Positions 1 through 64,000 of a DNA stretch of 64,000 nucleotides are shown here, piece by piece. This stretch comes from Calcarisporiella thermophila CBS 279.70. Lineage: Eukaryota; Fungi; Calcarisporiellomycota. Every line of letters starts with the position of its first letter. Within the stretch, counting starts at the first letter, position 1. The notes beneath the pieces are model-generated. The model did not search any database. It was not told where the DNA came from and was given only the letters and a program-made list of their open reading frames with translations. The translations under genes and the position numbers were made by a program. The stretch covers positions 499,140 to 563,139 of the forward strand of contig NW_027192204.1 of NCBI RefSeq assembly GCF_041956535.1, written 5' to 3'.

Positions 1-1772
1 CGCCATTTACCTCTTCATAGGCTTCGGAACCGGTGGAATCAAGTCCAACGTGTCCGTCTACGCCGCAGAGCAGGTTCCCAAGGACATCGTGAATCATGAG
101 AAAAAGGTGATCTACACCCAGGAAATGACGGTGGAGCGCATCTACCGGTATTTCTACTGGTGCATCAACATTGGCGCGCTGTTTGGACAGTGTAAGTGGA
201 CGCGGTCTTTCCGTCCTCTCCTTTTCCACCGAAAGATCCCCCCGTTTTAACCGTTCTTTTTAACCCGAACCAACAGTGGTGTGCCCCGTCATATCCCATA
301 CTCAGGTAATCGATTGCAGGATGCAGGGTGGGCCAAGTTCCCAAGACTAACAACCTGAGTTTTATTTTGCGGCCACTGTATAGGGCGAAAAAGGCTTCGT
401 ATACGCTTTCCTCATCCCTACTGTGTTTTTCGCCTTCGGAATTGTCGCATTTGTGTCGGGCAAATCAAGATACATCGTAAGTACCCAGAGCTTCGGAAGG
501 ATGTATGCTCCGCTTTGATAGAGGCTGACGCCTCTGCCTCTCTAGAACGCCCCACAGTACGGGTCCCCTCTAGGAAAGGCATTCCGATGCATTCGGTATG
601 CCGTCTCCCACCGATTCAAAAAAAAGGCTGGCGATGAAAGTGCACGTCCCGAGCCCAATATCAAGCGTGAGCATTGGCTGGACTATGCTAAATCGGACGT
701 GGAAGGAGAGCTAGAATGGAACAACCAGTATGTCGAAGATATGAAGCGGACCATTAAAGGTAGCCCCCACATCTCCCCCTCGCTTTAGTGTCATTCATCA
801 GAATGCTAATGAATCTGAATGAAGCTTGCAAGGTGTTCCTGTTTTTCATTATCTACTATGTCCTCTATTACAACGTAAGCTAGTTGGCTTTGAATTAGTT
901 CGATGCATGCCTGATCCTTAACTTTTTTTTTTCATCTCCCATAGATGTTTGACGCTGTGAGTATTCCCCCCAGCTAACTTGCTTATCTATCATCCCCCTT
1001 CTCCCCTCCACTCACTCCTTATCTGCCACGTTGATTAGTTCGTTACCATCGGAACCCACATGCAGAGGCCATCGTGGTTTGGGCCGGAGCAAATGAACGT
1101 GGTGGACAGTCTTGTCATTGTCGTGTTGATGCCCTTCTTTGATCTCTGGATCTATCCTTTCCTACGCAAAACATTTGGTTGGAAACTGGGCCCTATCCTT
1201 CGCTGCACCCTCGGCTTCGCGGTTATGACCTTGGCATTCATCTATCGTAAATGCGACTCATTCCCATGTTTGTTTATTTCGCATCTCCTAACCTCATGGT
1301 GGTTATGCTCTCTTCCCTATTAGTAACGATTTGGCAAAAGGTCTTGTACAGCACTGGCCCCTACTATGATTTCATGTCTATCGCGGATCCGCATGCTCGT
1401 GACCAGGCGGTGAACAACCTACCGGTCTGGGTTTTGGTGGTCGTGTACGCCCTGGTCGCGTTGAGCGAGATCTTCGCATCCTGTACCGGGCTCGAGCTTG
1501 CATACCGTGCCGCATCGGAAGAATTGAAGTAAGTCCTTGTTTCCGCCATAAGCAGCAAAAAAAACATATGCTAATTGTAACATGTCAGGTCGGTCGTGAT
1601 GTCCATCTTCCTCTTCATGAGCGCCCTGAGTAGTCTGATCGGCATGATCTTGGCCAACTGGACCCGCGATCCCGACTATCTCGGGTTGTTTATCTTCGAG
1701 ACCGCGGCCGTAGGGGTCACCACGATCGTATTTTATGTATTTTTCCGAAAATATGACGACGACTATGACTAG
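1..1772 (+). CDS. PTR2: POT/PTR family di/tripeptide transporter (5'-partial, multi-exon)
   Basis: Frame from nt 2 reads AIYLFIGFGTGGIKSNVSVYAAEQ (PTR GTGGIKxNV motif), then IYRYFYWCINIGA, and later SEIFASCTGLELAYRAASEELKSVVMS. GT-AG introns; stop TAG at 1770-1772. Confidence 0.9.
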
Positions 1773-2540
1773 TTATTCTATACTTGTGTCGGGAGAGGAG
1801 GGGGAGCTCTCCCTTTTAATTCGTTATATAATTGACCCTCCCCCCTCCTCTCTGCCTTATTTAATTTCCTTTTAATTCTCTTTTAACTGTACCATTACGG
1901 TAAATAAAAATAGTCGAATTGGCTTGATGCTAAAATCCATAGGTAGAGTGAGGAGAGGAAGTCTTGCGCTAGGGCTCGTGTGAAAGTTGTGTGCAAAGAG
2001 CAAAGCGAGATTTTATGGTTTTACTATCAGAATAATACAAGTAAACCTAAATCGAGTTGCCGAAGCTTGGGCTGATAGGGCATGGGGAAATGGCTGAGCA
2101 TTGATGAGTGGAACAGCTTATCCAAGGGGGCTTCTTGCAGTATACGCTGGTATAGGATACACAGCCAAGCTCTCAAAGTTATCTATCTACAATTCTGTAG
2201 AAGTCTTATGGTAAAGCTAGCCTCGCATGAAAAGCCTTTAAAGCATATTGGTGACTTGGGTGAAAAGAACGGGGATCGAGGATAGTCGAGGGGAATCTGG
2301 CCAAAGACTGCCCGCCTAGACTCTGCTGTTGGAAAAAATGAGTGTGTTTAAGATTTATATATCGGGCAGTAACGGACTTGACTGTCACATGCGGAGAAGA
2401 TAAAAGTGAAATCGATTGTATACAAAATAGATTTGCCAGTTGTGTTATTCTACTCGTTCGGTAGATCTACGCTAATTTTCCTCCCCACACAAAAGAGTGC
2501 TCAGCCATACTATACTTCCTCATCAACACCCACTGTAGCC

Positions 2541-3770
2541 ATGTCCGACAACCCAAGCCAGAAACGTAATTGGATCTTTTTTTATTCTTTTCGTACTGAA
2601 AACTGTACACTCACCCCCCGCTTACCTAGCCCTCCCATTCGTCTATCAGTTCCTGGCTGGTGCTATTGCCGGCGTGTCAGAGATCTTGGTCATGTATCCT
2701 CTCGATGGTAAGTGTCCCGTGGGAGCATGTGTACATTATCGGCTGTGCTAAGATTTGCAACCATGCTTAGTGGTTAAAACACGTTTCCAGCTGCAAGTGG
2801 GCACCGGAGGCAAGGATGGTTATTCCTCGATTACAGACTGCTTCCAGAAGATCATCAAGAGCGAAGGGTAAGTTCGGCTGGTGGGTCTCTCGGGGCATTG
2901 ACTCTTATTCTCTCTATCCTTCCCAGACCGGGGGCACTCTATCGCGGCATTCTTCCTCCTATCATGGTCGAGGCCCCGAAAAGAGCCACCAAATTTGCCG
3001 CCAACGAGCAGTATACCATCTTGTATAAGAGGCTCTTTGGTGTTGAGAAAATGAACCAGTCGCTCTCGATTTTGACAGGTATATCGGCTGGTTGTACCGA
3101 GGCAGTTATTATCGTGCCATTTGAGCTGGTTAAAATTCGATTACAGGATCGTGAGTCGGTATGTATATTCGTGGGCTTGCCGTTCATTAGTTCAAACATT
3201 TAATATGGCGTCTTTGTTCAGAAAGGAAAATACAACGGAACGTTTGACTGCATCAAGAAGGTGATGAAGAGTGAGGGTGGGTTTTTAATTCTCTGCTCTT
3301 CTCGTTATGTCTATTCAAGATTGATGATGCATCCCCTCTTTTTTTTTTTTCTTTTTCTAGGTCCTCTGGCCCTCTACAACGGACTTGAGGCTACTCTCTG
3401 GAGACATGCGGCCTGGAATGGAGGATATTTCGGTGTTATTTTCGGAGTGCGTGCGGCCCTCCCCAAGGCCGAATCTCACGAGGGCAAACTTTTCACTAAC
3501 TTTGTGGCCGGCACGATCGGTGGCACCGTCGGGACCATGATCAACACGCCGTTTGACGTGGTTAAAACACGCATCCAGAATTACAGCGGGCAGGGCGTAA
3601 GAAAATACAACTGGACCCTGCCATCGGTCGTGACCGTGTACCGCGAAGAGGGATTTCGTGCCCTCTACAAAGGCTTTGTTCCCAAGGTGTTAAGATTGGG
3701 GCCTGGAGGAGGAATTCTTCTGGTCGTTTTTGATTATGTGACAAACTTGATGCGCAAGCATCTTATGTAA
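2541..3770 (+). CDS. ODC1: Mitochondrial 2-oxodicarboxylate carrier (SLC25A21 family)
   Basis: Spliced MSDNPSQK-PLPFVYQFLAGAIAGVSEILVMYPLDVVKTRFQL; three PxDxxKxR-type carrier motifs; EAPKRATKFA, LWRHAAWNGGYFG, PKVLRLGPGGG. Confidence 0.92.
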
Positions 3771-4283
3771 ATGATCTCTTTGTCTTCTCCTTATCCCCTC
3801 CTATTCGCCCCGGTAAGAATCAGGAGCATGGCCTCTCTCTTCCCCCCACTATGTGTTGGTTTTAAATGGATAGATTGTTGTGGTTTTCCTTATCTTTTTG
3901 CTTTCGACGTATTTATGGGAGAAGTCAATACTTGCAGAATAATATTGATAAAAAAAGAGTGTCTTTTTTAACAACATAATAAAATAGAACGGGAAAATAG
4001 AAGCTATCAATAAGCCCATCATGAAAGAAAAAAATCATATACAAAATAGTTATAATTAGGAGGAATAGAGGGGGGGGGGGGAAGGGTGGATAGAAAAAGA
4101 AAAAAAAAGAATGGGCATGAGGATTTTGTAAATTCCCGGAGGGTAATGAAAGGCCAAAAAAAAAGGAAAATAGAAAAGAAAAAAAAAGAAACAATCAAAA
4201 AAATCATACACCACAAGAAATTGAAATAGCACGCATAACATAAAAATATCTAAAAAAAAAACTAGAAGTCGTTTTGTCTAAGT

Positions 4284-7200
4284 TCAGGCTTTGCCCATCT
4301 GCGAGAGTTGGATCACTAGATCCATGTTTTTATCCAGGAGCTGATTCAGCTCTTCCTCCAGCTCGGTGTTTCTTCGCTCGAGCTCGGCCAGCCTTGGGGT
4401 GTTCCCGCCCCGGACCGTTTCCAACTCCGCCCGAAGGCGCTCTGCCTCCTCACGATACCCGCGAGCCTCTTGTTCCATGGCTTTAATTTGAGCCGCGAAA
4501 CTCTGCCGGCGCCGCTCAAGCGTGTTCCGGAGGCGCTCCATCTCGATGCTCAGCTCGTTGAGCATCTCCGCATGCCGTGTTTTGACAACATGCATCTCGC
4601 GGTCATGCTCGGCAGCAAGTGCGTCGAGCTGTGCGCGGAGATCTCCGTCCTGCGATCGATCCCGCGACGAGTGGGCGAATGAGGCAGCGTCGTTCGCGAG
4701 TTCGAGCTCATTGCGCATCGCTTGGATCGAGCGGTCCCGTTCTTCGAGCTGGGCCGCCAACCGTTGATTCTCCTGACGGAGGGAGTTGTACTCTGCAGTT
4801 TGCGAGGCGATGGCCAGCTGCAGCTCGGCGGCTTCCTGGCGAGCTTTCACCGCCTCAGCTTCACGAGCCGTCATCTCTTTTTCCAGTTGCTCCAGCCTCT
4901 CTTCAGCTTTCATCGATCTCTCCTTTAGCTCACCAAGGCTGTCCAACTTCTTCTGCAGCTGATGCTGCTCTCCACGCATTTGCTCTTCCACTTGCGTCCT
5001 CTCTCGCCCAATACGCTCTGCTTCTGCACGGGATCTAGATAGCTCCTCTTCGAGCTCGGATATTTGCTCAAGTAGATGGCGACGCTCGCGTTCCGCCTCC
5101 GCGAGGGCGCGGTCAGATTCATTCTTGGCCGCGGCGACTTCCTTATCACGCTCCGACGTTGCCGACTCCAAATTTTCCCGCATTGCGAAAAGCTCATCCT
5201 CCAGCCTACGGTTTGCCTCTTCTACTTGGGAGATCTTCTCTTCAAACTCTTCTCTCTCCACATGCAAATTATCTAATGAAGCATTGAGTCGTTGGACCTC
5301 CTTGTCATACTCTTCCCGTGCCTGCTCCAGTTCCGACACGCGTGCTTCAGACTGTCGAAGAGCTGCATGTAGTTGCTGCAGTTTGCCCCCTGAAGAGGCC
5401 AGCTCTTCCTGGAGGCCGCGGATCACCTCATTCAGTTGTCTTTTCTCGACTAGAAGTTGGTCTTGAACTGATGTGTCTTCCAGGAGAGCGTTTAATCTTG
5501 CGACTTCTTCTTGGAGTTGCGTTATCTCGTCCGACTTCAACTCGAGCTCTTCCCGCATCTTTTTGACGACCAGTTCGTGTTCATCCTTCACCCGTTCCAA
5601 TTCCTCAACATGGGAGGCTTGCAGTTCTCGGTGCTTCTCAGAATGCTCAGCAACCTGGGCGTCAAGATCGCCCTTCTGCGCCTCGAATTCCTGCACCTTG
5701 CTCTTCCATTCGTCAAGAGCTTCGTCGTGCTCCTGTTTCATTCGAGCCATCGCGGCCTCGTGAGCACTGGACTGTTCCGAAATCCTCATTTGAAGTTCGC
5801 CGTACTCCGTTTTGAGTTGATCGAGGGCGGCTCTTTCCCTCTCGAGGTCAGAGGCGGCAGTCTGGTGACGAGAGCGGAGCTGTTCTAGGGTGTCGTCATG
5901 GTCCCGCATGAGCCGGGTCTTGTGCTCTTCATTCTCTTGAAGCCGTGTCTGCAGCGTTTCCAATTCCATCCGCAGCTGATCGATCTCCTCCAGCTTATCC
6001 TCCAACTTGTCATTGAGCTGTTGCTGTTTGTCCTCGTAGGTCCGGCGCAGGGCAGCAAGCTCATTCTCCGTTTCCGTCAACTGTTGCTCCAACCGCGTTT
6101 GGCTTTCCGAGTGGGTCTCCTGCATCCCGTTTAATCTCCGTTCCGCCTCCTCCAGATCCTCCTTCAATCTATTGATTTCTTCTTCCTGCATTATTTTCAG
6201 CTCATCCATGCCGCGATCCTTCTCCTCCATTTCGCGCTTGAATCTTGCCGCAGACGCATCACGCTCATGCTCCACTTGGGCTATTTCTCTTTCCTTCTCT
6301 TCAAGTTCATCTCTTAATCGGACCATGTTCCCGTGCGCTTCCTCCTTTTCCCTCTCAAGTTTGTCAATCATCTCTATATGCTCGAGTGAAATACGCTCGG
6401 CTTCTGCGATTGATCGCGCAAGGCGTTCATTTTCCGCCCTTGCTTCCCGCAGCTTCACCTCCACCTCGTTATAGGCCTCGTCGCCTCCTTGTCGCAACCG
6501 CTCAATTTCGGCAGCACGTTCCTCGAGCTGTTTTTGCATCTCCACAATCGTTCTCTCGGTTGCATTTTGCAAGTCTTTTAACGCAGTTTCAGCTCTATCT
6601 TTACGCCGAGTGATGGCTTCCAATTCCGTTTGTCGACGCGCAGTATAAGTAGCGAGAAGCTGGGAGAGCTGTTGATCGATGTTGTCGGAATCTGAAGAGA
6701 GATCGTGAGATTCATCACTCTCCAAGTTTTCTCGAAGCGTGTTTACTATCCGGCGGGTGAGTTCTCTCTGTTTCTCCAGAGCCAAATTCGCGTTTGCCGA
6801 AGAATGCTCGGCAGCCTGGAGATTTTCACGCAGTCTCTCTAGTTCTGCTGTGATTTCACTTCGAAGCTAATGAAGGAGGAGGGGGAGGAAGAGGAGAGGA
6901 AATGTGAACAAAAGCTACCCTAGCTATTTGCATATATGTGGTCTTACCTCTTCCCGAGCTCGTTCACTCAGCTCTTCAAATTGACGCTGCATTTGTTCCC
7001 CGCTTTGTTTCTGTAGCCTTTCCTGCAGCTCTCTTTTTTCTTGCTCAAACTGTTCTCTTAGCTCCTCTAATCTTGTGTCCTCTCTTTCTTCTTTGTCCTC
7101 ATTTTCCTTGATGCTCTCTTGCATTTTCCTTAATCGCCTCGTTAGCTGCTCATTTTCATCTTCTAATTCGTGTACCTTGGATTCGAGTGGCTGCACCGCT

Positions 7201-7892
7201 TTACGCAGAGTCTGTTCGCTCTCCTGAGTTAGCGTATCGACAAGCATCTCCAGGTCAAGCTCTGTTTTAACGTGTTCGGCGATTTCTTTGTTCTTGTGCT
7301 CGAGTTCCCGCTCGAGCTCAGCAATACGAGAGGTGAGCTTCGACACGTTTTGATCTGGCGGGGCTTCTTTCTCCTTAACCTCCTTCTGCTGGCCCGCTGG
7401 CGGTGCCATTGGCTCCTTCTGCGGAGTCATGGGTGATTCCTTCAGGAGCTTATTATCTTGATCTTTCGTTTGGAAACCATGCTCCTGCTTTTGCTGTCGG
7501 CTTTGAGGGGCCGGCAAATCCTTGTGATCGGGTGCATCGGAATGCATTCCATTGATTCCATTGGGCCCAGTCACCGGGCTGTTTGAACCCGAATTGGTGG
7601 TTGGATCCGTCACCACGTCATCCTCATCCTCATCTCGTTTATCTCCGTTCAGATATTCATCATCATACTCCTCGCCACTGCCCATGAAGTCGTCGTAGTT
7701 GTCATAGAAATCGTCGACATCGTAGCCCTCATCCCCTTCCTCCTCCGCAAAACCGGGGGCAAGCGATTGGCGTGCGACGGACTTACGCAGCGTAGAGCGA
7801 CGGGCAGTCATGGACCGGCGGGCAGCCATGGACCGACGCTGAGCAAGAGACATGCGAGTTGCTGTGGCGGTGCGTGGATCAGTTCCGGGCAT
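4284..7892 (-). CDS. Large coiled-coil protein of unknown function (2 exons, intron about 6868-6947)
   Basis: ORFs of 322 aa and 833 aa are joined by GAG|gtaaga...cattag|CTT. E/Q/L/R-rich heptad sequence over about 950 aa; N-terminus low-complexity and acidic. Confidence 0.8.
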
Positions 7893-8316
7893 TATGGGAT
7901 GGATAAAATATTAATCTATATAGGATTGGGTGGGTAGGCTCTCAATGAGGGAGAAAAAAGGGATGATGATAGAAGTGTAAGGCCTTTCCAGCAGCCATTC
8001 AAAAGCAATTGCAACTAGGAATGATTGGCAAGCAAAATGACGATGTTGAACCGAATTTAATGATGAATTTAAAAGATGGGAATGGATTACTTTAGAGTTT
8101 AAAGAGAAAAAGCCCACATAATACTATGGAAGCCGTGCAGTCGAACCGTCGCCCGTGTGCTCCCACCTCAACACTAAGAAATCATCAGAGATTTTCGGCC
8201 AATCATGTTAGCTTAATTTAATACATGCTAATTTTTTTTATTGTTATTTAGCTCGAAAGCTCGGTTCTTCAGCTCTGTGCTTTTAGACATTTCGGAAAGC
8301 GTGATAATCGGAAAAG

Positions 8317-9858
8317 ATGGATCAAGCTAAAGTGGTTACATGCACATCGCCCATCAATATTGCGGTTCGTACTTCGCTGTCATCGAGGTGATGCGGCATG
8401 ACCTAACGTCATCCCTTCCGGGGTGGTTTTTGCTTTTGGCATCTTAGGTCATCAAGTACTGGGGGAAGCGCGACACCGCCCTTATTCTTCCCACCAATTC
8501 CTCTCTCTCCGTCACGATCTCGCAAGATAACATCTCCACAAAAACAACAATTGCCGCCTCCCCATCCTTTACATCCGATCGCTTCTGGCTCAATGGTCGC
8601 GAGGAAGACATTAGCGCCAGCAAGCGCGTTCAGACCTGCCTGCGCGAAACACGCCGGCTGCGGCAAGAATTCGAGGCTGAGCATCCCGAGGCGCCCAAGC
8701 TCTCCACCTTTGGATTGCACATCTGCTCCGAGAACAACTTCCCCACCGCCGCTGGCCTAGCCTCCTCGGCTAGCGGGTATGCCTGCCTTGTGTTCACTTT
8801 GTCGCAGCTATTCGAGCTCCCTATTAGCCTGTCGGAATTGTCGAAAATCGCACGCCAGGGCTCAGGGTCGTCGTGTCGCTCGCTTTTCGGCGGGTTCGTT
8901 GCTTGGGAGGCTGGAGAAAAGTCGGATGGCTCGGACTCCATCGCCATCCAGGTGGCCCCCGAGTCCCATTGGCCAGAAATCGAGGCCCTTATTTGCGTGG
9001 TGAATGACGCGAGAAAGTCAACGTCATCGACTGCCGGGATGCAGCAGACGGTGGAGACGTCGTCCTTGCTCCGTCACAGAATTCCCGAAGTTCCCGAGCT
9101 GATGCAAAAGATGGAGAAGGCGATCCTGGAGAAGGACTTCGAGTCGTTTGCCGAGCTAACCNNNNNNNNNNNNNNNNNNNNNNNNNNNNNNNNNNNNNNN
9201 NNNNNNNNNNNNNNNNNNNNNNNNNNNNNNNNNNNNNNNNNNNNNNNNNNNNNNNNNNNNNNNNNNNNNNNNNNNNNNNNNNNNNNNNNNNNNNNNNNNN
9301 NNNNNNNNNNNNNNNNNNNNNNNNNNNNNNNNNNNNNNNNNNNNNNNNNNNNNNNNNNNNNNNNNNNNNNNNNNNNNNNNNNNNNNNNNNNNNNNNNNNN
9401 NNNNNNNNNNNNNNNNNNNNNNNNNNNNNNNNNNNNNNNNNNNNNNNNNNNNNNNNNNNNNNNNNNNNNTATCCCCTGTGTGCCTTGATACCTATCCTCC
9501 CATTACCTACCTCAACGATACCTCACGCGCCATCATCCGCGTCATCACCGAGTATAACAAAGCGTCCCCCGACGGATGCCGTGCTGCTTACACTTTCGAT
9601 GCCGGGCCAAATGCCGTCGTCTACTGCAGACGCGAGCATGCCGAGGAAGTTAAGGAGCTATTGAAACAGTATTTCCCAACCGTGGAGGGTGAGAGTGGCA
9701 AGGTGCCAGAGTTCTTGGATGAGAAGATCGCCTACCCACTCCCTGCTGGAAGCGTGAAGCGGATCATTCACACCCGCGTGGGCCCTGGCCCGCAGGTTAT
9801 TGCCGACCCCAGCGAGGGCTTACTGAATGCGCAAGGGTTGCCGAAACGAACCGTTTAG
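8317..9858 (+). CDS. MVD1: Diphosphomevalonate decarboxylase (interrupted by N-gap)
   Basis: MDQAKVVTCTSPINIA|VIKYWGKRD, NNFPTAAGLASSASG, ARQGSGSSCRSLFGG, AYTFDAGPNA. Confidence 0.95.
9162..9469. other. Assembly gap (N run)
   Basis: 308 consecutive N. Confidence 1.
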
Positions 9859-10208
9859 AATAGCTGTCTTTAATAGTCATAGAATCCTACCATGGCTAGT
9901 CAATGCATAGATGAGAGCTTTACAGTTTGTTTTTTTGCTAATTAGAATGAAATATTTTATGGTTAATCGTTGGGTGTGGAATAAATAATAAGGATCGAGG
10001 ACTAGAAGGTTCGGGCACGCTGCTCTCCAGCTACTTATCAAATGAAACTAACAACAGAAGTAGAGATAGAAATAATAATAATAGCGATATAACAATAAGT
10101 GTAGTATAAGATCTGGCAGCAGTCACAACAACAAGAGCAAGTAAAACACATCCTTTCGCTATATACATATACATATTCAATGCGATCATGCATTAACGAT
10201 AAATTATC

Positions 10209-11945
10209 TTAAAAACTCGTTCGCCTATGCTTTTGCAATAGGCCGGGCTCTTTCCCTCTCGACGCTTGGCTCTCCCCGAAAACAGCACTGGTTGTGACTT
10301 CGGGGGGCATCGATGCAGGGTGTGGGTGGGATGGAGGTTCTAAATTCAAAAATGAAAACACCGTGTCAGTTGAAAATGCTATATCAAATCAATTCGATTA
10401 CCACTCACGATGAAGCCCGTCCGGCGAGGAAGTAGGGTTCAACAGATGGCTGTTTCGTCCAAGGCTGAGAGAGTTGTTCCCTCCGGCGGGTATTTCGGGC
10501 GAAGATACGGAAGTACTTGGTAATGCAAAGTTGGGTGGCGAAGGGTCCAAACTCGACATGGGGGTTGGCAGATTATCAATCGGTTTCGATCCTGTCGTAT
10601 AAGAGTAGTTAGTTGCCCCATTGGACATCGCGTCGACCGGCTCTGGTGATACATAGCGGAGCACTAGAGGTTGAGGGTGCGGGGTTGGTAAAGCGGGAGG
10701 GGCCGACCATTCTGAAGTGATCGAGGGTCGTGGGGACTTGTCTGGGGTATAAGAGAAAGCGGAATGACGGGTTAGAAAAAAGGGACTCTCTTGGTCGCTA
10801 CTCCGATGTTGGTTCCCAATGAGGGCATGGCTGGCGGGTGCACGAGCGATGGATGTTTCCGGAGATGCAGTCGCACGCCTCTCATGGGCACTACTAGCTA
10901 AAGGACGCAGAGCTCCAGACGGCAATTGAGTTTCCATTTGCACAAGTTCTTGCTGCAATAATTTAGCTAGTTGGATTCAATCGTGAGGGTTGCTTTAAAG
11001 TGGTCAATAAGGGGGAGATACTAGCTACCTTCATCAACAAATTTCATCAAGCCGCTTGCTTTACTCACTTCCTCGAGCAGCTTCAGGGTTGCGGTGAGGA
11101 TTTGCTGCTGTTTTGAGTACATGGTCTGAATCGCTGTGTTTTCAGTCCACAGCCGGTCACACTTCCACACAGCCGCGGTAAGTTCGGATTTCAAGTCTGC
11201 CATCTGCCTCAGAACCTGTTCTTCCGCGGATTCTGCGCTTTCTGAACCCGCATTGCTGAAGCTCTTGCTCGGATTAATATTGGGCATAGTGGTTCCCGTG
11301 GAAGGGTGTCTGTAGAGGGGGGATGAGGATCTTGTCTTGCGCCGGATAAAGCGTAGCATGTCTGGACGCCCTCTCTGAAACTTTGGATGTTTAAATTCCC
11401 ATGTGTTTTCGGTGTTGGGGTTCGAATGGAATACGTCGTTGACCTTATGGAATCCGTACACTAAAAAAAGCATCGCCGATATTAAATTGTGAGTGAGCGT
11501 GCAAACAGCTAATATTGACCCACATATATATAAGTATGTATATTTTTATGCTTACTGTTCAGTTGCCGGACAAAGCTCTGCCAATTGTTATGTTTGAAAT
11601 ACTGTGGTAATATGGTCCGCGAGAACTCTGTAGGGTTGTGCACGCAAAAAATATCAACGCCTGACCAGGATATCAGTTTTCTATTCTTCTCATCTTCCAC
11701 CATACTGTAATGGTGTGTCAGCGGAGGTATAATGAATGAAAAGCGGCACCATTTCATTCCCATTACCTGTACAATTTATTAACAAACGTTGCTGGCGATC
11801 CTCCAGGAGGCCTTGATGGTGATGGATCACTGCTCATATCTTCATCAGCGTGCTGAGAAATATAATGGTAGGGCTGTAGGTGATGGGAGGAGACATTCCG
11901 GCGTATATGAAGGGGAGGTGAATCTCTATTCATTGCTTGATCCAT
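10209..11945 (-). CDS. HSF-type DNA-binding transcription factor (5 exons; no receiver domain seen)
   Basis: ATFVNKLY-SMVED...LISWS...[25 protein letters not shown]...WEFKHPKFQRGRPDMLRFIRRK, followed by a coiled coil and a Ser/Pro-rich tail. Last exon ends HRRTSF-stop. Confidence 0.88.
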
Positions 11946-12391
11946 TGCTGTTCAACTTTGTGGCGGTGCGAGGCGCCGGCGGAAAAAAACGACACGTTAG
12001 CGAGTCCCCGTCACGCTCTCCTTTGCTGATGTCAACCGCGGCCAATTCACTAGATCACTATAAATACCGACAATGATGGGGCGAAGCACCGAAAGAGATG
12101 GTACGCATGCAACGAATTTTCTTAGGATCGAAGCTCCATAGAAAGACTTAGGGAAAAAAGCGTTAAGAATGGAAAAATAGGAGGGCTTAAACTTTAAATG
12201 TTGCCCGAGAATTCGTGAAACACTATATTTGGGATGCGGTACACAAAGTGAGGATGAGCAAGTCCAATTTTGATTGCAGAGTTTTCTTAATTCCAGAAAC
12301 ATCATCGCGGTTTATTTCCATAGTACAAGGCAAATTCGCGCTTATTTCCCGTACCACCCACCCGGGCTCTGGCCCACGTACAAAATGGCGA

Positions 12392-14457
12392 TCAGCTCGA
12401 GGCTGGAGAGCGCCGCTCCCAAATCTACAGGAAGGTGAGCCGAGGATTAGCATGACTTTCTTAGAAGCCAGAGCGCCAACAGCCGCCACCGGATGTGCCT
12501 CTGGCAGCCGGCGCCGCTTACCTGAATGTAGCTTTCGGAGAGAAATATCATCTGTGGTAGGATCTCTTCCACATATAGGTCCTGGATCTGGTACCACTGC
12601 CCGGTCCCACGATGACGCACATGCACCTTGTAAACGCCTTCATTTATTTTGCCTTCATGAGTAATATTCGCGAGAAGGTCATATTGGGTCCCGAGCGTCT
12701 CCTGTTCTTTTGAAGCTTCGACAACTAGTGTTCGACAGACCAAAAAATCAGTGGTTGATGTTCTATCCTCAGCAACACCATCCCCGAGTTTCCAAAAAAA
12801 AACACTTACACTCTCGTAGGTCAACTCCTTTTATGGGAAAGTTCACGATGGTGTGATTCTTCTCCTGTGTCCAATTGTTCTTGTTGAATCTGCGGACGTG
12901 GAGGATGATATATTGCGGAAGCTGTAGGATCTGGTGCCGCTTTAATAATCCCGGAAGCTCATTTGCGGTGCGTCCGTCATATTTCTGAAGAAGAGAAGAG
13001 AGTAATACTTGGGGAATAATGTTACGCTCTTGATCGTCTTGGAAAAGAGGCTGTGGGGGTAAATCTAATGCCAGGAAAAGGAAGGGGGTTTCTTTGCCGG
13101 TGAATTCTACCATCAGGAATGCGAGTCTCAGCTTCAGTTAGAAGAGAAATATTCGGTATGGAAAAAAACCTCGATCCGCATCGAAAAATCTAGGTTCGCT
13201 CTCGTTCTTGCGCTCGTAATCGAGCGGAATCGACTGCGTCTCGACACGCACTACTCCTTGGAAGATTTTGTAAATGATACCTGCATCAAAGGCCGTGTTA
13301 ACTGTTTGCATGGATACTCAATCCAGATATATAGCCTAGACTTACTGCTATTTTTCTTGCGAGTGCCACCCAGATCTCTATGTAGCGCGTTTAAGAACCA
13401 AGAAAGTAGCTCGATCGGGTCGCCTTGTTCAGTGAGCTTGAATTTTTTATTGCTGACATTGGAGATTTCCTGGAGAAGCTCGTGTGGGCTAACTTGACCC
13501 TTAAACGCCTTAGGGTTCCATATCTTTCGAACAAGGGTTGCAAATCGTTGCACTTCAAAGCATCTCAATGAGTACACCTCGACGCGTGTAAATGCAAAAT
13601 TTTCTAATTTGACTCACCTAGCTGCGATTTCTCCTCAAAGTTTCCCAAGATAAAAAAATCACGAAGGGGAGGAATATGCGCTAACGCCTGCACGACTACA
13701 TTAATATAGTCATTCGCCTTAATGTTATTTAGCCCAACAAAACCTATTAGAGGAAACATAGGTGCGCAATTAGCATGGATCCAATTAAACAGCCATTTTT
13801 CCTTTTTACCAGGCAAATATTTTTTATTGTTCAGGTCATAAGAGTATTTTACGTTGGAATCAAGTGCTGCGACCTGCTCTTTCGTGAAACTTGGTCGAAG
13901 GACATACTATAAGCAGAAATTAGATTCAGGTGGTCAATAGTTGAAGCAAAAACCCGTGCTTCCTTACTTTAATATCATCGAGAGACGAGTCAATAACTTC
14001 ATAGCCATCGGGCAAGATATACACCTGTTATTATAGAGGTTAAAATAAAGCAATAATGTCGTACCATTAATAGAGTTTGTAACCTTCAACGTGTCTAAGT
14101 TGATGAAGACGTGATGATCCTCGTGGATGCTGTGGAAATAAGCATGGGATGTCTTTCCTCTTCCTTTATAGAAAGAATTCACGTCAGCAAAAACCATGTT
14201 TGTCAAAGTGATGTTCCTCGACTACCTTGATAGTATTTCCCACACACTAAACATGCATATACATTGAGATTGGAGAGCGAAACGGAGCACACTTTTTCGA
14301 AATCAAAGTCAAGCATATTTCGATTCACCGTGTCCAGATATAAATCCCTTGAAACCGGGGCAGGAACGGTCCTACGCCGTTTAGTATCTTGATCTTCTGA
14401 GCCAGCTTCGGAATCTGGGCTGGGAGAGCGCTTTGAAGCGGATGGTAGCTCCGTCAT
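12392..14457 (-). CDS. SAD1: U4/U6.U5 tri-snRNP protein Sad1/USP39 (zf-UBP plus inactive USP domain)
   Basis: LYLDTVNRNMLDFDFEKVCSVSLSNLNVYACLVCGKYYQG, GFVGLNNIKANDY, WNPKAFKGQVSPHELLQ, QDLYVEEILPQMIFLSESYIQ|IWER. Confidence 0.93.
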
Positions 14458-14590
14458 TTCTGGTTCCCTTGACCTTAATCCAGTGATAATGAAAATATCC
14501 GTGTCTGTAACTTAAATGTGACTATTTGTGGCTTTAATGGAGAGGTTTTATTGTAGAGGAAAATACTGCTTGAAAAGAAACGACTTCATA

Positions 14591-15281
14591 ATGGTGCGCT
14601 TTAAGAATCGATGGATACTTTTTGAAGTCATATGGGAAAAGTCACTGGTTGACTCCACAGTTGACGGAAAGTACCTCCCGGCGGCCCAAGGGGACTTCGT
14701 ATTAAGCTCTCGTGACTTGATTGGGATGATTAAAGATGCTGTGTTGCATAATTTTGGCGATTATGGGCAAGGATGCGTGCAAAGTTCATTAAGCAGTATA
14801 TATATACCTAACGCCCATTTTAATGCAAATTCAAGCGTCAATTAAATAATTATTCTGCAGTTAAATATTTCTCAGCCCACACGAATATTGGTATTCTCCG
14901 CGTCAGTCGAGACCACTTTCGAATGGCTTGGGGTGCACTCACGTTTATTAAGCAGATATGCGGGCGACAGTGCATGATACGAGTTATTCACAATGGAGGT
15001 AAATAATAAGCGGGAGCTTGTGTCAATGAAACTATTTGTTAAGCTCTTTATCTGAACATTTTTCATCGCTAGGCACAATAAAGAAATGTCAACATGCAGC
15101 CATAGAGTATGATAGAGAGCAAATTCTGGCGCTAGCAAAGCGCCACGAGTCCAAAGGTAAGCGCCCGCTCAGTTGGAGCATTTGGGCTTCCTCTGATCGT
15201 GCACAATGGATAGGTCGCAACTTCCCCTCAGATCAGCTCCTCATAGAATCGAAGAATCATATTATGTCCATAGAGAATTAA
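14591..15281 (+). CDS. POP5: RNase P/MRP subunit Pop5
   Basis: MVRFKNRWILFEV...NFGDYG...IKYFSAHTNIGILRVSRDH...VIHNG|GTIKKCQ (Rpp14/Pop5 signatures). Confidence 0.88.
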
Positions 15282-15517
15282 GTTTAAAAATTAATCGAGC
15301 CGAATCTTCTGCGCCGCTAATCCTAGGGTCTCACCATAATTATTTTTGTCTTTCTGTGCGTTTATTTTGACTTTTTTCACTATCAGCCAAATAACAAATA
15401 TTCAACTGTTGCATCTCTAATTTATTTATAAAGAACATTCAGTATTTCGAAGATCTTTCAGAAGATAAACACTTTTTCTTTGGCTGAATATAAAGAAAAA
15501 TAAATATCGCGATTTCA

Positions 15518-17090
15518 ATGGCAGCACGGCCGCCCCGACCCTCTCCCTCTCCACGTGCACAAAAACCCATCTCCAAGATTCGGCTCGCGCGCCTGTTACG
15601 CATGCCGGATTCTGACGAAGATACAGACATAGACCCCCGAGACTCCGTACTTTTCCATCAATTCCGCATCGTCGACTCCCACCCTAGGAATGTACGTGGC
15701 CCTCCAGGTGAAAGAGGGGAACGAGGACGTGGGCTAAGACAAGGAGGGATGGTTAGGCAGTCCGGTGAGATCCCAAGGAATCTCGGACCTGATCGTGGAA
15801 GGGGACGTGGAAATCCTCCTCCAACTCGTGGTATGGCTAAGAAATCATTTTATAAATGCAATTTATCCATTCATGATTTCGATTGGCAATTGTACAGGGA
15901 AAGGGAAACCTGATGCGAATATTGGTAGAAGGCCGCAACATTCGGACTCGGAAGAGGAGGAGGAAAATGATTCCGACAGCAAGAGTGAGTCGGAATCTGA
16001 AGATTTCCCTATAGCAACTCTAAGTAAACAGCAGAAACCTTCTACTCCTTCAACATCAAACAGTAGCCATCATTTTTAGCTATTTATTATGTAAGATGAA
16101 TAGTTTGCTAAATTTATTCTCTTTTTTTGCGTAGATGAGAACATTCGTCCCACGTCTAGTCAAATAGCATCTAACTCCAAGCCTATAGATTTTCTTCCTC
16201 AGATTGGCTCATTAAATCTTGCAAGTAGCAGTAAATCCAGCGATGAAGATGGTGGTGATGCCGCAAGCGAAGAAGATCAAGAATCCCTTAATCGTATCGG
16301 CAAAATACCCACTAAACCTCCCTCCTCTGGCTCTCAAGAACAGCCTACATCTCGCTTGCAACAACAGAACCTCACTTCAATTAAGCACACTGAAGATCCC
16401 ACACCTTCCATTGCCAATATGCCAAGTAATATGTACAGTGCAAAAATGGCATCTATTGATCGATGGCGACAGAGTATAGTGCATGACACTGCAGCAGTAG
16501 AGCCTCCTCCTTTGGCTGAAGAAAAATCTTCAACAGAGGAGAGTGAAAGATCTCTACCAACAACTAAACCGTTGCCATCCGGAGCGGCCGGGGGAATGGT
16601 TCGACAACATCCTCCTCAGCCATTACAACAGCAGCAGCAAAGATCGTCTATGCTACCTGTCTCTATGGGAGGCATATCACCAACTGGGTATATGGCACCG
16701 GCGAATTCTCGCTTATCGATGCAAATGCCGATGGGAATGGACCCGAGACGTTTGACAATGATGAGCTCATCGCCCATGGTGGGGCAATTTCCGATGATGA
16801 TGGCGCCTCAGATGATGGGTGCAGCACCCGTTATGGGAGGGAGGCCAATGAGCAGCTTAGGCATGGGTGGAATGAGCAGTATGAGTAATGCAGGCGGCAT
16901 GGGTTACGATTCTCACGCAGCACCCCATATGTCTCAACGCCCAGGTAGTGGGGGGAGGAAGATATCGCCACATGCAGCCAGAGTTAGCAATACTGGGCAG
17001 CCAAGGCTGATGAAGGAGGGAAGCGGGGCAAGAAGGGCATCGGGAATTAGCCCAAGGAGAGGCCCCCCACCCGTGTCGAAGGGGTTCTAG
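15518..17090 (+). CDS. Low-complexity, probably disordered protein of unknown function (about 3 exons)
   Basis: Three consecutive ORF segments with GT-AG junctions; RG-rich N-terminus, acidic Ser stretch, SIDRWRQSI motif, Met/Gly/Pro-rich C-terminus. Confidence 0.6.
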
Positions 17091-17648
17091 CAATATTCTA
17101 TACAAATATATATAAGCGTGTGCTGCCTTGATGTTCTCCTATATTTACTCTTTGCATTACTCCTTTATTTACTCCCTTCTACTTAGCATATCTTCCCAGC
17201 TCTAGTCCCATATTTTTATGTTTATATATTTATAGCATTTTTATTTGTCATGTTATTACTATTTCAGCGCCGGCTTTATTTTCTTCGGCCTTAATAAACG
17301 AAGCGAGTATGTGTATCATTACGGAAGGGGACTGTTTTCATCCTTGCGTCTGGGAAGTCGCAGCGTCCGGACAGCTTCTTTTTTGTTAAGCACTCAAGGT
17401 GTCATCCGCAAGTTTAATGGAAAAAACACCCGAGTTTAATTGATGAGGAGGTAATTTTGGGCTGCGTATTTGCCTAGATATCATTTTTACGTTTGTACGC
17501 GCAAGCTCAAAGTTTCACGCGTACTTTTTTTCCTTCCTCTACTTCACAGAGGGCCCACTTCTTTTTTCTCTTGCTCTTGTTCTCTCGCTCGCCGGCCTAC
17601 TTTAGTCATCAAATATAGAGCATCTACAAGATATTGCTGAGACAAGAG

Positions 17649-20600
17649 ATGATGTGGAGCACAAACGAAGTGCACACCCTTGACTATGCCGCCAATCTCC
17701 CCTACGCCGCAGATCTTTCAGGAGAGGCCGAGGCCATGCTAAAGGAAATTGTGCTGAATCTCTCTGCGTGTGTTCAGGTTGGAGATTGGGCACCCGGGTG
17801 TGTAATGTGGGTCAAGCGACTAAACAGGTCTGAAATGGAATTTGGCCCTCAGCACTAATGCCTCCTTAGCATACTAATTAAGACGCATGATCGCAGTTAT
17901 CTAGATCTCAAGCATTTGCCGCCACGGCCCGTGAGAGCTCAGCTGGCGAGATTGCTATACGAATTGGCGACCACTCCCGGAGTCGATCCGCCAGTCGTGC
18001 AGATATTCGCTAATGCTTGCGCGCGATTAATAAAGTAGCCATTTCCTGACCTCTTTCTCCTCTTACTTCTCTTCTTTTCTTGCTTTGCAACGCACTGACC
18101 CTGTGATTACTACACTTAGGAACAAGAAGCGATTGGGACAATCAGATCTTACCCTTCCTTGGAAGCCACTCTACACTGCTATAGAGCATCTCTTTTTCAA
18201 GAAACCCCCTCGTTATATTGGACCTGAAATGTACATTAAAATACTCTTACACCTAGGTTCTATAAGCTTGATATCTTACACGCATCGTTTTTGTGTATTT
18301 AGCCTAGGTAGTCTCGTCTCTTCGTTGATCCGTCTTGCAAATGCGGCCGAAAGATTCTACCCCCCCACCGCCACCCCTCAGGCTCTTGCCGAATTCCTTC
18401 CAATGTTTTATCTAGGAGATATTTCCCTTATGCTAAGAGCCCAAAGCCTGCTTGTACTCTTCTTGCCAAAATCCTCGTTTCCTTCCGATCCAGATGCCTC
18501 CCCGCAACAATGGCTCCCGACCATATTTCGGCTATGGAGCACTGTAACACACTCCACTGCATTTGATGCGCAATTTATTGCACTAGTAGCGGCGGTCGCT
18601 AAACGGAATGTGGGAGTGCCGAGTGAACTTGGCTATAGCCAACCTTTTGGACTGTTTTCGAACAAACAAGTTAGATGGGTTTTCTCTGCTGGGCTCAAGA
18701 TGTTCCAGCTACAAGTCGGGAGCAGCATGAATGGGATGTCCACTGCAACTTATGGATACGATCATTTAACATTAACATCATCTGTTGGGGTGAAAGAAGT
18801 AAATAATACCCTCTTCGTCCCGATCCCTATATATTTTATACTAACCTGCTATTTTCTTGAAAGGACATCTTCCAAGCATTTGCTAAGTTTGTAGTCTACA
18901 CTATCTTTCCTGTTTCTTCCAACGAAGTAGAATGCACTATGAAACACCTCTCAAACTTAATCCAAGCCGTCGAGTCGTATTTCCATCCATCCAACAGTGG
19001 GAGGTGGACTTCGAACTTGACACGGTTTCTCTATGGTCTTGCCAATGAGTTCTTGGTTCGTTGGCGGAAGGAGCACGAGGATGTAAACTGCACCACTCCG
19101 AGTGAAAGAAGGCTGACCCCAGAGATCCGGCACGAGTTCGTTGCAACATTGAGAGGGATCACATTTTTGGGAATGTTTGGAAAAGACACGTCTGTGGTGG
19201 AGAATGTGCACAAGACCTTGAAATGCCTTGCTTGTAAGTGCCGTATTATCACTTGACTACTCATCGAACTAACCATTCTGTTTCGTATTTTAGGGCTCGA
19301 GCCGTCTCTGATCTTCCCAGGGCTCTTGGAGCGGGTGTATCCCTCACTAGAGACCCTTACTGAGGTAATTTGCCCGCTTGCCCATTATCAACTGTGTACA
19401 ATAATCGGAAACTAATGTAGTCTAATCAGACCCATAGGACAACCACATCAATTGCCTCCCTTGCCTTTGTTGCAAGGCCTCTTCTCGACCGTTCGCATTA
19501 CCCCGCGGGAGCCAAGCACCTCGTCCCTCTTCTCCAGCTTGTACTTCCTGGTTTGGATTTGAACGACCAGCTCAAAACATGGTATTCACTGATGTTCATT
19601 GCGTCTGCTGTGCTTACTGTGCCAATCTACGACCTTACAAGAACGGGAAGTGGTGGTGGTTCGCGCTACCAAGGGGTGGATATTGACGCACGGGAGGGCG
19701 AATTGATGCCGGTTAGTAATGAGGAGGAAGACGCTCTGGTGAAAGCCAGCACTGGAGGCTTTGAAGAATGGCTCGCAAACTTTTTAAGAAGGGTATTTGC
19801 TATACTTGAAAATCTTCCTCAAGATCAATTTGAGGGGAGTGGGAGCGGAAATGTTGAAGGTGAGATTCTGCGCGTGCTGACGACCACCTGTGACCTCTTG
19901 GCGCCCCAGTTATCTCAGGAGCTACACGAGTTAGCGCTACGAATGATTGTTGGCTTTGTTTCTAGTAATGTGATTTCGAATGCAATAAGAGCAATTGGAG
20001 ATATTTGCGAGGCTTTCACTACGCCAGATCCAGCCAAGGCTCTTCGCCATTTCCTCCCACTGTGCCGCTCGAACATTATACTCGAGCTTTCCCATGGCGC
20101 GGCTTCAATGCCTACCCTTTCAACGACACAGGCAGTACACTCTGACACAACGCTGCATTGGTACCAGGCTATTCTCTCTCGAGTTGCGAATTATGCGGGG
20201 AAGACTGCACTTGAGTACAAAGCGGAATTAATAGAGGTGCTAAAAGAAATGCTGGGCAAATGCAAAGCAAGGAGAGGCTATATGTGGGCAAGCGAGTGTT
20301 TGCTGAATCTCTTGGCTTCGATGACGAGCATTTATCCTACTGATTATCGGAGCCTTGATTCCGAGTCGTGGGCTCAGCGGGAACTGTTTTCAGATCATCA
20401 TCGGTTCTGGGGTAGCGTCGGTAACCCAGAAAGACCCAAGATCCAATGGCATGTCCCATCCTCTGCCGAAATCGACTATGCATTGGAACTACTGGATCTA
20501 TTTTTGAAGCCAAGTTTGGCACGTCTAAGGGATTTAATTGAGCATAGGGTTCTACCCGGCAGCTCTAGAGATATTACAGTAGAATTCTGTCTGCATTTGA

Positions 20601-23600
20601 CGGTAGTGAATAGTTGTTTGCTCGGCACATCCACCCTGATCCCAGAGGATGGATCTGAGGAAGATGGGGGGAGTCAAATGGAGATTGACGAGTACGTATA
20701 TTTACTTTGCGCAGTATAGGGTTTCGTTCACTCATCCCCCGTTGTATTTTATTTGATTTTAGTGATGAACTTACGCCTGAATATTACGAAGCTAAGCGCC
20801 TCTCCGCTGGATACTGCTTGATCAACCCAACTGATCCGCGCTACCAAACAGTCCGACACTTATTGCGCGAAGTAGGGGACACCTTACGCGAACTTTCAAG
20901 ATATTTCCGAACTAAGCGAGAGGACGACGTTGAAAGCCTGAAATTGGTGATCAAGGTCATACCATTGAGGGGATTAGCAAATCTCTTGCATGTTTGGCTA
21001 ATAGGGATTGAACTTTAGACCATAGGAGTGTTCTTGTCTAATCGAGGCGTTGCTCGGGCGGAATATGAAGCACAGAAGCAGATGTATGAAATCACAAAAA
21101 AGCATATCAAGGCGCCAGAGGACCACAAGCGTTATCCTCGCGGCAATCTAGTGAAGCGTATGCAAGTATATCACTTGCTTCGTCTACGGCTGAATGCACA
21201 CAATCGGAAACGTACCAGATTACATGACGATTTGTTGCTAGAGCTTACCGAGCTTTCTCTGAGCACATATGCTGAAATTCGGAAAACATCGCAATCCATG
21301 CTGATAGTATCCGGAAGATCGTTTTTAGGCGCAAAGCCAAAGGTGTTGCCATACTGTCTCGACGCACTAATGCCCAATGAGCATGACACCGGCGCAAAAC
21401 GCCTAAAGGGTGCGCTCTATTTACTTAGTAACAAATCATTCCTGCATACGTGCATTCGAGATTGGAGGTTTGTTCCACAGTTCCTAGTGAATTTATGCAA
21501 AGCCCAGCACAGCGACAAGGTAAGCCTCCCCTAGCTCAGAATACAATAGGATTAGCTGAAACTGGTTTTTTATTATTTCATTTAGCCTTCGGTTCAAAAG
21601 ATGATACAAGTTGTAATGATCAACTCAGTTATGAGCTATTACGACCCCTCCTTTGTTGCCACTCCGACTGCAGTGTTAGCGGAGTTTGCAGAACAGCTTG
21701 AGAAAGATGTTCTATCTGACCCCAATTTCAAACTTGTAAGTAAAGATATGGCGAAAGTAAAACGCCGTACAGAAAAGAAGCGCAATGCGGTCATCAAACT
21801 AGAGCAGACTCTCCTCGAGGTTGCAAGTGACCCGTCCGCGCATTGGCGCTATATCCTCATGGCAACTACCTTTTTGTCTAACATCCAAAGACCCGAGATT
21901 GCGCCCAGTGAAACTTGCGCAGCTTTTGCTGCAGATAGCATGATATCTGAGATCCGGAAACAGCGAGAGCTGGGTTTTGTAATGTTAGGCGGTGTGCTAC
22001 TGAGGATTAAGCAGAGGACACTCGCAAAAGGAGACGAGCGGTTAATAGCCTCGAACAGGCTGAGGAACCCGTTAAAACGAGAGGTGGCCACCCCTGTTCC
22101 ACTTCCTGACGACTTCACCGAGAATTTCTTGAAAGCGGCTCAGATGGAGACGACTTTAGAGAATGCCTCTGCCGTGTAAGTGTTGCCGGCCCATTTCTTT
22201 ATTGCTGTTTTTGGTCCTCCTAATTGGATATTATCTAGTGAATATGTGGATAAAACCTATATCGGATGGTATGTTTGGCCAATCACCTATGAAGTCTATG
22301 ATGTGTGCACGAATCAAGTCATCCTTTCCGACATTGAAACGGCTTGTGAGCCTGCCTTTAACCGTCTGCGATCCTCGCTTTGCAGCGAAGAGTGGTGGAA
22401 TCGTCTCTCCACTTACACGTCTCAGGAGGCTGCATTTAGCCGAGAGGAGCATTTCAAGCAAGAAAACGCGCGCCTATACAAGAAAATATTCCAGCTCTTT
22501 GGGGAGGAGGCATTGGAAGCTTCGAAACCTTCTCTTATTAAACTGTGCCGTGCCACCGATCAGAAATCGCACCAGCGTGCGGCTGCAGAGCTAATGGCCG
22601 GAATTATACGTGGATGCAAGCATTGGAACTTGGAGAAGATTGCTCGAATGTGGTCGTTTGTTATACCGCTACTGCGAGAGACTCTTGCGGCTGTGAATCC
22701 GGACACAATTGGCCACTGGAATTATTTCTTCAAGAACACGTGTCGCAACCGTGATCCTCGTCGCCTACGCCCACTTATTGAGCTCATATATGGAATGCGA
22801 TTTGATCCAACATCTCATGCTGCTTTTACTGAATCAGCGAAACTGACGCTAAGGTCCTCTATGCTGCAGACTCTGTCGTGGAGACTTCTCCCGGCGTCGT
22901 TGCCCTTACTCGACCAAATGCTCGAGAATGTGCAACACCCTTACAAGCAAGTTCGTACCGCCATCGCCAATAATATCCGGCGATTACACCAAATGCAATG
23001 GAATCCTTCTTATGCCTCCGTGGCCGCTCTGGTGGAGGAAAACAAAATGCGAAATGGCGAGGGTTTGGGGGTTGGAGGGCTGGAACTAAGAATTGAGATT
23101 CGAGAGCGCATGGATGAGCTCTTGAGCCAGTTGGCTACGTGGCGATCCGAGCGAGTGACTCCCGGCTCAGACTATGTCAATGCGAGCAAAACGATTCTTA
23201 CTTGGATATTAGATGCCATCCAGGGATTGTCCGCGATTACCGTCTACCCCATCGTACTCTCCCTGCTCCCTGAACTGTTTCACATGCGCGAAATAGCGGA
23301 TGACCCAGACCTGCAGTCACTCGCAACCCGTACATTTAACGCGGTAGCTGCTTCAAGCTATCCCCCTGATCTAGTAACACCCTTCCTTGATACTCTAATT
23401 CGTATCCTGACGGAGAATAAGAACTGGCACATCCGTGTGAAATCACTGCCGGTGCTGCAGGTCTTTTTCTTCCGGCACTTGTTCCTCTTTAACCGAGAGC
23501 AGATGGTGTGGGTTACGGACGTGGTCGGCCGTTTGTTAATGGACGTACAAGTGGAAGTAAGACAGCTTGCCGCTGTGACGCTTTCGGGTCTCATCCGATG

Positions 23601-23994
23601 CTCACAACGGGATGCTATTGATGGCTTGAGGGCGCGATTCAGTAGATTGCTAGAGACTCCTCTCCCCTCTCGGAAGCGTTTGAATTCGACGGAGCGTGCC
23701 TCCACCCCTGTTGGATTTCACGAAGCTCTACTGCGTCGCCATGCAGGCGTGTTGGGTCTCTCCTGCTTGGTGCAGGCCTTCCCCTATGAAGTCCCCGAAT
23801 GGATGCCTGCGGTGCTGGTTCAACTTGCTGGTTGCATCACGGACCCCGCGCCCATCCAAGCAACGGTGCGCAAAACTTTTGCAGATTTTAGACGCACACA
23901 CCAAGACACTTGGCACGAGCATGTGCTGCAATTCACAGAAGACCAACTGTCGCTGCTGACCGATTTGTTAATATCGCCATCGTATTATGCCTAA
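17649..23994 (+). CDS. BLM10: Proteasome activator Blm10/PA200 (PSME4)
   Basis: ESYFHPSNSGRW, LETLTE|THRT, HQRAAAELMAGIIRGCKHW, RDPRRL, RRHAGVLGL...PYEVPEWMP, FRRTHQDTW, and the C-terminal SPSYYA (HbYX) end. Confidence 0.95.
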
Positions 23995-25104
23995 CGAATT
24001 CTTTTTATCGACTACTTTTATATTCTCTTCTCAAATCTTAGGTTTTTTTTTTTTCTATTAACTTTTCTTGCATAACCTTCGCCCTCTTCCCTCTCACCCA
24101 TTCTCATACTTATGGCCTTGTCATATTTCGTTTGTTTTTAGAATCCTAGTATAGTTTTCTTTTCCATCTCCTCATAATGAAGGACTTTTCGAATGCCTAT
24201 TCTAACTGCACTAAACTCTCACCGCGTAATCATATTAACAAGTTTGGAGGGCTATCACAGGCATAGAATGCGTGCTCCGGAAGATGAGCAAGGACTTGCA
24301 GCGACTGGATTTCAGCGGTCATTATGTAGACATCTCGCATTATTCAAACTAAACCCGCGTGTTTTCGTATCAATCGGGTATTAAGGAACGTTCTCTAAAC
24401 TTAATGTTCCTTAGAGAGAGGACTATTTGCTTTCCGCCTGCAAGATATTCCGCAGGCTTTTTGATGAATAAAATTCCTGGTGTTAAGCAAAAACCGGTGT
24501 GTACGGTGGACTTTAGTCCACAACATTAGGGTGAATGACTCTTCCGAAACAAAGCAGAGGCTGCATAATAACCAGTTTTCCGATGACACATTTCATAATT
24601 CAAATGAATATCGCAGATAATCGCAAAGTACCAAAACGAGACGACCTGGTCTACAATGTAGGAGAGTGGCCCCCTTCATCTTCTCCGTTAGCACTTGATG
24701 AATTTTTAAATATTACTACAAGGATGGCTGAGTAGAGATAGACACCTGAATTAAAAACAAACAGGCTAGCGCAGTTCGATTAAAAACGGATTAAATAGAG
24801 TAATACAAACAAAATATCGATTGGAACCGAAAATTAGTGATAGCTTAGATTTTCATTGTAATATCGAGATTTCATCGCCCAAGCTATTAATATTTTCGTG
24901 AGAACAAATTTGGAGTATTTTTAAATAAAGTTTAGAACCTAACCTAGCTAATTAATATTACCATTTTCTTCCGCGAGATCCTAAGGTCTCGACAGGTTAT
25001 GTTTTCCTTTTATTATTGCTTCTACTGTTAACTATACTTTTCCTTTATTTACACTAGTTATAATATTCAACTATATACCCTTAGTGAACATTAATGTCGG
25101 AGCT

Positions 25105-28100
25105 ATGGGGTCATGTGGGGATGAGAACTATCGCCGGGAAACCGCCCATGGTTGATAATTTTATAACATAAATATATTTGTATTGCTATTTTACTGAGCA
25201 AAAACAATTGTTTAGGTCAAGGCGGTCAGTTACTTATCAGTTCAGCTTTTAAGCAAAGCAAGCAGATGACGACCCCCAAAAAGGTGTTGCAAAATCAATC
25301 CATAGCCGACCCCAGTATATTGCCGAAGGGTACTAGTGAGAATGAGCAAGACGACGCCGTAGGAGAGGTAGATATTCTGAAAATCAATGCAATAAGTGAA
25401 GACCTCAAGGAATCCAAGGATTTCGAGTGCAACTTGAAGAACTTGAGTACTGTAGCTCTGCAGCCAGATGAGTTTGGGCAAGAAATCGCAAAAGTTATTG
25501 ATGAGAATGAGCAAATTAGCATCGTACCAGCCAATTTTTACAATGAGCCAAAATCAAAAGTATGCAAAGAGCAAGTCGATACAGAGATGCATGACGCCTC
25601 TCCTGGGGATCTTCTTTGTGTATCCTGTCGTCCTTTAGCACTTCTTGCGGATCGAGATCCATTGAAGCCCTCTCCTCTATGCGCCAACTGTCTCAATAAA
25701 CTTTTCCCGCCCATTAAACTGAGCAAGAGTTCCATAAAAACGCAACCGACAAATGAACCGGTTGCTAGTGCCATATGCGAGTCTTGTGGCACACAGAGTC
25801 AGCTGTGCGAGATAGGGGTTCTTAAATTGTGCGCAGAGTGCGTATCACTCTTTGATATGAAGCAACGACGCACCCAAAGAAACCTGATCAGGAAAGAGGA
25901 TATACCGGTATGCAATACGCCTTCACAGGTTAAACAAGTGAAGAAGCGGCCATCTCCAGCAGAAACTAAACAACCCTTAGTCTCCGAACAGGCTCATCCC
26001 AAGAAACGTCTGCAGCTCTCTACCCCAAAAGAAGCCATCCCCTCAAATCCCGAAAAAACGCCACATCAAATTAGCACTACAGGTGCCTTCCTTACCCGCA
26101 GTACTGCAAAGCAGCTCGCTGGCCCGGGTGGATTTGAACCCAATCCCTATGATTACGAATACCGCCAGCGAGTTGAAGTTCTTGGCTTAGACAAGATCTG
26201 GTATTGCGCACGGTTGGTAGCGATGCAGGGTGGAAAGTTACGTGTACACTACAAGGGGTGGTCAAGTGCAGAAGATGAGTGGGTACCGATGGGAAGCCCG
26301 CGGATAAGAGTGTGCCAAGATCAAAATGGATCACTGACGGAGGAAGAAGAGGCTAATGAGAATAACGTTTTTAGGGTGGATGAGGCTGGAAAGGAGAATA
26401 AGAGTGAAATGTTAGAGGCTAATTCGCCTTTGGTTCGAAGAGGACGTGGAGGAGGGCGTGTTCGTGGTAGAAGACGTTCGAGGGGGCGAGGCCTTAAAAC
26501 GGACACTGGATGCAATCGAGAGCCCGAGAGTAGAAGAGGGAGAGGGCGGGGTCGAGTTGGTAGACCGCCCAAGTCGCTTTCGCTTTCTTTTCGTACGTCT
26601 AGTCCTTCTCAATCCACGCCTCCACCATCGAGCACAAAAATCAATACATTGTCAGAGAATTTCACCACGACCGGTGCATTTATGACCCGTCGTACTTTGC
26701 GTCAACTTCAATCTAGCGACATGACGACACAGAGCGGTTTCGAGTTCAATTCTCGGGGATTCTTCCTCTTGCAGCGTGTAAAAATCCTTGGGATGAATGG
26801 CGTGTGGGATACTGGCACACTGATTGCCATGCACCAAGGCCGGGTTCGTATACGGTTTGACGGGTGGGATCGCTCCTATGATGAATGGGTGCTTGCTGAA
26901 AGTAGGCGAATTCGTGAGCTGAGCGAGGAAGAAGCACTCGCAGATATGCCCCCTGAGATAAATTTGGAAAAAGAGAAAGAGGCTGAAAAAAGGGAAGAGG
27001 AGGAGAGGAGGAGGATAAACACTGTACTGGAGAAAGGAATCGATGAGACTGCAAAAACTCTAAAAGAAATAGCCGGGCTAAGAGAAAGGCAACGTCGTAT
27101 CAAAAAGCATCAACACCACCTGATTGAATCAAAGCCATCCAAGCAGCCTCACGAAGAAGTTAGTGAAGACTACACTACCACGGGCGCTTTTATGACCCGT
27201 CGTGCCATCCGAAAAATCTCAGCCGTTGATGCACTCGGTTTTCGTCTCAAACAGCGCATTCAGATTCTTCACATTGATAAACAATGGTATGATGGTGTCG
27301 TGCAGTCTCATCGCCGAGGGAAAATTAAAGTACATTATCGCGGCTGGGAGAGGCGCTACGACGAATGGATCCCGGCCGATAGCCGTCGGATTCGACTTAT
27401 TTATGATGAGGCGAATGAGGTGCGTATCGGCGACTATAGCGATGATGAGTTTGCTGCGGAGGAGAGCAGCTCTTCGGATTCGGAAGTCCAGATGGAATTC
27501 GATGAGAACGATGAATTTGATGAGATAACTTTTCGCCGTAGACCGGGGCGACCGCGGAATCAGCGCCGTGATTTAGACAGATATATTGCTGTTCGACGAC
27601 AACGCGGTCGAAAGTCGAGGAAGAGGGGAGTAAGGCGACGTACTCAAGGGCAGAAAGTGATCGACGAAGAAGAGCAATATGAAAGCGAGCAGGACGAAAA
27701 TCTGGAGGAAAGCGAAAAAAATCTCGTAATGAGCTTCTGGCAGTACATTCAGAATCGACGTGGCCGCCCCACCGACTCCAACTTGCCTGCGGTGAAAAGT
27801 GACGGAATGTGGCGGTATCTGCGCGGCGGCTTTTTAGAGGATATTCGCCCAAGCGATTTGGCAGCTATTCCTGCTGAGGGCAAGCGAATTGAAGCACAAG
27901 ATCGCTTCGAGCAATGGCGACCAGCGACGTTCCTCGAAATACGTGGGCAACGAGCTCTCGTTCACTATGAAGGACTTGCTCATTTTTATGACGAGTGGAT
28001 TCATCTTCGAAATGACCGATTAAGGGTTGCGCCGCGCCCTCTAGTGGATGATGCTCCACAACGGCCGCGTCGAACGCGTAAAGAAAAGGAGGAGGTGGAA

Positions 28101-31100
28101 GAATTGGAGTATGTTGATGAAAATCAGTCTGATGCCGAAGGTAAACTCTTGTTTAATTTCTTCTTGTGGTGATATTTATACTCAAACTTTTATGCGAATA
28201 AGCTGGCGATGAATGGCGTGTATACTGCAATCGTTGTCGAGTGGTTATTAAACACTTTAGGTTGGTAGTGACCACGGAGGTATAATTTAACTCGGTCCCT
28301 TACGTTTATTTTAAAAATTTGATATAGATACTACTGCACTTATTGCGAGAAGCCATCGGCCGGGGACGACTATGAGAGTTTTGAGCTCTGTCTTAATTGT
28401 TTCTCTAATGATTTCCCTTTCTGGCACCAGCACCCCCGTTCCTCCTTTGCGGCCCAGGCCATTGTTGAGCTGGATTCTTCGGAGCAAAAGAAGCCCACTA
28501 GAGTTGTAGGCGAGGTGGTTTCAACCTACGAAAAAGATGGCTTTGATACCGATTATACAGAGGATACGGAGCCGAGCATTATTCGCCCTGGTGTGGTCCT
28601 TGGTTCTGACCAGGGCTATCTCTATCTTCAGCAATGGCGTAAGCGAAAGATATGTGCATTTTGCAACGACGACGACACCTCAGTCCTGGGCGAGTTTGTC
28701 GGCCCATATCCCTTTGTAACCTGCGTTGTTAATCGCAATGGTCAAATTCAGAAGAAATCGTTTTGGGCCCACGATGCGTGCGCGAGATACTCCCCAGAAG
28801 TACTTGTTTCAAAAGAGGGAGAGTGGTATAACGTCTCCGTGGCATTAAGACGTGGCCGGGCGATGGTACTTATAAACCGCGTTGATTTTCAATGGTCGAT
28901 AATAATGAGTATTGTTGTTAGAAATGTGCCGCCTGTCGAGATAAAGGGGCCACCATTGGGTGCTTCGAGCCAAAATGCAACAAGAGCTACCATATTGCAT
29001 GCACAGAGAAGCCCCTCTGGTTCTTCGAAGATGGGGTTATATTCTACTGCCCACAACATGAGGCACTCTGCAATAAAAATGGTGGGTTTTTAGATCAAAT
29101 GACAGAGATTTTGCCATTTAGTCTTGCTGACATTCTTTTCTAGACGCTTACGAAGAGCTTTTCAACTGTGATGTGTGCAACGTTAAATTACAAGAAGGTA
29201 CATGGTACACATGTACCGGATGCGAGACTTTCTTTTCTACATTTGATTTGTGTAAAGAGGTGAGCACTGCATGCTGTACTATCACTTCCCACCCGTAATA
29301 GATTAATGCTTGCTATAGTGCTTCTCGCAGAAATTCCCAACTGACCACCCTCACGATCAAGACTTTTTCGAAGAAACATGTTAGCTGTTTTCCTCTCGAG
29401 ATTCATTGAACTTTTGTAACTGTTTTTGTTTTTTATAGCTCTAGATATTATAAAGGAACTAGAGGAGGAGCGAGCTGCAAGCATTGCACGTCAAGAGGCC
29501 ACGAAAGGAACTGCTCCAGGTTGCATTGAATGTTCTCGAGATATATATGGCTTTTCTAATAATAATATTTTCTTACGCAATTCTAAACAGCCCAACGGAA
29601 GAAGAGTCTATTTCCAAAGATATCCCGCAAAAAGTCAAACAATATTCATTGCTCCTATTGCTGGGCCACGACATCGGCTTGCTGGCGTAAGGGATTCAGC
29701 GGAGTGCTCATGTGCGAGGCCTGCTTTAAAATGGGGCTTTCCGAACAAGATATTGATCCGCTTGGGGACACTTCTCATCCCGCGGTGGCGGGCGGTTCCG
29801 ATGATCGCTATGCGGCGGCCATCGAGGATTACGCTCATACCCCGTATTTGACAAGAATGTATTGCGCGGCCGATAAATTCGATGACGCCAAATCTCGGGC
29901 ACTCTATCTTGACACGTATGGACCCGCTGAGCACCAGCTGTTTTCGCTACCATTTTCAAGCAGCTACTTCGATATCCCAGGGAGAGCTCCGCGATGGGCG
30001 ACCCATTCCGGCACAGGTGAGATCAGCAGTATCCTTACTAGACTAGATGATCTCCAAACTTAATCTCTATTTTAGATTACCATGGCACTTGGCTCCCTCA
30101 AACTGTACGGCGTACTTTACTGCGATTCACGAGAAAGAATGAAAAGATCTTGTCCAACTTTCTTGGTCGAGGTTGGTGCTTTTGCTATAATTAGTATGCA
30201 TTCTTATTCCCAATTTGCAACTTTTGTATAAATATGCTCCCAGGAACCGATGCGATTGAATCTTTTCTGCTGGGAAGAAAGTAAGTGGAGGTTTTCCAAC
30301 CCATTCATTCGTGACCAATAGACCTCACATAACAAACACGCATACAGATGCTGCGGAGTGGATATCAATCCGGCTGCAGTAGGGCTGTCTCAGCGCAACT
30401 GTTCTTTTGCAATACCCCAGGACCAAGGTATCACTGCCGAGCATCGCCCTATAATAGTGCAAGCCGACTCGCGCAAATTGACTGGCGCACTATTTGAGGA
30501 TGAGGCATATGACCACGTTCTCAGCCATCCTCCTTATAAAGACTGTGTTATTTATTCAACCCATATCGAGGGGGACTTGTCTAGGTAACCCCTTGAATTG
30601 ACTCCGCGGTATCTGCCCCCTAGACTCATTCCTCGCTATTATAAAAATAGCTTCTCTAGTTTGGAAGAGTTCCAAGCCGAAATGGACAAGGTTATTAAGG
30701 AGTCTTGGAGGTAAAGCAGCGTTTTTAAATCCTGTGGATTCGAGTTAATATTTCACACGCGATCTAGATTATTGCGAATGGATCGACGCCTTACGCTGGG
30801 CATTGGTGATAATCGAGAGCGTTGCTTTTATATTCCCGTCGGCTATAAATTGATCCGACAATACATCGATAATGGTTTCGAGCTAGAAGAGCTGGTTGCT
30901 AAGAACTGACCTCTATATTTGACCCCTGCACTTGGTATTGACGACCTTTTCTATTTCTCAGGTGGTGAAGCGCCAGCGGTATTGTAGTGCATTTGGGCTT
31001 GGTACCTACTTATGCGTTCAGTTTGATTTTCTTCTCTTCACGCACGAATTCATCGTCACCTTCAAAAAGATGGAACCAAGCGATGTCTTCAAGTATACCC

Positions 31101-32199
31101 TTTGCCAAAGTAATTTCAGGCTAATATTAGCGACCCCCTTTCTGGCATCACATATCTCTTATATTATCTTAGACGCAAACTGGAGCGAGTTCGTCAAAAT
31201 CACGCGTACTCAGCATGAAATCCCATCCTCTCCCATTACACGGCATAGTGTCATCATGGGCACGGTCTGGACCTTCAAACCTACCCCAGAGTACTCTTTT
31301 GTCCAGCTCTGCTCCTCTAGGATGGTTGAGCGGTTCGGAAAGGACGCGACCAATTGTGAGAAGATCAGCTTGGAGTTTCTAGTCCCCCAGGTAAGGCTTC
31401 AAAAGCTGCAATATTAGGGTTGCATCGTCTAACACCATTATTGGACAGGATAATAAGGACAAGAATGGTCAAGCAAAAGAGCAGAGCTTCGCAAAGGATA
31501 CAGACGAGCCTCTGTCTGAATACGAGAAGAGCCGTTTAGAAAGGATCCGGGAGAATAACCAGATGCTACTCTCGCTGGTATGTAGTGCGGCATCGATATG
31601 TAATAGACAGGTGTATTGATAGCACATTTCTACCCTAGGGATTGATCTCCGAATTGAGCGAAGAATCCGACGATGTGAGCCACTATCTCATCCTCGTTTC
31701 CAAACCGCCCCTCCCCCCCCCAGCGCCCTTGACCATGATCTTGGTTCCGCATGTCTCAAATCAGTTTATGGATCTTGAACACGTTGACAGCTATCGAACG
31801 GCCATATGTGTCCTTGCGGAGGAGGCATGCTCGCGCCTCTCTACAGGCGGATTTTTCATAGTAGGGGCACAAGACGCGCGCTCTCCACCTCCGAAATCTC
31901 GCCTATGGCCGCTCTCCATGCTACTACTGGAGGATATCGGTAAGAAGGTGGGAGAGGAAATGAAGCTGAAGGAGCTGGTCATCACAGTCCCGGATGGCTA
32001 TCAGCAGGATAGAAGGAAGATCACGTCCATCGACGAGCACGTGGAGGAAAATTGCATTCTGGATATGAGGGAGGAGGATGTGGAGCAATTGCCCATTGTC
32101 CATGTAAGTTTCGCCCTTGCTGTTCACTAATAGAATGGATCTATAAAGTCGTTTTTCTTTTTCAACTAGGCATGCTATCTGGTTTTCATGAAGATGTGA
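25105..32199 (+). CDS. Multidomain chromatin reader fused to an N6-adenine/N4-cytosine-type methyltransferase (4x Tudor/chromo-barrel, AT-hooks, ZZ, ePHD, ZZ, GATA, MTase, KRI, inactive MTase); about 18 introns
   Basis: Manual splicing with GT-AG sites keeps one open frame to TGA at 32197-32199. Key motifs: VHYKGW...DEW repeats; CNRC...YCTYC...LCLNCF; WAHDACARYSPEV...CAAC...GATIGC...YHIAC; CSYC-x17-CEAC; WATHSGTDYHGTW, NFLGRGT, GVDIN, SHPPY; YEKSRLERIRENNQMLLSLGLI. The start at 25105 is tentative (alternative 25266). Confidence 0.85.
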
Positions 32200-32477
32200 A
32201 CTTTTTATATACCACGATTATGGATAATATAATATAAAAATGGAATGCCCCTCAATTGCTCTTTTTCCCTTTAAAAAGATCGAATTTACGACTAATAGTC
32301 ACAGCCCAAGTGACTTTTCCAAACTATAAAAACCGAATGCTTAATATTCCGTGATTAACTGGGCTTATTGTGAGTGCAAACAGGATCCATCATCATATCA
32401 GTGGCCCATGCCCGTTCATCACTGACCTGTTTCCAAAGCCTTGCTCTTTATTGATAACAACTTCTGGTGGAATTTTC

Positions 32478-34186
32478 ATGGCGAAGCGAGGAACGCGTGT
32501 GCGTCAACGCTTACGGCGGCGACAGAAGAAACAAAAGGATTCTAACGACAATTCGGAGCGACGAAGACTCATTAATGAAGCTGCCGATCGTCTCGACCTA
32601 CAGAGACTGCGCATGCTGGCAAGAAGTGGCTCGGGCTTCTTGGATAACGCGGGTAGAAGGAGAGCTTGGTAACACTGCCTAGAGATGGTCTCATTGGAAA
32701 TACCATTCTAATTCTCGTGTTATAAGGCCTATACTCTTACGATGTTACCAATACGATGAAGACATTGATCCCATTGGTAATTAGAAAGCGCTTTCTCACT
32801 TTCTAGCACTGTTGAATGGCACACTGCTGGGTTTCTTATAGAAAAGCATCCAGAGGAATACCAAGTAGCACTAGACGTCGAACGATCTTTGAACCATTAC
32901 AGTGGGTGTATGACTACTTCCTGTGACTAAAATATGAGGATATAGGGCTGATTTTATATTTTTAATGTTAGGCCTGGAAGAGGACGAGAAACCTCAAAAG
33001 CGAAAAGAATTGCATGAAGTGATTATGAGTGTGCTGAGACGGCACCCAAAGTTGCATTACTATCAGGTACTCTCCACGCTATTATTCTGTTAGCCTAGAG
33101 GGCCACTAATACTATTGTATTCGCATCGCAGGGTTTCCATGATATATGTACGTGCTTTCTGCTTGTTCTTGGAAAACGCCAGGCAGTTAAGGCCTCCGAA
33201 CATGCTGCTCTCTTCTTCTTAAGATATCCTTTTAGTTTCGCATTTTGCTCTCTTTCTCTTCTCCACCTCTATTTTTTTTTGGATATATTCTCTTAACTAC
33301 CATGCACAGATGCTATGCTTGAGTCCCTAGAGCCCACCATGCGTCAACTTTCTCTCCTCATCTCCATTCTCAAACGAGAGGATGCAGAGATACACCGATT
33401 TCTAGAAGAGTAAATGTCACGAAGCCCTTAGCTTATAGCTTTCATTGGCTGACCCTGCTCTCTTTCTCTCCCACCCTTTCAGGTCAGAGACTCTACCCTA
33501 TTTTTGTATTAGTTGGATATTGACATGGTGTAGCCACGATTTACAAGCGCTCGACAAAGTGGCCAGGCTCTTCGACCTGTTTCTGGCCTCTAATCCCCTT
33601 ATGCCACTCTACGTGGCCTCCGCTGTATGTAATCTACTTTGCCCTTAGTCTTTTTTTTTTTCAAGCAATTTCACACTCTCGAGATATAGGTTGTGCTTAA
33701 CCGTAAGAAAGAGTTACTCCTGTGCGAGAAGGACAGCGCGATGATCCACTCCTTCCTGTCCAAGTTCCCCCAAGATGTCGAGGTGGATGAACTCGTCGCA
33801 CAAGCCCTCGAGCTCTTCTACCGGTATCCACCCCATAAACTGCAGCGAATATCAAAAATTGGCTTGGATGAGACGTAAATAGTTACTTTTCATATCTAGG
33901 AGGTAGAATGTGATCTAAGGAGGCTCCGTCCTATTTCTATAGATCTGCCGTCAACACCTATGACAAGCTTTGGTTTAAACTTGACCCACAAGCGAAACTC
34001 GACCGGGAGGCCGTGATGAACATTCTCTCGCTAGCACCTGCAAACCGTCGGCCGAAACGGCTGGCCTTCTGGGCGCCTCAGTCCAGCAGTGTGGCAATGG
34101 CCTTTATTGCACTGTCGGGAGTGTCAACCGCTGCGGTACTCTTACTCATGGCCACGCAAATGCTTCGGCGTTCCTTGGAACCATAG
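32478..34186 (+). CDS. GYP8: TBC1D20/Gyp8-type Rab GTPase-activating protein with C-terminal transmembrane segment
   Basis: RRRAW|PILL, QVALDVERSL, LHYYQ|GFHDI, LRDAM, PYFCISWILTWCSHDL, RLFDLFLASNPLMPLYVASA, and a hydrophobic C-terminal anchor. Confidence 0.88.
33224..33307 (+). other. U12-type (minor spliceosome) AT-AC intron
   Basis: 5' end ATATCCTTTT; branch-like TTCTCTTAAC at 33288-33297; 3' end CATGCAC. Removal gives in-frame ...LFFLR-DAMLE.... Confidence 0.85.
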
Positions 34187-34292
34187 ATACCATGGAGTTT
34201 TACTTAATGGAACATGAAGGGTTTTATTAATATAATATAAATAAACGTTTTAAAAAGCCACTTCCAACCCAGCAATAAGCACGGGATCAATT

Positions 34293-35743
34293 TCACTTGG
34301 TATGAATGAATTCTCTAATAAGCTGTGTGAAAGTCTCTGCGTTTTCTTCCTGGACAAAATGCCTTTCCTGCTCAAGCTGCACCAGCTTGAGGTTTGGATA
34401 CTTGAGCGAGATATTGGCGAGATTCATCGTGGAGTCCAGCACAAAATCCTTATTGCCCTATTCACGCCAGAGAGGGGTGAGTTAGTTTCGGAAGCCCTCT
34501 TCTCCTTCTTTCTTCTCCCCGAAAGGAAAAAGCTTATGTTACCCAAATGATCATGGTTTTGTACCCGACCGGATTGATCTTGCCCTTTTCTTCGTTTTGC
34601 GGGAGCACGTCCCCCGGAAAGACGATGTTGCGATAATAGTTGATGGGGGGAGTGAGGTCGCCGAAAGACTGGAGGGCCGAGAGATACGGCTCCACCTCCT
34701 CAGGCCTCAGGTGGAAATTGGCCCGGCGAACCATCGAGCTCCCGAATGAGGTTGCATAGAATTCGGGGAGTGGATAGGGAAGCGAAAAGATGAAGACGTA
34801 GAAAAACAGAAGAATCTGCTTCAGGACAATGCACATGCGCTGGATCAGCGCGTGCCGGTAAGCCTTATCGGATGCAAATCGGATCACGTTGGGCAAACTC
34901 TTCAGCTCGCCAAAAGGCGCGCGAATATTGTACCCCAACAGGTCGAGGGCAGGTGCGTTGCATACAACGAGCCGTTGCATATAGCCCTTCTCTCCACTCG
35001 TCTCGCGCACCCACGAGTCTCGCCCCGCCATCGATGCCAAGATGCCTCCCCAGTCGTGGGAGACTATGGTGTGCGCCTCGCCTCCGTAAAACTGGATCAC
35101 ATCGCGAATATCGGCGATAAGGAGGTCGAGGGTATAATCACGCAGGTGCTTCGGCTTAAATGAGCCTCCATATCCGCGCTAACAGTAAGAGTAAATCCAA
35201 AGTCAGCGTTGGCCATAGTAAAAGAGAAGCAAGGGGGGGATGTTCCGATATTTACAAGGTCAACAGCCACAAGACGAAAGCCCTCGTCCTTGAGTGCCTC
35301 CAGCTGATATCTCCACGTGTACCAGCACTACGGATACATCGAGAGTTAGTATGCTTAGCAGACGTGCAAAGACAGGTCGTCCTTTGCCGCAATTCTCATA
35401 CTTGTGGGAAGCCATGCAGGAAGAGGATTAACGGACCATTCGGATCTCCGCCCTCGACCACATGGAACTGCTTGTTGTTCACCGTGATGTATCTGTGTTT
35501 GCCGTAGGGCAGTTCGCCGCTGGTTAGGCTCTCTCTAACTGTGTCGCGATTTAGTAATAATTCCTCGGGTCTTGGATAGCAACGAAGAATTCGACAACAT
35601 TTACCCTTTGAGCGGTCCACCCGCGGCAATGGATTGTGCCCTTTGCACACGAGCAGAAATGCGCGGAAAAGGAAGAGGGCGTAGAAGCAGCTGCCGACGA
35701 ATTGGTAGAGCAGCCGACGAAAAAGGTGCTCCATTTCCGTCAT
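34293..35743 (-). CDS. Alpha/beta-fold hydrolase, epoxide hydrolase (EPHX3/4)-like
   Basis: LILFLHGFPQ|CWYTWRYQL, VAVDL|RGYG, nucleophile motif SHDWGG, PINYYR, WGNKD, and the catalytic-His region HFVQEE. Confidence 0.88.
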
Positions 35744-36275
35744 TACGTTCTATCAGCTGAAAGAGTTTGGAAGGTGTCAATTCGACTCCCGCTACTCGGC
35801 TTTTTTCACTTCGGACGAGGGGGGGCTCAAATAGCGTTAGGGCCGCCAAAGTTTAACTAATCCAGGGCCAGTGTTTCAAATAGACCTTTTCAAAGGTCTT
35901 GTAAGATTTTTATTGATGAACAAGCTCCCCGCCTCAAACATACATATACCCAATCCTACCCACAATGCAATCTAACAGAGGAAACATGATGAAAGCTGTC
36001 ATATAGGTTCTGCTTTTGCACAGCCCCCCTTGCCCCACATCAGATGAAGGCAGCCGATCTATAGGCCTTGCTTTACCCGCGAAGAGCTTGATCTTAAGTA
36101 GCCCACCTGGGAAAGGCTCCCTTGGATATAGCCTCTCTTTTAGAGCATAGGCATCGCAACAGGCTGGGAAATTTGACGCGATCCGAAATAATAAAATTAA
36201 CAGCCACAAATTAGAAGAACTGGGAAAAATAATCAATAGAGCGCTGTGTTGGAAAATCCCCCTCCCCTGCCTGAC

Positions 36276-36962
36276 ATGTCACTGCACCTCCTCACACGCC
36301 GCCTCATTCCAGTCTCCACCATCGCCTCGAGAGGCTTCCGTCCGTACACAAGTAAAACATTCAGTATAAGGTGAGGATCCTCTTTTTCTCACGATCTGGC
36401 CCGCATTCCGATTGCTAACCCCCGCTCGGCGATCCCGGATCCCAGCGAGCTGTCAGACTCCACATATCATAGGCTATCCGAATCAACCCTCCAGCACCTC
36501 ACAGAATACTTTGAGAATCTCGGGGAGAAGACCGATTTCCCCGGCTACGACATCGAGTACGCGGTAAGAGTGCCCTGCTTTCATTCTCAATGATCGATGT
36601 CCCATTGACTCGGGCCCGAGCTTTGTTTACAAATCAGAGCGGCGTCCTTACCCTCAAAGTACCCGTGGGAACCTATGTCATTAACAAGCAGCCACCGAAC
36701 AAGCAGATCTGGTTATCTTCGCCCCTAAGGTATAGTGGGTGCATCCCCGCGATCCTCGGTTGGAAACCCAATGGCTAACTTGACCTCTGTCCGAAACTCT
36801 TCCCTAAACAGCGGCCCAAAACGGTACGACTTCGACCTCGCCCACGCCTGCTGGTTCTACCATCGCGACCACACTACGTTGGACGAGCTGCTAAACCGCG
36901 AGCTGAGTGACGCGCTCAAGCTGAAGGTGGATGTATTTGAAAATTTTGCTCCCGAATCGTAA
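36276..36962 (+). CDS. YFH1: Frataxin (mitochondrial Fe-S biogenesis)
   Basis: Presequence-like N-terminus; YDIEYA|[30 protein letters not shown]|SGPKRYD. Confidence 0.93.
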
Positions 36963-37298
36963 AATAGATCTCTTTTATATATATATATAGAATAATAAAA
37001 ACGAGTAAAGAAAAGAAAAAAAAAAGATTACACTTTAAAAGTACAATGAAGAGGAGAGAGAAAAGAAAAAAAACAAAAAGAAGGAAGGGATAAGTGGAAA
37101 ACGTTTTTGGCAAATACAAATAAAAAAAGACCGAGTCGAATAAAAAAGAGTATCTCAGGTTGTTTTTTAGTATATCAAATTCTTTCAAGTATACCGATGA
37201 CCACGAACAACCCCCCCCAGGAAAAAAAACCCCCGTGAAAACAAGTAGAATAGAGCCAGATAAAAGAAAAAAGGGAAAGAAGAGAGGAGTCCCTTTAA

Positions 37299-40200
37299 CT
37301 AGACAATCTCGATGTTATCCTCTCCATTTGCGGCTTTAGGGGACTCTTCCGTCCCCTCCAATTCCGAGGCGAGTGGCTGGACCGTGCTTAGAGGAGAGGG
37401 TGTCACGGGCGAAGCCCCGCCAAAGGGCTGTTGAGCAACAGAGGAGCCGAGGAGGCCCCGCGACGAAGAGGCGCCCCGCCCCCGGCCTCTCCCTCGGCCC
37501 CGAGGAGTGCTTGCTCCACCGCGAGGGGTAGAGGTTCCGCTTCTTCGCCCCCGCCTACCGCCTCCGCTTCCATTGGCACCCCCCGCAGAGGACGAGCTCG
37601 CCTCGGGCGTGCCCTCGTGGCTTGTCCGCCTGGAGCCCGCCGCCGATCCTCGGCCGCTTCGACCTCTACCACCACCTCCTCCTCCTCCGGCGCCACCGCC
37701 GCCTCGCCCCCCACGCTTGGGCTTGGTCTCCTCCTCCTGCCTTCGACGGGTCTGCTGTTCGGCAAGCTTCATCTCCAGCTCGTTGTCATCCAGCAGCAGC
37801 GACACAATCTCACGAGGCTTGAAGTCCACCTGCTGCTTGAACTCGCCGCCCGAGATCACCACCTTCTGGATTTCGTCCTTCTGCTTGGCACGCTGGCGGA
37901 TGCGCTCCTCGATGGTGCCCTTGGTGATGAGACGGTACACCGTCACCTGCTTGGTCTGGCCCAGGCGGTGCGCGCGGTCCATGGCCTGCTGGTCCACCGT
38001 CGGATTCCAGTCGCTGTCGTAGAAAATCACCGTGTCCGCCGCGGTGAGGTTGATTCCCAGGCCACCCGCGCGCGTGCTCAGCAGGAAGATGAAGATCTCG
38101 GGCCGGGTCTGCCAGTCGGTCACCATGTCGCGCCGGTCCGAGATCTTCGAGGACCCGTCCAGCCGCAGATACTTGTACTGCCGATAGATAAGGTACTCCT
38201 CCATGAGGTCGATCATCCGCGTCATCTGGAAGTAGATCAGCACCCGGTGGCCCTCGCTCTTGAGCTGCTCTAGGAGGCGGTCGAGCCGCGCGAGTTTGCC
38301 CGAGTCCATGATCAGCTTCTGCATCGGCGGCACCAGTATGTAGGTGAAGCCGTGCCACGGCCGCTCCAGCATGCCCCGGTCGTCCAATTCGTGAACGGCT
38401 GCGCCCACGAGGGCCTGCTCCCGGCCCGTCATCATCCGGTCGGTGTTCCCGAGCAGTAGGCCCCGCGTCAGGGGGTCGAACAGCTCGCGCTCCAAGTCCG
38501 CGTGGAAGCCGTGGTCGGAGCAGACGGCGCCAACGGGGGGAGAGAGCGCCGGCGGCATGAAACACCCATCCACGTTTCGGAGCAAGCTTTCGGCGCACAC
38601 CACCTCAGCCACCTCGGTCAGGGGCAGCAGCTTGCTTGCCGATGAGACGTAGGCCGGCGGGAGTGGGCTGCATGTCTCCGCGATGAGGAACAGGGCAAAG
38701 GTGTTGATCGGCGCTGCGGGGTCACTGGAGTGCATGCGTCGTCGAGCGCGCAATTTCCGGCGCAGTAAGTGGTTGAGCCAACGCAGCAGGACGCCTCCGA
38801 AGAATATCCGGCTCGCATCCATGGCATCCATATCACAAAATCGGACGAACGAGAAGGTGCCTCCCCGGGTCACCCCATCCTTGGCGGGCCCCTCGTCATC
38901 CAGCCCGAGCATCGAGCGATGGACGTTCTCCACGCTCCAGATGTTCATCAGGCGATCCAGATACTTGCCCCTCAGCCCCGCCGCGGACTGATGCCCTGGC
39001 ACCCGTAGGATCCCGCCCTCGCGGTATAGTTTTTTTGGGATATGATAGGTGATCAAGCTGCGTGTGGTGAAGGCCATCTGCAATAGATCGCCCTCGCGCG
39101 CAATGGACGGCGTCAGGGCAAACCTACCCATCACGAAAGGCGACTCGACATCGGCACGCTCGAACAGCTCCGGATGATTGCACACCTTTCGGAATTGCAT
39201 CACCAAGTTCATCAAGCTATCTAGACTCTCCGCCTCGTTCAGGGAGGTGGCCTTTTCGAGGAGCTCCGAAATCGATATCTTCTCCATAAGGCCTTTATAA
39301 AGCTGCCGTTGGCGAGCGGTAAGTTGGCACTCGATGTCGAGCTCGATCTTGAGGAGAGGGGAAAATTGGAGGGGGGGGGGGGGGATGAGTCCATTTTCTC
39401 TTTTTTATCGGTTCGGCTTTAAAAGTGGTGAACTCTTACCTTTTCTCCAAGCTCGTGCTGCACATTCCGTTTAATACGACGAAGCATGAACGGCTTGAGG
39501 ATCATATGGAGCCGTTTCAATTGATCTGTATGAATAAAAATTGGTTCAAGCGGGAAAAGAGGAGTGAGGGGATGAGCAAAAACAGCCAGTAGGGATTGTC
39601 TCCCACTTACGCTCATTCAGGCTGCTCTTATTTTCAGCATGGCTCTCGATATCCTTGGAAAACCACTCGCTAAATTCCTCGTGCGAATCAAACAAGGTAG
39701 GCATAATGAAATGCAGCAGGGCCCAGAGTTCTAATAGAACCATAAACAGGGTGAATACTAATACTCCACAAAAAAAAAACATCGTCCAACGAATCGACAC
39801 GGGCCCCATTACCTTGCATACTGTTTTGGATGGGTGTTCCCGTGAGCAACAGCCTGTTCCGACAATTGAATCCCAACAAAGTTTTCCATCGTACGCTCGA
39901 CGAGCTCTTGATCGCTTGTGCTTCGTCCAAGATCATATACTGCCACTTCACCCGCTGAAAGTACTTCTCATCCACCACCACGAGCTGATAGCTCGTGATC
40001 AGAACATGGAATGGAGCGTCGCGGCCATACATTTGATTCTTATGCCAGAACTTGCGCAGCGTCTTGCGGTCTTTGACGCTGCCCCAATAGGGAAGCGCAC
40101 GGAAGGCTGGCACAAACTTTGAGAACTCTTGCTGCCAGTTATGAAGGGTGGAAGCCGGCGCGATCACAAGGAAAGGCCCCCATATGTTCTGCGTTTCGGC

Positions 40201-43200
40201 CAGATACGAAAGGAGAGCAATGGACTGAACGGTTTTACCAAGACCCATTTCATCGGCCAGGATTCCGTTGATACCCTACAGGTAAGCGGGGGGGGGGGGG
40301 GGAGAGAGGGAGGGAGGATTGGATGGTAAATGGACGCTCCAATGATTAGCAAGAGAGAGAAAGAGAGAGGAATAAGCATTACCTGCTCGTAGAGATTGGC
40401 TAGCCAGTTCAGGCCCTTCAATTGGTAATTCTTCAGCTGGCACATAAGCATCTTGGGTTGGTGAATCTCGGTTGTACGCATAGTAGAGGGGTCCATGAAA
40501 TCCATGTTGTCGACTTGAAATTTAACCCATGAACACCGAGTTAGTCTTTGCCAGTAGGCACTCACGAAAAATGGACTTACAGGCTTCCTGTGTGACTCCG
40601 ATATCTTTTCCATTCGCGTCGCCGGCACGATTGGCCGCAGTCCGGCGCTCGCGGGCACCCTCATCGAAGATTCGGGTGCGCTCTGCCTGTGCCATCAGTG
40701 CATGATGAGCACTTTGACGCGCATGCTGACGGATCTTCTCATCGTCATCTGTGGTAGAGAGAGAGAATGTTGAGTTTACCACAATGGATTGGTTGTGGAG
40801 AGGCGGAGGAAAAAGTACGCACCAGCATCAAAATCGATATCTTCCAGCTGTGTAGGCTCCTCGGTCGACAGCATCAGATCATTGTCCAACTTGTCGTCCT
40901 TGGCGGACGCATCCATTGGGGTCGCGGCGGCAGAGGATGGTGTGGGGGATTCGATTTCATGTGAAGTAGCCTCAATGGCATCCGCTAGAAGGGGGGTAGG
41001 AAAGAAAAAGAAAAGGATGAGTCCAGAGATTCGTTGAATAGGGGGTTGAGAAATATAGTTGGGGCCTACTTTTGATTTTCCTCCCGATGAAGTGACTATA
41101 AATTTCCGTCTGAGTGATGAGGAAGTTGAGCTTCCTCTGTTGTCGTCTGGCCTCTCTTCTCTCCTCCTCGATCCTCAGTCGCTCCAGCGCTTCTCTTTCG
41201 GCACGCTTGCGGAGCTCGCGCTCCTCCTTCTCGTTCTTCTTCCAGAAGGAAAGCATCTCCTTCATGGCCCGTTTGCATCTGGCCTGCAGATCCTTCACGG
41301 AACGTGCAGAGCGGAGCACGGCCCGACGGGCCTCGCGGGCGCATTGCTGGGCAACCTTGCGATTGTTGGCCTGCCGAACAATGGTGGATTGGTTTACGAG
41401 GCGGTATGCCTTGGGTATCTCCTTGCGCGCAAGGGTAAGCCACACTTTACGCCGGCGGGCCTCGTACACATCGATGGCGGAGAGGGAGACGGGAGAGGGG
41501 GATGGGGCGGCCTCGGTGGTCGACAGGTCCTCCGTTTCGGCTCCGAGTGCATCGTCGTCTGTGGCCGCAGCAGAGGATGCACGATAGTGACGCTGGCCAT
41601 GCAGATGCCGGCGGTGGAAGAGGTGGTGCCGCTTGCGATGCCGCTTTCCATCCTCCTCTTCCCTCGCCTCCTCGTCCTCCTCGTCCTCCCCACCCTCTCC
41701 GAATGTATCGCTCTCGCCCTCCTCTAGCGCCACCTCCTCGCCCTGCAGCGATCTTCGCCGCCGCTTTACCACTTTGCGGCCCCGATACGCGCCTGAACCC
41801 ATTTTGCGCAACCACCATCCGTCCTCCGGCAGAGAGCCGTTGGCTTTGGCGACTCGCTGATCCTCACCGAGCTCCTCCTCGGAATCACTCAGCATCCGTC
41901 GATCCCGGCCCAGTCGGCCGTTCTCAGTGAGCCGTGACAAATACTTTTGTTGCCGTCGTAAGCTCTTCTCCTTACTCCGGCGCTCGTATGCCTCAATCAC
42001 ACGCCGCCTCCGCTTGTATAGACTCATCATGTAACGAAAGAGGGCCTCTTTGTCGTATGCATCTAACATGTCCTCGTCGCCCGAATCCTCGTCACTAATG
42101 GAGGGAACGGTCGCCTCAAGACGCGAAGCCGCCTCGGATCCCACCTTGTCACCCCCGCTCAAAGAGGTGGTGGTGGCGACGGCGGCAGTGGTGGATGGAG
42201 CAAGGGCCTCACGCTGGTTGGACGTGGCACCGTCCCCGTCAAAGGAAGAGTCCGACTCTTCGCCAGGGGGCTCCGTTTTCACGGAGGAGGCCTCCTCTTT
42301 CCTCCGAGCCGCTGCTGAGACGCGAGATTGTGCGGCGGCAGCCCGTAGCGCTGAAGCACGTGTCATTCCCCGTGCACGAGATCCTCGTCGGCCTCGACCG
42401 CGGCCACGGCCCCGCGTGACACCTGGCATTTCCACCGCATGGAAGAGCAGAGTTTTTCCTCCGGATGCCGCGGAGGGGTGAGGGTCTGCCACTGCCGCCG
42501 ATGCAGCCGGCGTCGAAGATGCCGCCATCGCGGAGTGAGGGGTGGAGTCGGGGGCATGGGGAGGGGGGGGCGAACCGCCCACCGGCACTGGTCCCTCTCC
42601 TTCCTCTCCGTCGGCCCCCTCCGCGAACCGCGGCCTCCAGCCAGAGGACCAGCGCTCCACAAACCGGGGCGCGGGATGATGGTGCGGCGACCCCTGCCCA
42701 CTTCCACGCCGCCGCCGGCGTCGCCCCCGCTTTGGCGTCGTTTGCTCTAAGGCGGCGGCGTGTCCTCCGCTCTCTTCGGATAAGTCTGGGGCCGGAGCTT
42801 CTTCCTGCTTGACTGGCCCCGTCTTTTGCGACTGGGCGGCTTTTTGCCCCTCATCGTCCGAGGCATTGTTCAACAGATTGCGAATCTGAAATTCACCCCG
42901 ATGCTGGCCCTCCGACTCGGGTCTATCGAGGTGTCTGGCGCGCTCCCTCTCACCGCCGACGCTGCTTTTGCCACCGTTCGCCAAGTGCGGAGCTGGATCG
43001 TCCAGGATCCGTTCAGCGTGTTCACTATAGACGATCTGGACCGGCTTTTGCGGAGGATGGTGCAGCTGCGAGCGGTGCTGGTGTGGAGTGTGTGGGGTGA
43101 GCGGGGGCTGGGGCTGGGGCTGATGCGGGTGTTGGTGAGGATGAGAAGGCTTAGGTGCATGCGGGTGATGAGCGTGGGGGTGATGGTGAGCCACCGCGGC

Positions 43201-44073
43201 AGGCGGATAGGACTCCTGCTGTTCGCTCAACAGAGTCGAGATGGACATGGAGGATCCGGCTTCGGGGGGATGCTGCGGGGAATGCGATGGAGGAGGGGGA
43301 GGGTGGTGTGCGTATGTAGGCGGATAGGCGCGGTGATGATAGTCCATTCCGGGGGAGAGCGCCGGAGGCGGAGGACGGTGATAATCAGAAGCGCCCACCG
43401 GAGATGGAAGAGGGGCGGCAGGTCGGTGAGGAGAATCCTTGGCCCAGGCAGCCCCGGTGGAATCGAGAGGCGGGGGGCGGCTATCGCCCACGGCTCCAGC
43501 GGGAGGATGGGTACCAACATGATAAGAGAACGGCGCCGGGCGTGATCTCGTCGGCTCGAAAGACGAGGGGGAGGAGGGAGGGAAGCGTTGATCTTGCATT
43601 CGTGCTTCCACATTCACCTGCATGCAAAAAGACACCTGTTAGATGCACTCTGGACAGACGCCATGATCCTAGACCAAACCATGTACCTGAGCAGGAGATG
43701 CTAGATAATCCAGGCCAGGCCCCTTTCTCTCCCACCCCGCGCCATACCCCGATGCGGGGGGATGCGAAGGTCTCACGGGCGAGCTCCCCCAAGGCGACAG
43801 ATCATGGTGCTGGTAGTGGGGGGGCGGCTGGGAGGGAGCCTGAATGGGAGGCAGCTGCTGATGCGGATGCGGATGCGGATGCGGATGCTGGAAGGGGGAG
43901 GGGGGAGGGGGCGGGTATTGTGGGTAGTGGGAGCCGAACTGAGCATAGGGAGGCCTCTGTTGGGGGGGCTGCGATGCAGGCTGGGATTGCTGGGGGGTGC
44001 GATCGATGTCGGCGGCGGAGGACTGCCACGGAGGCGATCGGTGGTAGAAGGGAGGGGAGCCTCCGTAGCTCAT
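37299..44073 (-). CDS. INO80: INO80 chromatin-remodelling ATPase
   Basis: DBINO/HSA region ([24 protein letters not shown]), [55 protein letters not shown], split ATPase, [15 protein letters not shown]. Confidence 0.95.
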
Positions 44074-44930
44074 AATGGCGGCTAATTCCTTCGCAGATCG
44101 ATGATTGCAGTGGGAGAAATCGGATAATGGGAGGAATCGCACTCTGCTCTAAAATGCCCTCATTCACGGCACTTGTTGGAGGATAGGCGAGATGAGAGCA
44201 GGCAGGCTGCTAAAAAAGGTAGGCTCGTAGAAGGCTCGTTTGGCGACTGGCGTCGATAGGGAAACGCGAAAAAAGAAAGGGGATGGGGGATTGGGCGGAA
44301 GAAAAGCTGGGAAGGCAGCAAGAAGGGGAAAAAAAAATAGAAGAGGTTTAGGAAAGGCAAGGCCTTCTAATAAGGTGACGTATCTCGCAAAGTAAGGAAA
44401 AAAACAGCGCTTGCTTTTTTGACCTTCGATGAGTTTTCGATTTTTTTTTTGGACATTTTTTGTTGCAATTTCAAACTTTAAACAGCGCTTGCCGCGTGTG
44501 TGTTTCTTGTACCGTGTTGAGGGCAGGCGCCCTCGCCCCTAACCTCCCGACCCAATTTTGATTTGTTTATATTATCGGCCAGGCGGGAATCCTGGGTACG
44601 CCTGCATGAAACGTCAGTGGCCCTGTGTTTATTAGAGGAAAAAAGAATTTACATACAAAGAAATAGGGAAAGAATCCACGGAAAAAAAAAAAAATAAGCA
44701 TCATAACAATAACGGCAACAATAACAATAAGAAAAAACAATAGGATGGGAAAAAGAATTTATATGTAAATCCTCCAGAAGACCGTCCTATACCCGAGCCA
44801 CATGCTGGTGGCCGAGCAAGAAGAGCGGAGGAGTAGGAGGAGGAGGAGGAGGAGATCATAAAGAGCATGGCACGGGAGGGGATGATACACAGCCATGGAA
44901 TAAGGGATAAATAAAGGGGGGAGGAAGCCC

Positions 44931-46058
44931 TCACGCACGATCTAACACCCGATCATGCAGCTGAACCAGGAATCGGAACAGCCGCCCGGGGGCCTTGTCC
45001 CACTGGTTGTGCCAGTGGAAGGCAAACGTCTGCTGGAGGCGGGCCTCGTCGAAGGCGTCCTCCGAGAAGGCGCTCGGCATGGAGTTCTGTGGCCGGCACA
45101 CGCTCGGATCGGTGAAGCACCAAGGGATGATCTTGAAGGGGCGGACGCCGTGGCGCAACAGCCGGTGGTAGATGCGGTAGTAGAGGTAGGTGCCCAGGTC
45201 GACCGAGTTCTCGCGCGGCTTGGGCCCGTGGGCAATCTCGGAGAGCATCTCGCAGAGATACGGCGACGAGCGGCGGAAGCGCATGAACGCCCCGTTGAAC
45301 GGATACGGCTCCGGAAGGAAGCAGTCCCACATCCCAACCCACTCGTGCTCCAGCAGCGGCCCCATGTCCCGCACAAAGAGCGAGTCCATGTCGAACCACA
45401 CCCCGCCATAGCGGTAGAGCACCAGGAGGCGCACCAGATCGCCGTCGAGGTAGGCAAAGTGGTCCTGGACCTCGAGGTTGGGCGAGCCCTCGAGCGGGGT
45501 CCCCACGGCCTCCCGCTTGGCGTCGAAGAGCTTGAGCTGGAAGCGCTCGCCGAAGCGCTCCCTCAACGGGGCTAGCACCGGGTCATCGGAGAGATCGCCA
45601 TTGGACCACAGGTAGAGGGTGGAGCGGGTATGATTTTGGGTTGCGAAATAGGACCTAAGCGTGGCCACCTGCTTCTCCCCAATCGACCGCAGATCGGAGC
45701 GCCAGTACGCATGGTAGATCACATCCTCGCGGGGAATGTCCGGATGATTCTGCAATGTGGCCGCAAAATCGTAGCAGTTCCAGTCCCGGTCCAGCTGGAT
45801 GCCCGGCGTGATGTCGTAGTGGGTGGGCGGATAGGGGGCCGTGTGCTTGCAGTAGAGCTCCCCATCGCCATCGGTCTCCGCATGATTGCGGTAGTAGACG
45901 CTGAGGCTGATGTTCACTCCAAAGAGCGAGAAGAAGATGATCACGGAAACCACAAACACCACGATGAAGTATTTTAGAAAGCTAAAACATCCTTGCCGTC
46001 GCCCAGCCCCATTCAACCGCATATACGGGACGACTTTTCGATTGAACCATAACATCAT
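44931..46058 (-). CDS. Glycosyltransferase family 32 (DXD sugar-binding) type II membrane protein, intronless
   Basis: N-terminal TM helix; DLVRLLVLYRYGGVWFDMD; C-terminal FAFHWHNQWD. Confidence 0.85.
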   Translation of the reverse strand: MMLWFNRKVVPYMRLNGAGRRQGCFSFLKYFIVVFVVSVIIFFSLFGVNISLSVYYRNHAETDGDGELYCKHTAPYPPTHYDITPGIQLDRDWNCYDFAATLQNHPDIPREDVIYHAYWRSDLRSIGEKQVATLRSYFATQNHTRSTLYLWSNGDLSDDPVLAPLRERFGERFQLKLFDAKREAVGTPLEGSPNLEVQDHFAYLDGDLVRLLVLYRYGGVWFDMDSLFVRDMGPLLEHEWVGMWDCFLPEPYPFNGAFMRFRRSSPYLCEMLSEIAHGPKPRENSVDLGTYLYYRIYHRLLRHGVRPFKIIPWCFTDPSVCRPQNSMPSAFSEDAFDEARLQQTFAFHWHNQWDKAPGRLFRFLVQLHDRVLDRA

Positions 46059-47565
46059 CTCCGAGGACAAGTGCTGAATTTAAAACTGGGATGGCCCCTG
46101 GTAAGTCTTGAAAGCGAAGATACGGATGTGAACTCTGCAAAACGGGTGTCAATACGCCAAAGAGCAACTATTCCATCCAAACTAGAAGCATTCACGACAA
46201 TAAAGGCCGAGGCACAGGGGGGGGAGGCGAGACGGAGGCGGTGGCACACTCGAAGTCCAATCCAAAGGCAGTGACGGGAGGAAGGAAAGAGCTTTCCAAA
46301 GGATTTCCAGCAAGACTTAGGCTCGCACCTAAAATTAATTCAATTAATGCAGATTGTGGCTTATGCCAAGCTGATTGGCGTAGAGTTAGGTTCACCATAG
46401 GAGAATAGCGCGGAAGGGAGGGGCGGAGCGAGGGCGAGGAAGGGAGGGAAGGGAAGCGGCCCTCTACATCCGACTCCATGATGGAGGCTGGCGGGGCCCG
46501 TTGGTAGGCAGGGGAGGCAGTGTGGCGTCGGCTTGGCCGTCGGCCAAACTGGCGCCTGCAAGTTCGATGCGTTTGGATTTCTCGCAGCCAAGACTCTGAG
46601 CCGTATCGGTCTATCGGAGCCCAAAATGGGCTTTATTTATGTAGAACCAAACTCAATGAAGAAGCAAAAGAATTCATCATGCATTCCCTCCCCCTCCTAC
46701 AGAAGATTCGTTCTTTCTATGAAACACTCGCGAGAAGATGAATAGAAAAAAGAACACGAATACGATCCTCATGCGTTCTTTTGGGAGCTAGCTTTCCGGT
46801 CAGTCCCAGAGGCCGGTTCCGGAAAAAGCCCGGATAGAGGCTGCATCGAAGAGGATGTCAGAAAAGGGACAGACGGGTGGATGGTGGATTCGCGGCTATG
46901 CATCCAGCCATAGCTCCGATTTCCTCTACCATGCTCCCCTTCTTCCAAGAGAGCTGCTCATACCAGAGTGCAAGCTGAGAATAGGGCCATGGAATATGGA
47001 AGAATCGAAGGTTTGCAAAGAGTGGAAACGTTCATTTGACACTCCTAAGGTTCTATCAGATGTCCCTTGGAAAAAAAAAAAATAGGATTTACGGCGTACT
47101 TAAGGTGAAGTGTGGTTTACTGCCTATAGGAATAAACGAGGGAAGGCGTCTATCCTCAGCTTGCAGATCGGATTCAGTTTACGTAGGGCGGGGGATGGAT
47201 AGGTAGTATTCTTCTTCTTCTTCTCTCTTCCCTCATCTTCTTCTTGTCTCTTCCTCTTGCTTGGAGAGGATCCTCCCTTGAAGGCTTAACATCGTCGCGC
47301 CCTCGATTCCCATGGGACCATTCGTCGGACGAGTGCGCAAAATCAATCACCCATCCAATAGCGAGGGGAGGGCCATGGTTCCATGGCTGGCTAGCAACTA
47401 GGAAGATAAAAATGGCTTTAATGGAAAATTTACAGAAGAGGAATAGAGGAACGAAAAGTAGAAAAAGAGAAGAACTGTACAGTCGAATTAAAAAAAAGCA
47501 CAAACACATAAACAAAAGGAAAATAATAAAGGAGGCACCCTGTAAGAAAAAAGAACCAAAAAAAA

Positions 47566-47566
<1 letters not shown>

Positions 47567-47596
<30 letters not shown>
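47567..47596. repeat. (TA)15 microsatellite
   Basis: Direct reading, close to the left edge of the second gap. Confidence 0.9.
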
Positions 47597-47600
<4 letters not shown>

Positions 47601-47615
47601 GAGTGTGTAGAGATG

Positions 47616-48229
47616 NNNNNNNNNNNNNNNNNNNNNNNNNNNNNNNNNNNNNNNNNNNNNNNNNNNNNNNNNNNNNNNNNNNNNNNNNNNNNNNNNNNNN
47701 NNNNNNNNNNNNNNNNNNNNNNNNNNNNNNNNNNNNNNNNNNNNNNNNNNNNNNNNNNNNNNNNNNNNNNNNNNNNNNNNNNNNNNNNNNNNNNNNNNNN
47801 NNNNNNNNNNNNNNNNNNNNNNNNNNNNNNNNNNNNNNNNNNNNNNNNNNNNNNNNNNNNNNNNNNNNNNNNNNNNNNNNNNNNNNNNNNNNNNNNNNNN
47901 NNNNNNNNNNNNNNNNNNNNNNNNNNNNNNNNNNNNNNNNNNNNNNNNNNNNNNNNNNNNNNNNNNNNNNNNNNNNNNNNNNNNNNNNNNNNNNNNNNNN
48001 NNNNNNNNNNNNNNNNNNNNNNNNNNNNNNNNNNNNNNNNNNNNNNNNNNNNNNNNNNNNNNNNNNNNNNNNNNNNNNNNNNNNNNNNNNNNNNNNNNNN
48101 NNNNNNNNNNNNNNNNNNNNNNNNNNNNNNNNNNNNNNNNNNNNNNNNNNNNNNNNNNNNNNNNNNNNNNNNNNNNNNNNNNNNNNNNNNNNNNNNNNNN
48201 NNNNNNNNNNNNNNNNNNNNNNNNNNNNN
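47616..48229. other. Assembly gap (N run)
   Basis: 614 consecutive N. Confidence 1.
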
Positions 48230-48323
48230 TATACGTGAGAGTGTGTAGAGATGCAGGGAGAGAAAGAGGAAGAGAGGAGCAAAGAGAGGGGGGGAAGGGG
48301 GGAGTGGGGGGAGAAGGAGGAGG

Positions 48324-49947
48324 TCAAAAATCCGGAAACATCTCTCTGAAAGCGTCGAGCTCATTTCCGGTGGGTAACACGCGCTGCTCGGGGTATTTGT
48401 CAAAGTTGCTTGTGTCCCCGGGGTGTCGGAAGGGGGGCACAAGGGGCGGCGGCTGCTTCCGGTCCAGGACCTTCTGCCAGTCGACGCCTGCGAACCAGGG
48501 GTGCGCTTTGACGTCCTCCGCGCCATGCTTGAGATTGCCGAGGCGCTTCGTGCGATCCAGCGTCAGAAGCCGACGCACAAGGTCACGTGAGTTCTTATCG
48601 AAGTGGAGCGGGAAGTGGATTTTGCCATCGAGAATCTTCTCGTAGGTGCCGAACGGGGTCTCGTCGAAAAAGGGGGGATGCCTAGACATCAACCACGCAA
48701 GGAGCAAAAAAAACGATTAGCACTTGGGGCCCACAGACCGACCTCTCTCCAGCGGTACTTACCCGGCCAGCATCTCAAAGATCAGGATTCCGAGGGCCCA
48801 CCAGTCGACGGCCTTGGAGTGGCCCGAGCTATTCACGATCTCCGGGGCTAGGTACTCGGGGGTGCCGCAGAGCGTCCAAGTCCGATCCTCGACCCGCTTG
48901 GCAAAGCCAAAGTCGGTGATCCGGATATGGCCCTCTTTGTCCAGGAGGAGATTCTCCGGCTTGAGGTCGCGATAGATGACGCCCTGGTTGTGGAGGTACT
49001 CGATGGCAAGGACGATTTCCGCAGCATAGAAGCGGGCCACCTCGGGTTGGAATCGGCCAGCGCGGCGCAGATGGGAGAAGAGCTCGCCGCCCGGCACAAA
49101 GTCCATAAGCATGTAGAGATTTCGCTCGTCCTGGAAGGTGCAGTAGCTGGAGAAGCCGCAGAGAGGAGAGAGAGGAAAGGTAGAAAAGGGGAGTCAGCCT
49201 CAAGGGGGATCTCACAACCGGCAAGGAAAGAGAAAAGTACACCTACAGATTGACGATGAACGGAAACTGGATCTCGGAGAGGATCTTGCGCTCGGAGTTG
49301 ATGTGCTCCACTTGCTTGAGGCGCACCACCTCCGTCTTCTTCAGGATCTTCATTGCGTAGTACGCCCCGTCCTTTTTCAACTTGGCCAGGTGGACTCGGC
49401 CGAAGGTTCCGGTCCCTAGATTGCGAAAGCGAAAAGGCGACATAAGGGAAAGGTTAGCCAGGGACGATCTGGTGAGTAAGAATGGTGGGCAGAGCAAAAG
49501 TACGGTACCTAGTGTTTGCATGAACTCGATGTCCTTGAGCCCGAATTCCGGGCTCGATGTAAAGCAGCTCTTCGATTCCGGGTACACCAATTCCTGCTTC
49601 TGGCATTTCTCCTCTTTCCCCGCACCATCGATGACCTTGCGCCTCCCCAGCACTGCATTGATGATCTTTTTCTCCTTGATCAGCTCCTCCCCCACCTCTG
49701 CAAATGAGGGAGGGGGCAGGCTGTTGGTGGGCTGAGAAGGCAATCGGCGGTGGAATTGGCTACGGCGAACGCTCTCAGAGAGAGAGCGAGAGCGCGAAGT
49801 GGGGGATGCGGGAGGGGGAAACGACAAAGCGGCGGTGGCATTTTCACGGCACAGGGACGGCGGCGTGGGGAGGCAGGAGAGAAGGGAGGCCTTGGAGAGA
49901 GAGTGAGGGGGATTCCATTGCGGATGCTGCTTAAGGGCTCCCACCAT
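48324..49947 (-). CDS. cAMP-dependent protein kinase catalytic subunit (PKA-C/PRKX-like)
   Basis: [61 protein letters not shown], and the C-terminal FxxF end (FPDF). Confidence 0.93.
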
Positions 49948-51903
49948 CGTGTCTGGGTGCTGTGCTTGTGCGAGAGGGTTTGGAGGGGAATGAGAACAAC
50001 CGTAGGGGCGCAGAGGAGGCAGAGAGTAACAGGTGGCTGTGAGCAGCGGGGTCGATGGGGAGGATGCTTGGGGAATGGCGAGGACGAGGCAGAATCGACG
50101 GATGAGTAAGAGAGATCAAGGGGGGCAGTTGGAAGGGGACTTTGCTAGTCAAAAGGGAAGGATGGGAGACCCGAGACCAATCAGCGCGCGCAAGAGCATC
50201 GATATCCCATTTTCGTCGGAAAACTGTCGGATCAAAACTATTCATTTTTTGAAACCTTCACCTGATTCCTCCTGAGCCATCGCCAACCCCCCACTTGGGA
50301 GGTTGCGCACGACGTAATGGCGTAATGGCAAGCCCTTTAGAAACCGTCCCCTAGCCCGCCCGCCTTGGCTCCTCTTGAAGCCGCCCTTACCCGGCCGCCT
50401 TCACATGGGCTGCGGCCCTGCTCGCCGCCCTCCACCCAACATCTTGTGAAGCTTTGGACCTCCGCGCTGGGGCTTTATCAGCGCGGCCCGGCCTTGAATG
50501 GTGCGCCCGAGGAGGGATCCTCCGCAATTTTTTCTTCTTGCAGGCCCTGCCTTATCGGTGCGGGGAGATAGAGTTTCAAAAAAGGAAGGCAGATTGGTAC
50601 AACATTGCGAAACCAGAGTTAATTTCTGTCCTCCTTGCAAACTCTCGCCTTGATCCAAATCCTCCCCCCACGCCAGTCTCAACCGGCCGGGCTGGACGGC
50701 CTGCGGCTTGGCCGACTAGCCCCCTGCTTGAGGAGGCGCGGGGGATCGCTCGCATGCTTATCGTGCATATTCGCCTCGCCGGATATGCGGTGGATATTGA
50801 TGTGCGCAAGTGCTGCCATTTGTCTCTCGTTACCCAACGCTACAGATTACAGATGGTGGCTGCGGTGGTGCTGCAGATATTGCTTCTCTCTCGCTTCTCC
50901 ACTCTAGCAATGCTCCGTTAGCCGGCGCCTAATTCTGGGCTGGCCTATAAGGATAGGGGAAGGAAGGGCCTTCATATGGGCCCGTTCTTGTAGAAGCCGC
51001 TGCCGAGATCTGAGTCACGGCCTCGGCCAGGAAGACTCATGCCCGCCCGCGCCACACAGCTCCTGTTTCTTGCATAAGCGAGCAGGACGCGCCTACAGAA
51101 TTGGCCATCTCATCTATTTGGGTTCAAGGCATAAGCAGTCCGTTCCCGAACTCAATTGGCCACCACTTGGCTCTAATCTATCCTAATGGACGGGGCGATT
51201 TGCGACCGCACATGGAACCACAGCTCAAGATCCGGCCTGGGCCGACTCTGCTCGAACCGACTCGATCCAACCCCGCTTCGACCCTCTCTAGGCAGCCAAA
51301 ATGGCCGCAAGCGCAAGTAGCGCAGATGGTGGACCCTTGTAGAGTTGAACAGCGTATGGCCAGACTGTTCTCTTAAACATGCTCCACCAGAATCTGGCTA
51401 CCGGTGTTGCCAAGACACTGGATCATCTATCTTCCGTTTATATGGCTGCTTGCACCCATTCACGAGATACTTCGAATATCTCATCCCCATCCTCAGAGCT
51501 CTCCAGGCTATCCCATCCATAGTCAGTGCCCCCAGTTTGGGTCTACTTTTTACTTCCTGTCTTCTCACGGATGGCCTTCTTGGGTAAAGCCCGCTTATCA
51601 TGCAAAAAGATGACGTCATATTTCATTCTTGAGACCATTTTGTTTATCTATACACACACATGCACGAGCGCATATGAAATGAAGAGGACATGCCCCTACG
51701 AAACACGAAATCCCTTTCTTATCCAAAAAAAAACCTTCTCTAAAAAAACAATGGTTCCACTATATACTTTATTTTAAAGGGGACAGAAAACGAACCAAAA
51801 TAAACGGTAAAGAAAATAGGAAAAGAAAATGGCGAAAAAGCGGGAAAAAAAAAGACTAGAGTGAAAAGAAAATAAAGTACACCTTACCTGCGCCCTTTTT
51901 TTT

Positions 51904-53116
51904 TTACTCTCCTGATTTTGCTTTCTTGGCCGCGTTTCCGTTCTATAGAAAACGGGAAATACAAGAGTTTAGCGGGACATCTACTGCTGCACCTTTCACT
52001 GGAGGCATTTCGCTGGGGCCTCTCTATCCCTCCTTACCTCTGACAATCCGAATCGTTCCGCTCGCTTTCTCCTTTTTTCCTCTTCCTCCGGGTCTATGGG
52101 CGCTGTCGATTTGGTCTGCGGCTGTGCTGCGCTCGGCGGCTTCTTTTGCGGTGGTTGTGACGGCGCTGACTGCTGCTTACTCAAAAATTCAGGCGCCTTG
52201 TTCACAATACCAAACCGCTCTTGTCGTTTCTTTAGGGTTTCAGGATCCAAGCTCTACCATGAAATAGAAGGAGATCAGCGATGTTGCGGCTTCCCTACGT
52301 ATCATCTAGGGGCACAAGACTTACCGTTTTGGGATTTTCGACGGGCGTCGCTGTCTTTGCGGGTGCCTCCTCTTTTCCTCCTTTCATCCCAAACTTGGTC
52401 GCGCGCTCTTTTCGCCTCTCTTCCTCTGACAGCGGAATCCCGAAACGCGCCGCACGCTGGCGCCGCTTTTCTTCCTCAGAATCAACCTTGGATGCGGCTT
52501 GGGGCCCCGAGAACGATATGGGCACGTATTTGAAATTGGATCCTTCCTTTTGAACCACCTTAGGCTCCTCTGCTGGCGGTGGTTTAGTCTCGTTGTGCGG
52601 TTGAGATTGCGGAGCGGCGAGTGGTGGGTTGGAGTTGGTTGGGTTGGCGGAGGCTTGAACCTTGGAAGAATCCATAAGCGACTCTATCTTGGGCGGTGCC
52701 AGATCACTAGAAAGCAGAGCAAAAGGACCCGTTAAAAAACTCCCATTCCATAACTCCAACATGATTGGAAGTGAAAAAAAGCAGTAATATATCGCATACT
52801 CTATATTGAAATCATTAGGGGGGGCCAGATGGGCAAATTCATCCCCCGACTGCTGATTATTTGTAGCTGAAGCGCTGTTATTAGCATTGGCAGCATCATA
52901 CTGCGTTAGGCGCTCGATGAGCTCTTCCTTCTTTCCAGTGGTGGGCAGACCCGCTTTCTGGAGGAGTTCCTTTAGTTCCACCACTAGATGGACCATCGAC
53001 AAGATTAGATGAAGCAAACGCGAAGTGCTCGGAATGATCCGAGAGATGGGCCGAAAATAATAGCATGTTTGGAAAAACCTACCTTTCAACGCTTTATACT
53101 TTGTTTCGGATGACAT
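51904..53116 (-). CDS. THO1: SAP-domain mRNP protein Tho1/SARNP (CIP29)
   Basis: YKALK|VVELKELLQKAGLPTTGKKEELIERL (SAP domain) plus repeated KRxxRAxRFG motifs (Tho1/MOS11 C-terminus). Confidence 0.88.
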
Positions 53117-53279
53117 GAAAATAGATATCTTAGCTTACGGCTACAATGGTGCTCTTATTTTTATTTTTTATGAATCATGAAAAAAAAAATAGCGAAACAA
53201 AGAAGAGACGAAAGGGGGACCGGCAAAAGTTTAAGATGATTATCAGAAAAATAAATAGCTCTATTACATCAGGTGAAGT

Positions 53280-54264
53280 CTACAGGGTTGAAAGATTTAC
53301 AAATTGGCTCAGGAAATCGACGTAAACTTTTCTTGCAGCAGCAGTGGACGGAATGAAGTGGCTGTTGAGGAGAGCGTAAACAAGGGGTGAGTTAGAGGCT
53401 TTAGCTAGTGGAAAAGACAGGAGCATCCATGGACTCACCCGCCTTCGTGCCTGTATATTCTTGGGTTCTCAAAATGGGAGGAGAGTTCCTCCGACCTCTC
53501 TGTATTTCATGATAGCTTAGTTTAGCCTTTTTGCTTCCGAATAGGCCTGTTTCCGTCGCTAGCAGCACTTACCGGGCGAAACCACCACGTCCAGATTCCC
53601 AAATACATGCAGCGACGGCGTCTTCACTTTGGGGCTATACAAGCTTTGCAAGGTCTGGGGCCGGGCCATAAACCCTCCCACCAGCCAACAGAACTTGAAT
53701 GAGGGATGCTGGCACCCCGGTAGCTTCTCGCGATGAGTTTCAAGCAAGGACGTGAGTAAGGCAGCCATACACGCTCCCTGTGAAAACCCCATAACTCCAT
53801 CGAAGGGGCCCTGGGAATCAAGAATGCCGGAGAGATAAGTGAGGGTATCCGAGAAATTAGTATATTCAGTGCCTTCATCATTGCTCCTGAACCAGGCGAG
53901 AGGAATGTTCTCTAAAATAAAATGGGCATACGCATATTAATACCACGAAACACGGAGATGAAAAAAAATGAAGTATGGAATGTATGCAGAATAAGAAGGG
54001 GAGCCGAACCTGGGTCATCTAATATATCTTCATTATTTTCTTCTTTGACTCCTTCCTCTGGTATCGGGACCGGAACGACGATCGGTGCCGGAACAAAGAC
54101 TAGCTTTCAATTAGTCGCCATGGTCATGGAGAGGGGAACAGTTCAGCATTATCCTTACTCATTTCAGCCATTTTGCCGAGTGCTTGCCTCCGCAGGGCAC
54201 CTGTCTTCTTGTACAATATGCGGTCGTTTTGAAAATAGCCATGGAGTGCTAAAATTCGGAGCAT
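53280..54264 (-). CDS. FSH1/OVCA2-family serine hydrolase
   Basis: Spliced MLRILALHGYFQN..., GPFDGVMGFSQGA, PSLHVFGNLDVVV, HEGG|HFIP. Confidence 0.88.
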
Positions 54265-55336
54265 TCTATTAGGCTGAATGAAGGGGAAGGCGAAAGACAA
54301 GAAGAAATCGAGTGCAGAAGCGAGAAATTGACAGTTGAAGTGGCTTATTAATCAATCAAGGGAAACCATATTATTAATGTCCATTGAAGGGATAGACTCT
54401 CCATTTCGCACAAGTCTTAATAGATTGAAGATAAATTTCGTGTATAAAAGCGGTTCGATACAGCTCTTTCCCTTGATTAAGTTGGATCCAATGTAGCAAT
54501 TGAAATGAGTGTGAAATAGATTAGGATGGTTTCTTCCTTCTGCTTCTGGGAGCTAGCAAAGTTTCCCCAAGTTTTGTCGAGCAGCGATAAACGTAATCGA
54601 TTCCACAACTGTCTCCATAAGTATGCCTACCGTGTTTTCGTCTTCTTTTTAGCCAGAGCTTACAAGCCACTCTCGTAGTGCTTTAACACTAGCGCCTTCA
54701 CGTAGATCAAGGGGCTTAAAATGTGGAGAGGAGATGTGGTAGGGACAAATATATATCACGAATACATCCATGAGAGGCTGGGCATCCAATAGGTAATTTT
54801 GTCTAAACTTAACGGAACTATGCGGCTGAACTTAGCAAAAAATGACTCCATAATAAAAGGTTTTGCCGGTCGTATCCTAAAGTTATATCGGGAAAAGCTG
54901 GCTCGAGTGTTTGAGATGTATCTATCCATGCCCCAAAGTGCAGGTCGACGTTATCACCCCTCCCTCCCCATTAATCGAATTCACACGGGATAGCTAACCA
55001 CCCCTCCTTGCTAAATAATGGAGTCTCTATGGGGACCTGTCTTGTTCGCCTATATCCATCTGAATCGAAATTGAGCGCTGCCGTGCCATGGATTGGAAAA
55101 CGTAGTTGGCCTAACTCATCCCTAAGAATCCCGAATCAAGGATCGCAGTCACTCGCAGATTTCCTAAACGGAGATTGCTGACTCTATTAATAATTTGCCG
55201 CCAAAACATATATATTGAGTTTCGAAGGCGTACTTGCCACTCTCTTGGTCGATAACTAATACACCTCCATTCTACCTCCCTCCCCTCTCTCTATATTGCC
55301 TATTTATCGCTTCTTTACTCGACTGCTTGGAACATC

Positions 55337-56595
55337 ATGACCCAAATTTCCTCCCCACTCTCCTCTGGCCATTTCAACCAGAAAAAAGCCCCCACCGCCA
55401 CCAAGTTCATTTCCTCTCGGTCATTCATTGCACCTTCCGCTTCCGAATCTTCTGGCATCAAGCTCTACTCCCCGGCCTATTTTGAACTCTGTGCTATTGG
55501 TGGTATGCTCGCTTGTGGGCCCACCCACACTCTCGTTACCCCTCTAGACCTTGTCAAATGCAGACGCCAGGTCAACGCAAGCCTCTACAAAGGAAACTTT
55601 GACGGCTGGGCAAAGATTTACCGGGCCGAAGGCTTACGGGGCGTATTTACCGGATGGGGGCCTACTGCGATCGGTTATTCCCTTCAAGGCGCCTTCAAAT
55701 ACGGGTTCTATGAGGTACCACTCTAGGCTCTGGCTTATTTTATTCGTGTGAAAATGATGAAACTAAATCGCGTGACTCTCTTTTACCCTTAATTTTACTC
55801 ATCGATAGTTGTTCAAACACCAATACTCCGAGCTGGTGGGAGCGGAATATGCCCACAAGTACCGAGATTTGGTGTACATTGCCGCTTCCGCTTCGGCCGA
55901 ATTCTTTGCGGATATTGCGCTGGCGCCTTGGGAAGCGCTCAAAGTCCGAATGCAAACCAGCGTTCCGCCCTTTGCTGCCACTACTCGAGAGGGCTTTGTC
56001 AAATTGAAGAATGCCGAGGGGTTAAATGGATTCTACAAGGGATTGGCGCCGGTAAGGGACACTTGCTCGCCCTCCCCCCCCCCATAGTGGGCCAGATACT
56101 AATCAACAGGATCTTCTTGTTTAGCTTTGGACCCGTCAAATTCCTTACACGGTGGTGAAATTCTTGACGTTTGAACGTGCCGTTGAAACCATCTACTCTT
56201 TCCTCCCTAAGGAAAAGCAAGAGTACAACAGCCTGCAGCAGCTCTCCGTCTCTTTCGCAGGCGGGTATTTTGCCGGTGTGCTTTGTGCAGTCATTTCCCA
56301 TCCCGCCGACGTAGTGGTCTCCAAGCTAAATAACGCAAAGTCCGTGGAGGGAGAGTCCACTGCCGCGGCAATCTTGCGAATTTCCCGACAGCTTGGCTTC
56401 AAGGGAATGTGGACAGGGCTGGGCACGAGGATCATTATGATCGGAACCCTGACCGGCTTGCAATGGTATGTGTTCAACAAGAATTTGCTCGAAACTAGTC
56501 TTTCCCAAAGGTTCTAACTTGGAACTCGTATCAATAGGCTGTTCTATGACACCTTCAAGGTCCAGGTTGGCCTTCCCACTACGGGAGGACACTAA
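55337..56595 (+). CDS. PIC2: Mitochondrial phosphate carrier (SLC25A3/Pic2-like)
   Basis: ACGPTHTLVTPLDLVKCRRQV, GYSLQGAFKYGFYE, AEFFADIALAPWEALKVRMQT, RQIPYT, IMIGTLTGLQW, GLPTTGG. Confidence 0.92.
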
Positions 56596-57038
56596 GGAGA
56601 GCCACTCTTTACCCTGGTCCTCCCTTTGTCCTCTTGCGGTCCCATTGCCATCTTATTGAATCTTTGTTGTCAGGTTTATGATTTTCGCACCAACTATGGT
56701 GATTTTGTATCATTTGTTATTTTATTCATTTCTTTTTCTACTGCAATAGATGGGTGTATGCCTTTTATCAAACCGTGTGTTGCTTTCTATTAGTTTGTAA
56801 ATAAAATAAAGTCTAACAGCAAGCACTATATCTATAAGCAAAGCATCGTGTGGGATGGATTGGTAGGGTTGTAGGGTTGAAGGGAGTTGCGGTGCGGTAT
56901 GGCAGCCATTTTTTTCCCCATAGTGGACTTGGATCCTAGTCTATCGCATTTCAATTTCTTAATGATGGCGAGGGCAGTCACATAAAACAATGCTCATCAG
57001 TGGCAAAAACCGCAGGCTTCTATTCTCTAGAATTATTG

Positions 57039-60000
57039 ATGAGATGGAATATGACGATGCGCCATAAATTGCTCCCTAGCCCTCTCCTCCTGCGTCCTCG
57101 CCTTTTACCCCCACCTCCCTACTTTTGCCGCCTGCACCTCCGGTTCCTCTCGGTACCTCAGCATAAGCCAAAGCGGGGAAGGCGGAGAACGATTACCGTG
57201 GAGGAGTTGGGGGTGGTGGGTAAAAATGTAGTGCCACTGCCTCTTTTGGAGGAGAATCAGCCAAAAAAGCGAACAAGGGCACGGAAGAAGAAGGTGGCCG
57301 AAAATGAAGAGGAGCTAATAGGGGAGAAGAAGAGTGCCAATGTCGAGCCCAATATGGAAGAGATGGGTAAGAGCGGCAGCAAGAGTGCGAAAACCGGCGA
57401 TGATCCAAAAAAGGAGGGCGAAATGGCACCCACCAAGATGTTGAAGATAGTGCGGCACAATCGGGAAATGTACCCTCACTGCGTGCTGCTCACCGAGGTT
57501 GGCGAGTTTTATGAGGTAAGAATACCGATTGAGAGCCAATCTCCTGAGCATTTCATCCATCTCTGCCGCCGATTAGCTCTACGAGGACCAAGCTGCAGAA
57601 ATTGGGCCGCTTCTTGACCTCAAGGTTACCCTCAAGACATTCCGCAAACAGGCCATTCCATTCACCGGCTTCCCTTCGCGCCACCTGGATCGATACTTGG
57701 AACTGCTTGTCAACAAGCTCGGGCGACACGTTGCACTCTGTGAACAGCTGGGGCGGGGGGTGGATGTGCCAAGGCGGGTAACGCGCATCATCACGCCGGG
57801 AACCTTGGTGGATGAGGGCTTTCTCGATCCGCACGAGAACAACTTTTTGTTGGCGATCACACACGAGATGGGGGAACAGGGGCGGATCGGGCTTGCCTGG
57901 CTCGATCTTTCCACGGGCGATTTTGTCACCTCCACCTCGAGCGCAATGACCCTTGACGACGATCTGGCACGCATCCGGCCACGAGAGATCATCATCCCGG
58001 GGGACAGCAAAAAGCTGCTCGCGCTGCTCCAGAAGGAGGAGGATCCCACCTCGCCGTCCTATGCGCTTACCCAGCGCCCCCTATCTGCCTTTGAGAACAC
58101 CTCTGCTCTGCTGACTCTTTTTCCCGACTTAAGGGCGAGCGAACCGGAGCAGCGTGCGAGTGCGGCGCTTCTGGAATACGTGGACAGCACTCAGATGGGG
58201 CAGCGGCCTCGGCTAAGATCGCCGATACGGTTCAGCGGGGAAGAGGTGATGCGAATAGACCGGAGCACCCTGAAGTCTTTGGAGCTTGTGAGCAATTTGC
58301 GGGAGGGTGGGAAGAAGGGAAGCCTGCTGCATGTCTTGGATCGAACCACCACCCGGGCGGGCTCTCGGCTGTTGACAGAATGGTTAAGTGCGTAGAAAGA
58401 AAATATTGCTACCTCACTGATGTTTCACAGCTCTAACCGGAGAGGCTTTTTTTATGCGTTTTCGCTTTCTCCTCTAGCGTCTCCCCTAACGGACGTCTCT
58501 CAGATCAACGCACGCCTCGACCTGGTCGAGTTCTTTCACTTCGAATCCCACCTCCTTGATGACTTGCGAGCCACCTTGCGTGCATCGGGGGATGCACAGC
58601 GCGCCATCCAGCGCCTGTCCCTTAACCGCGGCCGCCCTGGAGATCTACTCGATGTGCGATATACGATCGAAGCGATGGAGAAGGTGCGAAACCAGTTGCA
58701 GCGAGAAATGGCGCGGAAAACGGTCCCACCCTCGGTGATGGCATGCGTGGAGGGGCTGAGGCCACCGTTAGAGGTGGCCAGGGCGATTGAGCAAGCGTTT
58801 GAGGAGGGACGGGTGAAGAATTCCAGCACAGCTCCGAATGCGCCGGGGAATGAGGCCGGCTATGGGAATGTCAAGCGCGAGTTCAATGAGCGGTTGAAGG
58901 AGCTGTACGCGAAGCTGGAGCAGTTGTTGCGTGAGAAGGACCGGCTCCAGGATCGATATCGCGCGGAGTTCTCCGCGCCCCAGCTCGTGCTGCTCACCCA
59001 TGCCCAAACTCGCCACGTCATCGAGGTTTCGCACCGCGAGTCCTCCCTCCTCTCGTCGTCCCCCCGGGTCACGCTGGTGCAGCATAACCAGACGAAGCGT
59101 CGGTACCAGACACAAGAGTGGGTCGAGCTGTCGCGGGAGATCGAGGAGACCCATGCCCGGCTGATGGAGGAGGAGGCGCAAGTGTTCGAGAGCATACGGG
59201 AGATGGTGATGCGCGAGGCGGCGGGCATTATCGAGAATTGCCGGATGCTGGCGCGAATGGACGTGGCGGCCGCGTTTGCGTTCTTGGCCCGAGAGAAGGG
59301 GTATGTTCGCCCGCGGGTGCTCGAGGATTCGCAGCGGCACATGGTGCTGCACGGGAGGCACCCCGTGGTGGAGCACGTGCTCCAGACACGGAGCAAGATG
59401 TTTGTGAAGAACGACTGCGTGCTGGACGAGGAGCGCGTATGGCTGCTCACGGGGCCCAACATGGGCGGCAAGTCCACGTTCCTGAGGCAGAATGCGCTGA
59501 TGTGCGTGATGGCGCAGATAGGGTGCTTCGTGCCGGCGGAGCGGGCGGAGCTGGGGGTCGTCGACCGGCTCTTCAGCCGGGTGGGGGCCTCGGACTCCCT
59601 TGCACAGGATCGCTCGACCTTCATGGTGGAGATGCTGGAGACGGCGGCGATTCTTCGCGATGCGACGCCGCGATCGCTGGTGATCATGGACGAGGTGGGG
59701 CGCGGGACCGCCCACTTCGACGGGTTGTCGATAGCGTACGCGGCACTGCGGCATCTCTTCCATCGGCGCGGGTGCAGGGTGTTGTTTGCCACGCACTACC
59801 ACGAGCTGGCCGACATGATCGGCCGCCAGGAGGGGATCGGCTGCTACCACACGGGCATGGGGGAGGACGTGGCGGGGGGCGGGTTCCGCTTCGTCCACAA
59901 GCTGCAGAAGGGCGTGTGCCGCAAGTCCTACGGGCTGGTGGTGGCCCGCATGGCGGGGGTGCCGGAGGAGGTGCTCCGGGTGGCGGGGGACACCATGCGG

Positions 60001-60114
60001 TGGCTGGAGGAGCGCGAGCGCATGAAGAACTGGCTCTTGATGCGAGAGGAGAAGAGGCTGGAGGAGGGGGAGGCGGCTGAGGATTTGAAACGGGAGGAGG
60101 CCCGGCCCGGCTAG
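57039..60114 (+). CDS. MSH1: Mitochondrial MutS homologue Msh1
   Basis: Presequence-like N-terminus; VLLTEVGEFYE|LY, GFP...LDRYL..LV, RRVTRIITPGTLVDE, LTGPNMGGKST, STFMVEM, MDEVGRGT, FATHYHEL. Exact start codon uncertain. Confidence 0.9.
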
Positions 60115-60465
60115 TACACGGCCACGAAAAACGGCACCTCCTCGCCTCCTCCCCCACCCCCTACGGCATCCCATGTACTCTACCAACCTCATCCTCGTTC
60201 TTGCACCCTTTTCTCTCTTTTTTTTTTTTCCTCTATTGCTGCCCTTTTCTTTTTCTTTTTTTCTCGCTTTGGTTCCCTGAAGACCTGTAACACTAGAAAG
60301 CGCCAGGGATGCTCCCTGTTCTTTATTTTCTTTGGATGGTTGAATTGCTTAAGATAGTATTAGGGGATCATGACATTTCATTTCGGTGGAAATAAAAAAT
60401 GGGTAATATACAACATCTGCATAGAGCAACATAAACGCCATGGCGTTTGCTTCCTAGGGGCAGCG

Positions 60466-61004
60466 CTACCTTGGCAAGTTTCCCCAATCTTCCGCTTCAT
60501 CTCTCCACCAAGCTATAGTATAGGCAAGGGCCGCGATGAAATAATACAAGCTCGAATTCATGGTTTGCACACCCAGGAAGGCTATCATCGAGACGGCAGT
60601 CAGTCCGATGGCGCGAGGGAGATGGAAATGCGACAGCTTATATAGAGGGCCGAGGGGTAGTTCGAGGGCCAGGATGATGATGGCAGTGGTTCTAGTAGCA
60701 AAGAACAAAATTAGAGATGATTAGACAATGAACACGGGGATGGCCGGGTGGACAAGGGATATTACAAGGTAATGAGCGGAAGAATTGGAACCGGGAAGAA
60801 GAGGAAGTTGGTCGCGCGGGTCCAAAATCCAAACGTAGGGGAGGGGTCGAAAATCCCAAGCAGGCTACCTACCACTTGGACTTAAAGAAACAGACATTAG
60901 CTTGGGGAAAGAGGGGAAGGATGGATTGCAATTGATGTCATACTGAATGTGGCAGCAAGGGCGACTGTGCGGCCCCACATACTCCATCGAAGTTTATTTC
61001 CCAT
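60466..61004 (-). CDS. NADPH-oxidase partner subunit p22phox/NoxD (Pro41/HAM-6)-like membrane protein, 3 exons
   Basis: Spliced product MGNKLRWSMWGRTVALAATFIQVVGSLLGIFDPSPTFGFWTRATNFLFFPVPILPLITLTTAIIILALELPL...PR...GVQTMNSSLYYFIAALAYTIAWWRDE. It matches, from memory, the NoxD pattern (P.PIL, LA.E.PL, Q..N.LYY.I) and the p22phox N-terminal W-x-MW. Confidence 0.75.
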
Positions 61005-61851
61005 GTCGATGCTTTGAGGCGGATGAAAGGGTGCGAGAGAGCAGAGAACAGTTGGGATTATGGGAAAGGATTCACCGGGAATCAACCGATAAAGAAAACA
61101 AGGGGATGGGATGGCGAGCCAGCGACCACGAGGAGGGAATGAGTGCAAGAGGAGAGAAGATGTTCACCAGGAACTCTTTAAGGGGATTTTCGCCAGGAAA
61201 AAAGGGATTGGGAGTTAAAGAAGAGAAGGGGAGGGCTTGAAATCTGGAATTTATAGGGTTGCGCAAATGGGTTAAACTGTGTAGCTAACAGGAAAGTTTG
61301 GTTCTCAAAGGTGATTGGTCTGATGCGTGGCCCGTGGTTCATATCTTCAGGGAAGCATTCGGTGGGAGGAGGGCCTAGTAGAGCAGCCCTGGCCCAGCCT
61401 CTTTCCTTGCGCTCTAGTGAAATGGAATGAGCTCGCTCTGCAATAGCATAGGGCAGCGGGAGAGATTAGCTTGAGAATGGAATGGAGCTGGTTCCTTTCG
61501 CATTCTATGCATTAGACCCCCCGTTAGCATCTCCGACCACGGTGGCATTATCGGATTTCAGAGTTTCCTCTTTCACATTCGATAGGATCCCTCGCAGGCG
61601 TGCGAATGGCATACGGCTGGGCTCAGGCTGGGCTGAATGGAGTTGTGTTATCGGTCCTGACAGTAGCGCATGTCTGGAGACGCTATCTGAAACTCGGCTG
61701 CAAGTCAGGAGAGAGGGGGATTCATCACCCATCTTCGATTGGAGCCGGTTTTTCGGTAAAAATTCACGGCCAGCCGATTCTATTGACATCACCCGGTTTG
61801 CGCCTTATAAATTGACATCCCATACTCATTTCCGTAATATGAATCGCGATC

Positions 61852-63246
61852 ATGGTGCAATACAGCTCCACTACTCGCGTCACTGCCGATGCCGCATCCA
61901 TCGCAAGTAGGCAAGCTGAGCCCAAGTATACCAAGCCAACCCATACCCGTCGTTTCTATATCTACTGGCTGACTTCCCTCTTGCTCACGCTCGCAATCCT
62001 TGCGCTGGCCTCCTACCGGTCGGGCTCGGTGGTACGTGTCCTGCTCAACCAGGTGCCCAAACATCCACAACTGATGTTTGGGCGCTTTCTAATCCGTGGC
62101 AAGCATCCTACGCAAAGCTTTGCCTATGCATGGCGGCTCAAATCCAATGATCGCATGCTCGCGCGGATTTCCGCCTGGATGGGTTACATTGTGCACCAGC
62201 TCGGCCAATGGGGGGTCCTGTATTTAGTGCATCGGAAGGGAGTGGCGTGGGGGAATCACTACGGCCCCCTCAACTGGCTGATGGTGGGGGTCAATGGATT
62301 CGGGGTCGCTTACAAATTCATCCAGTGCCACTGGCTCTATGGTGGCCTGGCAGAAGATTTTCCCGAGGCCATGGCACAGGCCTCGGTTGTGATGTGGATT
62401 CCCATCGTGATGCTCATGGAGATGCCAAGGTAGATGGAGATGTCGTTCTTGTCGGGTGTGTGCGGATGTATGCTAATTCCATCCCTTTCCTCATTATGGC
62501 ATGGATATCTCTCTAGGCGCGGCTTGGTCCTCGGGAACATCAAGAGATTTGCGTCGTCGAGCGAAATCGTGGCCTTCTTCCGCAAGTACCACGGATACGT
62601 GATCAGGTAAGCCACACTTCGCACCATTTGCCCAGTCGATCCTGTGAAACGAACCCACATGAGAAACACTAGCTTCGGGGTTACGTTTACCTTCCACTAT
62701 CACCCCCTGGAGGGCACGCTGGGACACTTGAGCGGCTTCTTCTACATGTTCCTCATGCTGTTTGGCCAGACGACCAATTTCGGTGTTCACGATCACCGCA
62801 ACCGATCGTGGACCCTCGCGCTCGAGACGCTTGTGTGGCTGCACGCCGTGCTCACCGCGCTGCTGCAGACCGGCCCCCCGACGACCATCTTCTTTGGCGG
62901 GTTCTTCACGCTCTTCTGCCTGTGCCAGTTCCACGGTGCGCCGTTCCTCTCCGGCCAAAGGCACCGGCTGCCCATCCTGCTGGGGGCGTGGCTGACGGTG
63001 CTGGGGGCGTGGCTGACCGCGACCAATGCATGGAGGAGGGCCTTCATGGCTGTGTTCATCCCGCTGTCGGAGTATTTCTATGTGCTGTGCTATGCGGTGG
63101 CCTTTTTCGCGGGCCGGCGGGTGTACGCTCGGCTTCCTCGCGGGTGGGTCGCGGTGGTGCTGAGTGCGCTGGTGAGCGCCCTGATGCTGGTGCTCATCGT
63201 GTACTCGCTGGGGGGGAACCTGTCGGTGGTGAACGACGAGTACTGA
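61852..63246 (+). CDS. Uncharacterised multi-pass His-rich membrane protein (3 exons)
   Basis: Spliced frame with SAWMGYIVHQ, LYGGLAED, LMEMPR|RGL, RKYHGY, FHYHPLEGTLGHLSGFFY, LETLVWLHA; about 9-10 hydrophobic segments. Confidence 0.75.
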
Positions 63247-64000
63247 GCATCGGGTGGCTTGTGCCAGGCGCGGAGTCGCATGCGCCGCTTAATTTATTTG
63301 CTTATTTATTTGGATTGTTGATAGCGCTTGTAACATGTAATTATACCGTTGAGAGCCTTGTTTGACGTCGCAAAACAAGGTTCGATCACATAATTAATTT
63401 CATTGGCTCAAACACCAGTGTGCCCCACTGGAGAGCATCGGTTTCCCGAGGCTTTTTATTTATCGACGTGGTGCGGGGAAGGATTGAGTGGTGTCTTTAA
63501 CCCTCATTTCCTCGCCCTAGCTCTCCACCCGATCGGCCGAGTCTCCCCTAAGCAAACCACCGGCCCACTATCCGGCCTCCCCCCTCATTTCCCCGCCCCT
63601 TGCATCGTTTATCCCGATGTTTGGCCGTTGGCCTCCTCTCTCGCCCGCCTTCTCTTTCCTCTCTGCCTCCTTCCATGCTAGCAATGTGCCTGTGATTCCA
63701 TAGTACTTTTTCTCTGGTTGCTGTTTCCCTCCTTCCTTTCCTTCCTCCCCCCCCCAGCCCATAGCTTTCCTCAGTTGTATTTCTTGTCATCTTGTCTTCT
63801 CTGATCCGATTGCATCCAAAGAGCCAGAGTGTAGATGGCCGACGCTCCATTCCCGCACTACGCTCGAAGGCGAGGCCCTTATCCGTTCCGAGACGATTCG
63901 CCCCCGCTGGAGCCCCCCCCTCTTGTTCCCCCATCCTCCCACTATGCCACCACGTCCTCCTCTTCGTCCGCGCCCTCATTCTACACAATCCTTACGCCGC

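Follow-up and report, generated by a model that had tools for sequence, protein, structure and literature searches.

A chromatin-reader fusion gene of Calcarisporiella thermophila encoding a candidate DNA N6-adenine methyltransferase of Group-1 Clade 4

In Calcarisporiella thermophila CBS 279.70, an array of putative histone- and DNA-binding modules and a methyltransferase are encoded by one real gene and joined in one polypeptide. We analysed this gene in a window of 64,000 nt (assembly GCF_041956535.1, contig NW_027192204.1, positions 499,140-563,139 of the forward strand), and all coordinates below are positions within that window. The gene is a member of a family that was already described computationally as 'Group-1 Clade 4' by Iyer, Zhang and Aravind (BioEssays 2016, PMC4738411), so the class is not new. 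Its motifs and its relatives suggest that it probably encodes a chromatin-tethered DNA N6-adenine methyltransferase. The gain of the analysis is a corrected gene model together with the predictions that the prokaryotic relatives would have a duplex GATC-type activity and that the inactive, or dead, second domain would be a built-in partner of the active one.

Genomic 6mA is abundant in early-diverging fungi, where it is found together with marks of active chromatin, and how methylation comes to be directed to chromatin is under debate. The family is the sole candidate adenine methyltransferase in these genomes with histone and DNA readers of its own, and it was omitted from published knock-out surveys. 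The identity of its substrate would decide whether a third 6mA writer exists and would test adenine methylation by an H-PPY site; if DNA adenine methylation were shown, the protein would be an example of a natural reader-writer fusion.

Gene model and reader array

An exon-by-exon check resolved the gene into 18 exons separated by 17 introns, each GT-AG and 56-72 nt in length, with consistent phases and no in-frame stops, giving a product of 1,953 aa (Table 1). A single frame spliced across about 18 GT-AG introns had been proposed in a preliminary description of this DNA, and the proposal held; inclusion of the 16-nt 5' exon used in the public model would raise the count to 18. The accompanying statement that the open reading frames were only fragments was overstated, since exon 1 alone is a 968-aa ORF. 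The public model, XP_069250389.1, represents the same gene, erroneously fused to a downstream RabGAP-TBC gene. The gene end at 32199, as first described, is right and better than the public annotation. The fusion gene is single-copy in the C. thermophila genome.

From N- to C-terminus, the product comprises two CxxC pairs, four chromo-barrel/MBT-like repeats, three GRP AT-hooks, a ZZ finger, an extended PHD, a second ZZ finger and a GATA-like finger, followed by an active class-I amino-methyltransferase domain and a degenerate methyltransferase domain with a KRI insert. The reader modules and their order agree with the preliminary description: the MBT/chromo-barrel repeats, the extended PHD and the second ZZ finger reached profile cut-offs, the GATA-like finger fell below its cut-off, and the first ZZ finger, the AT-hooks and the CxxC pairs were recognised by pattern. 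No family match was obtained for the N-terminal CxxC pairs, which from their cysteine pattern are probably zinc ribbons, and no Pfam match for the first ZZ-like finger. The chromo-barrel region also matched the SAWADEE, MSL3 chromo-like and Tudor-knot profiles. Regular-expression searches revealed that the motif [HR][YF].GW....DEW is kept in repeats 1-3 and has its first W replaced by L in repeat 4, and that TTGAF[LM]TR precedes each of repeats 1-3. The extended PHD is interrupted by an intron at 28866-28921. UniRef gives the name GATA-type domain protein to an Actinomortierella relative (P0078) that shares a 90%-identity cluster with the orthologue P0006.

Table 1. Features of the fusion gene, as positions within the 64,000-nt window
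Feature	Position	Strand	Remarks
Optional 5' mini-exon (MSELW)	25094-25109	+	Used in public model; putative start ATG 25094; intron 25110-25214
Coding region	25266-32199	+	ATG 25266, TGA 32197-32199; agrees with XP_069250389.1 except last exon
Two CxxC...CxxC cysteine pairs	25617-25841 (25617-25691, 25776-25841)	+	Cysteine pattern only
Four chromo-barrel/MBT-like repeats	26154-26309, 26760-26915, 27240-27395, 27876-28025	+	Pfam MBT E 5e-23, four stretches
Three AT-hook-like GRP motifs	26559-26567, 27546-27554, 27762-27770	+	Pattern; within RG/RK-rich linkers
First ZZ-like finger	28203-28440	+	Cys/His pattern only; interrupted by intron beginning 28261
Extended PHD (PHD + zf-HC5HC2H)	28653-29059	+	PF13771 39.5 bits (cut-off 29.1), PF13832 32.2 bits
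Second ZZ finger, exons 5-6	29144-29379	+	PF00569 21.7 bits (cut-off 21.4)
GATA-like C-x2-C-x17-C-x2-C finger	29650-29724	+	PF00320 21.2 bits, below cut-off 26.8
Active amino-methyltransferase domain, exons 8-14	29960-31070	+	PF01555 above cut-off; motif I before motif IV
Catalytic motif IV, HPPY	30526-30537	+	Read directly from sequence
Degenerate second methyltransferase domain, exons 15-18	31173-32196	+	Motif I and PPY absent; ends ...PIVH|ACYLVFMKM
KRI motif (YE..R...I..N...L..LGL)	31521-31644	+	Inside dead domain; interrupted by intron 31578-31638
Last intron, 66 nt	32104-32169	+	Public model: same donor, distant acceptor near 32436

The tandem methyltransferase module and its relatives

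Landmarks of the active domain are WATHSG.DYHGTW, FLGRGT (30159-30171 and 30244-30248), GVDIN (30355-30369), HPPY, GDLS, GDNRE, KRQR and HE. HPPY was present in every homologue covering the site among those checked, eukaryotic and prokaryotic, and WATHSG.DYHGTW, FLGRGT, GVDIN and GDLS were invariant or nearly so across 34-37 homologues. PF01555 (N6_N4_Mtase) scored 34.7 bits against a cut-off of 26.7 in the public protein (P0001), 50.5 bits in P0006 and 72-111 bits in prokaryotic relatives, compared to at most 30.5 bits for PF01170 (Trm11/RlmL family) in those relatives. The AF2 model had a pLDDT of 82.9, and the two-domain model a pTM of 0.85. These profile and structure checks bear out the earlier assignment of a bacterial-type exocyclic-amino methyltransferase with SAM-binding and catalytic motifs. 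The halves of PF01555 matched the domain in swapped order, with motif I preceding motif IV. Since this order is the reverse of that in the beta class, the family is an unpermuted beta-class relative rather than a strict member. Against PDB sequences, the profile of the active domain matched the beta-class DNA methyltransferase 2zie best (2e-16) and Trm11 next (8e-10), followed by N4C, 'DpnA', MboIIA and CcrM DNA methyltransferases. The first residue of motif IV, H, lies outside the classical [DNS]PP[YFW] set, with PPY retained; that H-PPY would be compatible with adenine methylation we infer solely from the DpnII context described below. A literature search found no paper on an HPPY methyltransferase.

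Comparison by hhalign identified the second domain as a homologue of the first (probability 94%, E 2e-8), and a model of this second domain in the Geosiphon orthologue matched class-I methyltransferase folds only (Z 6.5-8.3). KRI columns were seen in all eukaryotic rows of the alignment and in eukaryotic members only. The KRI motif and the degenerate methyltransferase noted in the preliminary description are thus both present.

More than 20 early-diverging fungi have orthologues with the same architecture. The family spans chytrids to Mucoromycota plus two unicellular holozoans, and Mucor lusitanicus has an orthologue (P0010). Prokaryotic relatives of ~500 aa (e.g. P0067, P0062, P0069/P0079) already carry the active and dead tandem, without KRI, and the fungal module descends from such enzymes. 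At least 571 loci in species-representative genomes encode prokaryotic HPPY tandem enzymes.

A DpnII endonuclease (PF04556) was a neighbour at L010/L011 and at seven of the 80 sampled prokaryotic loci. It scored up to 286 bits and lay 7-33 bp from the HPPY methyltransferase in L054, L058, L072 and L075, and in L078 ~0.6 kb away, beyond one small ORF. Housekeeping genes border the pair in L054 and L075 (immediate neighbours scanned), where no second methyltransferase was found among ORFs of at least 120 aa within 3.5 kb; at L010 none was found among the genes called there. Because no other methyltransferase was found beside DpnII in L054 and L075, the HPPY enzyme would be the one that protects duplex DNA there. 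The loci with a sole methyltransferase argue that duplex GATC DNA, and not ssDNA alone, is methylated at adenine N6, although this target specificity is not transferable to the eukaryotic members, since DpnII adjoins so few of the sampled loci and a long branch of the tree leads to the eukaryotic clade. D12 (Dam-type) methyltransferases adjoin the relatives in L005, L007, L059 and L063.

Proposed function and alternatives

In the proposed mechanism, the active domain would move a methyl group from SAM to adenine N6 in DNA. The dead domain may serve as a second 'protomer' that replaces beta-class dimerisation and helps to hold DNA, a role analogous to that of MTA9 for MTA1 and METTL14 for METTL3. 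The reader array would position the enzyme on particular nucleosomes, recognised by methyl-lysine and by marks on the H3 tail, and on DNA that is AT-rich or carries GATA. This is the function that we infer for the family in fungi. We also suggest, tentatively and as a possibility that may well not hold, that the family could be a third lineage of DNA 6mA writers, inherited vertically from a fungal/holozoan ancestor. Its HPPY pseudo-dimer would stem from GATC-specific DpnII-system enzymes and would be aimed by the readers at duplex DNA in defined chromatin states or life stages, and vegetative Mucor surveys would have missed it. In M. lusitanicus, deletion of MetB removes asymmetric 6mA (Lax et al. 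2024), and deletion of MTA1 abolishes all symmetric 6mA. As MetB and MTA1 account for both kinds, little bulk 6mA is left for a third Mucor enzyme under the tested conditions.

That other enzymes explain the bulk 6mA of Mucor is consistent with a chromatin-associated RNA methyltransferase, an ancestral DNA enzyme that eukaryotes, once they had received it, would have put to use for m6A on RNA that is nascent or bound to chromatin, or for Trm11-type N2-guanine methylation. N6A methyltransferases have repeatedly shifted to RNA in eukaryotes (Iyer et al. 2016, PMC4738411). Trm11 was the top Foldseek match (E 5e-10), is colinear and also matched by sequence (E 4e-5) and by profile (E 8e-10), prokaryotic relatives gave weak TIGR01177 matches, and one of them (P0061) is named 'TRM11 family' by NCBI. 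However, the beta-class DNA enzymes are circularly permuted, so motif order by itself would lead Foldseek to rank Trm11 ahead of them. The preliminary description had held that grouping with Trm11-like enzymes, combined with no activity on DNA adenine or cytosine, would speak against a DNA methyltransferase. Foldseek ranked Trm11 first; PF01555 scored far above PF01170 in the relatives, and 2zie was the best profile match. The protein has neither THUMP nor any other RNA-binding domain, its fused modules (GATA, AT-hook, ePHD and chromo barrels) appear to be DNA and histone binders, and the prokaryotic kin occur in restriction-modification contexts. We consider an RNA substrate unlikely.

The proposed DNA methyltransferase could have a narrower substrate and act only on ssDNA during replication, repair, transcription or recombination, a sub-case to which we give little credence. 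Iyer et al. (2016, PMC4738411) group the family with DpnA, the ssDNA-active second methyltransferase of DpnII systems; the four loci with an adjoining D12 methyltransferase place the HPPY enzyme in the DpnA position, and a transient substrate would fit the missing bulk 6mA signal in Mucor mutants. In contrast, the HPPY enzyme was the only methyltransferase found in L054, L075 and L010, within the searches given above, and the H. pylori 'DpnA' (5hek/5hfj), the only DpnA compared, is a permuted beta-class enzyme whose middling match (E 6e-7) covers motif I only and ranks behind 2zie and Trm11. The [N]PPY enzymes HemK/PrmC and N6AMT1/KMT9 methylate protein amino groups. Weak matches to PrmC/HemK models were obtained, and a histone substrate would be in keeping with so many histone readers. 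Even so, methylation of histone lysine or glutamine is highly improbable, as is a chromatin scaffold devoid of catalysis: both the closest families and the genomic neighbourhood are those of DNA methyltransferases, and a scaffold is at odds with catalytic and SAM-binding motifs that are all strictly conserved. DNA N6-adenine methylation is the function that we favour.

Comparison with known systems

Trm11 of archaea and eukaryotes (tRNA m2G10 methyltransferase; 5e71, 6zxw) has a colinear topology and is the best fold match. It has DPPY, a Trm112 partner and THUMP, the last of which is lacking in the fungal protein. Membership of the Trm11 family was rejected: no THUMP match was found, PF01170 and TIGR01177 both stayed well short of their cut-offs, and the prokaryotic kin lie in a restriction-modification context. 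On the core exon PF01170 gave E 0.076, and it was absent from the P0001 matches; TIGR01177 reached 35-41 bits in the prokaryotic relatives, where 316 bits is the cut-off. The MTA1 complex of ciliates and early-diverging fungi (MTA1/AMT1, MTA9 and P1/P2), their established writer of symmetric ApT 6mA, similarly combines an active methyltransferase, an inactive paralogue and DNA-binding parts, but as separate subunits of the MT-A70 family (PF05063, DPPW). MT-A70 membership was rejected as P0001 had no PF05063 match; the Calcarisporiella genome has four MT-A70 loci, on other contigs.

Mucor MetB is a PF02384, MmeI-like enzyme of the gamma class (Lax et al. 2024). MetB and, on our reading, the fusion protein are both adenine methyltransferases of bacterial origin in early-diverging fungi, but MetB has a target-recognition domain of its own and lacks a reader array, and the kinship ends at the Rossmann fold. 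The preliminary description had suspected that the class was not new, as the precedent of Iyer et al. (2016) confirms, and had likened it to MetB, a likeness that we rejected because P0001 had no PF02384 match. Separate PF02384 loci lie elsewhere in the genome. The N4CMT of bdelloid rotifers carries a chromodomain. This permuted SPPY N4-cytosine enzyme is an analogous union of a bacterial amino-methyltransferase, gained by horizontal transfer, with chromatin readers, and was acquired independently (PMC8885841). The chlorophyte-type Dam fused to PWWP/ZfCW (Iyer et al. 2016), a Dam-class enzyme, is likewise analogous but independently acquired.

The beta-class PF01555 enzymes (TTHA0409/2zie, M.MboIIA, CcrM, M.PvuII) are the best sequence family, with both profile halves recognised and amino-methyltransferase chemistry in common. 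They differ in motif order and in beginning motif IV with D/N/S, not H. The working unit of beta-class enzymes, 2zie (TTHA0409) among them, is a dimer (PMC7544214), whereas the fungal 'dimer' would be a covalent active/dead tandem. The prokaryotic HPPY tandem enzymes share WATH.G.Y.G.W, F.G.GT, HPPY, GDLS, GD.R, HE and a dead domain ending in I.H.YLLVY, with 26-32% identity across the module. Unlike the fungal protein, they lack the reader array and KRI, having instead an N-terminal C2H2-like finger and a helix-turn-helix-like segment, and their neighbours are genes for DpnII endonucleases or Dam-type methyltransferases, or unknown genes that recur as partners.

Group-1 Clade 4, whose origin was traced to its kin in DpnII systems (PMC4738411), shares with the Calcarisporiella gene the unpermuted active domain, the inactive second domain with KRI, the DpnII-system kin and the fusion to Chromo-type, ZZ, PHD, GATA and AT-hook modules. 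The gene itself shows no difference from this description, to which the present analysis adds the two holozoans, the dead domain in prokaryotes and the lone methyltransferases beside DpnII.

Gene structure and boundaries

The exons of the gene were set by hand from the DNA and each was checked for GT/AG borders, phase and stops, giving the coding region listed in the table below. All of its introns are 56-72 nt long. The preliminary description had counted about 18 GT-AG introns, which agrees with the 17 found plus the one that the 16-nt 5' exon of the public model would add, whereas its statement that the ORF track shows only fragments was overstated, exon 1 alone being a 968-aa ORF. The public protein of the same gene, P0001 (XP_069250389.1 / KAL1919119.1, locus VTP21DRAFT_2501), is 99% identical to the window gene and aligns back to the window exon by exon. 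The window belongs to an intron-rich eukaryotic genome, and this protein match names the organism as Calcarisporiella thermophila (Mucoromycota).

The public model omits the last 30-nt exon and joins a downstream RabGAP-TBC gene (PF00566). We rejected this fusion as an annotation error because of the ends of the homologues, the Pfam content of the orthologues and the intron that it needs. More than 25 homologues end in ...LPIVHACYL[IV]FMK, the same ending as the last exon of the window (...PIVH/ACYLVFMKM and stop), which bears out the 3' end of the preliminary description. No TBC domain was found with Pfam in nine full-length orthologues, and the fusion requires an intron of ~330 nt, far outside the range of all the others. 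About 1.1-1.3 kb upstream of the methyltransferase gene lies a gene for a large HEAT-like protein, which by eye looks like the proteasome activator Blm10/PA200.

Coordinates of the features discussed (window positions unless a locus or contig is named)
Feature	Location	Strand	Details
Upstream HEAT-like gene	~19550-23994	+	last ORF ends ...SPSYYA
Extra 5' exon of public model	start 25094	+	16 nt; only in P0001 model
Methyltransferase gene, coding region	ATG 25266 to TGA 32197-32199	+	18 exons, 17 introns, 1,953 aa
TTGAF[LM]TR motif	26076-27200		3 copies
HPPY, catalytic motif IV	30526-30537	+	
Region fused in public model	32104-34183		P0001 residues 1967-2368
Likely start of TBC gene	near 32478		MAKRGTRV...
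450-aa partner gene	prokaryotic locus L001, 9614-11714		also L019, L021, L024, L026, L028, L039, L042, L044, L055, L063, L066, L092
Methyltransferase-DpnII pair with flanking genes	prokaryotic locus L058, 3526-8819		Paceibacterota
MT-A70 loci	source genome G000, contigs C21, C10, C8, C2		
PF02384 (MetB-type) loci	source genome G000, contigs C39, C5		

Reader array and the two methyltransferase domains

The reader domains named in the preliminary description were recovered to differing degrees. Pfam matched the chromo barrels as four MBT/chromo-barrel-like stretches (E 5e-23), and matches to SAWADEE, MSL3 chromo-like, MORC2 chromo-like and Tudor-knot families overlapped these. The motif [HR][YF].GW....DEW is kept in three of the four repeats, the fourth having L for the first W. 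The extended PHD (39.5 bits against a cut-off of 29.1) and, barely, the second ZZ (21.7 against 21.4) also stood, whereas the GATA finger, with its C-x2-C-x17-C-x2-C spacing, fell under the cut-off (21.2 against 26.8). The first ZZ and the two N-terminal CxxC pairs were recognised by cysteine pattern only, and the AT-hooks as three GRP motifs. From the known roles of their families, these modules probably recognise histone marks. A TTGAF[LM]TR motif, for which we know of no family, occurs ~20-30 residues ahead of each of chromo barrels 1-3.

Searches were made with individual exons and with database proteins. Pfam was too insensitive on single exons to detect the methyltransferase, which is clear on full-length P0001 and its orthologues. 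PF01555 (N6_N4_Mtase) scored 34.7 bits on P0001 against a cut-off of 26.7. The profile aligned in two parts of exchanged order: its motif-I half, C-terminal in the profile, matched ahead of its motif-IV half, which is N-terminal there. The sequence features are thus those of the beta class, but the motifs of this domain run from I to IV, the unpermuted order. Among 34-37 sequences, WATHSG.DYHGTW, F.G.GT, the acidic residue of GVDIN, HPPY, GDLS, GDNR, KRQ and HE are invariant or nearly so, and HPPY is present in all homologues covering the site, prokaryotic ones included. These data confirm the methyltransferase with SAM-binding and HPPY motifs that had been read from the sequence.

The degenerate second methyltransferase of the preliminary description was likewise upheld. 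A profile of the sequence that follows the active domain aligned with the profile of the active domain at a probability of 94% (E 2e-8), and "GDNR / GFELEEL / THEF..FKK" of the active domain is mirrored by "QD.R / LKEL / PIVH.YL.F.K" in the second, which has neither motif I nor PPY. P0001 lacks the last nine residues, so the Geosiphon orthologue, P0004, was used to model the dead domain in full (pLDDT 85). In an all-against-representatives search, the 50 top rows for this model were all class-I SAM methyltransferase folds, with middling Z scores of 6.5-8.3. For the window protein itself, a model spanning both domains (pLDDT 82.9, pTM 0.85) suggests that the active and dead domains form one rigid body, a prediction of structure that carries no evidence of function.

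Relatives and prokaryotic gene neighbourhoods

The core exon, used as query in an exhaustive HMMER search, matched 77 proteins. The named eukaryotic members were found in Mucoromycota (Calcarisporiella, Mucor lusitanicus MUCCIDRAFT_114945 and Hesseltinella), Glomeromycotina, Mortierellomycotina, Zoopagomycota, many chytrids and, outside fungi, the unicellular holozoans Chromosphaera perkinsii and Corallochytrium limacisporum. Prokaryotic relatives are common, with 571 or more loci among the species-representative genomes. These ~500-aa proteins have both the active domain and the dead domain at the C-terminus, and lack the readers and the KRI insert, the latter being confined to eukaryotic members. 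In an LG+G4 tree (quick search, SH-aLRT support only), all 29 eukaryotic rows formed one clade (SH-aLRT 100), the order within fungi roughly matched the species tree, and the two holozoans were sister to fungi (SH-aLRT 96). The pattern is consistent with a single ancient acquisition and later losses; its holozoan part is tentative because those rows sit on long branches.

A DpnII endonuclease gene adjoins the methyltransferase in L010/L011 and in seven of 80 sampled prokaryotic loci, the latter Pfam-confirmed (121-286 bits). A Dam-type methyltransferase is also present in two of these seven, and in L005 and L007. Housekeeping genes flank the endonuclease-methyltransferase pair in L054 and L075, where no second methyltransferase was found among the neighbouring ORFs. 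Other loci have recurrent partner genes immediately beside the methyltransferase: a conserved 450-aa partner without a Pfam family (directly beside it in 12/80), a 214-aa partner (5/80) and a 364-aa partner (3/80). Variable partner genes are typical of restriction-modification systems, and these three may be uncharacterised restriction endonucleases. In L058 the methyltransferase-DpnII pair lies between genes for a CAP12/Pycsar-type TIR effector and a GmrSD endonuclease, an arrangement that is a small defence island. The public names of two prokaryotic homologues, P0061 and P0079, conflict ('TRM11 family SAM-dependent methyltransferase' and 'DNA methyltransferase'); gene context favours the latter.

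Predicted substrate and comparison with known adenine methyltransferases

The main rival to a DNA substrate is that the enzyme methylates RNA, and the comparison with Trm11-like RNA/tRNA enzymes proposed in the preliminary description gave a divided result. Archaeal Trm11 was ranked first by Foldseek and was the second-best sequence match. However, because beta-class DNA methyltransferases are permuted, this fold ranking is expected from motif order alone, and Foldseek cannot tell DNA from RNA enzymes here. The domain profile instead matched best the beta-class DNA enzyme TTHA0409 (2zie; 2e-16), followed mostly by DNA amino-methyltransferases, PF01555 scored far above PF01170 in relatives, and a THUMP domain is absent. 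Together, these sequence comparisons favour DNA as the substrate. DpnII cleaves GATC when it is unmethylated, and methylation of the adenine prevents this, so the DpnII context supports adenine as the H-PPY target. The simplest reading is that the HPPY enzymes of these loci produce Gm6ATC in duplex DNA.

No paper on an HPPY methyltransferase was found in the literature searched, and no NCBIfam model matched the fungal module. Searches on PF01555 in fungi and on DpnA with basal fungi yielded nothing beyond Iyer, Zhang and Aravind (BioEssays 2016), and no experimental work on the family described there was found. That study placed the same architecture in Clade 4 of the Group-1 N6A-methyltransferases, bearing out the earlier remark that the class may not be new. 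Clade 4 comprises basal fungal proteins with an unpermuted catalytic domain, an inactive second methyltransferase domain split by KRI, and kin in prokaryotic DpnII systems (PMC4738411). From the analogy with DpnA, the clade was predicted to act on single-stranded DNA (PMC4738411); a "single-stranded only" inference is weakened if the prokaryotic enzymes act on duplex DNA as proposed here. The gene is thus real and was well read in the first stage, its family had already been described in silico, and its enzymatic function is predicted.

The suggested link to Mucor MetB was wrong, and we rejected this kinship, since MetB is an MmeI-like PF02384 enzyme. Besides a single copy of the gene, the Calcarisporiella genome holds MT-A70 genes at four loci and PF02384 genes at two, and therefore all three candidate kinds of adenine methyltransferase. 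In Mucor, asymmetric 6mA is due to MetB and symmetric 6mA to the MTA1 complex, and the candidates tested there for 6mA did not include an orthologue of the window gene. Because MetB and the MTA1 complex account for Mucor 6mA, the enzyme is unlikely to play a bulk role in vegetative cells; it may act locally, transiently or at particular stages. In the mechanism we propose, the reader array would bind nucleosomes and AT-rich or GATA DNA, and the active domain would flip out and methylate the adenine. Beta-class enzymes, including TTHA0409, gain a second protomer by dimerising (PMC7544214); here the dead domain may stand in for that protomer, much as MTA9 and METTL14 do for the active subunits they pair with.

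Follow-up and report, generated by a model that had tools for sequence, protein, structure and literature searches.

A probable U12-type AT-AC intron in a TBC1D20/Gyp8-type RabGAP gene from an early-diverging fungus, Calcarisporiella thermophila

Introduction

The gene for a TBC1D20/Gyp8-type RabGAP in Calcarisporiella thermophila is interrupted by a short segment that can be excised in frame in two ways. The question raised by this locus is whether the segment is an AT-AC intron of the minor, U12-dependent class or the nested GT-AG intron found in the public gene model. TBC1D20/Gyp8 is an ER-anchored, Rab1-family GTPase-activating protein. We analysed the gene within a 64-kb stretch of genomic DNA, referred to throughout as the window. 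The original prediction for this locus had assigned the AT-AC intron to an early-diverging fungus, and the organism is one: C. thermophila belongs to the phylum Calcarisporiellomycota (NCBI taxonomy). Its genome (strain CBS 279.70, JAZGQU) is described in PMC11393059, which does not discuss Calcarisporiella introns.

U12-type AT-AC introns are established in animals and plants (Hall & Padgett 1994 and Tarn & Steitz 1996, as cited in PMC10639083). In the fungi, minor snRNAs were reported in 2008 from Rhizopus, Phycomyces, Mucor and Batrachochytrium (PMC2396436), and in 2023 minor introns were counted in Rhizophagus irregularis (205) and Basidiobolus meristosporus (249) (PMC10639083). A 2024 survey found few to no minor introns in Mucoromycota, yet snRNAs in Bifiguratus, and named Neocallimastix as well (PMC11347168). 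Neither C. thermophila nor an intron in TBC1D20/Gyp8 is mentioned in these three surveys, and our literature search returned no paper that links TBC1D20 to minor introns or treats the introns of Calcarisporiella. Since minor introns of early-diverging fungi are already published, the intron described here is a further case of a known type. Its value lies in a correction to the annotation and in the addition of one well-conserved fungal U12 intron.

Results

Structure of the RabGAP gene

The gene was delimited by an exon-by-exon frame check, in which exons and split codons were handled separately. It has nine exons, runs from ATG to TAG and encodes 386 amino acids; all nine exons are free of stops, and the split codons are consistent throughout. 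The features of the locus are as follows.

32478-34186, plus strand: TBC1D20/Gyp8-type RabGAP gene
32478-32668, 32727-32776, 32842-32901, 32972-33066 and 33132-33223, plus strand: exons 1 to 5
33308-33409, 33483-33624, 33690-33874 and 33943-34186, plus strand: exons 6 to 9
33224-33307, plus strand: probable U12-type AT-AC intron of 84 nt, which splits the Arg codon AG/A in phase 2 (sequence and frame check)
33224-33232, plus strand: 5' splice site ATATCCTTT, the predicted recognition element for U11 and U6atac
33235-33309, plus strand: nested GT-AG alternative (GTTTCG...CAG, 75 nt), the junction of the public gene model
33288-33297, plus strand: TTCTCTTAAC, by direct reading of the sequence
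33290-33297, plus strand: predicted branch-site element CTCTTAAC (consensus TCCTTAAC)
33294-33296, plus strand: in-frame TAA
33306-33307, plus strand: 3' terminal AC of the intron

The seven remaining introns of the RabGAP gene are all GT-AG and 58-73 nt long, and those of the upstream gene, mapped from the public model, are GT-AG as well, which agrees with the claim of the original prediction that the other introns are of this type.

The protein family was assigned from searches that used single exons or the public model as query. The RabGAP-TBC domain (Pfam PF00566) scores 22.4 bits with exon 7 alone and 81.7 bits with the TBC part of the public model. Both catalytic fingers of the TBC domain are visible, the Arg finger as LDVERS and the Gln finger as YYQG, the latter directly preceding exon 5. 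The nearest full-length relatives carry the source names gyp8, rab-GTPase-TBC or TBC1 domain family member 20. With exon 5 as query, human TBC1D20 is the sole match in the PDB, at E = 0.31 for an exon-sized piece; exon 6, also short and exon-sized, gives nothing meaningful in the PDB or Pfam. The two fingers and the LRD motif that follows the Gln-finger helix are shared with human TBC1D20 and yeast Gyp8 (PDB 4HL4 and 4HLQ). A hydrophobic C-terminal stretch read from the sequence (VAMAFIALSGVSTAAVLLLMATQML) may correspond to their membrane anchor.

Splice signals of the 84-nt segment

Direct reading of the sequence from 32400 to 34400 places the first intron bases, ATATCCTTTTAG, at 33224. The flanking exons read ...GCT GCT CTC TTC TTC TTA AG / A GAT GCT ATG CTT..., so that the downstream exon begins with A followed by GATGCTATG. 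Near the other end of the segment, CTCTTAAC departs from the branch-site consensus at two positions, one of which is compatible with a G-U pair; the U12 candidate described below contains a complementary sequence, GUAAGG(A). The predicted branch adenosine is at 33295 or 33296, which puts it 11-12 nt before the 3' splice site. Ten bases, TACCATGCAC, separate the branch element from the intron end at 33307, and they contain no pyrimidine tract. The original prediction had described just this arrangement (an 84-nt AT-AC intron with a U12-type donor, a branch element 10 nt before its end and a terminal CAC), and each element of it is present in the sequence. The segment must be removed, because retention would bring translation to the TAA at 33294-33296; in keeping with this, no open reading frame in the ORF list crosses 33224-33307.

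The intron was typed by consensus matching and by comparison with shuffled sequence. The 9-mer RTATCCTTT occurs twice in the 64-kb window against an expectation of 1.12, and is not rare when taken alone. The composite pattern ATATCCTT-N40-70-YYTTRAC-N7-15-YAC has a single match in the window, exactly at the coordinates of the intron, and did not occur in any of 100 shuffles. The other RTATCCTTT match (31493-31501, minus strand) was rejected as a chance occurrence: it falls, in antisense orientation, inside an upstream-gene coding exon (31446-31577, plus strand), and no branch site was found downstream of it.

Choice of the splice junction

Both junctions preserve the reading frame, and they differ in the protein that they yield. 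Excision of the AT-AC intron gives ...AALFFL, then R from the split codon AGA, then DAMLES..., and the product ...AALFFLR-DAMLESLEP... restores the F[FY]LRDAML[ED]S motif of orthologues. A multiple alignment with Umbelopsis, Zychaea, Basidiobolus and Thoreauomyces shows exons 5 and 6 abutting without a gap, separated by nothing but the split Arg; the orthologous proteins read FYLRDAMLESMDP, FFIRDAMLDSLDP, FFLRDAMSDSLEP and YYLRDFMTLTLQ at this point. The fit to the LRD motif claimed in the original prediction is borne out by this gapless collinearity.

The nested alternative that the original prediction described, with a GTTTCG donor and a YPFN insertion, is also real. Its product, LRYPFNAM, adds three residues and changes the conserved D to N, so that in the multiple alignment the public model opens a three-column gap at YPF and sets N opposite the conserved Asp. 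This indel is the only gap in the TBC core relative to orthologues. In BLASTP searches with the TBC part of the public model, the alignments to Umbelopsis (46% identity) and to the environmental protein P0058 (43%) both carry a three-residue gap here. P0058 reads HFLRDGMLDSIDP at the junction and is encoded by a single uninterrupted 351-aa ORF on a 1188-nt contig, which for that reason is most likely an mRNA. Donor strength alone cannot exclude the GT-AG alternative, because several accepted donors in the same gene, such as GTGGGT and GTACTC, are weak too. The comparison of proteins nevertheless leads us to judge that the nested GT-AG junction is wrong, or at most that of a minor isoform.

The same intron in other species

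We retrieved the genomic loci of nine homologues and mapped the proteins onto the DNA by exact peptide blocks. Six of these loci carry an intron of the same kind, listed here with locus and coordinates, length, branch-like element and the distance from that element to the 3' end.

Umbelopsis sp. PMI_123, L006:1767-1862: 96 nt, TCCTTGAC, 17 bases
Zychaea mexicana, L007:1812-1951: 140 nt, ACCTTAAC, 13 bases
Radiomyces spectabilis, L010:1712-1804: 93 nt, TCCTTGAC, 13 bases
Endogone sp., L011:1210-1326: 117 nt, GCCTTGAC, 28 bases
Funneliformis mosseae, L012:1289-1360: 72 nt, ACCTTAAC, 10 bases
Basidiobolus ranarum, L008:1735-1808: 74 nt, TCTTTGAC, 10 bases

All six introns split the same Arg codon (phase 2), begin with ATATCCTTT and end in AC, and each has a YCTTRAC-type element 10-28 nt before its end. 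With C. thermophila included, the donor 9-mer is identical in seven of seven species and the terminal AC is common to all seven introns. Intron interiors cannot be aligned across the seven species, and conservation is confined to the splice signals.

These introns bear directly on the junction of the public model. If that model were correct, a U2-type GT-AG intron at 33235-33309 would be removed, the protein would read ...FFLRYPFNAMLESLEP..., and the presence of ATATCCTTT and CTTAAC would be coincidental. Such a junction keeps the frame and is the one in the deposited annotation, and other real donors of the gene are likewise far from consensus. Against it stand the loss of the conserved Asp of the LRD motif, with the only indel of the TBC core, and the orthologous introns themselves: the base after AC is G in four of the six, so that these four species have no AG acceptor and no counterpart of the GT-AG alternative, while all six keep ATATCCTTT...AC at the same codon. 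The deposited annotation also loses weight from its origin, since SnowyOwl picks among ab initio models (PMC11393059), an AT-AC junction was presumably absent from its options, and the same model makes a false gene fusion. We regard the public junction as very improbable.

Dual-spliceosome alternative splicing is known elsewhere, and the two nested introns might compete here, U12 AT-AC against U2 GT-AG, with a pair of isoforms (LRD... and LRYPFN...) or regulated switching as the outcome. Either junction keeps the frame, and the ACAG 3' end, with an AG two bases downstream of the AC, is found in Umbelopsis and Zychaea too. Neither the GT at +12 nor the AG is conserved over the seven species, however, and the YPFN product breaks a conserved motif at a helix border, which makes competition of this kind very unlikely.

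Taken together, the segment has an /RTATCCTTT donor, a TCCTTRAC-like branch site near its 3' end, and AT-AC termini whose use gives an in-frame, conserved product. On this comparative sequence evidence we consider it highly probable that 33224-33307 is a genuine U12-dependent AT-AC intron in the putative C. thermophila orthologue of TBC1D20/Gyp8.

Its distribution indicates that the intron is old and would already have stood at this codon in the ancestor that Mucoromycotina, Glomeromycotina, Calcarisporiella and Basidiobolus have in common. At the same codon and in the same phase, Allomyces macrogynus carries an intron with GT-AG termini (GTACGC...TTAG, L013:1140-1221), most likely the same intron after U12-to-U2 conversion. 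Protein-to-DNA mapping detected no intron at this codon in the chytrid Thoreauomyces or the green alga Micractinium. The simplest history would be an ancestral U12 intron that became U2-type in the lineage of Allomyces and disappeared from at least one chytrid. This accords with the published view that conversion goes from minor to major (PMC10639083), and a U12 intron so well conserved could serve as an evolutionary marker with which to trace such conversion and loss in the fungi.

Minor-spliceosome RNAs and proteins

We searched the 28.2-Mb assembly with Rfam models and obtained one full-length candidate for each minor snRNA.

U11 candidate: 53.1 bits, above the Rfam gathering threshold of 39
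U6atac candidate: 47.6 bits, above the threshold of 33
U12 candidate: 44.4 bits, below the threshold of 53
U4atac candidate: 42.9 bits, below the threshold of 53

The four candidate loci lie at C6:999547-999746 (plus strand), C1:926673-926772 (minus), C11:412021-412144 (minus) and C2:193832-193964 (plus) of the assembly. In alignments, each of the four has an Sm site and a recognition box. The U11 candidate begins with AAAAAGGGC, and its AAAAGGG is predicted to pair with UCCUUUU of the donor. The 5' region of the U12 candidate, UGCCUCAAUCUAAUGAGUAAGGAUAAUA, contains the branch-site box and the Sm site. This candidate is 100 nt long and is without most of the 3' stem-loop, the shortening of which accounts for its low score. 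The AGAGA box is present in the U6atac candidate and the Sm site in U4atac. Duplex prediction gives a U4atac/U6atac pairing with a stem I of 10 bp and a stem II of at least 8 bp (UGUUGAUA with UAUCAACA), in which a base inserted in U6atac is matched by one in U4atac as a compensated insertion. The predictions also give U12/U6atac helix I and pairing between U12 and the branch region. The original prediction had expected minor snRNAs in this organism, and all four are represented: U11 and U6atac exceed their gathering thresholds, while U12 and U4atac fall below theirs and retain their functional boxes and partner pairing.

Proteins specific to the minor spliceosome are also encoded. A PDCD7/U11-59K domain scores 33.9 bits against a cut-off of 27, and the ubiquitin-like domain of SNRNP25/25K (Ubiquitin_4) scores 38.9 and 27.5 bits on two adjacent exons. 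The zinc finger of U11-48K (zf-U11-48K, PF05253) has no match in the genome, which is weak evidence of absence because the model spans just 25 positions. The candidates thus form a complete minor-snRNA set in a lineage outside the published surveys that we consulted (PMC2396436, PMC10639083 and PMC11347168).

The U6atac candidate has GUCGA in place of the donor-pairing AAGGA. Together with the short U12 candidate, 100 nt long and below threshold, this might be read as the mark of a decaying system, in which splice signals persist, the minor spliceosome is impaired, and the RabGAP gene is poorly spliced or a pseudogene. López et al. report that U6atac has AAGGA in Rhizopus and Phycomyces and that several other lineages with working minor splicing have a [GU]CCGA variant instead (PMC2396436), so the GUCGA box is not evidence of a defect. 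All nine exons of the gene are open and well conserved, the donor is perfectly consensus, U4atac and U6atac co-vary, and U12-like introns of both terminal types are enriched genome-wide (see below). Decay of the minor spliceosome is, in view of this, barely credible, and a working U12-dependent intron remains our preferred reading.

U12-like introns across the genome

The strict pattern ATATCCTT-N35-65-CCTTAAC occurs 16 times genome-wide against 3 for the reversed control, and the version with GT termini 8 times against 2. AT-AC introns would accordingly be at least as common as GT-AG introns among strict U12-like introns, on counts (16 and 8) that are small. The 9-mer ATATCCTTT has 686 matches in the genome and the reversed word has 415. 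A loose branch motif accompanies sampled ATATCCTTT sites downstream in 8 of 60 cases and upstream in 2 of 60; because downstream motifs are so few, the excess of the 9-mer appears to be mostly compositional, and we rejected an estimate of hundreds of AT-AC introns based on it. From these pattern counts, a defensible estimate of the minor-intron complement of this genome would be dozens.

Proposed splicing mechanism and comparison with known minor introns

By analogy with the established U12 pathway, the U11/U12 di-snRNP would bind the pre-mRNA cooperatively. The U11 5' end (AAAAAGGGC) would pair with the donor ATATCCUUUU, and the U12 box GAGUAAGGA with the branch site CUCUUAAC, so that the branch adenosine bulges out 11-12 nt before the 3' AC. 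The U4atac/U6atac.U5 tri-snRNP would join next, U6atac would displace U11 at the donor, and the intron would be excised between 33223 and 33308. The joining of AG and A into an Arg codon would then yield ...AALFFLR-DAMLESLEP.... We infer both the actual splicing in vivo and the order of these snRNP steps. The finding leaves the existing picture of the minor-splicing mechanism unchanged.

The C. thermophila intron resembles the U12 AT-AC introns of animals and plants in its /ATATCCTTT donor, terminal AC, lack of a pyrimidine tract and non-zero phase, and in having a TCCTTAAC-like branch site some 10-13 nt before the intron's 3' end. Animal and plant U12 introns depend on U11, U12, U4atac and U6atac, and C. 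thermophila has candidate genes for all four. It differs from them in the two departures of its branch site from consensus, in the GUCGA box of its U6atac candidate where theirs is AAGGA, and in its length, which at 84 nt is short like the compact fungal introns around it. C. thermophila belongs to the same region of the fungal tree as the early-diverging fungi studied previously and shares their machinery, and Basidiobolus and the glomeromycete Funneliformis carry the TBC1D20/Gyp8 intron itself.

Errors in deposited gene models

A search of 1.84 billion representative proteins with exon 7 (47 aa) returned a 100%-identical match of 2368 aa (P0001), which is XP_069250389.1 / KAL1919119.1 (VTP21DRAFT_2501) of Calcarisporiella thermophila. 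All of its residues map in exact blocks to positions 25094-34183 of the window. The protein contains ...FFLRYPFNAMLESLEP... (in longer context, ...AALFFLRYPFNAMLESLEP...), which corresponds to splicing at 33235-33309; as the original prediction anticipated, standard annotation mis-models the gene. Mapping of this protein, together with a domain scan of its parts, reveals a second error.

32104-32438, plus strand: false 335-nt "intron" of the public model

This false intron joins an upstream gene with MBT/chromo-like, ePHD and N6_N4-methylase (DNA methylase) domains to the RabGAP gene, and the public model translates the RabGAP 5' leader as protein. These genomes were annotated with SnowyOwl, which chooses among ab initio models (PMC11393059), and because it was limited to such candidates the AT-AC intron probably could not be modelled. 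XP_069250389.1 / KAL1919119.1 is therefore in need of repair at two points: one junction is wrong and alters a conserved motif, and two unrelated genes are fused. Pipelines restricted to GT-AG or GC-AG introns will go on mis-modelling such genes.

It is possible, if on balance somewhat doubtful, that annotation-based surveys systematically undercount minor introns in zygomycete-grade fungi, and that Calcarisporiella holds dozens of them, with AT-AC introns outnumbering GT-AG and a GUCGA-type U6atac. Among nine deposited zygomycete-grade orthologue models that we examined, six are either wrong at the intron or truncated by it (Calcarisporiella, Radiomyces, Endogone, Funneliformis, Phycomyces nitens and Spinellus), while those of Umbelopsis, Zychaea and Basidiobolus already splice at the AT-AC junction. 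The region is skipped or garbled in the Radiomyces, Endogone and Funneliformis models. The partial model of Phycomyces nitens starts exactly at DAML..., and that of Spinellus is garbled there too.

Mis-modelling of the AT-AC intron and its host gene

An AT-AC intron orthologous to that of the C. thermophila RabGAP gene is wrongly modelled in deposited proteins from three other fungi (coordinates are those of the fetched genomic loci):

L010:1712-1804, Radiomyces spectabilis, KAI8391521.1
L011:1210-1326, Endogone sp., RUS13455.1
L012:1289-1360, Funneliformis mosseae, CAG8674809.1

Models from Phycomyces nitens (KAI9029645.1) and Spinellus fusiger (KAI7864192.1) also appear to be truncated or garbled by the orthologous intron. 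The proteins underlying these observations are P0010, P0005, P0151, P0006, and P0009. The homologous locus of Allomyces macrogynus contains a GT-AG intron:

L013:1140-1221, GT-AG intron, termini GTACGC...GGATTAG

It occupies exactly the codon and phase of the AT-AC intron of zygomycete-grade fungi and is a candidate in-place minor-to-major conversion.

The deposited C. thermophila model, XP_069250389.1 (2368 aa, window 25094-34186, + strand), is a chimera of two genes joined by a false intron:

Window 32104-32438, + strand, false intron fusing the upstream gene to the RabGAP gene

The upstream partner is an MBT/SAWADEE/chromo-like + ePHD + N6_N4 DNA-methylase gene, and the RabGAP 5' leader (PCSLLITTSGGIF) is read as protein ahead of the true start at 32478. 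The architecture of the upstream gene, with reader domains and a bacterial-type methylase, is of interest in its own right.

Minor spliceosomal snRNA candidates

The candidate loci in the genome assembly (G000) include:

L001:1501-1600 (G000 C1:926673-926772), - strand, U12 snRNA candidate, ~100 nt
L002:1501-1633 (G000 C2:193832-193964), + strand, U6atac candidate

In the U12 candidate the 5' half and the Sm site are both intact, but it scores below the Rfam gathering score because most of the 3' terminal stem-loop of the Rfam model is missing. The consensus AAGGA box of U6atac, the proposed pairing partner of the U12 donor, is reported as kept in Rhizopus and Phycomyces, whereas the C. thermophila candidate has GUCGA (within GAGUCGAGAGA); a [GU]CCGA variant is known in other lineages (PMC2396436).

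U12-like introns across the genome

The window holds a second RTATCCTTT match:

Window 31493-31501, - strand, GTATCCTTT, antisense, inside an upstream-gene coding exon

We rejected it as a U12 donor: it is a chance match, antisense in a coding exon and without a branch element downstream. Across the whole of G000, the 9-mer ATATCCTTT occurs 686 times against 415 for the reversed word, and introns leave most of this excess unexplained. Strict pattern counts gave 16 U12-like AT-AC introns (3 in the reversed-pattern control) and 8 U12-like GT-AG introns (2 in the control). The preponderance of AT-AC over GT-AG suggests an AT-AC-rich complement of dozens of minor introns.
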